DNA from: Yuukianura sp. NJ FZ-2021
Taxonomy: Eukaryota
Length of the DNA stretch: 64,000 nt
Reading direction: 5' to 3'
Assembly: GCA_046563655.1 (NCBI GenBank)
Contig: CM102283.1
Location: forward strand, 6,696,001-6,760,000
Positions 1-64,000 of the stretch are shown here, one piece after another; position 1 is the stretch's first letter, and each line of letters begins with the position of its first letter. The position numbers and the translations under genes were made by a program. The notes beneath the pieces are model-generated. The model searched no databases, had not been told where the DNA came from, and saw nothing but the letters and a program-made list of their open reading frames with translations.

Positions 1-1638
1 TATCAAGTTTCGGTAAGTTTTACGGCATTCCTCGTTTGAAATGACAGGCATTGTGGCTTTTCTCAAGACAGGAGTCACTGGATGTTCATCGATTCCGTGC
101 GAAGCTAGAAAAGACAAAAAATGAGTAGTTAACGAAGGTTAAAGGCTCAAGAAAGTATTGAAAATGTGCTGCACTTGCCTAAAATGTCATCGCCCCATCC
201 CATTGTGGTCAAATTCCAGCCGACGAAGCTATTTCCCATTGAATGGGCAGTTGGCAAGTACACCGGCTGAACGAAAGCGTCAGTACGAATTTGTCGATGG
301 AATTTGATAACAGCAATATCATTGACGGTAGTAACTGGATCATAATTTGGATGCTTCACAACGCTTTTCTCTGCCTGTACAACACGATACTGTCTTGTGT
401 CTTCGTCCTTGCGCATGTCATGAACTCCAAAGTATAACTCAATCTTCTTTGTTCTAAAAGTGTCCAATTTTCAAAATTAACCAAGCATTACTGCCAAGAT
501 TTTTATTTGAATGTTAACTCACCCTTCTGGAATGCAATGAGCTGCAGTAAGGACATGCAGATTGTCAATTAAGGATCCGCTACAAAGTTTTTCGTCGTCA
601 ATGATCATGGCTACCACAAATGGAAATTCATGCGGAACGGCTCCTTGTCCTCCGACGATTCGTTGACGTTGTGGAATTTCTCCAGTTGAATCTGGTGGTA
701 ACGTGATAGGAAGGTAATCACAAATGGCCGTAACGTCAGTGCTGTTTCCATAGTTGACTGGAGGTGGATTTGCACTTCCAGTAGTAGATTCGTCAGCCAC
801 AAGGCGCCGTGTTACAACATAGGCCATTTTGAATCCACGGTAACTAAAGATGTCAAAGCCTGACGTAAATCTTATGCCAACCTTGTTGCCAACGCTGTCC
901 AAGGAAATCGGGGCAAGACGGTTCATGTCTCCAGTTAACCTTTAGAAGTAAAACAAAACTTAGAGTTCCCAAAACAAGGAAAAATTTTTGGAAAAAATAC
1001 CGATAGAAGTCGTTCCATTTTCCGTTTAAAGATACAGCAAGGTAATCATGGAAAAACAGAAACCAAGGCTGAGTCACGACGTCAAAAAATGTTAATCGAA
1101 TGACAGTTCCAGGTTCACTCTAATTGGACAAAAAAAATTTAATATTAATTAAAATTATTACTTTGATGTTGTAAATAGTCCAGATAAACCTGTATGGTCC
1201 ATTGACATCTAAGTCCTGCCGCATAATTCTTGGGATACTTCGGAGAAGTGATGACACCGGATGAACCAATCGTCAAGTTTTCAAACTCTTGTGAGCACTC
1301 TTTAAAAAAAATGGAAATATTTACATTTTAGAAAAAATTTTCAGGTTTCAGAAAAGTTGGTTACCTTTTTGTGGTCGAAATGCATCTTCGCCTTCATTCC
1401 GTTTTTCAAAACCAATGTGGGATGGATTTGGCAAATATTGGAACAATCTGAACGGATAGTTCCAGTCAAAAGCGTATGAAGGCGTCAACCCGGTAAGTTT
1501 ACTCGACAGTTTGATTTGATTCTAAAGAAATACAATGCATTAATTTTTTACTCTTAACCAGAATAAAGATTTTTGATTCTTTACCCCGCAGGAATACGAA
1601 ATTAAAAGCAGGAAACAGCAGAACTGAAAATACGCCAT
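1..1638 (-). CDS. Secreted CUB-domain + trypsin-like serine protease (3' end beyond window)
   Basis: ATG 1638, signal peptide MAYFQFCCFLLLISYSCG. CUB exons read ECSQEFENLTIGSSGVITSPKYPKNYAAGLRCQWTIQ...IRLTF...DYLAV...IRFTSGFDIFSYRGFKMAY. Activation site R|IVGG, LTAAHC (His), NDIAVI (Asp), GWG. The catalytic Ser exon lies off-window. Confidence 0.9.
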
Positions 1639-1970
1639 TTTGGAAGGAAGCACGACGACAAATTGTCAGATTGCAAAAAAAAACCCTGTACGTCTGAATC
1701 CAAATGTCTCGTTTCAATTTGAATCGCTTTTGCCAATTGTTTTAAAAGTGTTCATTAATTCAGGTAGTTGAAGTTATTAATTAATCAATTAGTATTCAAA
1801 AATATTTCGCCACTTGCGAATTCATGATTTATTACGGACTAACCCAACACGAAAATGTGATAGTGGTCCGAGACTTCTAATTTGATTTTGTTGCTTTGTT
1901 GCTTGCGAGGTAGCTAAAATCCTGGAGAGGTGCTTGACACTTAAATTGTTGAATTATTCCGGTAATGGTT

Positions 1971-2864
<894 letters not shown>

Positions 2865-3164
2865 CTTGGTTTACTTGCCTCTTTAGATATGTTCTAGATT
2901 CATATAAAAAAGCGACAATTATTAATTGACAATTATCAATTTTATGTGATAAACGATAAGATCAACATCGTTGACTGACACAAATGATTTCAAAATTACA
3001 AACTTTTATTAATTTTATTTTCAAAACAAAAACATGTGTCTTTTACCTTTCAAATCCTCACAGTTATTTGCCGCCTCAAAACATTTGAAGCGTGAAGTCT
3101 CAGTCACATTCAGAAACTCAGGACGACACCACACTTCTTAATTGGTTAATTTAAGTTAATTAAG

Positions 3165-5354
3165 TTAGTGGACTTTCGATCGTTGAATTCTCCTAAACAA
3201 AATTGAGCTTATGTCTTGAAGCGCTTTCTCCTCATTCGACTTTTCCCAAATCAATGGACGAAGGTGAGTTAAAGTTCTGCTGTCGTGGTGAGTGTTGATT
3301 CTGTCTAAAAGGTACAGCAACAATTAGTGAATTAATTAACAATCTCTCCGATTAACCACTTTATGGATCGTTAACCTTACTTAATATTTGTGTGCTCAAG
3401 GATGGTATGATTGGAAGTAACAGTGTTCCGCATATTCGTAAGGTCTCCAGCACAACACTTGTCATGGCCATCAGCTTCTCGTCTCTCGGACAAACTTTGA
3501 CCAACACCCAAGGTTTTTCTTCCTCCATGAACAAATTGGCAGTACGCAGGGTAGCCATGATGTGCTCAATCCCTCGGTAAAAGTTGCAGTCACTATAACT
3601 TTGTATTACTTTTTCTGAAACATAAAATGTTTAGCTATAAATCGAAGAACAATAGTCGATTTTGAGAGTCAAGATTACCTGGAAGAGCTTCCACAGATTC
3701 ACGCAGAACATTTTTAGTGGGCGAACTTAATATTGAAAATGATGATTCGCTAAACTCCGGCCATATTTGATGGGGATTCAACGCTGCTGAGGTACAGCGA
3801 CTCAGCAAATTACCAAGAGTATCAGCTAACTCAGCATTGACCATTCGAACCAATTTTTCTTCGTTGAAATCTGCAAAATAAAAATAACGTAGAACACTTT
3901 CCCCGAATTCCATCGTTATTCTAAAAATACTGCCAGTATCCCAATGCTTTTTATCTAGAAATCAGTGTGTATAAAACATTAAATCTTACTTCCATCAGAG
4001 TGCGGTACGCCCTCGCGAAGAAGAAAATACCTCACTGCCTCTGTACCGTACTTCGACTGAAGGACAAACGGGTCAACAGTATTTCCCAAGGTTTTAGACA
4101 TTTTCACATTGTCAACAGTCCAATGTGAATGACAAAGTATTTTATGTGGCAGTTCTAGCCCTGCGGCGAGTAAAAATGCCGGCCAATATACCGCATGGAA
4201 CCTGAAATCAAGACGTTTATATTAAAACACATCGGAGTCTACAGAAATCTTATTCATGAGAAATCATATCTCACTTGTTGGCCAATTACTTGAGAATATC
4301 TTTTCCAACAACCTGGAGAGTTGGAGGCCATTGAGATTCCAAAGTAGGGTAACCAGAAACAGTAAGGTAGTTAACCAAAGCATCCAGCCAAACGTAGATT
4401 ACTTGTGAGGGGTCACCGGGAACTGGAATACCCCAACTTTCTCTGGAACTTGGACGAGAAACAGAAAGGTCTCGGGCGTTGTCGTCTTCCAACCACTTTA
4501 ACACAGGTCGTACAAATATTTCGGGCTGAATAGGATTGGCTGAAAATAAACAAAATCGGTTCAACGGTGCAGTATTAAGCTATTTACAATGTTAAGGTTA
4601 CAAATTAACTCACTTACCTTTTGTTATCCAGTCATGGATTGGACCAACAAATGACTTCAAGTCGAACATATAATTCTCCTCCGTGATCCAGTCCACCTTT
4701 TGCCCCGACTCTGAAGACACTTTGATTATGGTGCCATCGGGATTGCACTTATCCAAAATCTGATGATTGCTGGGAATAAACGATTCTTCGGAAACACAAT
4801 ACCATCCCTCATATTTTCCCTTGAAAATATGTCCACTGCTTACTAATTTGTTCTGAAAGTTTGCAAAACAAATATCACTTTAGTTTTACTGTGGAGAGTC
4901 AAAGAAAACTGCGATCCGTTGGAGCAAGACTTACCCAAAAATGTTCAACTGTTGCCAAATGGCGGTTTTGTGTTGTACGAACAAAATCGGTGTTTGAAAT
5001 GTTAAAATCCGACGTGAGTTTTCTGAATGAATCTGATACATTGTTGCAATGCTGATCCACGCTTAATTTGGCCAAATTAGCTGCCTGTTTGACCTTCTGA
5101 CCATGTTCATCCGTGCCAGTTGTAAATAGATTGCCCTTGCCATCGTTTTTACCCCTCAAGGCTTCAAATCGGTTGGCAGCATCTGACATTAACAATGTAT
5201 ATAGATGACCTATGTGAGGATACGAATTCACATAGAAAATCGGCGTTGTGATGAAACTGGAACTTCTTGTAGACATTCGCCAGGATGGAATCCTTCCAAA
5301 ATGAGTTGTAAACTGGTGACATAGCAAGGGATTCTTTAGTAATCGAAAACCCAT
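3165..5354 (-). CDS. MARS2: Methionyl-tRNA synthetase, mitochondrial
   Basis: [18 protein letters not shown] (HIGH), [40 protein letters not shown] (KMSKS-type). N-terminal transit-like peptide; multi-exon; stop 3165-3167. Confidence 0.95.
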
Positions 5355-5947
5355 TTTCCTGTTTCGACCTTTTTAAAATAACATTGACACCAAAAAGGAG
5401 ATGCGTTCGTCCATCCAAGTATTTAGTCTGGTTGAGAACAAAGAAAGTAAATATAAGTTACCAACGATTATTTAATTTGGTTAATTAAGAACGATTAAAC
5501 GTACCACCACCCATCGGTAAGTCACTTACTATCGGTTTTCTAATCTTCTACGTACAACGTTGTCTCTGGGCCTATGAACGTCATAAATTTGTAATTAATA
5601 AAGTAAGCAAACTTCGCTTACGAATCGTAAATCGTAATGATCGTAATTTACGATCGAGGATCGGAAAGGAAGGATCAGCGGGTGTATCAAGACAGCACCT
5701 CATCACCGTCAAACCAGCACCTCAATTTCAGCACCGTCAAGCCAGCACCTCATTCCAGCACCTCAGTCCTGTGTTAAAGGATATCCCACCGTCAAGCCAT
5801 CACCTCAGCACTTCAACTTTTTTTAAAAAAAGTGAGGTGTTTGGGTGCTGACTTGACGCATCCCCCCCGGTGCATAAAGTCAGCACCTCACTTCTAGCAC
5901 CTCATGCCCAATGTTAAAGGGTGCATCATAAAAAATTCAATTTCAAA

Positions 5948-6355
5948 CATAGAGTTGTCATGGGGATTTTTTGATTTTTTCTCTTTAACTAGAGTGGACA
6001 TTTGGCATTTTTTAAACAAATTTTTTGAAGCAAATTTGAAGAGGTTTGAAGATGTAAAAAACCGCGTGTTGCGCACCAACTACGCACAAACTGTGCATAA
6101 ACTGCGCACTAACTGCGCACTGACTACGCACTAACTGCGCACTAACTGCGCATAAACTGCGCACTAAATGCGCACTGACTGCGCACTAACTGCGCATAAA
6201 CTGCGCACTAAATACGCATAGACTATAGACTTAAAGTTGGGGTGAAAGCGGTTTTTGTCCCTTGTCAAACTTGCTTCAAAAATTTTGTTTAAAAAATGCC
6301 AAATGTCCACTCCAGTTGAAGAATAAAAATTTACAATCCCCTTGACAACTCTACG
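5948..6355. mobile_element. Nested MITE (hAT-like, 8-bp TSD) in left arm of the foldback element
   Basis: TIR CATAGAGTTGTCA / TGACAACTCTACG extending ~100 bp. TSD ATTTCAAA at 5940-5947 and 6356-6363. Absent from the right arm. Confidence 0.85.
6065..6220. repeat. 11-bp minisatellite (CTGCGCACTAA / CTGCGCATAAA) inside the MITE
   Basis: About 13 imperfect tandem copies visible directly. Confidence 0.9.
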
Positions 6356-6673
6356 ATTTCAAATCTCGGATTTTTTTTTTCCATTTTTCTGAAAATTTTT
6401 GGAGACACTACACAGACTCTAATAACAAAAAGCAAAAAAAAATTGACCGGAAATCAAAAAATCAACGGCTCGGTCTAAAAAACTGCAATTTTTCCTATGC
6501 GTTAAGAGCATGGGAAAAGGCTGCAACTTTTGCCTACAATTAGCTTGGCTAAAAAGCTGCAATTCCGGAGGCTGCAAGCGTTATACTAAAGTACCCAGAA
6601 CACATGTTGGGCATGTACCTTTGTCCGTCTGTCCGTCGGACAGCGTAACCAAAACTACTTTATGCGTTCCAAT

Positions 6674-7083
6674 CAGTGTTGGTGGATGCTAAGACGTCCA
6701 GTGGCTTAATTGCCACTTCCACTGGATATCCACTGGAAGAAATGTGCCCCAAATGGACGAAACTAAAAGTGGATGGAAAAAATCAAAAATTTTCTTCAAA
6801 TTCAAATTCAAATTCAAAAAAATTCAAATTTAAACTTTCAAAATGATGTCAAAAAAACTTTTCTTTCACCGTTAAAATTAATTAGTTATTTAAAACTTAT
6901 TAAAAACCTATATTTACTGTGTTTTTGTACTATATTTTCCAGCTTTTAAGCCTATTGTATTTAAATAATTCAAATTCCCTGGGCGAAGCTCCGCCCCTTT
7001 GGATTTATCCATTTTGTCCATTTCTTCCACTGGATATCCAGCCGTGGATGAAATGTCGAAAAAGTGGATATCCACCAACCCTG
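6674..7083. mobile_element. Second nested MITE (hAT-like) in left arm of the foldback element
   Basis: TIR CAGTGTTGGTGGAT / ATCCACCAACCCTG. TSD GTTCCAAT (6666-6673) vs GTTACAAT (7084-7091), one mismatch. Absent from the right arm. Confidence 0.8.
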
Positions 7084-7454
7084 GTTACAATGTCACTCTG
7101 CCTATCTGACAAAGTTATCAAAGCTACTTTATGATTTCCGTTGTCACTCTGTCCAAATGTCAGACTTGCCAATTATGGAATTGAGAATTCTTAAATAAAA
7201 AGGCAAAGAATCACAAGTTAGTACGGATTCTCACTGCCGTCGTCATTAATACAGGGCAACACGGTAGACCGCAGTGGAATGGCCCCTTTCCGCATGACAT
7301 CCCAGAATTACGTCTCTGGTATGTTATGCAGGGTATTTGTAGTATTCGTAGTAACAATTGATTTCCCTTTGTCATAATAAATATTTTATTGGAGTAGGAG
7401 TTTTAGTCAAACATTCATCTGCCTTGCAAATTATGTATTTAGATTATTAATAGG

Positions 7455-7640
7455 TTAAACTTTGTCAGATGGTAAAATTGGTAACTTTGTCAGATGGACA
7501 GAGTGATATTGGAACTCATAAAGTAGCTTTGATAACTTTGTCAGATAGACAGAGTGACATTGGAACTCATAAAGTAGCTTTGATAACTTTGTCAGATAGA
7601 CAGAGTGACATTGGAACGCATAAAGTAGTTTTGGTAACGT
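7455..7640. repeat. 51-bp tandem repeat (~3 copies) at inner end of the right arm
   Basis: Unit TAACTTTGTCAGATAGACAGAGTGACATTGGAACTCATAAAGTAGCTTTGA. It explains the 17-aa repeats in spurious ORFs 7455..7832 and 7469..7783. Confidence 0.9.
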
Positions 7641-8776
7641 TGTCCGGACAGACGGACAGAGGGACATGTCCAACATGTGTTCTGGGTACTTTAGTATATC
7701 GCTTGCGCAGCCACCGAAATTGCAGCTTTTTAGCCGATATGCTAATTGTAGGCAAGAGTTGCAGCCTTTTCCCATGCTCTTAACACAGGAAAAGTTGCAG
7801 CTTTTTAGACCGAGCCGGAGATTTCCGCTCAATTGTTTTTTTGCTTTTTGTTATGAGGGGTCTATGTAGTGTCTCCCCAAAAATTTTCAGAAAAATGGAA
7901 AAAAAAAATCCGAGATTTGAAATTGAATTTTTTATGATGCACCCTTTAACATTGGGAGTGAGGTGCTAGAAGTGAGGTGCTGACTTTATGCACCGGGGGG
8001 GATGCGTCAAGTCAGCACCCAAACACCTCACTTTTTTTAAAAAAAGTTGAGGTGCTGAGGTGATGGCTTGACGGTGGGATATCCTTTAACACAGAGCTGA
8101 GGTGCTGAAATGAGGTGCTGTCTTGACGGTGCTGAAATTGAGGTGCTGGTTTGACGGTGATGAGGTGATGTCTTGATACACCCAGGATCAGCGATCACCC
8201 ACCACACAATTTCTAATTTTTACTATTTTTGAAAAGTTCCCGCCAATAGAATGTAAACAGTGGGAAATTTGAGAATCACGAAATTCGTCCCCATGATTTT
8301 TCAAACTCTCGTCCTTTGTTCTTCCTCACGCAAAGGTACCTAAGTTAAATAATAATTAAATTAGTTAAATATATTAAATAATATACGTTGTTTAAATTTC
8401 TTTTCAATGAAACCTAACGTAATGAGTTCACTCCGCAGTAATTTTTATTTTAAAATAACGCTTGGATTTTGCTTTTCAGTGAATTGAGCCAGTTTGGCAC
8501 GCAAGTGGAATCATAAAAGCAGAACGTTTTGGACAGTCTGTAATTACAACAACGAAAGCGTTGTTAATTTCAAATACTAATTTATCTAACACAATCTACT
8601 AACCGGGAATGTCGAGTCTTACAGTTACAAAGTTAAAGCTATACGCGAAGTCTAATTCTCTTAAAATTGAAACCTTTGGACACAATAATGGCGTCTGAAA
8701 ACACAGAAAGTTTCTACACAGTGAGATTCTAAATATTTCGCTTCAGATTAACATTTCCTTGAACGTTCAAAAAAAG

Positions 8777-11700
8777 TTAGCCCTCGACAGCTACAAATTG
8801 AACTTGGCTGTGATTGTTGCGATTTCGTGACCAGAAGGAGCCCTTAGCAAGACTTGGATTTGCTCCCTGGGCTCGTCCTTGAGGGCCCGAGGCATGTTTC
8901 GGGTCAGGTCCCCTTCTGACACTGACGTTCGGACCACGAGTTTGAACGTATGAAGATCTAAAACCACAAAATTACAACTGAATTAACATGAAATATGGTT
9001 TTAGAAAACATTTTCAAAATTTTGAGGTAGTCGGTTTTATTTTTCAATTTGAGCGTCTTACTGAAGTAATCCAGGATTCGAGCCCTTGGCAAACGACAAA
9101 TTGGGACCCTTGACATGTTTGTTGGACGTAATATATGCTTTGTCACTTCTTCCAAAGTTGAACAATCTGTAAAAAAAACGTTTAAAAAAAAATCCGAATA
9201 GCCCAAGCTAGTTTTTTTTTCTTGGTTTTCAAAATCTTACGTCTGAAAAAAGTTTTTCTTCCGAGCCGGGACCGTCTGGATGGCTTGATCAGCGACTCGG
9301 AAGTCCTTCGACGTGCTTTTCTTGACACTACTAAACAGTCCTCTGCCCTTGTCATTTTCAACGTTGTTGTTCAATGTCGAAGATTCCAGTTCCTTCGTTA
9401 TGTCTCCATTGTCTTCACAAGTTGCTGAATCCGTCTGAGTAATAAATGGTTTCAGCTCTTCCGGTGTCAGCGGCCCAACTTCCTTGAGAAGCCTTTCAGC
9501 TTTGTCCTTGCTGAAATTAGCAGCCTCCAGAGCCCAAGATACAAATCTTTCTGGAAGATTTGGGAACGCATCTAAAAGATACTGGCGAGCATGGGCTTTT
9601 TCTTGGGTCGTTGGGTGTGGCCGGGCTGTTTTCATAATTGGAGTGGGAAAGGGCGATTCTTGCGGTTCGCCACGAATTTCATGTTGAAAGTTCACGATAC
9701 GCTGCTGATCAAGAGCTCGTTGTCGCTTTTCAATCAGCGATTTGACTTCTAACCATTTCTGTCTGGCAGGTCTGCAAATCCAAAAATGAAGTTTAGAAAA
9801 AAATTCTTAGGGGAATTTTTTTGAATCAAATTTTACTTTGGTGGTGGTGTTCGAGCAAATCCAATTTTCAGTAATTTTTCAGACGCTTTCTGGACATTAT
9901 TTTCACAAGATGAAAGTGTATCCAGAAGAATCGTTTCATCTGCAGTTGGAAAAATTCCTTTCATGTACTTCAATTTCATCTTTGGACTTTTCTGAACCTT
10001 GGCAGTACTTCCACCATCACGAATCTGACAAACATTGAACAAGTTAATTAACTTTTGACGCTGCTTAATCACCAATTTGCACACAGTTTGAGATGCAGCA
10101 CACAAAAATTGTCGATACGCCTTCCTCACCAGTTGCATTTTGGGTGACATGGACAGAATTGGTGAGCCAAAGGACCTTGTTAGTAAGCTACCCACGGAGG
10201 ACTGGTTGTTACTAAATTTTAGTAGTGAGATGGGTGTGCCCGTGCGTGCTGGACTGTTAGTTGCAAAACTGAAAGTTTTTAGGTTAATTGTTAGGTTAAT
10301 TAAGTTAGAGAGTTTAAGTTAAGAAGCATCAAAAGCATTATTATTTGCAAGGAAAAGCATAAACTTGGTGACAAATTGCCTGTTTCTCTTGAATGGAGAA
10401 TTAATTCCAATGGACTTTGTGTCCTGGAGGGACAGAATTGTGTCAGTGTCTTCGTCTCGGCTGGATCGGCGGCCATCTTGGTTTTTGGGTGACACTTCAG
10501 AAAGTGTGGCCATGTCCGAAGCCAGTGGATATTTTTCAACTTGGAGCGCCGATGTAACAAGATTCGCTCGATTGTGATATCTAAAAATTGAGATTATAAA
10601 AAAAAAATGTAAAATTGAAATTTTGTTTGATTTTTCCATATTTGAAACATTGTACTTGTGAAAAAGATGCTTGACATGTTGTTCAGGCGCAGTTGGAAAG
10701 AGATTGCAGACAGTACGGAACGCAGTTTCGGTGTCACACGAAATCAAGTGTGAAGTGGGGAGTCCACTATACGATGACGACGAGTAGGAACTGGGTGGAC
10801 GTTCTTGGATACAGTAAGTGTCCACTTTGTCAAGAAGGTGGACATGATGGTTCGGATGGCCATGGGATGTTGTCTGGTGGTGGAGATTGGACGAAGTACT
10901 GGCTCGGCGTTGATTCGGTGTCGACGGTTCGAAATGAATTACCGGTTCGTTTCGACGGTTTCTCGGAGGAGGAGTTGGCGAAGGTGCGATTCGCGGTGAT
11001 CCGCTGAGTCGGGGTGACGAACCTCTGCGATGTAGCGAAAACGCACGCAAACTTGGTACTGGACTGGACCATCGACTTCCAACCGTTTCCTTAAAAAATT
11101 ATCAAAATTCGGAACCATTTTACTTTTCTAAAAAAAAACTTAGCAGAAAGTAAAAACTTTCTCTCCGGTTTGTTTGATTTACAAGTCACGTTTTCGTATG
11201 GTACATTCCAAATTAGCCTCCCGAAATTTTGAGAAGTAAATTGAGAAAAATGTTAGGTTTAGTACAAGAATTTCATTTTGTTAGAAAAACTTCTAGATTG
11301 TCAGGATTCCGAGGCTGTTCGAAACGTGCGGACGTGGGATTTAGATGAATGGAAACACATTCGATTGATTGAGCTTTTGGGCGAGGATAAGGTAGAAAGT
11401 ACGTGAGGTTTTTAGCTGAACATGGTCTGATGCTTTCTTCACTTTCTCCTTCATAAATCACATGGAAAATAATTCTGTCGTCGATCTCTATGATCTTAAC
11501 GTTACGCGGGCAGCCATGAGAGAAAGTAGCACGTCAAATGCCCAATGAGCATGAACTTTCCCTTCTGCTCGTGTTACCATGTACCCTAAACATAAGTGAC
11601 AGGTCTTATAATGATGATTTATAGGGTCAGAGGTCAACTCGGACTTAAATCACCCCCTGCTTCGTTAACTTTGCTCGGAAATCCGCTTTTATGGAAATTA

Positions 11701-12454
11701 GTCAGAACCAAAAAGCTACAAACGGAGTCTCAGCGTGCCCCAACCGAGAAAGAAAAATGAAAAAGTGGGAAAACATTTCTTGAGTGATCTCAGCTGTTTC
11801 TCAGAAAAAATTAAATGTGGTGTTTTGGTTGAGTTAATTACTCAAATTAATTTCGAACATTTAATTACTTTTAATTATTACCTCGAAGTAAGCATTTGGT
11901 TGAGTAACTGCCACATGGTACGGTGGAGCTGGATACGAAGCCAATCGGGGGTCCTAGTGGAATTAAAAATCAAAAAATCGATAGTGAGTTAAGCGGAACT
12001 TATTACTTAAAAATGCGGTTTTGGTATTGGATTTCTGTAGTCGTAGCGGTTAGATGAGGTTACAAAGTGTAATATCGTTAATTGATTGCTTTTTTAGTAT
12101 TGGATTTCTGTCGACATGAACAAGGATGAATTTCAAATTAATTTTTAGGTTAATTGTTTTGGGGATTAATACAGTGGTTTTCAATGATAAAAATTTAGTT
12201 CTTACCTCCCATGTTGTACTCCTGGTTGCGTGATTGATGAAGTATCTGCACAAAGTATTACATAATTTAATTAATGATTGTTAACAGTTAATCAATTTTT
12301 TTGATTTGTTGCTGAAACAAAAAGTATAGTGTTGGGGTTAAGAGGCAAAACTGTGTGCTAAAACTTCCAAGTTGCACGAAATCACTTACATGCGATTCAG
12401 TTTTGGTTCAACTTTGCATTCCCATCCTGCTGGTAATGGGCCCAGGGTATCCAT
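8777..12454 (-). CDS. WW-domain protein with three CUE/UBA-like domains and C-terminal KGP/GxNP repeats
   Basis: ATG 12454. WW split over 3 exons: [32 protein letters not shown]. CUE-like segments: VCNLFPTAPEQHVKHLF..YHN.ANLVTSAL, YMKGIFPTADETILLDTL...NNVQKASEKLL, YLLDAFPNLPERFVSWAL...SKDKAERLL. Tail VKGPNLSFAKGSNPGLL..TRGPNVSVRRGPDPKHASGPQGRAQGANPSLAKG; stop 8777-8779. Confidence 0.8.
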
Positions 12455-13854
12455 TTTCCTGAATTCTTTATCTCTGTTCAAATGTATTCACTCACATACA
12501 AACTTTCTTTTCCTTTCTCCAGGATATCCTGCAGTGTCGCTCCGAATCGGTCCCCCTTTGGCTTTTACCTTGAGTGAAAGTGCTCAAAACACCAGGGACA
12601 ACACGCACATTCTCATGGAAGGAAGTAACATTGTCAAGAAAGTCGAGCGTATGTCTTTAGTTCTGGATGAGGTGATTGTTGAAACTTTCAACTTGAAAGT
12701 GTAGTCCTTTTAACTGAAATTAGAAAGTGGGAGAACGAAAGTGATGATGAGAGTATTTCTTTCCCCTTCTGGAAGCTGTAGATTCTGTAACCGAATTCGG
12801 ATTATTCAGCAGGATTCTGGACCTTGATCTGATTCAGAGGGGGAGCGTAGAGGGGAAGACACTAGGGATGAAGAGATTTTTTGAACACTAAAAATACTAA
12901 GTGAGGGTTCCTTGGAAAGTAATCGATAAAAAGCATAGGCTTTTTATTAGGGCCTGATTATTAGTTATGTGCTTGCCGCTTGGCGAGGGTGTTGATCGTA
13001 AGCAGAAGGATTTCTTCTGACGTCGTTCCGACTTGAACTTTTTAGTGATTGGATAACTTTCGCTTTTTTCTGGTTCTATTTTAGGTAATCTGGTTGCTGG
13101 TGGAGTGAAAGCCTACTTTGTTATGCTATTTTCAATCTACTTAATGGAAGAATATTTTCTAGAGAAGGAAGTCAGCAAAGGAAGAAATTGACAGTGACAA
13201 ACAGATCCAACACTAACTCTGTTCTCCTGCTCAACTGGAACTGGAAGTAAGCACGAAGACGGAGAAAGAATCTCAAAACGAACTTAGCAACCTCCAGATC
13301 GCTCGGTCCGATTCGGATTTTCCGTTTCTGTCTTACCCGGAGAAAGTTTTGGATAAAGTAAAGGATCCAACTTCTAACCTAAAACATTACTTGCAAAGGC
13401 TTCTCCATGTTCTACCATGTTCTTGGAGCCGAGTATTCTGGAGGGGGAAGTTTTTTTTTTTCTAAAGATGGGTTGCCCAACATTCGCTTGACTTGTTCCG
13501 ATTAGTTGTGGACTAACGCTCCTGCGTCTGTCCAGAACTGTATTGTCCAAACCCTTGAGTCTCTTTTTTTAAATAAACTGTTGAGGGGTTCCAGCTCCCT
13601 GCTGGAGTCGCTGGAGAAGGCACCCAACAGTGCGCTGGTGTTGTCACCACCACTAGAGGCAAATAATACGCATAAATACCCAAATCCCTTCCTATGGGGA
13701 AGGGAAAAGGCGTAATATCTTTAAAAAGAACTTCAACTGGATTTTTTATTTTCAGAATGGGAGAACCTCTGGAATAGTGCTGTTCGTCACTGCTGGAAAC
13801 TAAGAATCTCGAACATGATTAAGAATATTGGATAGATTCACCCTTTAAGTGGGT

Positions 13855-15447
13855 ATGAGGAGAGTGATGTGGTCGAAATGGGCTTCCAATTTAACTTTTG
13901 TGGCACTCCTGGGATTTGTTATTGTGATGGTATACTGGCAACAGAAACTCGTCACACTGGAAGAGGACCAGCAGTCGCTAAGTGAGTAATTTTCAATGGC
14001 ATAGTTTAAATTTTCCGATTAATTAACATGCAAATTAATTAGCGCTTGGAGAGAAACAAAAATTGCTACGCCATAAGAGCCAGTTATTAGCGGGGATTTA
14101 GGGTAATTAATTTTCTTCTAATTTTTAGGAACGAAGTTGGGACATCTTGCAGTGCAGACAAAGCCGAAAGCAGAGGCACTCGGAGACGAAGTTGTTGGAA
14201 ATGGTAACTACCCGATGCAAGAGATTGGTATGCAATTCAATCGACATTTTAATTAAAAATTACATCAGTTAATTGATGTTAATTTGAGTAAAAGTAGAGA
14301 ATTAAAATGTTTTTGTTCACTCAGGTGACGGTGGATCTGTGCCGAATTACGCAGAGACGGCCGTGATCCTGTACAATCGCATCCCGAAGACAGGCTCGAC
14401 GTCGTTTATGGGAATGGCGTATGACCTCTGTGTAAAGAATAACTTTCATGTGATACATCTCAATACTACAAAGAATAGCCATGTCATGAGTCCAGCTGAC
14501 CAGGTACCATTCTTTATCATTTGTGTAACAAAAGTGACAATTGGAAGTAGTGTTTGACACTGTTGAGTAATTGATGACCTACTATTTCTAGATGCGATTT
14601 GCTCAAAATGTTTCGACTTGGATGGAGAAACGCCCCGTAATCTACCATGGTCATCTTGGGTTTATTGATTTTAGCTCCTTGGGTGTTCCATTGAGACCCA
14701 TTTATATCAATATCATACGAGATCCCTTGGACAGACTCGTGTCCTACTACTACTTTCTCCGCTACGGAGATGACTTCCGCCCTGAAGTTGTTCGCAAGAA
14801 GCAAGGGAACACAGAGGTTGGCATTAAATATGGTTTTTACATTTTACATATAATAAATACATTTTTCAAAAAGTTTAAAACTTGAATATTTTGTTCAGAC
14901 CTTTGACGAATGTGTGCTCCGTCAAGGAAATGACTGTGATCCGCTGCATCTCTGGATGCAAGTTCCATTTTTTTGTGGTCATCATGCGGCGTGTTGGGAA
15001 GCTGGAAATTCATGGGCTTTGCAACAAGCGAAATCCAATTTGGCCAAGTCATATTTACTCGTTGGAACAACTGAGAGCATGGAGACTTTCATTGCAGTCC
15101 TCGAAGCATCACTTCCTCGGTTTTTTAGTGGAGCCTTGAAATATTTTCAAGACGGTAATTTGAAAAATTCATTTTAAAAAGTTGTTTCCGCTTTTCCCAA
15201 ATTAGCACTTCCTTAACTTTTCTTTTTGATTTCAGGAGGAAAGTCGCATCTGAGAAAAACTTACGGGAAACAAGTACCGAACAAGGACACGGTAAGGGCT
15301 ATTCGTAAATCCAAAATTTGGCAAATGGAGCAAGATTTTTACATGTTTGCCAAGAAGAATTTCAATGCTGTTAAGAAACGAACGCTTGCAACCAATGGCA
15401 GTGCTCTCCCTCAACAATTTCGCTATGAAAAAATACGTCCAAAATAG
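13855..15447 (+). CDS. HS2ST1: Heparan sulfate 2-O-sulfotransferase
   Basis: Type II TM N-terminus [32 protein letters not shown] motifs [12 protein letters not shown] and [32 protein letters not shown]; ends FRYEKIRPK*. Confidence 0.95.
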
Positions 15448-16223
15448 TTTGTAATTTTGTTAAGTCTAACCATATAGAAATGTTAGGGCACATCATAGAG
15501 ATTGTCTACTTATTTTGTGTAGATGAACTTGAAGAGATTTTCTGTTCGCACCGCCTAATAAGTCGCTGGACATTCAAGTTCAAAATGGCAAACGCAATGT
15601 ACTAGACTCTAAGACCAGCCTTTCGCTGATTTAATAACATTTCGAGAAATTTGCTTAGTAGGCTAAACCCCTTCTGACTGATTGAACGCTTATGGAATAA
15701 TAACAATTAAATTCCTGGACAAAAATCAACAAAAACCATCATTTTAGTGAACTGTCTTTAGCGGTGATGGAGTGGTCGGGTGTCAAACTTTTCAAACCAA
15801 AAGTTTGCGACAACTTTGGGATAGGTTGCGCTTGCGCATTCGTCAGTTCTAATAATAATGCTGTCTAAGTCACGTATTCAGCAATTCCGACCAACACAAA
15901 CATTCAAATGGTCAGGGTAGTTCTCAAAATCAGCGATCATAACGATAAACTTGACAGTTCCAGTGACATTTCGGTTTCGATTGTGATATCGCTGAAAAAA
16001 TCCATTGTTCTGGAGGTACAGTTCCGGGTGAGTGGAAACAGAAATCAAAGGTCAGATGATCAGTGATCGTATGCCTCCACTTCAAAAACAGATTAAATTT
16101 AGCTATTATTGCGTTTAAAATTAACATCCGTTTTTTGAGAATTCAAATTTCCAATATTTATTTAGTTATTTAGTAACTTCCACTTGAAAGTGTCCTAGCA
16201 TTTTGTTAGGGTTAAACCTCGTC

Positions 16224-16923
16224 ATGGCCAAGTTCCTCTTTGCCTTATGTATTGTCGCAGTATTAGGCAGCAGCAAGGCTTCTGTGATTACATCCGAACC
16301 GGTTACGGACTGGGGTGACTGGGCCATTGACTTTGAGCGATGTCCACCGGGGTTGTGTGTCCAAGGGTTCCAAGTTCTGTCGGAAACGGAGCTGACCGTT
16401 GACACGACATGCATGAACGGCCTAAAGCTATTTTGTGGAAATCCGGAAACTGGAGGCACTCCAGCCATTACGAGCGCAGTCGGGAAGTGGGGGGAGTGGA
16501 GCCAAACGAAATGGCGCTGTTCAGGTCAAGGCTATGTGACTGGATTCCAGCTGAAAGTGGAGAAACCGGGCGTTGTTCAGGATGAAACTGCGACGAACAA
16601 CATTCGAATCTTCTGTGACACAAATGAACAACCAATCGAAGGTGACGGACAAATCTATGGTCAGTGGGGCGACGAACATCACTGTCCTGATGGACAAGTC
16701 GTCTGTGGTCTCAGGACACAAGTTGAGAAAGACCAAGGAAACCTTTGTATGTTTAAGAAAATATCATTTCTTTTTAAAATTTATAATATATGCAACACTT
16801 TTGTGATAAATTGACCTTTTTTTTAATTTTTCAGTTGACGATACGGCCCTGAACAACATTTCGATGGAGTGCTGTCCACATCCAGCATCCTACAATGTGT
16901 CGTCTTATTTGCTAAAAAATTAA
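16224..16923 (+). CDS. VMO1: VMO1 (vitelline membrane outer layer protein 1-like, beta-prism) copy 1
   Basis: Exons 16224-16746 and 16835-16923. Signal peptide; three internal repeats WGxW...C..G...GF.L...D.TA.NN..C; ends DDTALNNISMECCPHPASYNVSSYLLKN*. Confidence 0.9.
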
Positions 16924-17506
16924 TTAACTTGAAACAATTCCAGTATATAAGTTTATGTATTATTTTTAACACAGCGCCGATCCATACTCAAAAAATAAAA
17001 ATATGTTGTCGCAGACTGTTTTCAGGTTGAAGTAGACTTTTCTACGCCGTCTGTCCCCACCCGTTCAAATTTTGGAGCACCTTCTATTGTACCCACAGGT
17101 TGTATCCATTGCAAAATTTATGTTCTGATTTTAGCGACAACTTTATAACAGCGACATATGATTTGTCCTTGTCCATGCTAATTTTTATCGTTACGATTTC
17201 AACATCATCTGAAGCACTAAAATGTTTAATGATTTTTTAACAACAGTTGTTGAAAACTGATCATTCGATGACTGATTATCGCTTAATAAAATTACATGCG
17301 AATTGATTACACTGAAGAATCTTCCAGAATCCAGATGTATAGAATCGCTGGGAGCGTAGTATCGAAGGTCATATCAATGTCACAGATCCCCACTCCACAT
17401 AATAGATTAAAACTTCCAACAGTTGTTCCGTTTACTGTGCTGGTACGACTTTTCACTCAATTTAGCAAGCATTGTTAATCCTTTAGTAGTGTCGGACAGT
17501 ATCAGC

Positions 17507-18216
17507 ATGGCTAAATTCGTAGTTTTCTCCTGCGTCGTCGCAGTAGTTTTGGGCTACTGCAATGCAACCGTGATAACATCTGAATTCATTACTAACTGGG
17601 GTGACTGGGCTACCCTGTTCGACCGTTGCCCCTCCGGTACGGCAGCTCAAGCTTTCCGAGTACTTTCGGAAGGCCCATTGCCCGTTGACTCCACAAGCAT
17701 GAATGCACTCAAGTTGTACTGCGGAGATCCAAATGACGAAACGACTCCTGTTCTGATGAGTAATGCTGGTCCATGGGGTGAATGGAGTCGCAGTGCCAAA
17801 CGATGTTTCATCAATGGATACATCAATGGATTTCAGCTCAGAGTCATGCCAGAGGCTGGTGGTGGAGACGACACAGCTACAAGCAATATCCGGATCTACT
17901 GTGACACAACTGAAGAGCCAATTGAAGGAGATGGTCAAACGTTCGGTGACTGGGGCCAAGTACACCGTTGTCCAGAAGGAGAGGTCGTCTGTGGTCTCAG
18001 AACTCAAGTTGAGTCAGACCAGGGCGATTGGAGTAAGTTTACTTGAAAAAGAATTTTATTTACTTTACTAGATTCAAAAAATTGAAAATTCTCTAGAATG
18101 ATATTTTGATTTGCTTGCATTTTTCAGGTGACGATACGGCCCTGAACAACATTTCGATGGAGTGCTGTCCACATCCTGCTACCTACAACGTGGCAGCTTA
18201 TTTACTAAAAAATTAA
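17507..18216 (+). CDS. VMO1: VMO1-like copy 2
   Basis: Exons 17507-18032 and 18128-18216. Same motifs and same phase-1 intron. Confidence 0.9.
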
Positions 18217-19058
18217 CAACTAGTCAAAGAATTTACGGTACACGTTACGCATTATTTTTAACATAGTGCCAATCCATACATAAAAAATAAAAATACGTTG
18301 TCCCAGTTTCAAAATTTGGTTGAAGTAAGCTTTGTTTCGCCGTCTGTTTTCATTCCAACCGTTGCAATTTTCGTCCTACTTCTAATGTACGGACTCATCG
18401 GCTGACAAGAATCAGTAGTAGGTCCACCTAGCGGCAATGTAGGAACCTCTGAATTCAAGTTATCAACCTTTTTTGCCGCTTGTTTCAGTAAATCCTGCTA
18501 TAATTTCCGCGCCGAAGACGCGGTGCTAGGTAATTAAGCCAACAATAATTATTATTGCTTTCAACGCGAATGTTTTGTGACATCTTTGTTGATCTTACGC
18601 TAATTTTTCAGTGTTACATATTTTCTACAATACATTTGGAAGCAATAATCGCTTTGATCACTTTGGGCAAATCAATGTTAACTTTTATCGTTAATTACGA
18701 TTGACATCACCTGCAACACTTATAATTTTTGAACAATAGTTATCGAAAATTGATCATTCGATGACTGATTGTCAATATTGATCAGTGATCAATATAATTG
18801 AATGTTGTGAATAGATTAAACTCAAGAATCTCCTAGCATCAAGTTGTCCAGAATCCAGATGTACTGAATCGCTGGCAGCGGCAATATCCAAGGTCATATG
18901 AATGTCGTCACAGATCCCCACTCCACATAGATTAAAATTTCCAACAGTTGCTCCGCCTACTGCGCTGGTACAAATTCAGACCGTTTCGAAAGTATTTAAC
19001 ACCTCAACTTGGCAAGCATTTGTTAATTCTCCTTTAGTAGTGTTGTAACAGTATCAGC

Positions 19059-19764
19059 ATGGCCAAGTTCCTAGTTTTCTCCTGCGTCGTCGCAGTACTT
19101 TTGGGTTACTGCAATGCAAGCGTGATAACATCTGAATTTATTACTAACTGGGGTGACTGGGCTACCGTATTTGACAGTTGCCCGCCTGGCACGGCAGCTC
19201 AAGCTTTCCAAGTCCTTTCGGAAAGCATAGTATCCCTTGATACCACAAGCATGAACGGACTCAGATTGTACTGCGGAGATCCAAATGTCGTAACGACTCC
19301 GGTTCTGATGAGTAGCGCTGGTCCATGGGGTGAATGGAGTCCCAGTGCAAAACGATGCGACGTCAATGGGTACATCAACGGATTTCAGCTCAGAGTCATG
19401 CCAGAGGAATTTCGTCAGGACGATACGGCTACAAACAACATCCGAATCTTCTGTGACACGACTGAAGAGCCGATTGAAGGTGACGGTCAAATCTACGGCG
19501 ACTGGGGCCAAGTACTCCGTTGTCCAGAAGGAGAGGTCGTCTGTGGTCTCAGAACTCAAGTTGAGTCAGACCAGGGCAATATTAGTAAGTTTACTTAAAA
19601 ACAGAAGACAAAAATCAAAAAAAAGTTTTTCAAGTGTTATTCCAATTTGTTTGAATTTTTCAGTTGACGATACGGCCCTGAACAACATTTCGATGGAGTG
19701 CTGCCCACGTCCTGTTGCCAACAACGTGGCATCTTTTCTATCGAAGAAACCAACGACTAATTAA
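19059..19764 (+). CDS. VMO1: VMO1-like copy 3
   Basis: Exons 19059-19584 and 19664-19764. Tail PRPVANNVASFLSKKPTTN*. Confidence 0.9.
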
Positions 19765-20481
19765 ACGCGGAAATGCAGTAATGATGTATAAAAATAATGT
19801 GTATATTAATATTGTTTCGAATTAAAACAAATTGAACCGTGCAAATCTTTTGGTATAATTTTTGTTGAGAAGGTACGCCAATTTTTCCTTACGTCGTATT
19901 TTTATATCATAACCAATCCACGCATATTCCTCTAGAAACAAAGATGCTATAGCGTCCGTTTATAAAAATTGACTATTGGTTATGGTATGGTTGTTCAACG
20001 GTTCTTAAGTAGCGAAGCTTCTTTACTTTATAGTTTGGGGTTGTCTCTCTGGCCGGCTTTTCCATCCGTCAGCCTCAAGTATCTCTAAAACGGTTCGACA
20101 TTTGCGAAATCTATTTTTAGTAATGAACACCAAGGTGACCCGGCGTTATAATACTCAAGGGTCATGTGATTTAAATATTTTTCATTACTGTCCGCTTAAA
20201 TGTCATAGCACGTTCTGTTTTTTCCAGTTGTGGAAATACAATATTTAGCGTATACTGTCAACGGTCACGATGTATCGTGACCTTTGGCAGAGTAATGTGA
20301 AACTGATTATTATACTAGTAATCAGTTACCCCGTCCATCAGTCAATACTTGAAAATTCAGATTAGGTGTTGCTTAAAACATTTTGTTTTTAGCTTGAATT
20401 GCTATTTAATTAGTCCAATTCGGAACTGATTAGACACAATTTTGGCTTCTCCTGTGGAGCATCAAGTACTTTACGTAAAAA

Positions 20482-21148
20482 ATGACAAAGTTAATTTTGT
20501 TGTGCGTCGTAGCAGCAGTCTTCGGTCACACAGTTAATGCTTCTGTGATCGAATCTGACCCAGTGAGCAACTGGGGTGATTGGGACTCCGATTTCGAGCG
20601 ATGTCCCCAAGGCAGGGCCGTCCAAGGGTTTCAAGTCCTCTCCGAAACGTCGATGGCCGTAGATGACACGGCGATGAACGGACTCAAACTATTTTGTGGA
20701 AATCCACAAGATGGAGTCACTCCAGCCATCACGAGTGAATACGGAGATTGGGGAGAGTGGAGGTCCAAGTTTCGGTGTGCCTCGCAAGGTTACGTAAACG
20801 GATTTCAGTTGCGGGTAGAAAAGCCTGAACTCGTCGAGGACGAAACGGCTACAAACAACATTCGAGTTTTCTGTACCACGAATGGTGATGTACCAATTGA
20901 GGGTGACGGTGAGCATTTCGGAAGCTGGGGAAACGAGTACCATTGCCCAACGGGGGAAGTCGTTTGTGGACTGAAGACGCAAGTTGAAGCAGATAAAGGG
21001 AACTTTCGTAAGTCTAAAACGATTTTTAAATTGTACTTTCCGAAAAAAGAAGTATTTTCCAGCATTTAAACTACCTTTGAAAATTAATTTTGTAGTGGAC
21101 GATACGGCTCTGAACAACATTGCTATGGAGTGCTGTCCTCATCCGTGA
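20482..21148 (+). CDS. VMO1: VMO1-like copy 4 (short tail)
   Basis: Exons 20482-21007 and 21096-21148. Ends MECCPHP*. Confidence 0.9.
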
Positions 21149-22221
21149 AGTGTCTTTTCTTGTGTCAAAAAGTTTTCTTAAACACATTTACACCATTATT
21201 TATGGAAAATAAATTTAAATATATGAATAATTTGAGTTCAAAAAATGAAATGCTCGAACTAAATTTTCTGCTGCCGAAATCTGTCTTAGCTTTCACATTC
21301 CGACTTTCTCCACCGTCTCCACGCTTCACACGCTGAGTCATACGACGGCGTCACGTTGTGTGGTTTGTGAATAAAATATAATGGTAGAACGATAACTCAT
21401 TGGCAAGATAATTTTAACAATTTTTTAAATTGTACTAAATATAACATTTACAGCGTTGTTTAGCTAAAAGTAGCCACCCTTAATACAATACAAATCCGAA
21501 ATGAGGAAAACTAGAATATTTTATTTTCGATTTCACTGTCACCCATTTTCCTCCATAGTTTTGAACCTAAATGAAAAAAAAAGTCAAACGTTTTTTGTTT
21601 CAAAAAAACCATCAGGCCCCAAATCCCCACCTCCGAGTCTAGAGAAAACCCCAATAATCCCCATCTCCACTGGGGTGAGGGGTGCTGCCAACCCTGGATT
21701 TTTCGAGAACTAAAAAAAAAGCATAGCTCGGGCCGTTTTCTCGGGAGTTTTAGGTGGTTTAAGAAAAATAAAACTCTATCTGTCACCTTCGCAATCAAGG
21801 GTGAAGCGTATAATTTGACATGAAACGTATGCGCAATTTTTAATTGTTAATAGAAATTAGCGATAATACGAGTGATACTCAAGTGTGGCGATGGTGATTG
21901 AAATGATTTTTATCAGTGTGACTGCTAAAACGTCATAGCTTCTGTTCTTTCCATTGTGCAAAAGCAGAATTTGGCCGCCCGGTTTCAAAAGTCTCAACAT
22001 AACGTGACCTTTGGCAGTGTCAGTCAAATTGATTATTATAATAATCAGCTACCCAGCTCATAAGTAAACACTTGAAATTTCTGATTACAGGTCGCCTCTT
22101 TAAAGTTTGGTTGCTTAAAACGTATTGCTTTACTTTTGAATTGCTATTTAATTAGCCCACTTCGGAGCTGATTGGACACAATTTTAGCTTCTCCTGTGGA
22201 GCATCAAGTACTTACACAGAC

Positions 22222-22898
22222 ATGGCAAAGCTAGTTTTGTTGTGCGTCGTAGCAGCAGTCCTCGGTCATACAGTTGATGCCGCCTCTGTGATCCAATCTG
22301 ATCCAGTGAGCAACTGGGGTGATTGGGCCCCCGATTTCGAGCGATGTCCCCAAGGCAGGGCCGTCCAAGGGTTCCAAATTCTCTCCGAAACGTCGGCGGC
22401 CTTAGACGACACGTCGATGAACGCTCTCAAACTATTTTGTGGGAATCCACAAGATGGAGTTACTCCAGCCATTACGAGCCAAGCCGGGCCTTGGGGAAAG
22501 TGGGGGGTCATATTTCGATGTGCCACACAAGGCTACGTAAACGGATTCCAGTTGCGGGTAGAAAAACCTGGACTTGTTAACGATGAGACGGCTACAAACA
22601 ACATCCGAATTTTCTGTACCACAAATGGGGATGCACCAATTGAAGGGGATGGTAAGAGCGACGGTGCCTGGGGAAACTCGTACCACTGCCCAGCAGGGGA
22701 AGTCGTATGCGGACTTAGGACGCAGCTTGAAAAAGATCAAGGGAATCTTCGTAAGTCAAAAATGCCTTTTTTCAAATCGTATTTACCGAAAAAAGAAGAA
22801 GTATTTTTGAGCAGGTAAACTAATTTTGAAACGTTACTTTTGTAGTGGACGATACGGCCCTCAACAACATTGCTATGGAGTGCTGTCCTCATCCTTGA
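22222..22898 (+). CDS. VMO1: VMO1-like copy 5 (short tail)
   Basis: Exons 22222-22750 and 22846-22898. Ends MECCPHP*. Confidence 0.9.
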
Positions 22899-23525
22899 AG
22901 TCACCACGATATGTCACTCCTTATACTAAAAATTAACTTCTTAAACACATTTACTTTTATTTCATAATTTATGGAAAATAAATTTAAATATAAGAATAAG
23001 TTTAGTTAAAAAAAATAAATTGGTAGAACAATATTTTCTGCTGCTGAAATCTGTCGTTCCTTTCACTTTTCTATTTTCTCCTCCTTCGTCGCCTTCACAC
23101 GTTGAGTCATACGTCAGTGTGACCTTGTGTATGGTTTGTAAATAAAATATATAATAAAATAAATTTATGCGAAGATAATTTTAATAATTTTATAAATTGT
23201 ACTTAAATATATCATATACAGCGTTGTAGAGCTAAGAATAGCCACACCAAAATCGTACAAAACCGAACTGGTGAAAACTAGGATTATTTATTTTCGATTT
23301 CACTGATACCCATTTTCCTCCATAGTTTTGCACCTAACTAAAAAAAGTCATAAACTTTTCGTTAAAAAACCCCATCAGCCCCCAAATGCCCATCTCCGAG
23401 CTTAGAGAAAACCCCAATTTCCCCATTCCTGTCCCCACTGGGGTGAGGGGTGCTGCTAACCCTGGATGTTTCGAGAACTAAAAAAAGTATACTCGGGCCG
23501 TGTTCTCGGCGGCGAGCAAGTTTTA

Positions 23526-23715
23526 CGCCCGATTCGAACTTATTACGGTGCTGCCCTCGTGCACGGTGCAAAAATACAATGTCGTCGACTTGAAAACGAA
23601 AAAACTTTTTAATTCAGTTGCTCTTAGCAACAAAGTATTTTTGTACTGTATTTTCGCCTCCACTGTATTTTTGTACCGTGCACGAGAGGGCAGCACGGTA
23701 AATTTGTATCGGGCG
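23526..23715. mobile_element. 190-bp MITE with TTA TSD (PIF/Harbinger Tourist-like)
   Basis: TIRs ~55 bp: CGCCCGATTCGAACTTATTACGGTGCTGCCCTCGTGCACGGTGCAAAAATACA vs TGTATTTTTGTACCGTGCACGAGAGGGCAGCACGGTAAATTTGTATCGGGCG. TTA at 23523-23525 and 23716-23718. Empty site GAGTTTTAGG in the paralogous spacer (~21745-21754). Confidence 0.85.
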
Positions 23716-24181
23716 TTAGGTAGTTTGAGAAAAATCACTCTCACTCTTACCCACAATCAAAGGTGAAGCTTATTGGAAATGAAAAGAGGCGCAATTTTTA
23801 ATTGTTTAGCAGAAAATAGCGATATAATAGAATGGTACTCAAGTGTGGCCATTGTGATTGAGATGATTTTCATCAGTGTGACTGCTAAAACGTCATAGCT
23901 TCTGTTCTTTCCATTGTGCAAAAGCAGAATTTGGCCGTCCGGTTTCAAAGGTCAGAACATATCGTGACCTTTGGCAGTGTCGGTCAAATTGATTATTAAA
24001 ATAATCAGTTACGCAGCTCATCAGTAAACACTTAAAATTTCTGATTACAGGTTGCCTCTTTAAAGTTTGGTTGCTTAAAACGTACTGCTTTACTTTTGAA
24101 TTGCTATTTAATTAGCCCAATTCGGAACTGATTGAACACAATTTTAGCTTATCCTGTGGAGCATCAAGTACTTACATAGAA

Positions 24182-24903
24182 ATGGCAAAGCTAGTTTTGT
24201 TGTGCGTCGTAGCAGCAGTCCTCGGTCACACGGTTGGTACTTCTGTGATCCAATCTGACCCAGTGAGCAACTGGGGTGATTGGGCCCGCGATTTCGATCG
24301 ATGTCCAGAAGGCAGGGCCGTCCAAGGGTTCCAAGTCCTCTCCGAAACGTCGTTGGCCATTGACGACACGTCGATGAACGGTCTCAAACTATTTTGTGGA
24401 AATCCACAAGATGGAGTCACTCCAGCCATCACGAGTGAATACGGAAAATGGGGAGAGTGGAGAGCCAAATATCGGTGTGCCACGCAAGGTTACGTAAACG
24501 GATTTCAGTTGCGCGTAGAAAAACCTGGACTTGTTCACGATGAGACGGCTACAAACAACATCCGAATTTTCTGTACCACAAATGGTGATGCACCAATTGA
24601 GGGCGACGGTCAGAGCGACGGTGCCTGGGGAAACTCGTACCACTGCCCAGCAGGGGAAGTCGTATGTGGACTTAGGACGCAACTCGAATCAGATCAAGGG
24701 AATCTTCGTAAGTCAAAAACAATTTTTGAAATCGTATTTTTTGAAAAAAGAAAAGTATTTTTCAGCAGGTAAATTAATTTTGAAACATTAATTTTGTAGT
24801 GGACGATACGGCCCTGAACAACATTGCCATGGAGTGCTGTCCTCATCCTCCTACCAGCAACGTGGCAACTTTTCTATCGCAGAAACCAACGACTACTAAC
24901 TAA
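24182..24903 (+). CDS. VMO1: VMO1-like copy 6
   Basis: Exons 24182-24707 and 24800-24903. Tail PHPPTSNVATFLSQKPTTTN*. Confidence 0.9.
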
Positions 24904-26410
24904 ACGCAAATAACAGTAATCATTTACAAAAGCATTCCTTGAAGTCTCAACGATGTGTCATTCGTTGTACTTTAACTTGTTTAACATACTTCATAATTTA
25001 TGGGAAATATGAAAATATTTTGAGTCTAAAAATACAATGGTAAAACTCAAAATTCGTTTTGCTGCCGAAATATGTCGTTGCTTTAAATTTCCGACTTTCT
25101 ACGCCTTGCCACGATACACACATTGCGTTATTTCGACATTAAAGTGACATTGTGTGGTTTGTAAATAGAGTATATAAGAACAATAATTAAATGCCTTCAT
25201 AATTTTAACAGTTTTATAAATTGGACTAAACATAAATATAAATATAACATATACAGCATGTTTCAGCTAAAATTAGCCACCCTGAAATCATACAAAACCG
25301 AAATAGAGAAATAGAAAAAATAATTCTTTATTTTCGATTTCACTGGCACGCATTTTCCTCCATAGTTTTGAAAATTTTGAATTTTTTAGATTTTGATGCC
25401 GTCTAAGTTACGTGAACCACACTATACAAACATAAAGTCATAAACCTAATCCAAGTACACATGCAATTGTGAACGCGACAGCGTCTGCGTCGTATTAGTT
25501 TTTTTCCGACTTGCTAACTGCGTAGATATTTATATCATATGATACACCTCACTTCAATCAGCGATAGCATGAATGACATTCGGGTGTGGCAATGATGCAA
25601 TTGAGATATTTTTGTTCGCTGATTAGTGAGTCATCGTAACCTTTGTTCTTCCAAAATTTGTCATAATGAGTCAAAGGTCACGAAAGCTCATAAGCTAATT
25701 TTACATTAAAACTTTAGGTCATGACGGATACTACGTTAATCACGTAACAAAGAAACGAAATTTTCGTTTTTCAAGTTGAAATGTGCACAATTCAACCAGT
25801 TTCTGCTTTTCAAAAGTTCAAATCAGCAAAAGTTCAAAGTTTTGTATCAAATTTGCAATTTGACCTTCAATCGCCCTTCACTTGTGCTATGCTTATATTC
25901 ATGACTATGTAATGCTGAGAATAGATGGGGTATGGTGTTCTTTGTCCAACATTTTAATTTGAAAACTGAATTTGACCAAAAAGAAGTGTTCGTGTTCTTG
26001 AATGAATGATGTTTGAATTGATGGAATGGAAAGGATGGAATTTTAGTCGAATTGGTTTTTAAAACAATGCACATTTTAGTTCGTCATACTTAGGTCAAAC
26101 CATTATTTTAAAAAGTTGAATGTACGTTCAAGAGGCATCGAACTCTATATGCCTCTGGCATCGACTCTCACATGACCTTTTGCATTTAACAGTTGAGAAA
26201 TTAATTCACAGCAGTTTGTATTGTACTAATGTCAATAGAACTTTATAGATTTACATGTATGTCTCAAAGCAAAGGTTGTAGGTAATTTTCATTTTGAGTT
26301 CAAATGAAATGGCGGGATTTTATTTAAAAATGGCGCATTTCACTGTCCAATAGGAATAGGGACAGGTTGAATCTCAGTAACCCTAAAAACTGCGCAAAAC
26401 TCTTTCCTCG

Positions 26411-26434
26411 GGGTCAATGACCTCGTGACCTTGA
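26411..26434. promoter_or_regulatory. Putative ecdysone response element (IR1) abutting an FTZ-F1-type site
   Basis: GGGTCA-A-TGACCT (26411-26423) followed by TGACCTTGA (26426-26434, reverse complement TCAAGGTCA). Confidence 0.55.
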
Positions 26435-28014
26435 CTGATGTGACACCGAGCTCCTCTTGGTAAGTTAAGTAGTAGATTTCGCACATTATAAGCAATCAAA
26501 TTTAGTTAGCTGATCATGTAAGATTTTTTGGTATGTACTCCACGTAATTTATGACGACTAATTCAAATTTTAGCGGGAAATTTAGTGTGAAGCACGCTAC
26601 TCTATACGTGACTCTAATATGCTGTAGCCATGATGTCACCCCATGTTGCCATGCGGATGTGGATGTGACCAATCCAAGGTCAAAGTGACTTGCGCTTATC
26701 TCACAACTCCTGATATCAACACTGGTTCCAGCTGGAAAGTCGTCAAGGACATTGATAAAGGAATTCCACGTGTAAATTACGTTATGAAGTGCTGGCGCAT
26801 GTCGTCGAGAAGGCGACAAACTCCAAGAGTTCGCAAAGCATACAGGATCGAATCAGTGACGTATGTTTTTACTGCGCAGAAAACCACGCCGTAGTTTTTA
26901 TGTAACTCAGAGGGCGCCTGCGCAGAATAAAAAAAATACTCCGTGACGTTTTACACTCCCCCTCCCTCCCACCTATATTCTGACTGCGCAAAAAATCGGG
27001 TGACTCAGACTGACCTTGTTGCTGATCGATTCCAACGCCCAGCAACAGACCGGCGCAGAAGAGTCAGTGACGTCGACGTATTAGTCCGAGTGTGGGTGGT
27101 GGGGGGTTCGGGATCGTTTCCGGCCGTTCCCGACAGATGAGTGGAGGGGGTTAGTGTTAACATACCACCCACTCGAGTCAGTATAGCATGGGATATACCA
27201 ATGATCATCCATTGGCAGACCCCTCTTGTGTGGAATCGGCGCAGAACGGGCTTTTTCGTATAACGCCAACGCCAGAACCAGGCTTTGTCAACAACAACTC
27301 CTGCTGCCCTCTTTAACAATTTAGTTTCCCCTCCTTTTTCCTATTTTGTGCTTTGTGCCTTTCATCAGTCGTCAATGACGAAAGGTAATTGGACGAAGGA
27401 GGAGACAAAACATCATTTTTTCTGAAATCACTGATATCTGTAACTGGCAAAGGTCAAAGGTCGAAGGCAGAGTAGAGAGGATTTTCATTGGTTACCTTGG
27501 CAACCCCAGTACAGCTGATTCTGCAAAGTACTATTGTTTTGAAGATTCGTTTACTGATTTCCATAAGATTATGGTTACGGGCTGTTGAAGTGAAGAGGTA
27601 AATCATGTCAACGAAGTTGTTAAATTTTGGTAATTAGAGTAGTATATTTTAGTATCCCTTTAGCAAGTTTTAGTAAAATTTAGTAAATGGTTTGGTGTGT
27701 ACTGATTATGTAACGTTTTTAGAAAAACTTTCACTTTGTGTATGTGGAAAGTGTATTTCTGGAACAATTTTAAATTTCTGTTATTCGAAATTAATCACAG
27801 TAAGCTGATGTTAATATTGCATTTTTTTTTATTTCTTAACAGGCCCTACTTGGCAAAATCGCGTTGGGAGTAGTTACTTAACTGGAAAAGTTTTCGGCAT
27901 GCGGCCTAAAGTGTGAATTTTGACAAGGTCAAGGACTTCAATTGACCCAGACAGATCAACTATCGATCTCTTGTGCAGAAACTTGTGCTAAGTTCAGCGT
28001 TATTTAGAGTTACA

Positions 28015-30861
28015 ATGACTTCGAATGCAAGTGCTAGTGAAAAGAAGGGAGCAGATGACAAGAATAAAAAAGATACTGCGATCAAAACTGAAAAAAGGGC
28101 CAGAGAAGCCGATGGAGGAGAGTACGATGAATGGGCCAAGAAACTTGTCAATCGTCCAATTCCTCAACTTCAACCTACGACATCCGGCACTAGTGTTGCT
28201 GGACAAATCTTTCAATCGGGCAACAATACTTTCTTAATTCATGGGCTAGGCAATAACACAACAACAGCGTTCGTTGGTGGTGATGGTCTCCCTCCACATA
28301 ACGGGTATGTTTTGTACTTAATTTTAACATCATGCTTTATTATATGCGTAGAACTAATCAATACTTCTGTTCAGGGTTGCCTGCTTTAAAGCGAAATGCT
28401 TTAAAGCAAGTGAATAAATCACGATTTAAAGCAGCAATTAAAAGCACTGCTTTAAAGCACATCAGCTATAAAGACTATTTTCGTTTAGAAAAGCACTTCC
28501 CGTGGAAGAAAAGCGCGCGATTATTTTAGATAACTGTTGTTTATGAGACGATTTAAAGTCAAAGACGTTTGAATTTGACTTGAAAACGTTAAACTGAATT
28601 TGTAATATAAGTTTTGTAGTGATTTGTTCGCGTTTGCGGTTTTTTATATCAAGTTCGGCTATTAAATTATTGTTTTATAATGCTAGTGCTTTAAAGCAGA
28701 AAAAAGCGCTTTAAATCAAAAAAAGCTGCTGCTTTGCTTTTTTTCAAAAAAATCATGATTTTTATCCACCCTGCTTCTGTTGTTCCTAAGGTTTGACATG
28801 GACAGTGCGATAGGACGGTTTACGTGGCTGGAATTGGGCGAAGAGAAAGACAAGTACGTCCCGTGTATTTACCGGGACGGAGAGCTATATTCTTGTATTC
28901 GAATGGCCGAACCCGTTTTAGATATTTTCTTCAAGACGTTGCCACCAGAAATCTCCAACGCCTTTATTCTGGACGGTCATAACGTAAGCCCTTTCAGTGC
29001 TATTATGATTCCAAAGGTCGCGAATACAGAATTAATGTTTGATTATTGTGATATTTTAGCTCACACAAACAGAAGCAAAACTGTTAACGTATATCAACAG
29101 TTGGCATTGTGATGGTTTTTATGGAACTGAACCGTTTACTGTCCAGGATCTCGTCGTTAAAACCTCAGATTTGGAAAAATACTATGCCTTTCTCAATTTT
29201 TCCTACCAAGTGCTGCACTCTGGTGGAGGAAATAAGGCTGAAGACTATACTAATTGTGGATTTGTAAAAGTGAATAACGATTCCTTGATTCCTTATACCG
29301 TCATGAGTGGAAATGACAAAGGAATTCCTCTTTTCTACTTTGAAGGACAAATCGACATCTTGAACGCAAAGTCACAGGTACGAGTACGTTTCGAATTCGT
29401 AAGTTTCAAGTTTCTGTCAACTTCTTGTTCCAAATGTCAATTTAATGTTTTCTCTTTGTTTCTGATGTAGTTTTTATCCGGTTGGGAACTTGCGTACTTA
29501 AAGCTATGCTGTAAAGTTCAAGGCGTAAGGAAGGACTTGATATCTGGAGAGAAGCTTCGTATTGTAAAGTTAGTTGACCTCAAAGGCTACTTTCCAAAAC
29601 GGACCACATTTGATGAGAACAATTGGCCAGCAGCCAAGTCGAAATCACTTCTACCTAAACAACAAAACATAGCAACATTTCGCTGGGAACCCCGAGTTAT
29701 TCCGAACGAGAGGTTCGACAAGAGTCGGAGCAACTCAGCCACTCTAACAACAAAATCATTTGGTATTGGCGCTTTCGCAACACATCACTATACAACTGCG
29801 AGCAACGGCGGTGCTGGCACAAACGTATCTCATTCTAATGTTCAAGCAACCCCGGGTCTCAATGTATCAACTCCAAGGAACGGCTACAATCTTAGCTCCG
29901 TGTCACCCGCTAACTCTGCCAATGCTTCCGGAACGGCGTCTATCATTTTGGGACCGAATGGAAGCCAGATCCAGGTACCAAAGAATCAAATTGTTGCAGC
30001 ACGAACAACCAATCTGTCAAAGATCCGAGCACCCGGTCCACCAGCGGACACGCAGAAGCTAAGCATCATCCCTGAGTTTACTGATTCAATGATGAACAGT
30101 AGCAGAGACCAACCGGCGTACTCCGTTAGAATGGTACGTTTTACATTCATCTACGCAAATTATAACCAATTAAGTAACTAATTGTCTCACGTTTCACGTA
30201 CTAACATGTTTTGCAGATCATAATTGACAAGGAAGTGCTGCACTGTATCAACCAGAAACCTCACAAATCCGACGTATATCTACTAGTACTCCAAGAATTT
30301 CTAATGAAGTTTTTCCCAACACCTCAAATTTCTATTTATCCCACTTGTGTCAGTGTTCTCAGGAATATTGGAATCACAACATATTTACCAAACAGGTCAG
30401 TCTTTTTCTAAAATGCTTGCCAGTTCATCCCGAAAACATAGTCGCACATTTTGAAATCAAATATTCATAAAAAGTCAAAAGATTGCCAGCATCGAGTTTC
30501 GATAAATTTACGAAGCTACGCAAATTGACCCCCGGAATTTAAAAGTATTTGAATTTCGTTTTTCAGTGCACAAGTTCGAGTCTTCAATGCCTTTGGATTT
30601 TCAATTTCCAAGGTCTGGGAACTCCCTCTCATCACTGCCACGGATGCTGCATCTCAACTAAACAAGCTAAAAACCATGTTGACCCCGAAACCAACTGCCA
30701 GCATCCGTACCTCCGTTCTCCAAAGTCGACTTCCGCCAATATCACCTATCAGCACCCCGTCTCCGCCAAGCAGCAATGCCCACCGGAATTATTCAGGAAG
30801 TACTGGACCCAGCCATGGCAGAACCACCAGAAGCACTTCAGCAGCCGCAGCTCATTGGTAA
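28015..30861 (+). CDS. Uncharacterised multi-exon protein (globular core plus low-complexity Ser/Thr/Asn region)
   Basis: Spliced frame is continuous: ...GRFTWLEL..KYVPCIYRDGELY...TEAKLLTYINSWHCDGFYG.EPFTVQDLVVK...CGFVKVNNDSLIPY...PLFYFEG...LSGWELAYLKLCCKVQGVR. Resembles an uncharacterised arthropod family I cannot name. Stop 30859-30861. Confidence 0.75.
28372..28773. mobile_element. hAT-like MITE in intron
   Basis: Ends CAGGGTTG / CCACCCTG. Perfect 8-bp TSD CTTCTGTT (28364-28371, 28774-28781). Internal repeated palindrome GCTTTAAAGC. Confidence 0.8.
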
Positions 30862-31447
30862 ACAGACGCTGAATTCAGAGGAAACGACGCAGGGGTCGAT
30901 AAACCAAGGCTGAACACTCTACGACTCCCAGTGCTGGAAGTATCCCTATTTCTTCAAATGTACTTTGGAGATGTAAGGTTAGGAAGTAAGTACAGAAGTC
31001 CTTAATTTAAGTTAATTGCCAAATATAATTAATTATCTGTCCCTCGAAATGCTGAATAGTTTTTAAACTCTTTGTTACAAGGAATTTTCGTAAATAAATT
31101 ATTGTATGCTATCTTATTATATAATGTAATGAACTTCTACGCATACACCTAAGCTAAAAACAAGAAATAAAATTCCCCGCGTGCTAAATGTGTTGAAAAG
31201 TTATTCATTTCTACGGGTTTAGAAGAACCTACAAACGTTTACCAAACGTTTCAAGTTCCAGTTTATCAGTGCTCGGAAAAAGTGAAACCTTAATTGTAAT
31301 TACTGTAAAACTAAGTCAATTTACATAACTCTTGTAGAAAAAGAAGACTTTAGGGGCTGGATGCCTTTGAAGTTCACTCCTAATAAGAAAAATGAGATGT
31401 AGCCTGTAGAATTTTTTCAGTTGCGAGCTGTGACTCGCGATGAATCT

Positions 31448-32955
31448 TTAGACTTCGTTATGATCGGGAGCAGGGAGGATGATGATTGGTTGTCCACCGT
31501 TGAATGGATTCATAGGCTCCTCATCCGTTTTGCTATAAAAATTAAGACAACTTATTAGTAAGTTGTCAATCTACACATTTCACTTTAACTTTAAGATATA
31601 AATCGACAAGCGCTATACTTGAAACTCACTGATTCATAGTTTCTTTGTAGTACTCGATTTGACTCAGAAGGTTAGCCTTCTCCAGTTCCCATTCAATTTT
31701 CATTCGGTGAATTGTCTGGACATGTTCTTCCTTCAAGTTAGCATATCTCATGTTATGATTCCTTTGAATACGCTCTAACTTCATTGAGTAGTCGGTCTCC
31801 ATCTCCTTAATTTTGGCCTGCAGCGCTTCTTCCTGTGGAGTGGGAGTTGGTGCAGGTTCTAAATGTTAAAAACCGACTTTAGTTAATGCCAAAGTTGAAG
31901 GTTTAGAATTGAATTCCAGAAAAAAGTGCACTTGATTACTTTTGTTGGAAGCCGGTGTTGCCGACGCTGATGCAGCGCTAGGCTGGGCTTTTGGAGCGCG
32001 AGGTGTAGAAGTTTCGGACTTGGGAGCCCTTCCTCGTTTCTGAGTAGAAGTCGCTGCAGTATTTGGAGTAGTGTTGTTATTAGTTTCTGTTTTCTCCGAA
32101 TTTCCAGCAGAAGTTGATTTTTGTGCCTTCTTTGGAGTATTGGATGCTGAAGTTTGCTTTTTGGGGCTGGGAATGGGAACGGGAGACGGAAATCCTTCTT
32201 GTTTCACAAGTTTAGGTGGCGGCTCATCCGGCCCCGATTCGTTTTCTGACGATGACTCCGATGAAGCATTACGGCGCTTTTTTCGGGAGCGATTCGATCT
32301 GCGTGGTTTGGGTTCAGGTTGAGCCGCTGGTGTCCAGTCGTCATCGTCAGAATCCATAACTTCACCATCATCTGGAACGTCTTCCTCCTCGTATCCGGGC
32401 TCTGATTGTTCTTGTTCCTCTTCGCCGGATTGCTCGTCCCCTGTGTTTTATATCAAAACAAATGAAAGCTGGTAACCCTCATGTTGTAAATCTTATCCAA
32501 ATCAAATCCAATTACTCTAATTACTTCGAGTTCGAACTAACTGGAGCATCAAGTCTCTTACCGCCATTTTGATACTCGTCTTCGCTTTCGTCTTCTTCGT
32601 CATCCAGTGCATCTTGTTGAACAGCAGCTATAACTTTACATGGACACGTCAGCGTAACTTTTCTGCAGGAAGGACAATAGCTTCTTTTCTGTTTGGTGGC
32701 CGGTAATTCCACATCAAATACGGAAGGAACATAATCTTCGGAATCTGGATTCAAACTTCTCGTTCCTGTCCGGAAATGTCTGGAGCAGATTCTTGTGGTT
32801 GGTTTAAGGACAAAATCAGCAGGTAAACTGCAGATAGTCTTCCATTCTTCTGCTAGATTTATATCCTTGGGAAACGGAATCAGCGTCACGGAAGGATCTT
32901 TGGATACCCCTCCTCTGCGCTTACAGGAAGCGACGCAACATCCTAGTCGAGGCAT
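31448..32955 (-). CDS. THAP (C2CH zinc finger) protein with acidic linker and C-terminal coiled coil
   Basis: MPRLGCCVASC...IPFPKD...EEWKTIC...TRICSRHF...YVPSVF matches the THAP signature. 4 coding exons; stop 31448-31450; no transposase catalytic domain. Confidence 0.85.
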
Positions 32956-34309
32956 TACCAATACCAACGGCCAATTGTAACGATACCTGCAAATATTAAT
33001 TATGAAATAAGTATGGATCCCCACCAACTATGTAGAAGTAACATCTAAAAAAAAGTATCGATTAACTGTATGGTGTAAGGTTGCAATTCATCATTTAACC
33101 TACCCCACTTAACGTTGACCAAAATTAATAGAACCCACCGAAGGATTGTACGAAGGACTAAAAGACCGAGCTTCTTCGATAATCTGTACGTCCTTTTATG
33201 TCAATCTTTGATAAGTTTTTAACGTTAAAATTTTAACATGTAACGTAATTTTGAAAATCAAAACAATCTTCTTGTTTGGTGAAAATCGGGTGGGAAAAAC
33301 ATGAATACACAAAGATACGAAAATGCAGTTAACACTGATGCTTTTTTCTGGTGCGGGTGGCGTACACACCATAATAATTGTGCCACCATATTTTATTGCT
33401 AGACTTTTTTTTAAATTTAATTTTAATGCCTTTCATCCTCTCCCTCATCAATAGTGAAGGATAATTTTTTATTAGACAGTACAACTTAGAAATCTCGGTT
33501 TTAAATATATAATTTACATTTTAATTCACATTACGTATGTCGGCACGTATGTTACGTTTCGAACTTCGGGTGAAGGTAAGGATTAATGGCCCTTATTTGT
33601 AGTCGCGCAGTGCAACCGCTCCGGCATTTTTAGTTAATTTAGCATTTAGCATAAAATCCAATTCACATTTTAAGCCATAAAACTTGATGATAAATTAATA
33701 CTTTAATTTTATGATAAAAGTATAAGGTTTTTTACGAAAATTTTGCAAGACTACTTCAGTACATATGGCATAATATATTGCATAAGAGCAAAGATATAAA
33801 TTCAAACACATCCGAAAGTTAGAGTACAAGTGAATCTACTACTAAATTGTGGAACACGTCCACAATTTGGAATGCAGGGGAATTTTTTACCAAAGAAACA
33901 CTGATACTACATCCTGGGACTGTTCCAAACGCCACAATGACAACTTACGCCGCCACCATAAACCTAAAGTAAAGTGGCCGCATAAAGTTCCACAGTAGCC
34001 ACACATTATAGCAGCCACTGAAGATCGGCAGTGTGGCTACACTGTGCGTCTACAATGACGGTCGTTAATGCTTACCCCAACCGAACTTCGTTATTTGCAA
34101 TGCCCAAATATGTGTTCAGTAGCCCGATGTACAATTGCAGAAGCAGCTGTTTGCGTGTGTTGAGGTTTGCCAGTTGTCGTTGTCATTGACTGCGGTGTCC
34201 GGTCCATGTCATATCTTTTAGCTGTTCTAGTGTTGAATTAGTTTTTTTTCGCATTTTTGAAGTCGAGCGATTCAATTTGCATTGAATTAACTGGGTAACT
34301 GACTTCGAA

Positions 34310-37169
34310 ATGTCTTCAGCAGATTGGGACGAGGTCAAACGTTTGGCTGCAGATTTTCAGCGGGCTCAACTTACCGCTGCAGCGCAAAGGTTAATTAATT
34401 ATAATCAAACTAAAATGCAAATTAAGGTTACTTTAGTCCTTTAACCTTGTTTTTTAGATTAACTGAACGAAACTGTGTGGAGATTGTCAACAAATTGATT
34501 GAGTTAAAACTTTTAGACGTCGTTTTTACGTCCGATGGTAAAGAATATGTCACGCCGCAACAGTTGGGGAAAGAAATTCTGGACGAACTCTATGTCCATG
34601 GAGGTAATTCGATTTTTTATTACCGCTTTGTGCTGGTTGGGGGGATTTATTTATGTGGACTTTTTATTCAGGACGATTACCGATGGTGGATTTGGCGTCA
34701 ACCCTGAACGTCTCCCTTGGCGTCGTCACCTCTCGGGCAACTGACCTCCTAAAAAGTGAAAAGGGACTTCATCTTGTCCTTGGGCAACTCATTACCACTG
34801 CCTTTCTGGACTCGTTCGCTCACGACGTGAATGAAAAATTGATTCAAGATGGTGTCGTTAGCTTGCATGAGCTGTCGAAAACTTCGGATTTACCGGGAGA
34901 CTTTCTTATTGAACAAATGATACGACGTATTGGTAAAATTATCAAAGGAAAACAGGACGAAACTGAGAACTGGATGATTTACACTGACACGTTTGTTCAG
35001 CGAAATACGGCCAAGTTACGTGGAATACTTTCAGGGATCATGCGACCTACTCCGCTGCATCAAATCATGAACAAAGTGAACCAGTTATCCGAAAAACTGT
35101 TTTTCGGTAAGTTTTTTTTTTCCTGTTGCAGTAAATCATGTGATGTAAACATTATATTTTTCTATTTCAATAGCGATTCTGAAAAAGTTGTTGGCCTCCA
35201 AGCGGATTGATGGAGTTCTGTCTGGCTCTTCGCGGACTTCATACTACATCCCCAGCATTTACACCAGAGCTCAAGTAAATTATATTGAGCGGTTCATGAA
35301 TGGGAATGGATACGTTGATTTGGACGCAGCAGCTCGTTTTGGAATCAGTGAACCAAAAACGTTCATCCAGAAGCGATTCCCCAACCAAGAGTTGGTTTTC
35401 CTCAAAACATGCTGTTTGGGTGAACAACTGTTTACTCAGGTCAAGGACTCCGTGGAAGAAAGTCTGATTAGTCCAGGTTGGGTAGATGTCGGATCAGTTC
35501 TGCCGTTTGGAATAAGCGAAGATGAAGTGAGCCTTCTGTTGCAGCAAATTCCACGAACTCCAGATTCGCTGACGATTGGATCCTGTATCATCTCTTCTTC
35601 CCTTGTCGATTCGCTAAAAGAACAATTCCGCCCCCTAATGGCAGAGCACAGTGTCAAGGTAATGTTGGCCACCACCGGAACCTTTCATTTTGATTCGTCC
35701 AACATTCTCTATTTTGAGTTTTTGTTGTTCAGGATGTCGAATCGGGGAAATATGTCGAAATCATGACACAAGTCCGCGCTGCCGAAAAGAAAGCGAAAAA
35801 CGCAGCCTTCAACGCCGCCGAGTCTGACTCCCGTGGTCACAAAGTAGGTTTCAATTTATAAAGAATTTTGCATTTACTGCTATACGCTGAAACGCTGATT
35901 TTTATATGAATTTAACACTGCAATGCTATCATTTTTTTTTCAGAAAGAAGACCGTCGTAAAAAAGCAGCCGCTGGTGGGAAAGGTGGCGGAGGTACTCAA
36001 GGACGTGAATCAAAAACTAAATCAACCAAGAAGGTTGGCAATTCGAGCGGAACATTTTTTAGTCGGAGTTCGATTAACTGATGTTTCTTTTCAATTGACA
36101 GAAATATTTAGCTGGTCGTAAAGATGAATCGGAGTCTGAGGAAGAAGTTCCAAGACAAACGGGTGAAGGTGACCGCACCGGCAACAGTGGTGGTAAAAAT
36201 GTCGTCCCTACGCTAACATTTTTGAGTCCAAAGGAAATTATCAACAAGCTCCAAAAGGAAGACATCCTAGCGGAAGCGCCGAACGAAATTTTGAAGGGAA
36301 TCACAAATCGGATTCTTCCGTGAGTTGGCTTCAGTTAAAAAGAAATCGTTAGTTCAGTAATCATGATTTTTTTGTATGTCGAAGGTCACTGCAAGCGGAG
36401 TACCAACTTGTGGTTAAAAAGGCTTACGACGCATTTGTGTCAGAGCAAGTGGGACAGAAGTCAAAGGAAGAGCTAAGTGTGAAGGCTAAGAAGTTGATCA
36501 CCTTTATGAAACTGTACACAATGGGCCTGGATGCTTTTGACTCTGATGATGCAAAGTCGCAGTTGGAGAAATACTTACTTCGAAACTTTGGCCAAGAAGT
36601 AATCAATGCTCTGACGGAATACTTTCTAGTTGAAGCTGGAATCCAAGACGGGAACGTAAGTAAACATTATCTATATTAAAGTTCTTAACCTCGATTGATG
36701 ATTGATCGCTATATTCACGTAGACTGCCGATCTTCAGGACCCGGCACTGGTGACAGAGTTGATGAGTCTATCAAAAGTATCAACTGCAACTGAATTCCAG
36801 AGTAAAGTTGAGAAGATCTTCCAAGTCCGCGTGGGAAAGAACGTGGACGACGTACTTATGGAAGCCCGTGAAAGTTTAGAAGCACAGTTAACAGCCGCAG
36901 AAGAAGCCAAAGACCCTGCATTGTTCCTGCATGTCTTCGTCCTCATAGTTTTCAGTCACCTAAACAAAAGCCTCTTGTCTGCCAGTGGAAAGTTTGTGCC
37001 GCAAATAATTACTCAGTTATCCAAAGGACTATCGGAGGAAGATTACACGAAACTAAAAGTTGCCCAGGATTCGGTTATGCAACATATCAAAACTAAGGGT
37101 GTCCAGGGTCAAGTTGACGCAGTATATGACTTGAAGGCTCTTCTAAAATCAATCCAGAAAAAAGGTTGA
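34310..37169 (+). CDS. UFL1: E3 UFM1-protein ligase 1
   Basis: [21 protein letters not shown]...[14 protein letters not shown]...[54 protein letters not shown]. Confidence 0.95.
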
Positions 37170-37597
37170 ATGGAAAGCAGGAAATCATCGTTCTTCCAAT
37201 TTGATTTTTACCCTATTTTAACAATTTGTGAAGATATTCACATTGTTGTAATAAATTGTGCAATCAGCGTATTATTTGAATAAAAATAATATGTTATAAC
37301 TTATAAATTAAAGTTTATAATTTTCAGTTGTGAAAGTGCGCCTGCGACGCGAGTTAGAGAAGAGAGTGACGTAAAATTGGCATAGAAAGAGTAAGCCGCC
37401 AATCAGCTGTTCGATCATGTGTTGAGGGAGCTTGACTAAAAAATTGACACTGACTCTCGAAAATTATTTTGTAATACTTTTGACGATTAATCTAAGATCA
37501 ATTAAACTTAGTTTGGCAATTAGTTGTGCGTTGATTCTTTTTAAGGCTAATTGGAGTTTACTAAATTTTCGATTTCTGTTACCAACTACGAGGTAAA

Positions 37598-39332
37598 ATG
37601 GACAACAACGGTATCACCCGGTACCAGAAAATTCATGACTTCGATATCGGTATGGTTCGCTTCTCATTCAAATCAGCTTCTTATTAGTAGTATATCGATT
37701 CCTGATGCTTTGTTGTGCTGCTCAGGTATTGGTGGTTCCGATCAGAGTTTCATACGGCTTGTCGACATGCCAGTTGGCGACATCATATCAACGGAATTCA
37801 GATTCTTTACTTGGCTACTCCTTGAGCAAGAGTGTAGTAGCAAAACTGAGGCCAACTTACAAGCGAAACAGTACAAGAACAACTTACAATTGCAGTTGGC
37901 ATATGACAGTCCTGGACCTGGCGGTGACACCACAGATGCTACATCTAGACAAATTGTCTATGACCGCGACGGTCATACAAAGCGCAATGTGACCATGAAA
38001 CGTACCTCTCTAGGATCTAATTTTGCTGTAATCAATTGTTTTGCCCTCCCTTGCAACTTTAACTTATTTTCTTTATTAGATGCGGAGAGATTACTAAGAG
38101 CTGTTGGGGTGTCACTACCGTTTGAACAATTGACTGAGGACGACCGAGCTCAGCTCTTTCGCCTGTTCTACTCCCAAACCAAATTACTGAGGCAAGAACA
38201 GTACAGGTAAGAACTTTTGGAGAATGCCATTTTTAGTAACAGATTTCATGTCACCGTTTTACTTTTACATTTGAAAGCTCACTCCTGACTCTATATGAAG
38301 CGCTTCGAAAGCGATCCAAATTTCGTGAAGAGTTTGCTATCCTGGACACCCTTGGAGATGGACAGTTTGGCGTTGTGTATGCTGTCACAACCAAGGAAGC
38401 AAATTCAAGCAATTATGCCATGAAACAAATCCGTCTCAGTTCCTTTGATGCTTATGACGACATTATGATGATTGTCAACGAGTCAATGATACTTCGCCAA
38501 CTTGGTCAACATCCCAACATTGTGAGTTACGTGGATGCCTGGCTGGAAGTGCATGAAGGTGATACAGAGCCCTTGGTGCCAGTATTTTTCCTACAGATGG
38601 AACTTGGACACGTTAACCTCAGTCGTTGGAGAGATGAGAATCCCCAAGTAAAACTTAGTACAGAATTGGTTTTCCGAATTACCAAAGAGCTTCTTAATGC
38701 ACTGGAATGGATCCACACCAGGAAATGTCTTCACCTGGATATCAATGTAAGTTTTCAGCATTCCTGTTTCTGAATTTTTGAAAGTTTAACTTTTCTTTTC
38801 ACTTGTAAATAGCCAAGAAACATTTTATGGTCGGACGCTAGCTGTTCATCCGTCAAGATGGCCGATTTCGGCCTTGCTGTCTGCGCCGAAACTTGTAATG
38901 ATTCTCGAGGTCGAGGTACATTTCCATACTACGCTCCTGAAAATTGTCTTACTGCTAAGGTAAAACTGAACACTGGATTTATGATTTATATCTTATTTTG
39001 AAAACAGCGAGCTGACAAGTTTTCTTCCTTTAGAGTGACATTTATTCCATGGGAGTAACCATATTTGAACTGTCGCAAAATATGTCAACAAAATCGGAGT
39101 TAGTAGGACGGATTAGATCCAACGATCTGATGACTAAAATCCCTTTTCTGGTATGGTATTAACATGAAAACAATCTGAACAACTTTTAGTAAAGTTTTAT
39201 CTAATTCTTTGATTTGTCTAGGACAAAGTCATACCGTCAATGCTGAGCAAGCATGCTGGCAAACGTCCTACCATTTCAGAGATATTGAAAACATTGGAAC
39301 TGGATACTTATGCTTCTGACGAGCCTTCTTGA
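37598..39332 (+). CDS. Divergent Ser/Thr protein kinase, eIF2-alpha-kinase (HRI-like) / Wee-like
   Basis: SKFREEFAILDTLGDGQFGVVY, YAMK, HPNIVSYVDAWLE, FFLQMEL, HLDINPRN, VKMADFGLA, GTFPYYAPE, KSDIYSMGV. Start codon uncertain. Confidence 0.8.
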
Positions 39333-39396
39333 GAACAATTACGCGCCAGCAGATCTCAATACTGGTCATGATGTGTTCATGGAGTTGCATATGTTT

Positions 39397-40001
39397 TTAA
39401 TGTACGTCTCCCAAAATATCGAAATTGTACAAAATGATACGACCGTAAAAGTCAGTGCTGGTTGAAAATTGTAAGTAGAATTTGGACCCTGTTAAGCTAT
39501 TTGACACTAGTGAAAATTCCTGGACAGAATTGGTATCTTTAGGTGAAAAGCGGAATGGTTTTGGGAAAAGATCATTAGTACTTTGGTCTTCCAGATTTTG
39601 GCTGGAGGGCATGATACCCAGTTCGCAGTCTTTCCCTGCGAACCCTCCTTGGAATTGTAGCTTAAACCCTGTGAGGGTCACTGGTTCACCGAATTCAAAG
39701 TGTATCCATTGAGGTGTACCCTGTTGTTACCATTTCTGTTAGTCAATTAACAGCATTCTGCTGTTAATCATGCATGTAAATATAGAATTGTTCCTACCTG
39801 ATCCGAATTCCAACAGGTTTCATCTCTTCCATCAAATAGAAATTTCTTTCCGTACACCTTCCGATCATTGTTCAGTACCGAACTCACCCTAAATTTTACA
39901 AAACAGGACACTGTTAACTTAATGTATCATTCATCAGTTAGTTAAACTAAGGTACAAACTTACTTGTATTCCGATATCTTGTCAACAATCGACGAAGGCA
40001 T
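39397..40001 (-). CDS. NR2C2AP: Nuclear receptor 2C2-associated protein (TRA16)
   Basis: VSSVLNND.K.YGKKFLFDG.DETCWNSDQGTPQWI, QFQGGFAG, F.TSTDFYGRIILY; 3 coding exons. Confidence 0.92.
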
Positions 40002-40347
40002 CTCAAATAAACACTAATTCTAAGTAGTTGTACTGCTGTACAGTTTATAAAGACAGTTGATTAATCGATTAACACCACACAGTTCTTCAGGTTTTAAAAA
40101 TTTATTATCAGCTGATCGCAGCACATGGCAAGATTCTGGAAGTAAACAAACTTTTATATCTGGCGGGAAAACTGATAAGGTGAAAGTGACGCTTATGAGT
40201 GGAGAAAGCATGTCGCAAATCCTAACTTTACCTTAAATCTAATGACCTTAGTTAAACGTTAATAAGTTCTCAAACGTTTTCGTCTTTCTATGTTTATTCT
40301 TATGTTTGCACATTTCTTCTTATGTTTACACATTTTTTTGAAACCGA

Positions 40348-41346
40348 TTACTGAGTAGAACATACTGCTGAATTAAGTTCATTACTTGAGCCGTGACCTT
40401 GACCCTGGGTACCTTCTCGTCTCAATGCTGCTGCTTGCGATGCTGTCACGGGTACTGGTCCAGCAGGGGTATGTGGAGAGGGTACTGGTGACGGAAGTTT
40501 GGGTGTCAGCAGAGCTTGACCCAGTCCGAATCCATGGGGATCACGGATACGATTCCTCCCGTCGGGATTCGCAAAGTACATTGCAGAAGTTGTAAAGCAC
40601 GTCTGAACCTAAACAAAATAGTTAAGGTTTAGCAGACTTGTTTAACATTAATGAACAATTATACTTGGAAGTATTTTTACAGAAGTATCAGCTTACATTC
40701 TCTCCAGACTTGGCAGAGACGATGAATGACAGAGGAATGTCGAATTCCTGTTTGAATCTTGTGTGATTGTCCAAACGTACTGTTCGGAGATGCTCCAAAT
40801 CTGCCTTTGATCCGACCAGACCTACAGCCACTTTGGACAAATCGATTTGATGGACTTGGAGCAGTTTGATCCAAGTCCGGAGTTCATTGATTGATGTCAT
40901 GTTGGTCACGTCGTAAGTCAGCAGAAGAATCTAAAAGTTCAAACAAATACTTTTTCATATTTTCTAAGTTTAAGAAACACTTTTTGAATTGATGTTTATA
41001 AAAAAAATTTACGTCTATTCCCGAATTGAAATAAACTCCAAGCATTTTGGACTCAATTGCCAATCCTCCAATGTCCAGTATAATTAGCGTAGCAGTGCCG
41101 TGTGGCCGGACTGTAATTCTTCTCGAAAAGAAGTCCACTCCCAGCGTAGGATTGTATGGATTTCCTTGGAATCCATTTTCAACAAAACGTTTTACAATGC
41201 AAGACTAAAAAATAATTAACATTTCAAAATTTCAAAAGCAAAACATATAAGTATAACGTGCTTCAGAATTCAGAAAAATCGCAAACCTTCCCACTACCAG
41301 CACCACCAACAACAGCTATCCGAATTTGGCGACCTTCAAATTCCAT
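40348..41346 (-). CDS. RAB28: Rab28-like small GTPase
   Basis: GGAGSGKS, YNPTLGVDFF, LDIGGLAIESKML (Rab28-type DIGG), YDVTN, GSKADLEHLRTV, VSAKSGENV, C-terminal CaaX-like SAVCSTQ*; 4 exons. Confidence 0.85.
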
Positions 41347-41921
41347 ACTTCAACACAGAATACGATTTGTGTTTATGTTATTTTTATCAAAATTTTGAAT
41401 TTAACACGAACATAAACTTTAAAAAATAAAATTTCTGTTGACACATTTTGGAAAATTAGTCTCTTCAGCTGGCTATGTGTTGCTTGGTTTCAGAAAAGCA
41501 CAACAGAAATTTGATTCTTCAACAGAAATTGCGCAGACTTTAACTAGAAGTTGAAAAAAAAAAGTTGGGTAAGCTGCAGGGACAAAGAAAGTTGAGTTAA
41601 AAAAAGTTGGAGACAAAGTTTTTTTTTTAGAATTTATTGAAACCCCCTGTAAATATTATATTTACAAACTAAATCAACCCATATCCAATAATGTAGTAAG
41701 TATAAGTAATCTGGTAAGTAATTAAAATTACGATTGAAGTATTGTCCAAATTATACTCAATTCATTAAACAGAAAAGTTTTAAAAGTTAAAAAGAACATT
41801 AACGGGAACACTCAAACACAAATATGAAATCTCAAATGAATCATTCATCAAAAATTAAATTGTCAATCATACTGAAACTGAAATTCTCCAAGAAAAAAAA
41901 AGAAAGTGGGGGAGGCAAAAT

Positions 41922-43931
41922 CTAATTTAAAGCAGAAATCTGGTAAATCCTATTGTTAAGTTCCAATGTCTCCCGGACAAAGTCTCCATCGAAAACAGCT
42001 CGTCCAATGTCATTCAACTTCTGAATCAGTTTTCCCTTCTTCAATCCCATTTGGTACTCACAAATGTCAATCTCCTCCGATTCTGCAAAGTTCTTCACAA
42101 TGTCCATCTTCAAAGTGCGTCTCTGCTTCCCTTGACCCATGTAGAAGATCGTCACTTTCGGATTTTCCTGGAAGAAATTCAAAAAATCCAAAGTGAAAAA
42201 ACATGAAAACCGAAACAATTTTTCAAAATTTTCAAAATTCCAATTTCCTAAACTTACCGGAGTAAGACAAAAGTAGAGACCAGCTAAAATCTTTCCTTTG
42301 GGATCTCGGCGCAAAATCGTTTTGAATTCGTAAACCAAATTTCGACGTTCCGTGACCTCCACGGCGGATCGAAAATGTCTTCCGCAGAAAATCAAGCTCT
42401 TGTGGGCCTCACGACGTCCTTTCTTTGTTTCAGAAACGAACCAAGAGATGTAATTTTCATTCAGCATCGTGTACTCGTACTCTTTCTGCGCAGGTCCTTC
42501 CTCACCTTGGACAAAGAGCCCTGAAAATATAAAAATATACAAACATGTTTAGCATTAGTGGTTGTAACATCGAAAATAACTTATTAGCCGACATATTGTT
42601 ATAATGACAATGTTTAGGTTAGGTTGACATACCAGTGTGAGGGTACTTGCCATCCTCCATGACAGTGACAGGTCGAGAGATGTGATAACCCGGATCCAGA
42701 ATCATAAAGCCATTTCGATCTCCAATCCGAATTCGGAGACAAGCCAAGACGTGTTCTTTCTCGACAGTTTTCTGACACGGCGGCACATTTCCAGCGTAGG
42801 TTTCAGCCATTTCGATTTCCTATACAAAGGAAATTAAGTTTTTCAAAAAAAAGAATGCAAAATTTTTGAAATAAAAAGTTAAATATTTTCAGAACGAACC
42901 TCCTCGCAAGACACGATGTAAAATTTGTTAGCCGCGACATGTTTCAGAGGCAGAAATGAATTGATCTGCTGAATAATCTCATATGCAAGGCCGACGCAAG
43001 TGTAATGACGCGGCGTAATCGGTGGCCTGTAACGTCGATAGAACGAATCCAGGGAGTCTATCTTGGATTTCTTAAATGCTTGGTAAAATCTGCAACGAAT
43101 CAAAAATTTCAATAATTTTCAAAAGTTTTCAAAATTTCAAGAAAACTAACTAAGGAAATTAGCCTTACCTAAGGAAATTGTCCACACTGTTGTATTTGTG
43201 TCCAGCAACACTATGCTGCGACACAAACTCCACAAAGCCAGCAAATTCTTCATATTTAGTCACTTCAGAAAATTCCACAACTTCTGGCGGTTGGCTCTCC
43301 CAGACTGGATACGGAAGAGAGGAACCCAGAGGCCAAAGGTCATCCGGATTCTGCCCAACCCTCGTCACATGACTAGGTCCATAAGGAGTTAGCCCATGAT
43401 TGTTCCAAGATCCACTACGAACTAGTCCATTGTGGCTATTCTGACTGTGATCATGAAGAATTGAGGGGGATGTGCTGGCGATGTGCTGTTCTTCGGAAGT
43501 ATCATAGTTGGGGGGTGCTAGATAACTGGAGAGTTGGAGCCAAGGATCCGTAACCAGAGGAGGCAGGCCATTTTCCGAAGTCGTGACGAGTCAGCTTGGC
43601 CATTCACAAGCCCAGCGTCCATTCCAAGAGGCAGCGTTAATTGCATTTTCAGTTTCTTCACCAAACAGTAATCCTTTTTCTTGTTCACGTATTTTCCACA
43701 AATCTAAAGAAAAGTGACAAATTACATGAATTACTTCAACAAATTACATGAACATTAATTATCAGTAACTTTACAGCGATTAACCTTAACTTAAACACTA
43801 TCTCGACTCCATTTTGGAGTATCTCAACTCTGTTCCAAAAAAAATCTTCCAAAATTCGTTAAAAAAAGTCAGAAATTTCTTAGTTTCTGTTAAAAAAGAT
43901 TTTTTTTTAGAATTTCTTGACATTTACCCAT
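41922..43931 (-). CDS. Uncharacterised protein with Cys-His-Asp (NAT/transglutaminase-like) motifs; in-frame UGA at 43591-43593
   Basis: ATG G|GTAAAT at 43931-43928, acceptor TTTCTTTAG|AT at 43703, then exons to stop at 41922. Motifs HYTCVGLAYE, KEHVL, ILDPGYH. The 5' structure is uncertain because of the internal UGA. Confidence 0.7.
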
Positions 43932-44432
43932 AAAACGTTTGTAAACCGTTTGATCTGAAGTGTCAATTTTTGAAATTGACTTGAGCGCTGAGTTGAACAG
44001 AAGCTTTGAGCGTAGTTCAGGGAAACTTCAAATTCTATGAAGCAACTTTTACTTCAAGAATTCAAAAACGTAGATTCAAAAAACGTAAAGGTCGTTGACA
44101 CGAGAAGTGGCGGGGTAAGCCGAAGTTTGTTTCAAAGTTGAACCTAAACCGGAACAACTGAAACGTTTAAAAATCGTTTAATTTGTAACTGTTCGGACGG
44201 ACAAGGGGAACACTGTCAAACGTGTTCTTTATAGAGTCAATAAAAGTAACTGTTTAAACTTGAACCCTATATTTTCCATTGTTGAAGTACTTTGAGTTAC
44301 AGTAGAAGAAACTAGAATATTCGCACAAGGTTTGCAAAAACTAAAGACTGGATTGACGAGTAGTTTGTGCTTCGGTCTAGCGAAGTACAGTGGATGCTCA
44401 ATGGTGATGCTCAAAATAAAACAGGAGTGACG

Positions 44433-44470
44433 AACTGAGGAAAGGAGTGTCGACTGCTCAAATATTTATA
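44433..44470 (-). promoter_or_regulatory. TATA box + arthropod initiator for the 41.9-43.9 kb gene
   Basis: Minus strand TATAAATA (44470-44463) followed ~30 nt later by TCAGTT (44438-44433). Confidence 0.6.
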
Positions 44471-47400
44471 GACGGAGGGGTATGGCTGTGGTAAGGCGTC
44501 TATTAATATCCGCAGCCAATTACCAGTCACCAGGGAACTTGGAAATTGGCATGACTTTAGTGTCAACGTGTCTTTCGATGACAATGGGAAGTATCATGAC
44601 CTATGACGCTTAGATTTAAAATTTTATGTCCCATTGTTCCAGAATGTGCTGGCATCATTGGGAAATCAATAAGCAAATAAAGTGACATGGGGAATTTTGT
44701 AGTACTTGTCAAGTTAGGAAACTTTTTTTTGCAAAACTGATTTCCATTGCACAAGGAAAACTAAGTTTTTCATGTGGGCGTTGCATGGTGTGGTTTTGGC
44801 GTGGGCCTTGGTAGAATTCCGTGAAAGTTAATTTAGATTAGTCAATTTGGCGTTGCCTAACCTAGTTAATAGCTAACCACAAAAGTCGGGTAGATTCGTT
44901 GAGTATAATTTTTATTTTGTGATGTATAATTTTAATTACGTACTTCTCCGTAGCATGATTTTGGTGGGTGTCATTGATTTCAGTAAGAAATTTTCCAGAT
45001 TGTTCGATTCAAATTTTTTTTTAGAAATATTTTAGTGAAATTTTTAGAAATTTGATGCTAAGCTTTACCATAACCTTTCATACAAAGCTTTGTGTGTGGT
45101 TCATGTATTGATCGCTGGTTAAATATTTAGTCTTTGGATCGATGCAAATGCCAAATTTAGGAACAAGGAAGATAATTTTGAGTTTTGACCTCCATTTTTT
45201 GCGCAAGAGCTAAATTTTTTTTTAAGCTGAGCTTAATTTTTTTAAAGTTTGCCAAATGTGGAGATTCAATTCATTAACGCTATTAAGCCTTGAATGACTC
45301 TTTTGACAAACTGCAAATTTTTATGCGATGATGTTGCTAACGTCGCAAAAATGTCGTGAAATGGCCTTCCAGTACTTTTCCATCATACTTTGGAGTGGCC
45401 TTGGAACCCTGAACATCCTGTGCCATAACCATAACCACATCTTCGTAATTCCATTTAATGTCCAAACCTAAGTATGCGTCCTTCATCATTCTGTGTATTT
45501 CTGGATGCTTCAGGAAATTACGTAGTTGGAGGAAAAAGTTATGGAAAATTTCCACGTGCCTGGTGCATACGCAGAATTAAGGTGTGAAAGCATAAGTGGT
45601 TAATGAAATAACAATGACACCTTAAATGATTAATGACATCTAACAGCAGCAAAGTCCTACGATAGACATTATTTTATAGAAATCTGTGACTACATTTAAG
45701 CACAAATTTAACAAAATGCATCCAGGATTAGCAACATCAATCCAGTGCTTGAATTGCAGGATTAACTTGGCACACGTTGCACATACATGTGGATTAACAT
45801 ACACATGTATTCCACATGTTTTTTTAAGTAATTTTAATTTTTGCAGAAAAATAGGTTTGAGCTTAGGGATTGGGCACATTTGTATTCAGATTTTCTAATG
45901 TACAGCATGTCCCGAAATCCTTGTAATCTCAATCTCAACATGTTAGCTTAAGTAGTCTTAGCTTAAGTAGGTCAAAGATCAACTCAAATTTTATTGTACT
46001 TTGCACATGTACATTCATAAATTTGCAAGTTAACTATAATTGCTTACCCATAAAAAGATGTCTTGAAACAGGAGTTGAGTTGTGAGGAGAGAAAGCGAGG
46101 TGCGAACTTTCTCCCAAAAACACGAATGTGTTGCTCTCAGCACGGAAATTACTTCAAAATCTGCAATTTACATAATTGTGTGAATTTTAGAAAAATTTTG
46201 TCGTTACATAATTTACAACATCAAGACTAACATTTTTAGTACTAAAGTAAAATTGCTAATCTCATCAAATTGGGCATGGAAGAAATTGGAGTTCTGATGA
46301 AGCTGAAACCAACTTTTTGATTTTGTTTTGTTATTTCGGGTCTATCATTTCGTTGCTTCCGGTAATAACCAAAATGAAGTCGTAAACAGGATATTATGGT
46401 TAACAATAGAAACGAAAATACTAAAGAGTTGATGACCTTTGCCCCTTTCCATAGGAAACAATTTTCATTTCCTTATCCATAAGGAAGCAATTCGTCACGC
46501 TTTGAAACTCATGACCCCATAAACTCTCACACGCTTATACTAAAAGTTCAAGCGATTAAATTTTGCTTACCAGGCTTGTGTTGCTAAAAGTTAGTAAATA
46601 TAGAACGCTGAACTTTGAGTCTGTTTTGCAAAAGAGTTAAAAATAGAATCGCACGACACGATTCTAATTTGTTCCTTAACGCTTAACTTAATGAGTCCAA
46701 TCGCACTTATTGAAAATTTCACAATTGTTTTCCAAATTCAAATTGGCTTTTAAAAGTTCCACGTCCACTAAAATTGGGATTTTGCAATTACTAGTTCTTT
46801 TCATAGATTTCACAAAATGTAACATTGTTTCCACTGTGTGGAAAACAATTTCACAATGCAATGTCGAAATTTGATGAATGTCGGACTTAAATGATTCGTT
46901 TTTGAAACGTTTGAAGATTTTCACCAACTTTGGGAAATTTAAAATTAATCAATTGTTAATCGATTAAGTTGACCTTTGCAAATTTTTGTATTTTTTTTTA
47001 AACTTTTCGATTCAATCTGTTAAGATATTCTGGGAACATAAATTGAAGCCTTATGGTTTAGTGTTCGTGCTGATCTGATGAATGACGATTTCAGTGCTGC
47101 TGTTGGTGCATGAGGCACGGGATTTTTTTGAATGCGGTGACGAACGCTCCCGAAAGTTCTGAGAACCCGGGTATTTTGCCGGATGTTCATCTTTTGGTTA
47201 GCGATGTGGTCTATGACGTTCGCTACTCCCCTGGCATTGGTTGTTGGAAGCCGGGAGATGATTTTGTTCCGGTGTGAAGTGAGTCATCATGCATATCTCC
47301 CCTAGGATCCAACACAAGTGCCCTTGAAACCTAACCGAGCTTCAGCGTACAGCCTCCGTCCCTTCCGGTGGGGGAAAGCTCCACTTCCTCTTGGTTTCAG

Positions 47401-48151
47401 GAGAGAAAGCAGAACACGGAAAAAGAGAGGAACCCGCTTGCAAGGAGATTGTACGAACCAAAAAGCTGTATCACCCCATTCCGGGTACTTTTAGCACACC
47501 GAATTCGGGGATCTTCCAAAAATCAATGATTTAGGGAAGTCAACTTTTCCTGGGAAACACTCCGGGAAAGGAAATTTTCACTTTTCAGGCTAAACAGGAA
47601 CCTCGCAGTTCTCGTATGACACAAAATGAAACACGAAGAGACGCAGATTGAAATCGATAACACGATCTTTGAAAGTTTCAAAACGGAAGTGAAAGCAGCC
47701 GGCACGAATTCTATTGAGAAGAATAATGCTCAAATTTTGAGTATTTTTGAGTGTCAAGCTAAAATGATGCAGAAAAAACCAAAAACAGATAAAAAAAAAA
47801 TACAAAAATTTTCTAAACCCAATTTTCCAAAAGTCATGCAATTCGTAATTTTTAATGCAGATATCAAAGAAAAATTGTAATTAGTGAACACTTCAATATT
47901 GTAAGTAATTTTTACGCTGCTTAGTAATAGTATGTACATTTACATTTTGAAATTAAACTTACCCTATTTAGTGACTTTGTCACTAAACAATTGTGCTGAT
48001 TCGAAGAAAAGAGCGTAACCTTATGTCAATTAATTAAACGACAGTACTTAACCAGGAATTTAGTTACTTCATCAAATACTTATCTGCGTAGTTTATTACA
48101 AAATGTGCTGTAAACTTTAGTAGGTCGGTCAGAGATGATTCTCAGATGCGT

Positions 48152-49782
48152 TTATTTCTTTCGAAGTGGCTGACACTTAGGGCAGTACCACTTTCCTTTA
48201 GGAATTGATTGTAACCCCATACAGCCAATATGGAACCATTCGATGGTACACTGTGAAACAAAATCAAAAAATGTACTCAAAGTTATTAGAATTTAGTATA
48301 TAAAGTCATAGATTTAGACTTACTTCGGAGTTGTCACAAGCGATCATCTAAAAATACAAGATTGAATTAGAAATCTCGGAATCAGAAAACAGAAGTTGAA
48401 AGCTTTTTAGTTAGCACTAAAGTTTACCTGTCCATAGGAAACTTGATGACAGATACAATATGTAGGTTCATTGGGGTCAACTGGCATGTCCAAACTAGCT
48501 TCCTGGCTTCCGGAAGTCGACGCAGCTTGTTCCGCCACAAGCTGAATCTCTGATTTATGTTTCTTCCGAGCAGGACTAGCAGAACCTCCTTTGGTAGGTT
48601 TTTCTTCAACTTCAACTTTGGATTTCTTCGAAACTTCTTTCTCCCGCTTCCGACCTTCTAAAATTGATTAACCTTACATCAGCATCAATCGTAAAATTTA
48701 GAACAAAATGGTAGCAAAATGTCAGTTGTCTCACTCTTGATCTTCTCTGTTGGCACAGTTTCTTCTGGAGGTGGAGACGATGGCCCTGCTCCAGAAGTTC
48801 CGTTCTTTATTTCGCTCTCGAATCTGGCTAAATCTGAATCCAGTCGTCGAATATGCTTGTCAACTAATTCGTAAGTTTGAATCGCCAACTGAACCTTGTC
48901 GTCTGCGTACTCCTTGGCTTTATTGTAAAGTTTCTATGGAAATTATAACATAGTTAGTGAATTTTAATTGATGTTGGTTGAATAGAAAGTGGTTACCGTT
49001 ATCTTGGCCTGCAATTCGCGCTTCTTTTCAGCAGATGAAGTTGACGCTGATCGGAGGAACTCATCTCCTAATCGATCGATGTCCTGCATCACACCTTCTG
49101 CTCTGGCGTCCAGGTCACGCATCAACTTAAAATTTCTTTGTAGCTCCACTGGCAAACTCTCCAGGCCTGATTAGAATTTAGACAAGTTTAAAATAAAGTG
49201 TTAAAATACTTGTAAAATTGAAGATCCAGAGGAGAGGGTCAGACAAAATGAAATCAGAGGAAATTAGCAGGTAGCTTTGTTGCTCCCATTAATTTATCCA
49301 GTAGAAATTTAAAAAGCACTAGTGCTAGGTAATGTCAATGTCATTCACACGACAGGATCGGTAGTGTTTAGCGTTATAGTACTTATAAGGAATCGGCAAA
49401 TAATAACGAGAATGGAACGCACTCTTGGCAGTCGTTTCCCACCAAATTTGGATCACTCTGGCGTCGGCTTTCACTGACGACATGACCGTAAGATGGTGAT
49501 CGAGTGTGGTAATGGAAGGGCAAAACGGTATGGGTTTAAAATGTTTAGGTTTTACAGTTTCACGTCCAGTGAAACCTGTAAGTTTCGGTTTAAGAACGTC
49601 TATGGTTACGGGTGGCTACAATGACATTTCCTTTCTAAAGAATACAAAAAGAAAAAATAATAAGAAAACAGAACACTGAAATTCAAAGCAAAGAAACTAA
49701 GAATTCGGTTTGATAGGATTCACTCCGATAGTACTCTGGGTTTACTTTCTAAATAGTGTTCCAAATATATTGCAGTAGTCAT
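48152..49782 (-). CDS. ING5: Inhibitor of growth protein 4/5 (PHD finger)
   Basis: [81 protein letters not shown] (24-nt exon 48347-48324) C.IEWFH..C...[10 protein letters not shown]. Confidence 0.95.
49328..49631. ncRNA. Candidate structured RNA / structured alternative exon inside ING4/5 intron 1
   Basis: Terminal complementarity (AATGTCATT 49337-49345 / AATGACATT 49620-49628), GATCAC/GTGATC helix within a ~100-nt hairpin, 12-bp hairpin 49552-49581. More GC-rich than the flanking intron. Identity unknown. Confidence 0.4.
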
Positions 49783-50114
49783 CTCTCCTGTATTATCTTA
49801 TGCTGACAATGACAATGCGCCTTGCCCGACCCGAATCTGTTTGACACCTCTACGATGTCTGTCTGTCAGTCTGGCTGAACCTGTGAGTGCGAACGTTTAA
49901 CGATTCCTCGATGACTGTGACGTGTGACCTCTTGACGAGTCCGGTCTTTAAATTCAGCCAACGATTTTATCTGGAATATACACAAACACAACCATTTGAT
50001 GAATTTTCTAATTCCAAATTAAAAAACAATCCAAATTAACCCTGAGGTTTGCTTAGGTGTAACTTGTTAGCTGCGTGTTTAACTTTATTTTATTAGTATA
50101 ACAGTATCAACTGC

Positions 50115-50372
50115 GGAACTCCTACCGAAAACTCGCGAAGCTCGTTTAATTGAGATAAAAATCTCAATTAACTCAGTTTTTTACGCTGATTACGAATCTG
50201 TAATTAGTTTTGGGCGGTCACTACCCTAACTTAACCTAACCTAACTTTAACTAAATTGTGCCCCCATGTATGAGATAGGGAGAACTGGGATGCCCACATC
50301 TGATACTCTGGGTGAAAGTGCAATTTCCTATCTCTCCCATAGAACCCTTCGCGAGTTTGCGGTAGATAAGCG
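50115..50372. mobile_element. Small MITE-like insertion with 8-bp TSD
   Basis: TSD TCAACTGC (50107-50114, 50373-50380). Sub-terminal IR CTACCGAAAACTCGCGAAG / CTTCGCGAGTTTGCGGTAG. Internal CCTAA-type repeats at ~50224-50245. Confidence 0.7.
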
Positions 50373-51133
50373 TCAACTGCTAACTTGTGTGTCAATTTAC
50401 CTGGTTGAAAGCTGCACAGCTGATAATTCCAAAAACTTTAATTAAAAACAATGGAATTTCAGTTTTCTCAGTCAAAAAAAGAAAAATAAAAATAGAGACA
50501 ACCTAAAAAAAATTATTTGAATTCCGCGCGCATATAACGGTGTAAAGGAAAGCATCACGAAATTCTTTTACAATTCGAAAATAAGTTTTCGGAGCATACA
50601 AACCTACAGATTAGGATTAGTTAATCAATGTGATAGTTAATTAACCACAATTAAATATGATGCATCACAGCTGTAGAATGAAGTACATTTAATTATAAGA
50701 GTAAGCAGAGGATATTATGTTCAGACGCTGCTACGTTAAAGCTGAAGGGCGTGGACACTGACCGTGACGTCACGTTTTACTTCACCACCTGTTACAAAAT
50801 AAGTTTTTCTTTTTTCATAATCATCTGATCTCTCTCAATTTTTAATCAAAAAATTCTAATTAGCAAAAAGTAAATTTTAATTAGTCATCATCCATCTTTA
50901 GTCAGGAGTCAAGGATATCATCACAGTATTGTCTATTTTGGACTGTAATGGAATCGGAGTAGCGGAAAAACTCACAGCTGATTGAGTTTTATCGGACGGA
51001 TAACAACGGGATCTGGTAGGAGAGCCAGCGGAGGTCACGTTGGTCATTCAACCCATTCGGTCTTCACCTAGGAGCTTGCAAAGTGTAAACCAGCACGTCC
51101 AGCCTCGGCAATCACGAAGCTAGAAATTAGAAA

Positions 51134-51977
51134 ATGGTAAAATTGTATGCAATTAGTGTACTTCGTCGAAGCGAAGGTGCCTCTCACGATGGAACTGGGA
51201 CTTGCGTTCTGCTCAAAGGAGCCTATGACCTCCAATCTGTTGGATTCTTTCAACGGGGATCTGTCCAAGAATTTCTGGTTTTCACAACACAAATGCTGGT
51301 AGAACGTACTGCTGTCGGAGTCCGTCGAACGGTCAAAGAGAGTGGTAAACCAAAGTTTAACTTCAAAGTGTTATGTTACATAGTTATGTTACAGTGTTTC
51401 ATTTCTAAGGTTTTTGATTGTTTTTCTAGAATACCTCTGTCACGTTTACGTCCGGAATGATGGCCTCGCGGCTGTGCTTGTATCGGATTCAGAGTATCCA
51501 AACCGTGTGGCTCACTCCCTGCTTTCAAAAGTCCTTGACGACGTAGCGGCTCAGACTGAATGGCAAACTGCTAATGGAGAAACTCTACGGAATTACAAAG
51601 GTAACATATCGTTTTATGAGTTTGAGCCCTCTTGACTGAGGTATATTTTCTAATTGACTTCTTTAGCACTTGACTCATTCCTCGTCCGATACCAGAATCC
51701 ACGCGAAGCAGACGCGCTTAGCAGAATCCAAGCAGAGTTAGATGAAACAAAAATTATTATGGTAAGGATGTCGGGGATACCTCATATTGAACATACCAAT
51801 GAAAGAATTACAAGTGCTAATTTTCTTAATTTCTTTTGATAGACTAACACCATTGAGGCCGTGCTAGAGCGAGGTGAAAAACTAGATGATCTGGTGGCCA
51901 AATCTGAAGGACTTTCAGTACAGTCCAAGATGTTTTACAAGACGGCCCGAAAAACGAATTCATGTTGCAACTTTTAG
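51134..51977 (+). CDS. YKT6: Synaptobrevin homolog YKT6 (longin R-SNARE)
   Basis: [87 protein letters not shown] (CCaaX). Confidence 0.97.
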
Positions 51978-52897
51978 AAGAATTCGTTTAGAGTCACCTC
52001 AGGCCGCCAAAAATGATTCCGAATTCCTATATTTTGGTTAAATCAACCTTCCATCACAAGACAAGATCAATCTAAATTAAAAGTAGTTTCCTCATCTAAC
52101 TTCTCTTGTCGTTGATCTCTGCTGGCTGATGGAAATTTGCTTCGACTCACTATCTTCAATAAGTAATTTATTCAGCTTAATTTCTATTTAATTTCAATTT
52201 AATTTGAAACGTCAGCAGCAGGAGACAAACACAGAGTTAAAAGCTACAAAAAGCTAAACTTTACTTGAGGATAATCGCAAATGTTATTGTGTTATATAAT
52301 TTTAAATTCAAAACTTTTATTTTTTGTGTTATTGAACTCCATGATTCCTACTGAAGATTAAAAGTAGCGCACTGCACTACAGCCCATACATTTATAATTT
52401 AGAATTAATTTTAAAAAAATAGGTTAAAAGCGTGCAGTGATAAAAATTTGGATGATTTACAAATTAATTGATCCAAGTTCTTACCTCTGCACGATTTTAG
52501 CCTTTAAATGAACCGAAAAACTAAAAGTTTAATTAACATTAAGGACAATTACTGGAGTCTCTTTTTAGCATCAAGAGAGCCACACACTAAATGTTTACGC
52601 TTCAAGCATGTTTGTGTTTACCAGGAAAAGTTATGTGATGATGACAAAGTTTAACGTTCCAGTTTTAACCAGCCTAGCTTTTGATTAAATCTTATTTGTG
52701 AGAAAACACTGGAACTTTTTGTGTGATTAAATTGTAAAGATGATTCATGAATTCAGACTAAAAGTCAACTTAAACAGTAGAGTAGAGTAGAAGCTTCCTT
52801 GCATTTCTTCGTGTTTAATTTGTATATTTTATGAAAATTTCCAGAAAGATTTCCATGCTCTAATTCTAGACGTCAACATTGATGAATCAACCTTACC

Positions 52898-52934
52898 TAT
52901 AAAGTCTGAGATTTTGGACTAATTTTCATCAGTT
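52898..52934 (+). promoter_or_regulatory. TATA box + initiator
   Basis: TATAAA at 52898-52903, TCAGTT at 52929-52934, ATG at 52993. Confidence 0.6.
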
Positions 52935-52992
52935 AAGTTTGCTTGCTCCAAATCAAAACAAGTTTAAAAAAAAAGTCTCAAGCCTTGCCAAA

Positions 52993-53379
52993 ATGAAAAT
53001 CTTCAGAATCTTTTGGCTGCTGTTCTTTGCAATTGCAGCAACTTTTGCCTTAACTGCTGCAAATCCTACTGACGCCACTACAACTCCGGCTCCAGCTACG
53101 ACAATTATGCCAGAAAATAGGTCTGACGAATCGCCAACCACTCCAATTCCAACCATTACTGTTGCACCAACAACAATGAAAGCATCGGTGGGGTCTCACG
53201 AATCAACAGAATCAGCTGAAACCAATTCTACTGAGGTAAATCTACCAATTATAAAGTTCATTGAGTGTCAGAACAATATTAACGATTCATTGAGGACAAT
53301 ACTAACGTTTCTGACATCAAAAAATCGTTTTTGAATTTTCCAGTGCGCGGGCCCAGATTGCAGTGGCAAAACTGACTGA
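52993..53379 (+). CDS. Small secreted Thr/Pro-rich (mucin-like) peptide, ~92 aa
   Basis: Signal peptide MKIFRIFWLLFFAIAATFALTAA; T/P/S/E-rich body; exons 52993-53235 and 53344-53379 (CAGPDCSGKTD*); TATA/Inr upstream. Confidence 0.7.
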
Positions 53380-53849
53380 AGCAAAAAATGTTCAGATGAA
53401 CAACTACTTTTAAAATTTGCTTCACCCGAACAACTTTTGACCAAGAATTTGCCCATGATGCTCATGCTTTTAAGGAATTTTCACTGCATCTACTAAATAC
53501 TGCCTGCGCTTGCTGTATCTGCTTTATACAATTGTCTGATGATTTTGTTAGATTATACAAAAATCTAAAAATCAAATTCCATAAATGTTAGCTTGTACAT
53601 CTTATTACTGCAAATAAATTCTTATTGGCTGAAGTTTTAGCAAGGTTTGAATTTTTACAAATGTTCGCTACTTTTCCAAGAAAAGTTTCCGCTATTTTTG
53701 ACAAGGTCAGCAGGGGTCACGTATCACGCAAGGTCATCTTGAGTTCTGTTTGCTTATGCGTTGGTGGAAATCTGGAATTAGTAAAAAGAGAAAACAGACT
53801 TTATGTATTCCTTATTTTTGTTTACTTATGTTTAATTCCTTCCAACTTA

Positions 53850-54569
53850 CTAGATGCTGATATCTCCGAAGTATTCGAGACGATGGAAGTCAGGCCCAGT
53901 GTACTTTCCTTGGGGAACTGGAAATAGTGACATGTAGGTCCTGTCCTCTCCAGAGTAGTGAATAGCATAGGCATTGAACTTTGACACGGTCGCTGGTAAG
54001 AACTCAAATGGAATCAGTACCTTCCCCTTCCAGCGCCGTCCTCCGCCATTAGGCGTATCGTATATTTCCGCAGTGTAGTTGTTCAGTAGAAGGTTCTTGT
54101 TAGTAGGATTTCTCACTCCTTGGAGGAAGTACAGTAGATAGTGACCTCTAGGCCCCAATTCAACTTCCAAGTATTTAGTGCCTTCTCCCAGGAAAAATAC
54201 TTCCACTACTTCGTAGTCCCACAGTCCATCAACTCGTCCTGGAATGCTGGATACTCCTTCCGGTAGCTTCGGATCGTCATAGAATGGAGCATCTACGGTA
54301 ATTAGCAGTCCAGTTTCATTGTCACCGCTGCTACTCCTTTCAGAAGAAATGGAAATTGTTATTTCCGGTTTGTCGTATGGTATTCTGTCGTCCCAAGTTT
54401 TGGTCAACTTGTACTCCATTGCTCCAGCACAATTCAATCCAAGCGCAAACAGGACACTGAAATAAAAATTAAAAGTAAAACTTAAAAACTTAAAACATGA
54501 ACTTAATACCACGAGCTTAAAAGCGACAGATTACTTTATCACAATGAGGAGAGAGGTAGCCGAATTCAT
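53850..54569 (-). CDS. C4orf33: UPF0462 / C4orf33 homologue with N-terminal signal peptide
   Basis: TWD, DAPFYDDP, LWDYEVVEVFFL, YLEVELGPRGHYL, FNAYAIH.SG, PDFHRLEYF. An upstream exon (ATG 54569) adds MNSATSLLIVINVLFALGLNCAGA. Confidence 0.88.
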
Positions 54570-55037
54570 GGTTTTGGTCAATTAACATGTGATTTATCTC
54601 AGCTTTCATAGAAGCACTGTGTAAAACCTTTACCTTCGGAATATTTGTGTTGTAATGTTCCAATTGCAAGTACATAGAATGAAATGTAAGTTGACTTGAC
54701 TTGACTGTTAATGACACAAAACCTGCTTACTAAACAATTCATTTGGGAGTGTAGATGAGGCGGTGCCAACAATTTTAAGTGGATTTTGATAATTCTGCAC
54801 TGAAATCATAAAAAAAAAAAGTATAATTGTCACTGTTCTAAATTGAATTTTAATGCAGAACCTGCAATTTCTTTTTCTTATCACAAATTTTTTAACTCAT
54901 TCTAACTTTTCCAATATTAAAATGAGATAGATAGAGAAATCGATTACCTAACCTAACATAGAAATCGATTAGCTTACCGGAGGAGGTGCACTTACTTAAA
55001 TACTACTCACTAGGATTCTTGTTACTAGCACGATTAC

Positions 55038-57315
55038 TTATTGTTTCGGAGCAGTTTGGAAGTAAAAATTGATTGGCATCATTTTGATTGGAGAATCTTT
55101 TTGCTTTTTGCTACTAACAGTATTTTTTGAATTTTTGGTAGATTTTGCTTCTCCCTTCGTTGTAGCGTTGGGTTGATGTTCACTTGTTGTTTCAGTAATT
55201 TTTAAGCGTTTAGTTGGTAAGTTAGAGGAAAATGTGACTGTTACATCGTCACTAGACGCAGGTACTTCTGGTTTGGTGTCTTCTGAATATTGACGTTTTG
55301 AGCAATTTTTGTCAATGGCTATCGAGTTAGTAGAATTTGAAGATTCGCTATTTTGCTTGACAATTGAACTAGATGAGGTAAGACGTTCTGTAGTTTCAGC
55401 AGCATCCAGACAGTCTTCGACATGCTTTTGGAGGGTAATAGAGCTGACAAACCTTTTCTGACAAATTGGGCAGTCGAATGCTTGTGCTGGTTCTTTAAAC
55501 ACCAAGAATTGCTTGATACTTCCAGCTGAACAAGTAGAATCTTGGTTCTGATTGGTATTGCCGAATTTCAGAGTTGATATTCTGAGTCCAAAGAGACGGA
55601 GAATCATGCCTTCTTGTTCGGATCTCAGAGATTGAAAAATTGACATGGCTGTTTTATAGATGATTTCAGGGTCGTTAGTGTAGTCCAACAGGGTTCTTAT
55701 TCTTGATCGGACTTCAAAAGTATCCAGCTTGATTTTAACTGCAATGGCTTTCCCAGTACAATTCTTGGACAGCAAATCTTGACTGAGGTCTTCAGCTATA
55801 CGTTGACAAAGGTCTGATATAAAGGTAAGATCCCCTGTTTCTGAAAACGTTCGTTCACAACTAATAGATTTTTGGTCGTCAGAGGCTCCTGAGCTCGTAG
55901 AATTTTCTGAACTGTGGCTAGGAAACGCGAAAAAACTTCTTCCGATTCCAAGAGCTACTCTGAAGAGGAAGTCGGCTGTTGAAGGCTTAAAGAGCAGATT
56001 GAGTGCACCGCGTTTCTCCCAAATGTCGCCAACTTGCTCAATGTCTAGAGCACGAAGAATTCCTTCCGTAGCTTCCCCAATGCCACAAACTTTACGGATT
56101 TTTAAATTCTTCAAAAAGTCTTTGACTTCTGGAGCTTTGAGATAGAACTGCCCGTTGGGCTTGTTCATGTCACTGCAAATCTTGGACAGAAATCCGACAG
56201 GTGAAATGCCTGTTCATGAAATCAAATTATACCAGGGATTCGGTGCTTGTAAGTTGTGAAGTAACCTTACCAGCACTACACGTCAGTCCGTTCGTTGCGA
56301 TGCAAACCTTTTGTCGAATTTCATTCACCGTGGTTTCAATTTTTGTATCTCTGTCATCTTGGTCGGTGAGATTACTGTCGATGTACTCTGTAATGTCCAA
56401 TGAAGCTTCGTCCATGCAAGAGTAGCAGTTGGGGTCATAAGCCCGGTAAACCTTAGCGGCAATTTCACTTGCGGCAGAATACTTCTCGAAATTGGGTGGA
56501 ATTATTATAAGTTTTGGGCACAACTTTTTGGCAATGAATCCAGGCATTGCAGCACGGACTCCGAATTTTCTTGCGATGTAATTTGATGTCGATAACATGC
56601 TATTGCTACCAACGGCCATGGGCTTTTCCCTACATTGATGAAAAATCATGCCAAATTAAGTTTTTTGTCTCATCGGTGTTGATTGACTTCTTACTTGAGG
56701 GTTGGATTATCACGCATCTCCACTGCAGCAAAGAAGCAGTCCATGTCGATGTGAACAATCACTTTAGTAGGATCTTTACTTGATTCGAGATCTCGAGCAA
56801 TCCTATCCACCTACAAATTAGAATAAAACTTGAAATTAGAAATTAGAAAAAGAATGAGGTTCAAATTAGTATGTAAAATTAACCTTTCGTTGAGATTCTG
56901 CAACAGCCAAAGGCGAAAGTTGATCATAAAGTTTTCGCATATCTTTTGACTTCTGTTCAAGTCGTTCCTTCACTTTCTTTTTATGTTCATAAAATTTTGA
57001 ACCTTCCGATGCATCAGCAATGATCTTATTAATTTTGTTGATGTCCAAACCTTGCATTCCGGCCTTCGAATCATTCAAACTGATGACTTGTTCTCTCACT
57101 GGTATTTGCTCTGGCTTAACTTCCGTTCCGAATGCAGGGACATCGAAAGCTTCCAGAGGATGTACATAAGATTCCGATTTGAGAGCCGTGTGATCAAATC
57201 GAGCGGCCATGTCTGTTTGCATCTGTATTTCATCGCTAGCGTTATCATCATCTTCGGAGTTAGTAGGTTTAAGCGAACGCTGATGATCCGTTTCCTTCGT
57301 CGTCTCCAACTCCAT
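55038..57315 (-). CDS. POLK: DNA polymerase kappa (Y-family, DinB)
   Basis: N-clasp LNDSKAGMQGLD..KINKII..ASEGSKFY; VHIDMDCFFAAVE; STSNYIARKFGVRAAMPGFIAKKLCP; DEA; SDMNKPNGQ; KSISCERTF; UBZ CPIC...HVEDCL; C-terminal PIP-like INFYF. Confidence 0.96.
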
Positions 57316-58094
57316 AACAAATTATGGTCTCAGCAGTCAGCACTCAGCAGGTCACCTAGAAACAGTAATCAAGTAATTTAGCTGGCAGTTACCTCATACA
57401 ATTAAATTGTTCCTTTCAGTCGTACTACCTAAATACGTCCGTGATTGATTGATTTGATTCCTGTAAAAAAAACAACAGTACAAAGACAAGCAAACGCAAA
57501 TAAAAAGACGCCAAGCAAACCGAATCAAAACAAAATTCGACTTTTACTCTTGTCTTAGGTATGATTTTCGCGCCATTATGTAGCGGGCGTTATTTCAAGG
57601 AATGCTGTGTTGTAAGTACAATTATTTGTTTAATTAGTTAGGTTATGTTGAAGAAAAACAGGATTAATTAACTCTTACGCCGAATGTGACATAAAATTAA
57701 GTAAGGTCAGTTATAGTAAGGTATATATTCTATTTCCAGAAGATAGACAAACTTTATTCAGTAAACTAAAAAGGAATCCGTAGAAACAACTTGGGAGTGG
57801 GGAGCGTGCGCAAGCATACCTCGTGGGTCGTTGCTCCATTACAAAAATGCAAAGAATGCAAGTTTGAACTTCATTTGCATTTCCCCTTGGTTTGACCTTG
57901 AGCAAAGACGAAGAACACAGACGGACGACACAAAAACGCAAAAGTCTTCAACTTTTTAGTTGTCTCATTATCGATCTTGAAGAAGTCTGCAAGTCAGGTA
58001 TCCCTCTCGTCTCTGAATATTACTTCAATCATTTAGTCAAAGTTCTGTTACTTTCCTCAGCGATTGTTTTTAACCTTAGTAGTTGGTTGATAAC

Positions 58095-59471
58095 ATGTCA
58101 TCAGGACTGGATTTCAACCCGGTCGAGGATCCCGGCCACCACTATTCAGTTTCAAGTCGTATTAAGAAGAGAATGGCAGCGAGAATTAAACTTCTCAATT
58201 CGACATTGACCCAGCGGGGTGTGGCTGACCCTGCAGTCCCTGCCTACGAGGCCCCTGTGGCGGTGGCCCCTTTCCAGCCGATGTCTACTAAAAAGGAAGT
58301 CCACTGGGCTCCAAGTATTCAGAACGGCTCGAACAAGATGAATTTTTTGCAAAGTACGAAGATTACTCCGATGCGAATTGGACTTGAACGTAAGACTAAA
58401 ATTAGACTAAACAAGATAAATCTTGCGCGTGAAACAAAATTCATTTGCATTCGGTTGTTTGTGTAGGAATGGGAATGGCTGGAAACGAAGAGACATCGAT
58501 TACGACACACAATTTGTGCTCTCCTACAGTGGGTCCACCGCGGGCTAATTTTTGGCACGACCCATCGGATCCTGCCTTTGACATCACTGACAAGTTTTGT
58601 GTCGTTCGTGTGGAGTCTCCGAACAAGTTTTGGGTAAGCAAATACACAGTTAAAAACTCAGTTTTTAAACTGTTGATTAACTAAAGTTTGAAATCAATTT
58701 CTCACAGGTCCAGAACCTGAATCAAGCTTGTGAGTTCCGTGCTATGGAAGCGGACATGACACAATGGTATAACAAATTCTGGGCTCACGAAGCTGAGCCA
58801 ATGCAACCTCAAGATATCATCGAAGGAGGATTCTATGCTGCATACCTTCCTGATTACCAACAATGGGCCAGGTTAGTCTACTTGTAAATTAAAAAGCCAT
58901 ATTCAATTAGCAACTTTATAATCAAAAGTTTATCTCTCAATAGAGCCCGTGTCGTTGAATTTGTATACGGTAACCGTCCTGCCAATATGGAGTATATCGT
59001 TCACCTTCTGGATTATGGCTCAGAGAGGATGCTGACACTGGAGAATTTGTACTACCTAAGACAAATCTACCTCAAACTGCCCATGCAATCAGCCCAAATG
59101 GAAATCTACTGTAAGATTTCACTTCAACATTTACATTTATAACTTGAGTAGCTTCATTCCAACATAACTTCTTAATTATTGCATGGTTTGCATTAACAGA
59201 TGAAGGGGAGTCGCGTATTTTCACTCCTGAGGAAAGCCTTCAGTTCAAAAACGACATCGGTGGGGAGGAGATTGACGTGATCGTGTTGTCAGTTCGAAAG
59301 GAGTACGATCTCGTCTTTCCAGTTGTTCGCGGAGTCTTCATGAAGCACCCAGTCAAGTCTACCAAACAACGACTTCAACCGTCAGATTTTTATAGTCTTA
59401 ACGGGAAACTTCAGGTGACTCAGCTTATCCAGGATCTCACGCAATTCCAGGACAGTCTGGAAAGTATTTAA
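58095..59471 (+). CDS. Single extended Tudor-domain protein
   Basis: VVRVESPNKFWVQ...MEADMTQWY...IIEGGFYAAY..DYQQWARARVV...VHLLDYGSE...LYYL..IYLKLPMQS. 5 exons; start uncertain. Confidence 0.8.
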
Positions 59472-59828
59472 AAAGTGCTGGACGAAGACAATTTCTCAAG
59501 TTACTATAGGTAAAACTGGACTTCATTTGCTATTTCCTAATTGAGATTTATACAATTTAACTTAGTAGTTTTCTTAGTATCGCTTTTTCTCATATCTTAC
59601 ATCTTAGTCCAGGTTTTTTTAAGTCCAGTACATTTCTTGTTTCCTAGAGTTCCAGCAGTTTACAATTTTTCAATTTTTGTGCTTTCACTTGTGATTCCAT
59701 TTTCTTTAGTATTTTTCGACACATCTAAATGAGTTCGCGCTTTTCGGTTAAGATCATTTAGGTTTCAGTGAAAGTTAATTAAACAGTATTATTAGTTATC
59801 CAAAATACAGTCATTTTAATTTGTATTG

Positions 59829-62005
59829 TCATCGGTTATGAATCATAAGTTCATCAGGACTGTCGCTACTGATGTAGCCAAACATTGGATTCAGAATGAC
59901 CCGAACACTTTCTTCCGACGGAGAGATTCGAAGCCCCTCGAGACTATTTAGTCTCTGGATTCCACTTCCAGCGTAATTCAATTGTTCAAATGGAACAATC
60001 TGTTCGTGGTATCGATACAATGTCGCCAGTGAGTCGTCCGTCGTCCTTACAGAAGTTGTTGTCGACATTGGACCAACGCGACACGGTGATCCAACTTTCA
60101 GAAGCGTTTCAGTTTTTCCAATGGACTCACTCCCTTCACTCTTCCTGTCACCAAATCCAATCTTGGACATGAAATTGAACTGAACTGTTGACATCCACGA
60201 CTTTTTGGGACCTGGAAGCTCATTTTGCAAGATCAGCGTTGGAGACTTTGGTTTTGGAATGGCCAGTAGTGATGGGATGATGGCTGATTCACCTTGGCCC
60301 AGGTTTTCCCGGGAATCCAGTCGAACGAAAACGTTTTGTCTCGGTTCAGCCTTGTCTTCTGTCAGAGAATACGAAGAAACTTTTTGCTTTGGTGACCTCT
60401 GGTGACCTTGTGTTGTAAACAGGGCAGTATTGGAAGGATTCGTCCCTTGGTCTTTGGTCATTCTTCGGAAGATGTCTTGGACGTAGGATCTTGTTGAAGA
60501 TGTCGTCGGAAAGAGGAAGTTCGATACAGTTTCTCGGACAAGATTCTTCTTACTCCTGAACTGAGTGCTGACGGAGCGCATGACGGCGGCTGAAGATCGA
60601 CGAAACGATACTAACGACTTTTGAAATCGTTTTGACTTCGTTTCCGGCTCAGGCTCCAAGTCTCTTGGTTCGGTATCCATAACGGTATGTAGAACCTCGA
60701 TCTCGACCTCCGCCTTGGCCATGTTCGGCGACCTTTGACCTGTTCCTGTTTTCCTGGACTGATGCTTCGCTGATGCTCGTTTGAGTTCAACCGGTACGCT
60801 GACTTTGGCTAATTTCTTTTTAATTATAGAATGTATCCAGCAGTCACAAGTTGTAAGAATGACAAGAAATAACGAAATGAAGGCGCTGATGACCAGAAGA
60901 GTTCCTACGGCTTGACCGATGATCGCGTACCTGTGGAACTCGGTTGTCAAACTTTCGGGAAATGTGGACAAACAACCCTGACAGAGTTTCAAAAATTCAG
61001 AAAATTTTCAAAATTTCGAACAAAACTTGTCGAGAAGTTCATACTGGCTGGCTTACGCGGTTACGCATTGGAGCGTAAGTGACGTCGTGAGGGCTAATTC
61101 CGAATGAAGCTGCTCCACACTTCGGTTTTGGATTGAAACAGCAACTATCAGGAAAGCTTTGATTGGACTTGTGGTGGTGGTACGGCGTCTGTATCCAGTC
61201 GTGGAACTCAGTAAACCCACAGCAATCCCGCTGTTCTAAGCCGAAAACACATTTCAAAATTGTGAAAATCTTTTTTTTTCCAGAGTTTGAATTTACGCTG
61301 TTTTGCATCAGGTCCCAGTATGATGTGGAATTAAAAAAGAGAAAGCTTCCTTCCTTTCTTTTTTCGTTGTAATGTTTCATTGAATTTCGCATTGAGTTCA
61401 ATAGCTTGCTCATGGCTTCATTGTCCCAGTAAATCGAGTAGCCCAACGACCAATCAAATCCAAGCGCAGCAAACATTAACGTGATATGCTATACAAAAGT
61501 TAAATTTCACTAATTTTAACCCAATTAATGTTATTTATCGACGTAGAGTCAGATTTCAACTTAGGTTTAGCTTTGATTTACTTACGATGATCTGAGAAAT
61601 GACGCTGGGGCAGCTATATTGGACGACTCCAAAGATTGACCCAGAGGTCACTGCGATTCCATTGTACAGCAGTAAGGTCAATGGGTTAAGATGGATGAGC
61701 GTTTGAATTTGAAATGGCGAGCGACCGTGGTCTACATAAGTGTTCTCATCGAACGGCGGAGTATTGACCGTCAGAGCTCCAAGGACACCGCACAGTGTAG
61801 CCACAACTCCAATAACCTATGGAATTGCAGCCATATTTGAAAAATGTTGCCATAAACTACAATTTTTTTTGTAATTTATGGATTTTTTCTTTTGGAAAAT
61901 TTGTATTGAATGTTTTGTTACCAGCAGCAGTAGGCTTGAAATGACAATGATAAGTCGTAGATCAAATTTGAGTAATTTATAGCCCTTCCTTATGACTGCC
62001 CGCAT
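59829..62005 (-). CDS. Divergent tetraspanin with very long C-terminal cytoplasmic tail
   Basis: Four hydrophobic segments. Large loop with WDLMQ..RDCCG..DW, PDSCC, GCL. TM4 YAIIGQAVGTLLVISAFISLFLVIL followed by ~340 aa Ser/Thr/Lys-rich tail. Start uncertain. Confidence 0.8.
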
Positions 62006-62151
62006 TCTGCCAATGCTAATCAATCAAAAAATTTGTTTTGAATTTGTTTCTTGAAATTCAATATTTGCTTTTGTTTCCAGCACAAGTTTCCTGAAAACCA
62101 ATAAAACGTTTTTTCAAACAAAGTGGAACAATCCGATGCACTATAACAACA

Positions 62152-63139
62152 ATGTCTCCGGGACAAATCACGTTGTTTATGGCTCGATTTCTGAAAATTT
62201 ACTGCGCAAGCGCAGACATCGTCACTGGATTTCTTCACTCCGCAACACAAACTTTGAAATCATTTTTGTTCAAGTTTATCCTATACTTCCTGCTAACAAA
62301 TTACGACAAAGAGAACCTCTCCATGTCATTTTGTGCTGTAAACACGTTGGACGGTGAGTCTGAAACCAGATTGTCAAGTACAACAATTCAACCAATCGCT
62401 GCAGCGTCTAACGCCAATCGACCAATCACTGGACGCTCATCGTCCAATGCTGGCGCCAAACCTTTGAAATCATCCAAAACCTACACCATTTTGGTAACAA
62501 AAAATGAAGGTTCGGGAACTTCTGCTGAAACTTTGGTCGAATCTGAAACTATTACTGTAAGTGGCCGTTCTCCGCGCAAACGCAATGACGGCAGTCAAAC
62601 TTCAGTCAACAATCGAGGTACTGGAACAATTTTTGTTAAATTTTTTATAAAATGGTAATAATTTATACAATTTTAATATATTTTATATGTTTTTAGGTTT
62701 TGAATTGTACGGCTCATGTTCCACAAAGTCCAACCGAGCAATGATTGCCAGCGCACTGGAGCGCTCCGTCTTTCCAGGACCTCCGCCCGGCCCATCTCTT
62801 CGAACCGAAGTTCTGGAAGCGCTTTCCAGCGTTCCAGTGACCGTGACGCACTTTCTGATTCTTTTTCGAAACGCTGAGTCATGTCCATACCGTGGCCTGT
62901 ATATCTTCAACCCACTCACTAACGTCATGGACAAGATCCATGGTCATGGTCCAGCCATTGTCGCCAGTGATGAAGCTATTGACCACTTTCTCAAGTTCAA
63001 TTCTGCTTCAAAAGGATTTGAAATTGTGCAGACCAAGCACCTCTCAATTACAATCGACGCTTTTACGCTGCCCAATTCGTATTGGCTTGGAAAAAAAGCT
63101 GGACCTATCATCAAGAAAAAGCAAAACAGATTCCTCTAA
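62152..63139 (+). CDS. Stand-alone CKK (CAMSAP/Patronin C-terminal) domain protein
   Basis: Two exons (intron 62618-62696). Exon 2 LY..STKSNRAMIASAL..SVFPG...HFLILFRN..CPYRGLY...KIHGHGP...KFNSASKGF..VQTKHLSITIDAFTL...W matches CKK. Start may be 62152, 62179 or 62323. Confidence 0.85.
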
Positions 63140-64000
63140 TGTAAAAAAGAAGTCAAATTTTGAAAGTTAGGGTTGTTAACTTAAACATTTGCATTTAGTG
63201 TAAAAAACAAGTCTTCAATTTTTGAAATATTAGTTTTTTTAGCCAAAATTTTTCATAGTCAACAGAAAAAAATTTCGCGAACTCGTTTTTTCAATTTCAT
63301 TTTTCAACCGAGAAGTTTTAGTTTTCTTGGGCTCAAAATTAAGACTTCCTGTATCGTATTAAATATTTTTCGAATCTCATATGAATAAAAATGGAAGAAA
63401 TTGATTGTTAAAATTGAGAAAATTGAGTTTGAAAAAGTCAAGGTCATAAGATGGGTGTCAAATTCTTTTCATGTTCTCAAATATCAATTTCGGAGACGCG
63501 ACTAAAGTTTACATAGAGTTTCTTTTCTCAACTTTGTTTTTCCATAGGTTAGGTGACTTTTTTGAAAAAGTGAAAGCGACACTATTAATTTAGATGTGAC
63601 TTTCTCCTTTCATTTGGCGTTAAATTGTCTTTTGTAAAACCAAACAGCTTGTAAGAATTCAATTTCGAAATGTGATATAGGAGCTAGCATCAAGCGAGGA
63701 ATGGAAAGTTTTCATAAGAAAGCCGTTTTTTTTTTTGGAAATGTCGTTCCGTTGTTCTGAAAATTCTGGAAAGACAGACACCCAACCACTATAAGAATCC
63801 GGAGCTTTTGCCACCCTGGCCTCCAGTTGCGCCCCGATTCACACAAGTTTAGCACGAAGTGAAAGTCAGCTTTCAGTCTCGCAGGGAAAGTCGGGGTGAA
63901 AGGGTTGAAGCAGCTTCAGAGCCAACCATTTTCAAAATTCTAAAATTTTGAAACAGTAACGAAACGGCTACTGATAATCGGTACTACCGATTATTCCGAC

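Follow-up and report, generated by a model that had tools for sequence, protein, structure and literature searches.

An in-frame UGA at codon 39 of a putative acetyltransferase-like enzyme gene in Yuukianura sp., a candidate for programmed readthrough

The gene and its predicted product

The window, by which we mean the whole 64,000-nucleotide stretch of Yuukianura sp. NJ FZ-2021 DNA that was analysed, carries on its minus strand a gene of six exons, totalling 1425 nt or 475 codons, whose reading frame is interrupted by a TGA at codon 39. Its parts are listed here in the order of transcription, with pN/pS taken against the related metagenome contig L001.

43928..43931, minus strand: putative first coding exon, ATG G, predicted from the sequence and followed by the donor GTAAAT at 43927
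43704..43927, minus strand: intron of 224 nt, 26% G+C, ending tctttAG (AG at 43705-43704), so that the next exon begins at 43703
43594..43703, minus strand: pre-stop part, (M)DLWKIREQEKGLLFGEETENAINAASWNGRWACEWPS, 38 codons including the predicted first exon, ending RW[A/V]CEWPS
43591..43593, minus strand: in-frame TGA as codon 39 in the context AGC-TGA-CTC, CTC (Leu) being the next codon
43169..43590, minus strand: post-stop part of the same exon, a variable Ser/Thr/Pro-rich linker followed by conserved WP..LPYPVW and YEEFAGFVEFVSQ..HKYN..NF, with no Met
42900..43089, minus strand: exon with the putative catalytic Cys (HYTCVGLAYE), nearly invariant in the family; pN/pS 0.24
42633..42819, minus strand: exon with EKEH (His) and LDPGYH (Asp), containing the first in-frame ATG
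42258..42520, minus strand: exon D (GLFVQGEEG...ERRNLVYEFK...LTP)
41922..42167, minus strand: last exon, ending at the TAG at 41924-41922

The translation start would be the AUG of the tiny upstream exon. Among 27 phase-compatible ATG..GT candidates between 43704 and 45200 this exon is one of the top three, tied for the best donor match (6/8), and it is by far the nearest of the 27 within 1.5 kb; without splicing, reading upstream from 43703 one meets a stop at 43746-43744 before any ATG. The acceptor at 43703 and the open frame beyond the TGA, both of which had been noted earlier from the sequence, hold on re-reading, the frame being open from 43701 to the donor at the end of the exon. An AG/AT acceptor is implied at the same codon in L001, P0154, P0155, P0157 and P0163, and in a variant haplotype the intron end reads ttttcAG (43706 A>G and 43709 G>A in contigs of runs X1 and X2). 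The lower limit of the interrupted exon, given as 43168 in the earlier note on this DNA, was one base off, because the final base of the exon is 43169 and the donor GT occupies 43168-43167. The same note placed the next in-frame Met codon beyond the putative catalytic Cys, and this is correct: the ATG lies at 42810-42808, after the Cys of HYTCVGL in the preceding exon. At the exon 42633-42819 the splice junctions agree with the cDNA-like P0153. Two further sources of a start were considered and set aside: an ATG in the +1 frame (43646-43644), from which no kept donor leads into the main frame when worked by hand, and SL1 trans-splicing at 43703, which would supply no AUG.

The product is putatively an acetyltransferase-like enzyme of an uncharacterised animal (ecdysozoan) family with an arylamine-N-acetyltransferase-like (NAT-like) fold. 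Pfam gave no family for the exons of the window or for P0001, P0008 or P0009, with no sequence match to PF00797, and a PDB sequence profile search returned nothing relevant. The assignment comes from a structure model of the cDNA-like homologue P0001 (pLDDT 93.7, falling below 50 for residues 1-12), for which Foldseek returned 24 matches at E <= 0.001; the best 17 of these 24 are all NAT chains (probability 0.99-1.00, TM 0.32-0.54, identity 8-11%), so that on the predicted model the fold is that of the NATs. C105, H160 and D183 (P0001 numbering) are at least 90% conserved in 49 family members and occur in NAT order, and from this conservation and order they would form a putative catalytic triad. 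The family resembles the arylamine N-acetyltransferases (PF00797; 4nv7, 1w6f, 1e2t) in its fold and in the Cys-His-Asp order, and differs from them in an additional C-terminal helical part of about 100 residues and in the lack of a PF00797 or PDB sequence match.

The stop codon and its recurrence in related sequences

Direct reading of the minus strand confirms the TGA at 43593-43591 in the context that the earlier note described, and the DNA contigs of three runs carry it. A contig of X3 (record 22) covers 43545-43705 with 0 differences at a word depth of 300; one of X2 (record 13), from the variant haplotype, covers 43165-43752 with 12 differences, none of them at 43591-43593; and for X1 (record 6) the contig spans 43385-43705, its single difference being at an unstated place. 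X5 (organism B) had nothing over the stop region. The three runs that carry the TGA are of one sample, and may be the assembly's own source. Apart from that unplaced difference the contigs read TGA, not TGG or CGA. The in-frame TGA is real, and it is conserved: the homologous codon is TGA in L001 and, as judged from two gene calls, on the contig of P0155 and P0164, and a nonsense allele or a sequencing error, either of which had been a possibility from the window alone, is refuted by the DNA contigs together with the other taxa.

L001 was the sole locus obtained from a related-locus search with a two-row alignment, a three-row alignment having yielded no usable conserved stretch. Its TGA is at 180-182, and its synonymous divergence from the window is saturated (pS 0.78). 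On the P0155 contig one gene call ends at the stop and the other, P0164, reads W, two calls which together imply that the stop there is TGA. P0154 and P0163 end at CEWPS, the kind of stop not being visible from the protein. P0157, P0158 and P0166 have W at the stop place, which could be a true TGG, although P0156, a caller's product of L001, indicates that such a W can be TGA. In all eight sequences (the window, L001, P0155/P0164, P0154, P0163, P0157, P0158 and P0166) the first frame ends RW[A/V]CEWPS, with Leu next wherever the next codon is visible. On these alignments the stop is not private to the window but common to several related species, and its recurrence along with its flanks exceeds what chance would give.

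The peptide before the stop, found also in P0154, P0155/P0164, P0157, P0158, P0163 and P0166, behaves as coding sequence. Between the window and L001 its 36 codons have a pN/pS of 0.25, against 0.24 in the catalytic exon, and the 25 identical residues carry 9 synonymous changes; CEWPS is identical in 8/8 sequences, and the window and L001 differ there only at synonymous sites. The beetle protein P0009, the only one with CEWP among 153 collected proteins, has LPIGET..(10)..GRWGCEWPR-L within one uninterrupted ORF.

After the stop the same frame continues. In each of the six taxa for which read-through sequence is available, it stays open without a stop as far as Y[LI]A[PS][PS], where it should be noted that L001 and the P0155 contig were found independently of the open frame and that three of the six came through callers' readthrough, which is an ascertainment bias. 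The spacers from the stop to Y[LI]A are of 22, 21, 26, 20, 20 and 35 codons, five different lengths; the indels are of whole codons, and the motif [RW][LIH][QRN]..Y[LI]A is kept at the peptide level. Against this, directly after the stop the best alignment of the window with L001 has a 1-nt indel. No second stop or frameshift occurs across the 1115 post-stop codons of the six taxa. Purifying selection acts on this frame, pN/pS against L001 being 0.28 in the conserved part (WP motif) and 0.24 in the next exon; it is 0.88 from the stop to YLAPP, no better than neutral, and likewise 0.80 in the accepted linker. From the comparisons on either side we conclude that coding selection acts on both in a single frame and that the two formed one ORF ancestrally.

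Methionine is missing from the post-stop part. None was found in 1115 residues from the six taxa, compared with 27 in 2199 residues from 18 other family members; 13.7 would be expected, and the probability of none is about 1e-6 when the taxa are treated as independent. The spliced cDNA-like ORFs P0001/P0151/P0152 and P0160 start L-I-[TS], which aligns with the Leu that follows the stop, and their first Met comes no earlier than residue 194-195. Their start at this Leu suggests that the stop is in mature mRNA, P0001 and P0160 presumably following a stop. The base after the stop is C (UGA-CUC-G) in 2/2 DNA sequences and apparently T (TTG) in P0001 and P0160, as judged from M versus L in the products of two callers; the context thus apparently varies, and the emphasis placed earlier on a leaky UGA-C at this stop finds partial support.

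Proposed readthrough and the alternatives to it

The reading that best fits these observations, and which we hold with modest confidence, is that the gene is one of programmed UGA readthrough at codon 39. Since the early stop is kept in several related species, the enzyme is probably made only when ribosomes pass it; we infer both that splicing leaves the UGA in the mRNA and that ribosomes do so. Five options had been listed for the interrupted frame, and of these programmed readthrough acting as a throttle is the best supported, on evidence that is comparative throughout.

The stop could instead be spliced out, the chief alternative, which we regard as possible but doubtful. A second AG is indeed present at 43519-43518, as the earlier note had it, and either a 90-nt exon-like intron in frame or the use of the 43518 acceptor from the first exon would remove the UGA. 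The mature mRNA would then read ...NGRWA/SPPNYD... (or MAPPNYD...), and the retained form would give a 38-residue peptide only. The segment is as follows.

43518..43607, minus strand: candidate GT..AG segment of 90 nt, CTT/GTGAAT ... GTTATCTAG/CA, holding the TGA; unspliced it reads CEWPS, stop, LVTTSENGLPPLVTDPWLQLSSYL

The same donor and acceptor are found in L001 at 166-252, so that the GT..AG ends and a length divisible by three (90 nt in the window, 87 nt in L001) are common to both; the acceptor is kept as TTATCTAG/CACCCCC, and the donor GTGA[A/G]T, which lies within the Cys-Glu codons, is better in L001 (GTGAGT). Synonymous sites near both splice sites are less changed than elsewhere (3/12 degenerate codons by a hand count), TAG acceptors are used in this gene (tgtatag, tctttag), and the near-neutral stretch after the stop would fit an intron. 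This is the only pair kept in both sequences, but by chance the TGA is bracketed by 34 such pairs in the window and by 37 in L001, and because both kept sites sit inside conserved peptide motifs their conservation is explained equally well by the two motifs. The composition of the segment is that of an exon, with 53-54% G+C as against 19-26% in the four accepted introns. CEWPS, which under splicing would be intronic, is nonetheless invariant; the segment is in frame and stop-free in 6/6 taxa despite its varying spacer lengths; and the cDNA-like P0001 and P0160 retain post-stop residues, without the Y[LI]A site. The fused protein was not found: none of 190 candidates in a first search with the exon, restricted to the longer lengths, and none of 11 matches in a search of 4044, joins the N-terminal peptide directly to a later part. 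The segment resembles the exitrons (Marquez et al., 2015; PMC4484396, in the part used here) in being an exon-like GT..AG stretch, a multiple of three in length, inside a coding exon, but exitrons as defined in the part of PMC10985678 used here are without a stop codon, and this segment contains the UGA.

Separate initiation is improbable. In this explanation the first frame would be a conserved-peptide uORF ending at the UGA, and the enzyme would be started independently at a non-AUG codon or by re-initiation. Conservation does peak over the eight residues that end the first frame, a pattern shared with stalling uORFs, and near-cognate codons are available in the form of one ACG and two CTG codons after the stop in the window and a TTG apparently directly after it in P0001 and P0160. 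Yet L001 lacks a near-cognate codon over more than 100 codons past the stop, the taxa share no near-cognate start at a common position, and the absence of Met leaves the supposed main ORF no start codon of its own. The two frames coincide and abut in all six taxa that have both, and in the beetle they are one ORF, so that the CUG or ACG start proposed earlier is disfavoured.

Selenocysteine is unlikely, and we give it very little credence. An in-frame UGA that is conserved along with its flanks, in an ORF that continues, is the usual signature of a selenoprotein, and the flexible N-terminal arm would here carry a CxxxxU motif. An Rfam search for a SECIS element over 41300-44600 on both strands (the only 3' UTR covered being that of the window) found none at E values up to 10, in agreement with the earlier reading of the 3' region, and Rfam at the gathering score gave no match in the whole window; a single SECIS pattern match in the 3' region has -8 kcal/mol and a fold that does not oppose AUGA and GA. 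P0009, the sole homologue with the motif among the 153 proteins, reads CEWPR-LTD, with Arg and Leu and no Cys at or beside the place, which falls in a disordered, fast-changing region by the low pLDDT of the P0001 model.

Editing (A-to-I, UGA to UGG) or a slowly decaying pseudogene is, even taken jointly, highly improbable: editing would fit the callers' W and be invisible in DNA, and an early stop has the look of a dead gene in a single genome, but no stable duplex surrounds the UGA, the stop is common to taxa with saturated synonymous sites whose catalytic exons still have pN/pS of 0.24-0.28, and the post-stop codons have acquired neither a second stop nor a frameshift.

Comparison with known systems and implications

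Murine leukaemia virus (MuLV) gag-pol (UAG) and alphavirus nsP3-UGA-nsP4 are readthrough systems in which the catalytic protein is made only in that way, which fixes the long product at a low level relative to the short one, and the alphavirus stop is typically a UGA with C as the next base. The gene proposed here would likewise yield its catalytic protein only by readthrough. The viral cases, however, depend on a downstream pseudoknot or other structure, and downstream of this UGA no RNA structure was found beyond shuffled controls (z-scores -0.30 to +1.60). Conserved-peptide uORFs and stalling peptides are exemplified by the fungal arginine attenuator peptide, CMV UL4 uORF2 and AZIN1 uCC; like these, the gene has a short first ORF in which conservation is highest in the residues that run up to the stop, a hint that the nascent chain may act on the terminating ribosome. 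What a stalling uORF controls is a distinct main ORF that has a start codon of its own, whereas here there is no such start, and there is one frame and one ancestral ORF.

Readthrough in cells mostly adds C-terminal tails to already working proteins, and kelch and headcase are among the readthrough genes of Drosophila. As in those genes, a cellular stop would be passed by some ribosomes and is recognised by coding conservation after it; the Drosophila cases give a C-terminal extension on a functional protein, while here the first ORF has 38 codons and the whole enzyme follows the stop. Phylogenetics and ribosome profiling have both yielded sets of readthrough genes (Dunn et al., 2013; PMC3840789, in the part used here).

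A further likeness is to SPS1-UGA of Hymenoptera and Paraneoptera, in which a conserved in-frame UGA is read through without selenocysteine (Mariotti et al., 2015; PMC4561486, in the part used here). In both there is a conserved in-frame UGA in an animal enzyme gene, no SECIS found and a conserved downstream ORF, and the SPS1 codon became Arg in other insect lineages, just as Arg stands at or next to the corresponding place in the beetle homologue P0009. According to the same part of that source, the SPS1 UGA derives from a selenocysteine codon in the catalytic site and is accompanied by strong stem-loops and an enhancing hexanucleotide; the UGA described here, in contrast, is at codon 39 in a disordered arm with no structure found, and the conserved element is the pre-stop peptide. 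A literature search for the motif strings did not find them, and one for conserved N-terminal readthrough in nematodes gave nothing related.

Under programmed readthrough the gene would encode an enzyme of about 473 residues, its ORF broken at codon 39 by a UGA that selection has kept in the clade. A ribosome starting in the small upstream exon would make the conserved ...EQEKGLLFGEE...RWACEWPS and then meet UGA-Leu, where most ribosomes presumably terminate and a fraction would decode the UGA by a near-cognate tRNA, giving the complete enzyme, still joined to its N-terminal peptide. As no in-frame AUG appears for more than 200 codons after the stop, re-initiation would be unable to bypass this gate. 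The octapeptide before the stop, kept in 8/8 sequences, may set or regulate the frequency of readthrough, although this is speculative. A still more tentative extension, which we think unlikely as it stands, is that regulated readthrough at codon 39 is the sole route to the NAT-fold enzyme and is decided by the octapeptide RWACEWPS in the ribosomal tunnel, perhaps sensing a small molecule related to the substrate. Were that extension true, this would be a cellular animal gate resembling a stalling uORF, fused in frame to the protein that it controls and guarded by the purging of all in-frame AUGs.

The work draws notice to ecdysozoan enzymes with a NAT-like fold, an uncharacterised family in which a whole catalytic domain would hang on the passing of a stop 38 codons into the frame. 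If confirmed, such readthrough would be a reason for gene predictors truncating or missing members of this family, and would provide a natural, compact and testable animal model of how a nascent peptide and the context of a stop codon together set the level of readthrough.

The TGA and its DNA support

The TGA at 43593-43591 (-), codon 39, stands in the context AGC-TGA-CTC. Its gene, on the minus strand, has introns that are short and AT-rich and acceptors of the TTTCAG type, features that from splice signals alone look nematode-like. The reading in an earlier note holds in the window: the frame is open on both sides of the TGA, no in-frame ATG occurs before 42810, and a second AG is present at 43519-43518. 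The exon junctions agree with P0153, a spliced cDNA-like fragment roughly 88% identical. Of 27 phase-compatible candidates, the one-codon first exon proposed in that note has one of the three best scores and lies much the closest; with it the six exons sum to 1425 nt.

Exons of the TGA-containing gene
43931-43928, minus strand: proposed first exon, ATG G, donor GTAAAT
43703-43169, minus strand: exon, junction fits P0153
43089-42900, minus strand: exon, junction fits P0153
42819-42633, minus strand: exon, junction fits P0153
42520-42258, minus strand: exon, junction fits P0153
42167-41922, minus strand: last exon, junction fits P0153; TAG stop 41924-41922

A TATAAATA box is found at 44463-44472 (-), some 530 bases 5' of the proposed ATG, and a 16-codon ATG ORF (44279) falls between them, so that the transcript may begin elsewhere, with another first exon. 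In the +1 frame, the ATG at 43646-43644 (-), which would be the first AUG were the 43703 acceptor trans-spliced, opens a 42-codon ORF closed by the TAG that forms the 43518 site (43518-43646); in L001, a metagenome contig, an ATG at the homologous AATGC opens a 41-codon ORF with the same TAG end (about 127-252). These ORFs are probably a by-product of conserved nucleotides. About 580 bases past the gene's TAG, the next gene (about 40350-41346, -) starts MEFEGRQIRIAVVGGAGSGKS; it has several short introns and, judged by sequence, resembles a small P-loop GTPase.

The TGA is real, not an artefact. DNA contigs from three sequencing runs, which come from one sample, possibly the source of the assembly itself, and are not independent, support it over 43591-43593 and rule out a consensus error: X3 record 22 spans 43545-43705 without differences, X2 record 13 spans 43165-43752 with 12 differences, all outside the TGA, and X1 record 6 spans the TGA with one difference, its position not given. 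With the TGA also kept in relatives, the suggested sequencing error or private nonsense allele falls away. In X1 and X2 contigs, 43706 A>G and 43709 G>A (alongside changes at 43714 and 43716) make ttttcag out of tctttag on the coding strand, so that the 43703 acceptor is kept in both haplotypes. For 42126-42329, 42500-42656 and 43736-43952 the same runs contain a second version, about 87% identical (one stretch of 190 bases differs at 24). Its source could be a paralogue, a divergent haplotype or another, related organism sampled together with the first. Within the upstream intron, 43761-43903 is missing from one contig of low depth.

Conservation of the stop and its flanks

L001, which a scan of metagenome contigs recovered and which is genomic DNA from a related species, has the acceptor tgtttcag|AT, then DLRKSFEEQEKGLLFGEETGNAFGSNFRNNRWACEWPS and a TGA at 180-182, past which 210 open codons without Met run to ENFIR|gtaatt and the FYRAFKKSKIDS exon. 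In P0156, the database's own product of L001, this TGA is translated as W; some callers therefore applied a TGA=Trp code. Searching with the pre-stop peptide yielded P0154 and P0155, short ORFs ending exactly ...RWACEWPS, and a profile search contributed P0163, with the same ending, as well as P0157 and P0158, where the sequence continues as ...CEWPS-W-L.... Since P0164, a second call on the 1749-nt contig of P0155, has W where P0155 stops, the stop there is TGA; this contig and L001 share the UGA at the same position. P0166 also has W here, and its relatives P0161 and P0165 start at a codon read as Leu in P0166. Eight distinct sequences share RW[A/V]CEWPS with either a stop or W behind it, and Leu comes next in all six that show the following codon. 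The post-stop linker bears an acidic tract (D/E)DDGGDDQDEESDS in L001 (418-500), P0157, P0159, P0161, P0162 and P0166; that of the window is shorter and lacks it.

Codon comparison of the window with L001
Pre-stop part: pN/pS 0.25; synonymous changes at 9 of 25 identical residues; pS saturated (0.78)
Stop to YLAPP: pN/pS 0.88
Variable linker: pN/pS 0.80
WP-motif part: pN/pS 0.28
Catalytic-Cys exon: pN/pS 0.24

The codon comparison shows both flanks of the stop to be coding, in one frame. Where the window reads LLFGEET, eleven residues and GRWACEWPS-stop-L, the beetle protein P0009 has LPIGET, ten residues and GRWGCEWPR-LTDP in a single ORF, and no other protein in the set of 153 contains CEWP; the flanks, by comparison with P0009, were once one ORF. 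The post-stop part of the exon has no Met in 1115 residues from six taxa, against 27 in 2199 residues of the same region in 18 other family members; 13.7 would be expected, with P(0) about 1e-6 if the taxa, which are independent only in part, are taken as independent. Out-of-frame ATGs are present there (9 in the window, 12 in L001).

A putative N-acetyltransferase fold

Neither the exons of this gene nor full-length homologues match a Pfam family. With the last two exons as query, a full HMMER scan returned 155 proteins at E <= 0.001, the named ones being 'uncharacterized' insect proteins (beetle, fly, cricket, weevil), and C105, H160 and D183 (numbering of the cDNA-like homologue P0001) are nearly invariant in a 49-sequence alignment. 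Foldseek with an AlphaFold model of P0001 (pLDDT 93.7) returned 24 matches at E <= 0.001, of which all 17 listed are arylamine N-acetyltransferases (NATs; TM 0.32-0.54, identity 8-11%). Such matches at low TM and identity, with no Pfam family, place the predicted product in a distant NAT-fold family outside PF00797.

Proposed readthrough and its alternatives

On balance we lean towards the UGA being a conserved, programmed readthrough codon on which the whole NAT-fold enzyme would depend. The main rival, which we consider improbable, is removal of the stop by splicing. The window (CTT|GTGAAT...GTTATCTAG|CA, 90 nt) and L001 (GTGAGT, 87 nt) each have a GT..AG pair that flanks the stop and preserves the frame, so that the acceptor at 43518 suggested earlier stays a candidate; the best nucleotide alignment of the two requires a 1-nt indel right after the stop, the stop-to-YLAPP stretch evolves near neutrally, and synonymous change is somewhat reduced around both would-be splice sites. 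However, stop-bracketing pairs arise by chance (34 in the window, 37 in L001), and the single kept pair sits inside the two conserved peptide motifs. The would-be intron has 53-54% G+C, whereas the four accepted introns have 19-26%, and CEWPS, intronic under this alternative, is identical in 8 of 8 sequences. All six taxa keep the frame, free of further stops, between the stop and Y[LI]A[PS][PS] (22, 21, 26, 20, 20 and 35 codons), three of them found via a caller's readthrough of the stop, L001 and the P0155 contig not; the stretch keeps a recognisable peptide pattern, with indels of whole codons. The spliced ORFs of the cDNA-like homologues P0001/P0151/P0152 and P0160 start L-I-[TS], aligned with the post-stop Leu, and have neither the Y[LI]A site nor a Met before residue 194-195. 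The first residue of these ORFs is M in one source and L in the other, which, judging by the callers' products, suggests that a TTG right after a stop was taken as start. Protein searches found no product joining the N-terminal peptide to a later part.

Initiation at a separate non-AUG start after an upstream ORF, also raised earlier, seems unlikely, since both parts share a frame, descend from one ORF and offer no start codon past the stop. Selenocysteine is unlikely: in 41300-44600 on either strand Rfam detects no SECIS up to E 10, the one loose match to the pattern does not have the SECIS shape, and in beetle P0009 the position or its neighbour is Arg/Leu and not Cys. A decaying locus is excluded by the pN/pS figures and by the lack of a second stop or frameshift in 1115 codons. 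No RNA structure or editing duplex at the stop stands out on folding.

Searches found no published paper with the motif (supplementary files were outside their scope) and nothing relevant on conserved N-terminal readthrough in nematodes. The nearest parallel to readthrough here is the non-Sec SPS1-UGA of Hymenoptera, from which (PMC4561486) the window gene differs in stop position, in showing no flanking structure on folding and in its nearly invariant peptide ending at the stop. Under programmed readthrough, ribosomes would decode the conserved UGA to give the whole NAT-fold enzyme, and the loss of in-frame AUGs would fit a gate kept safe from re-initiation bypass after the 38-codon ORF.
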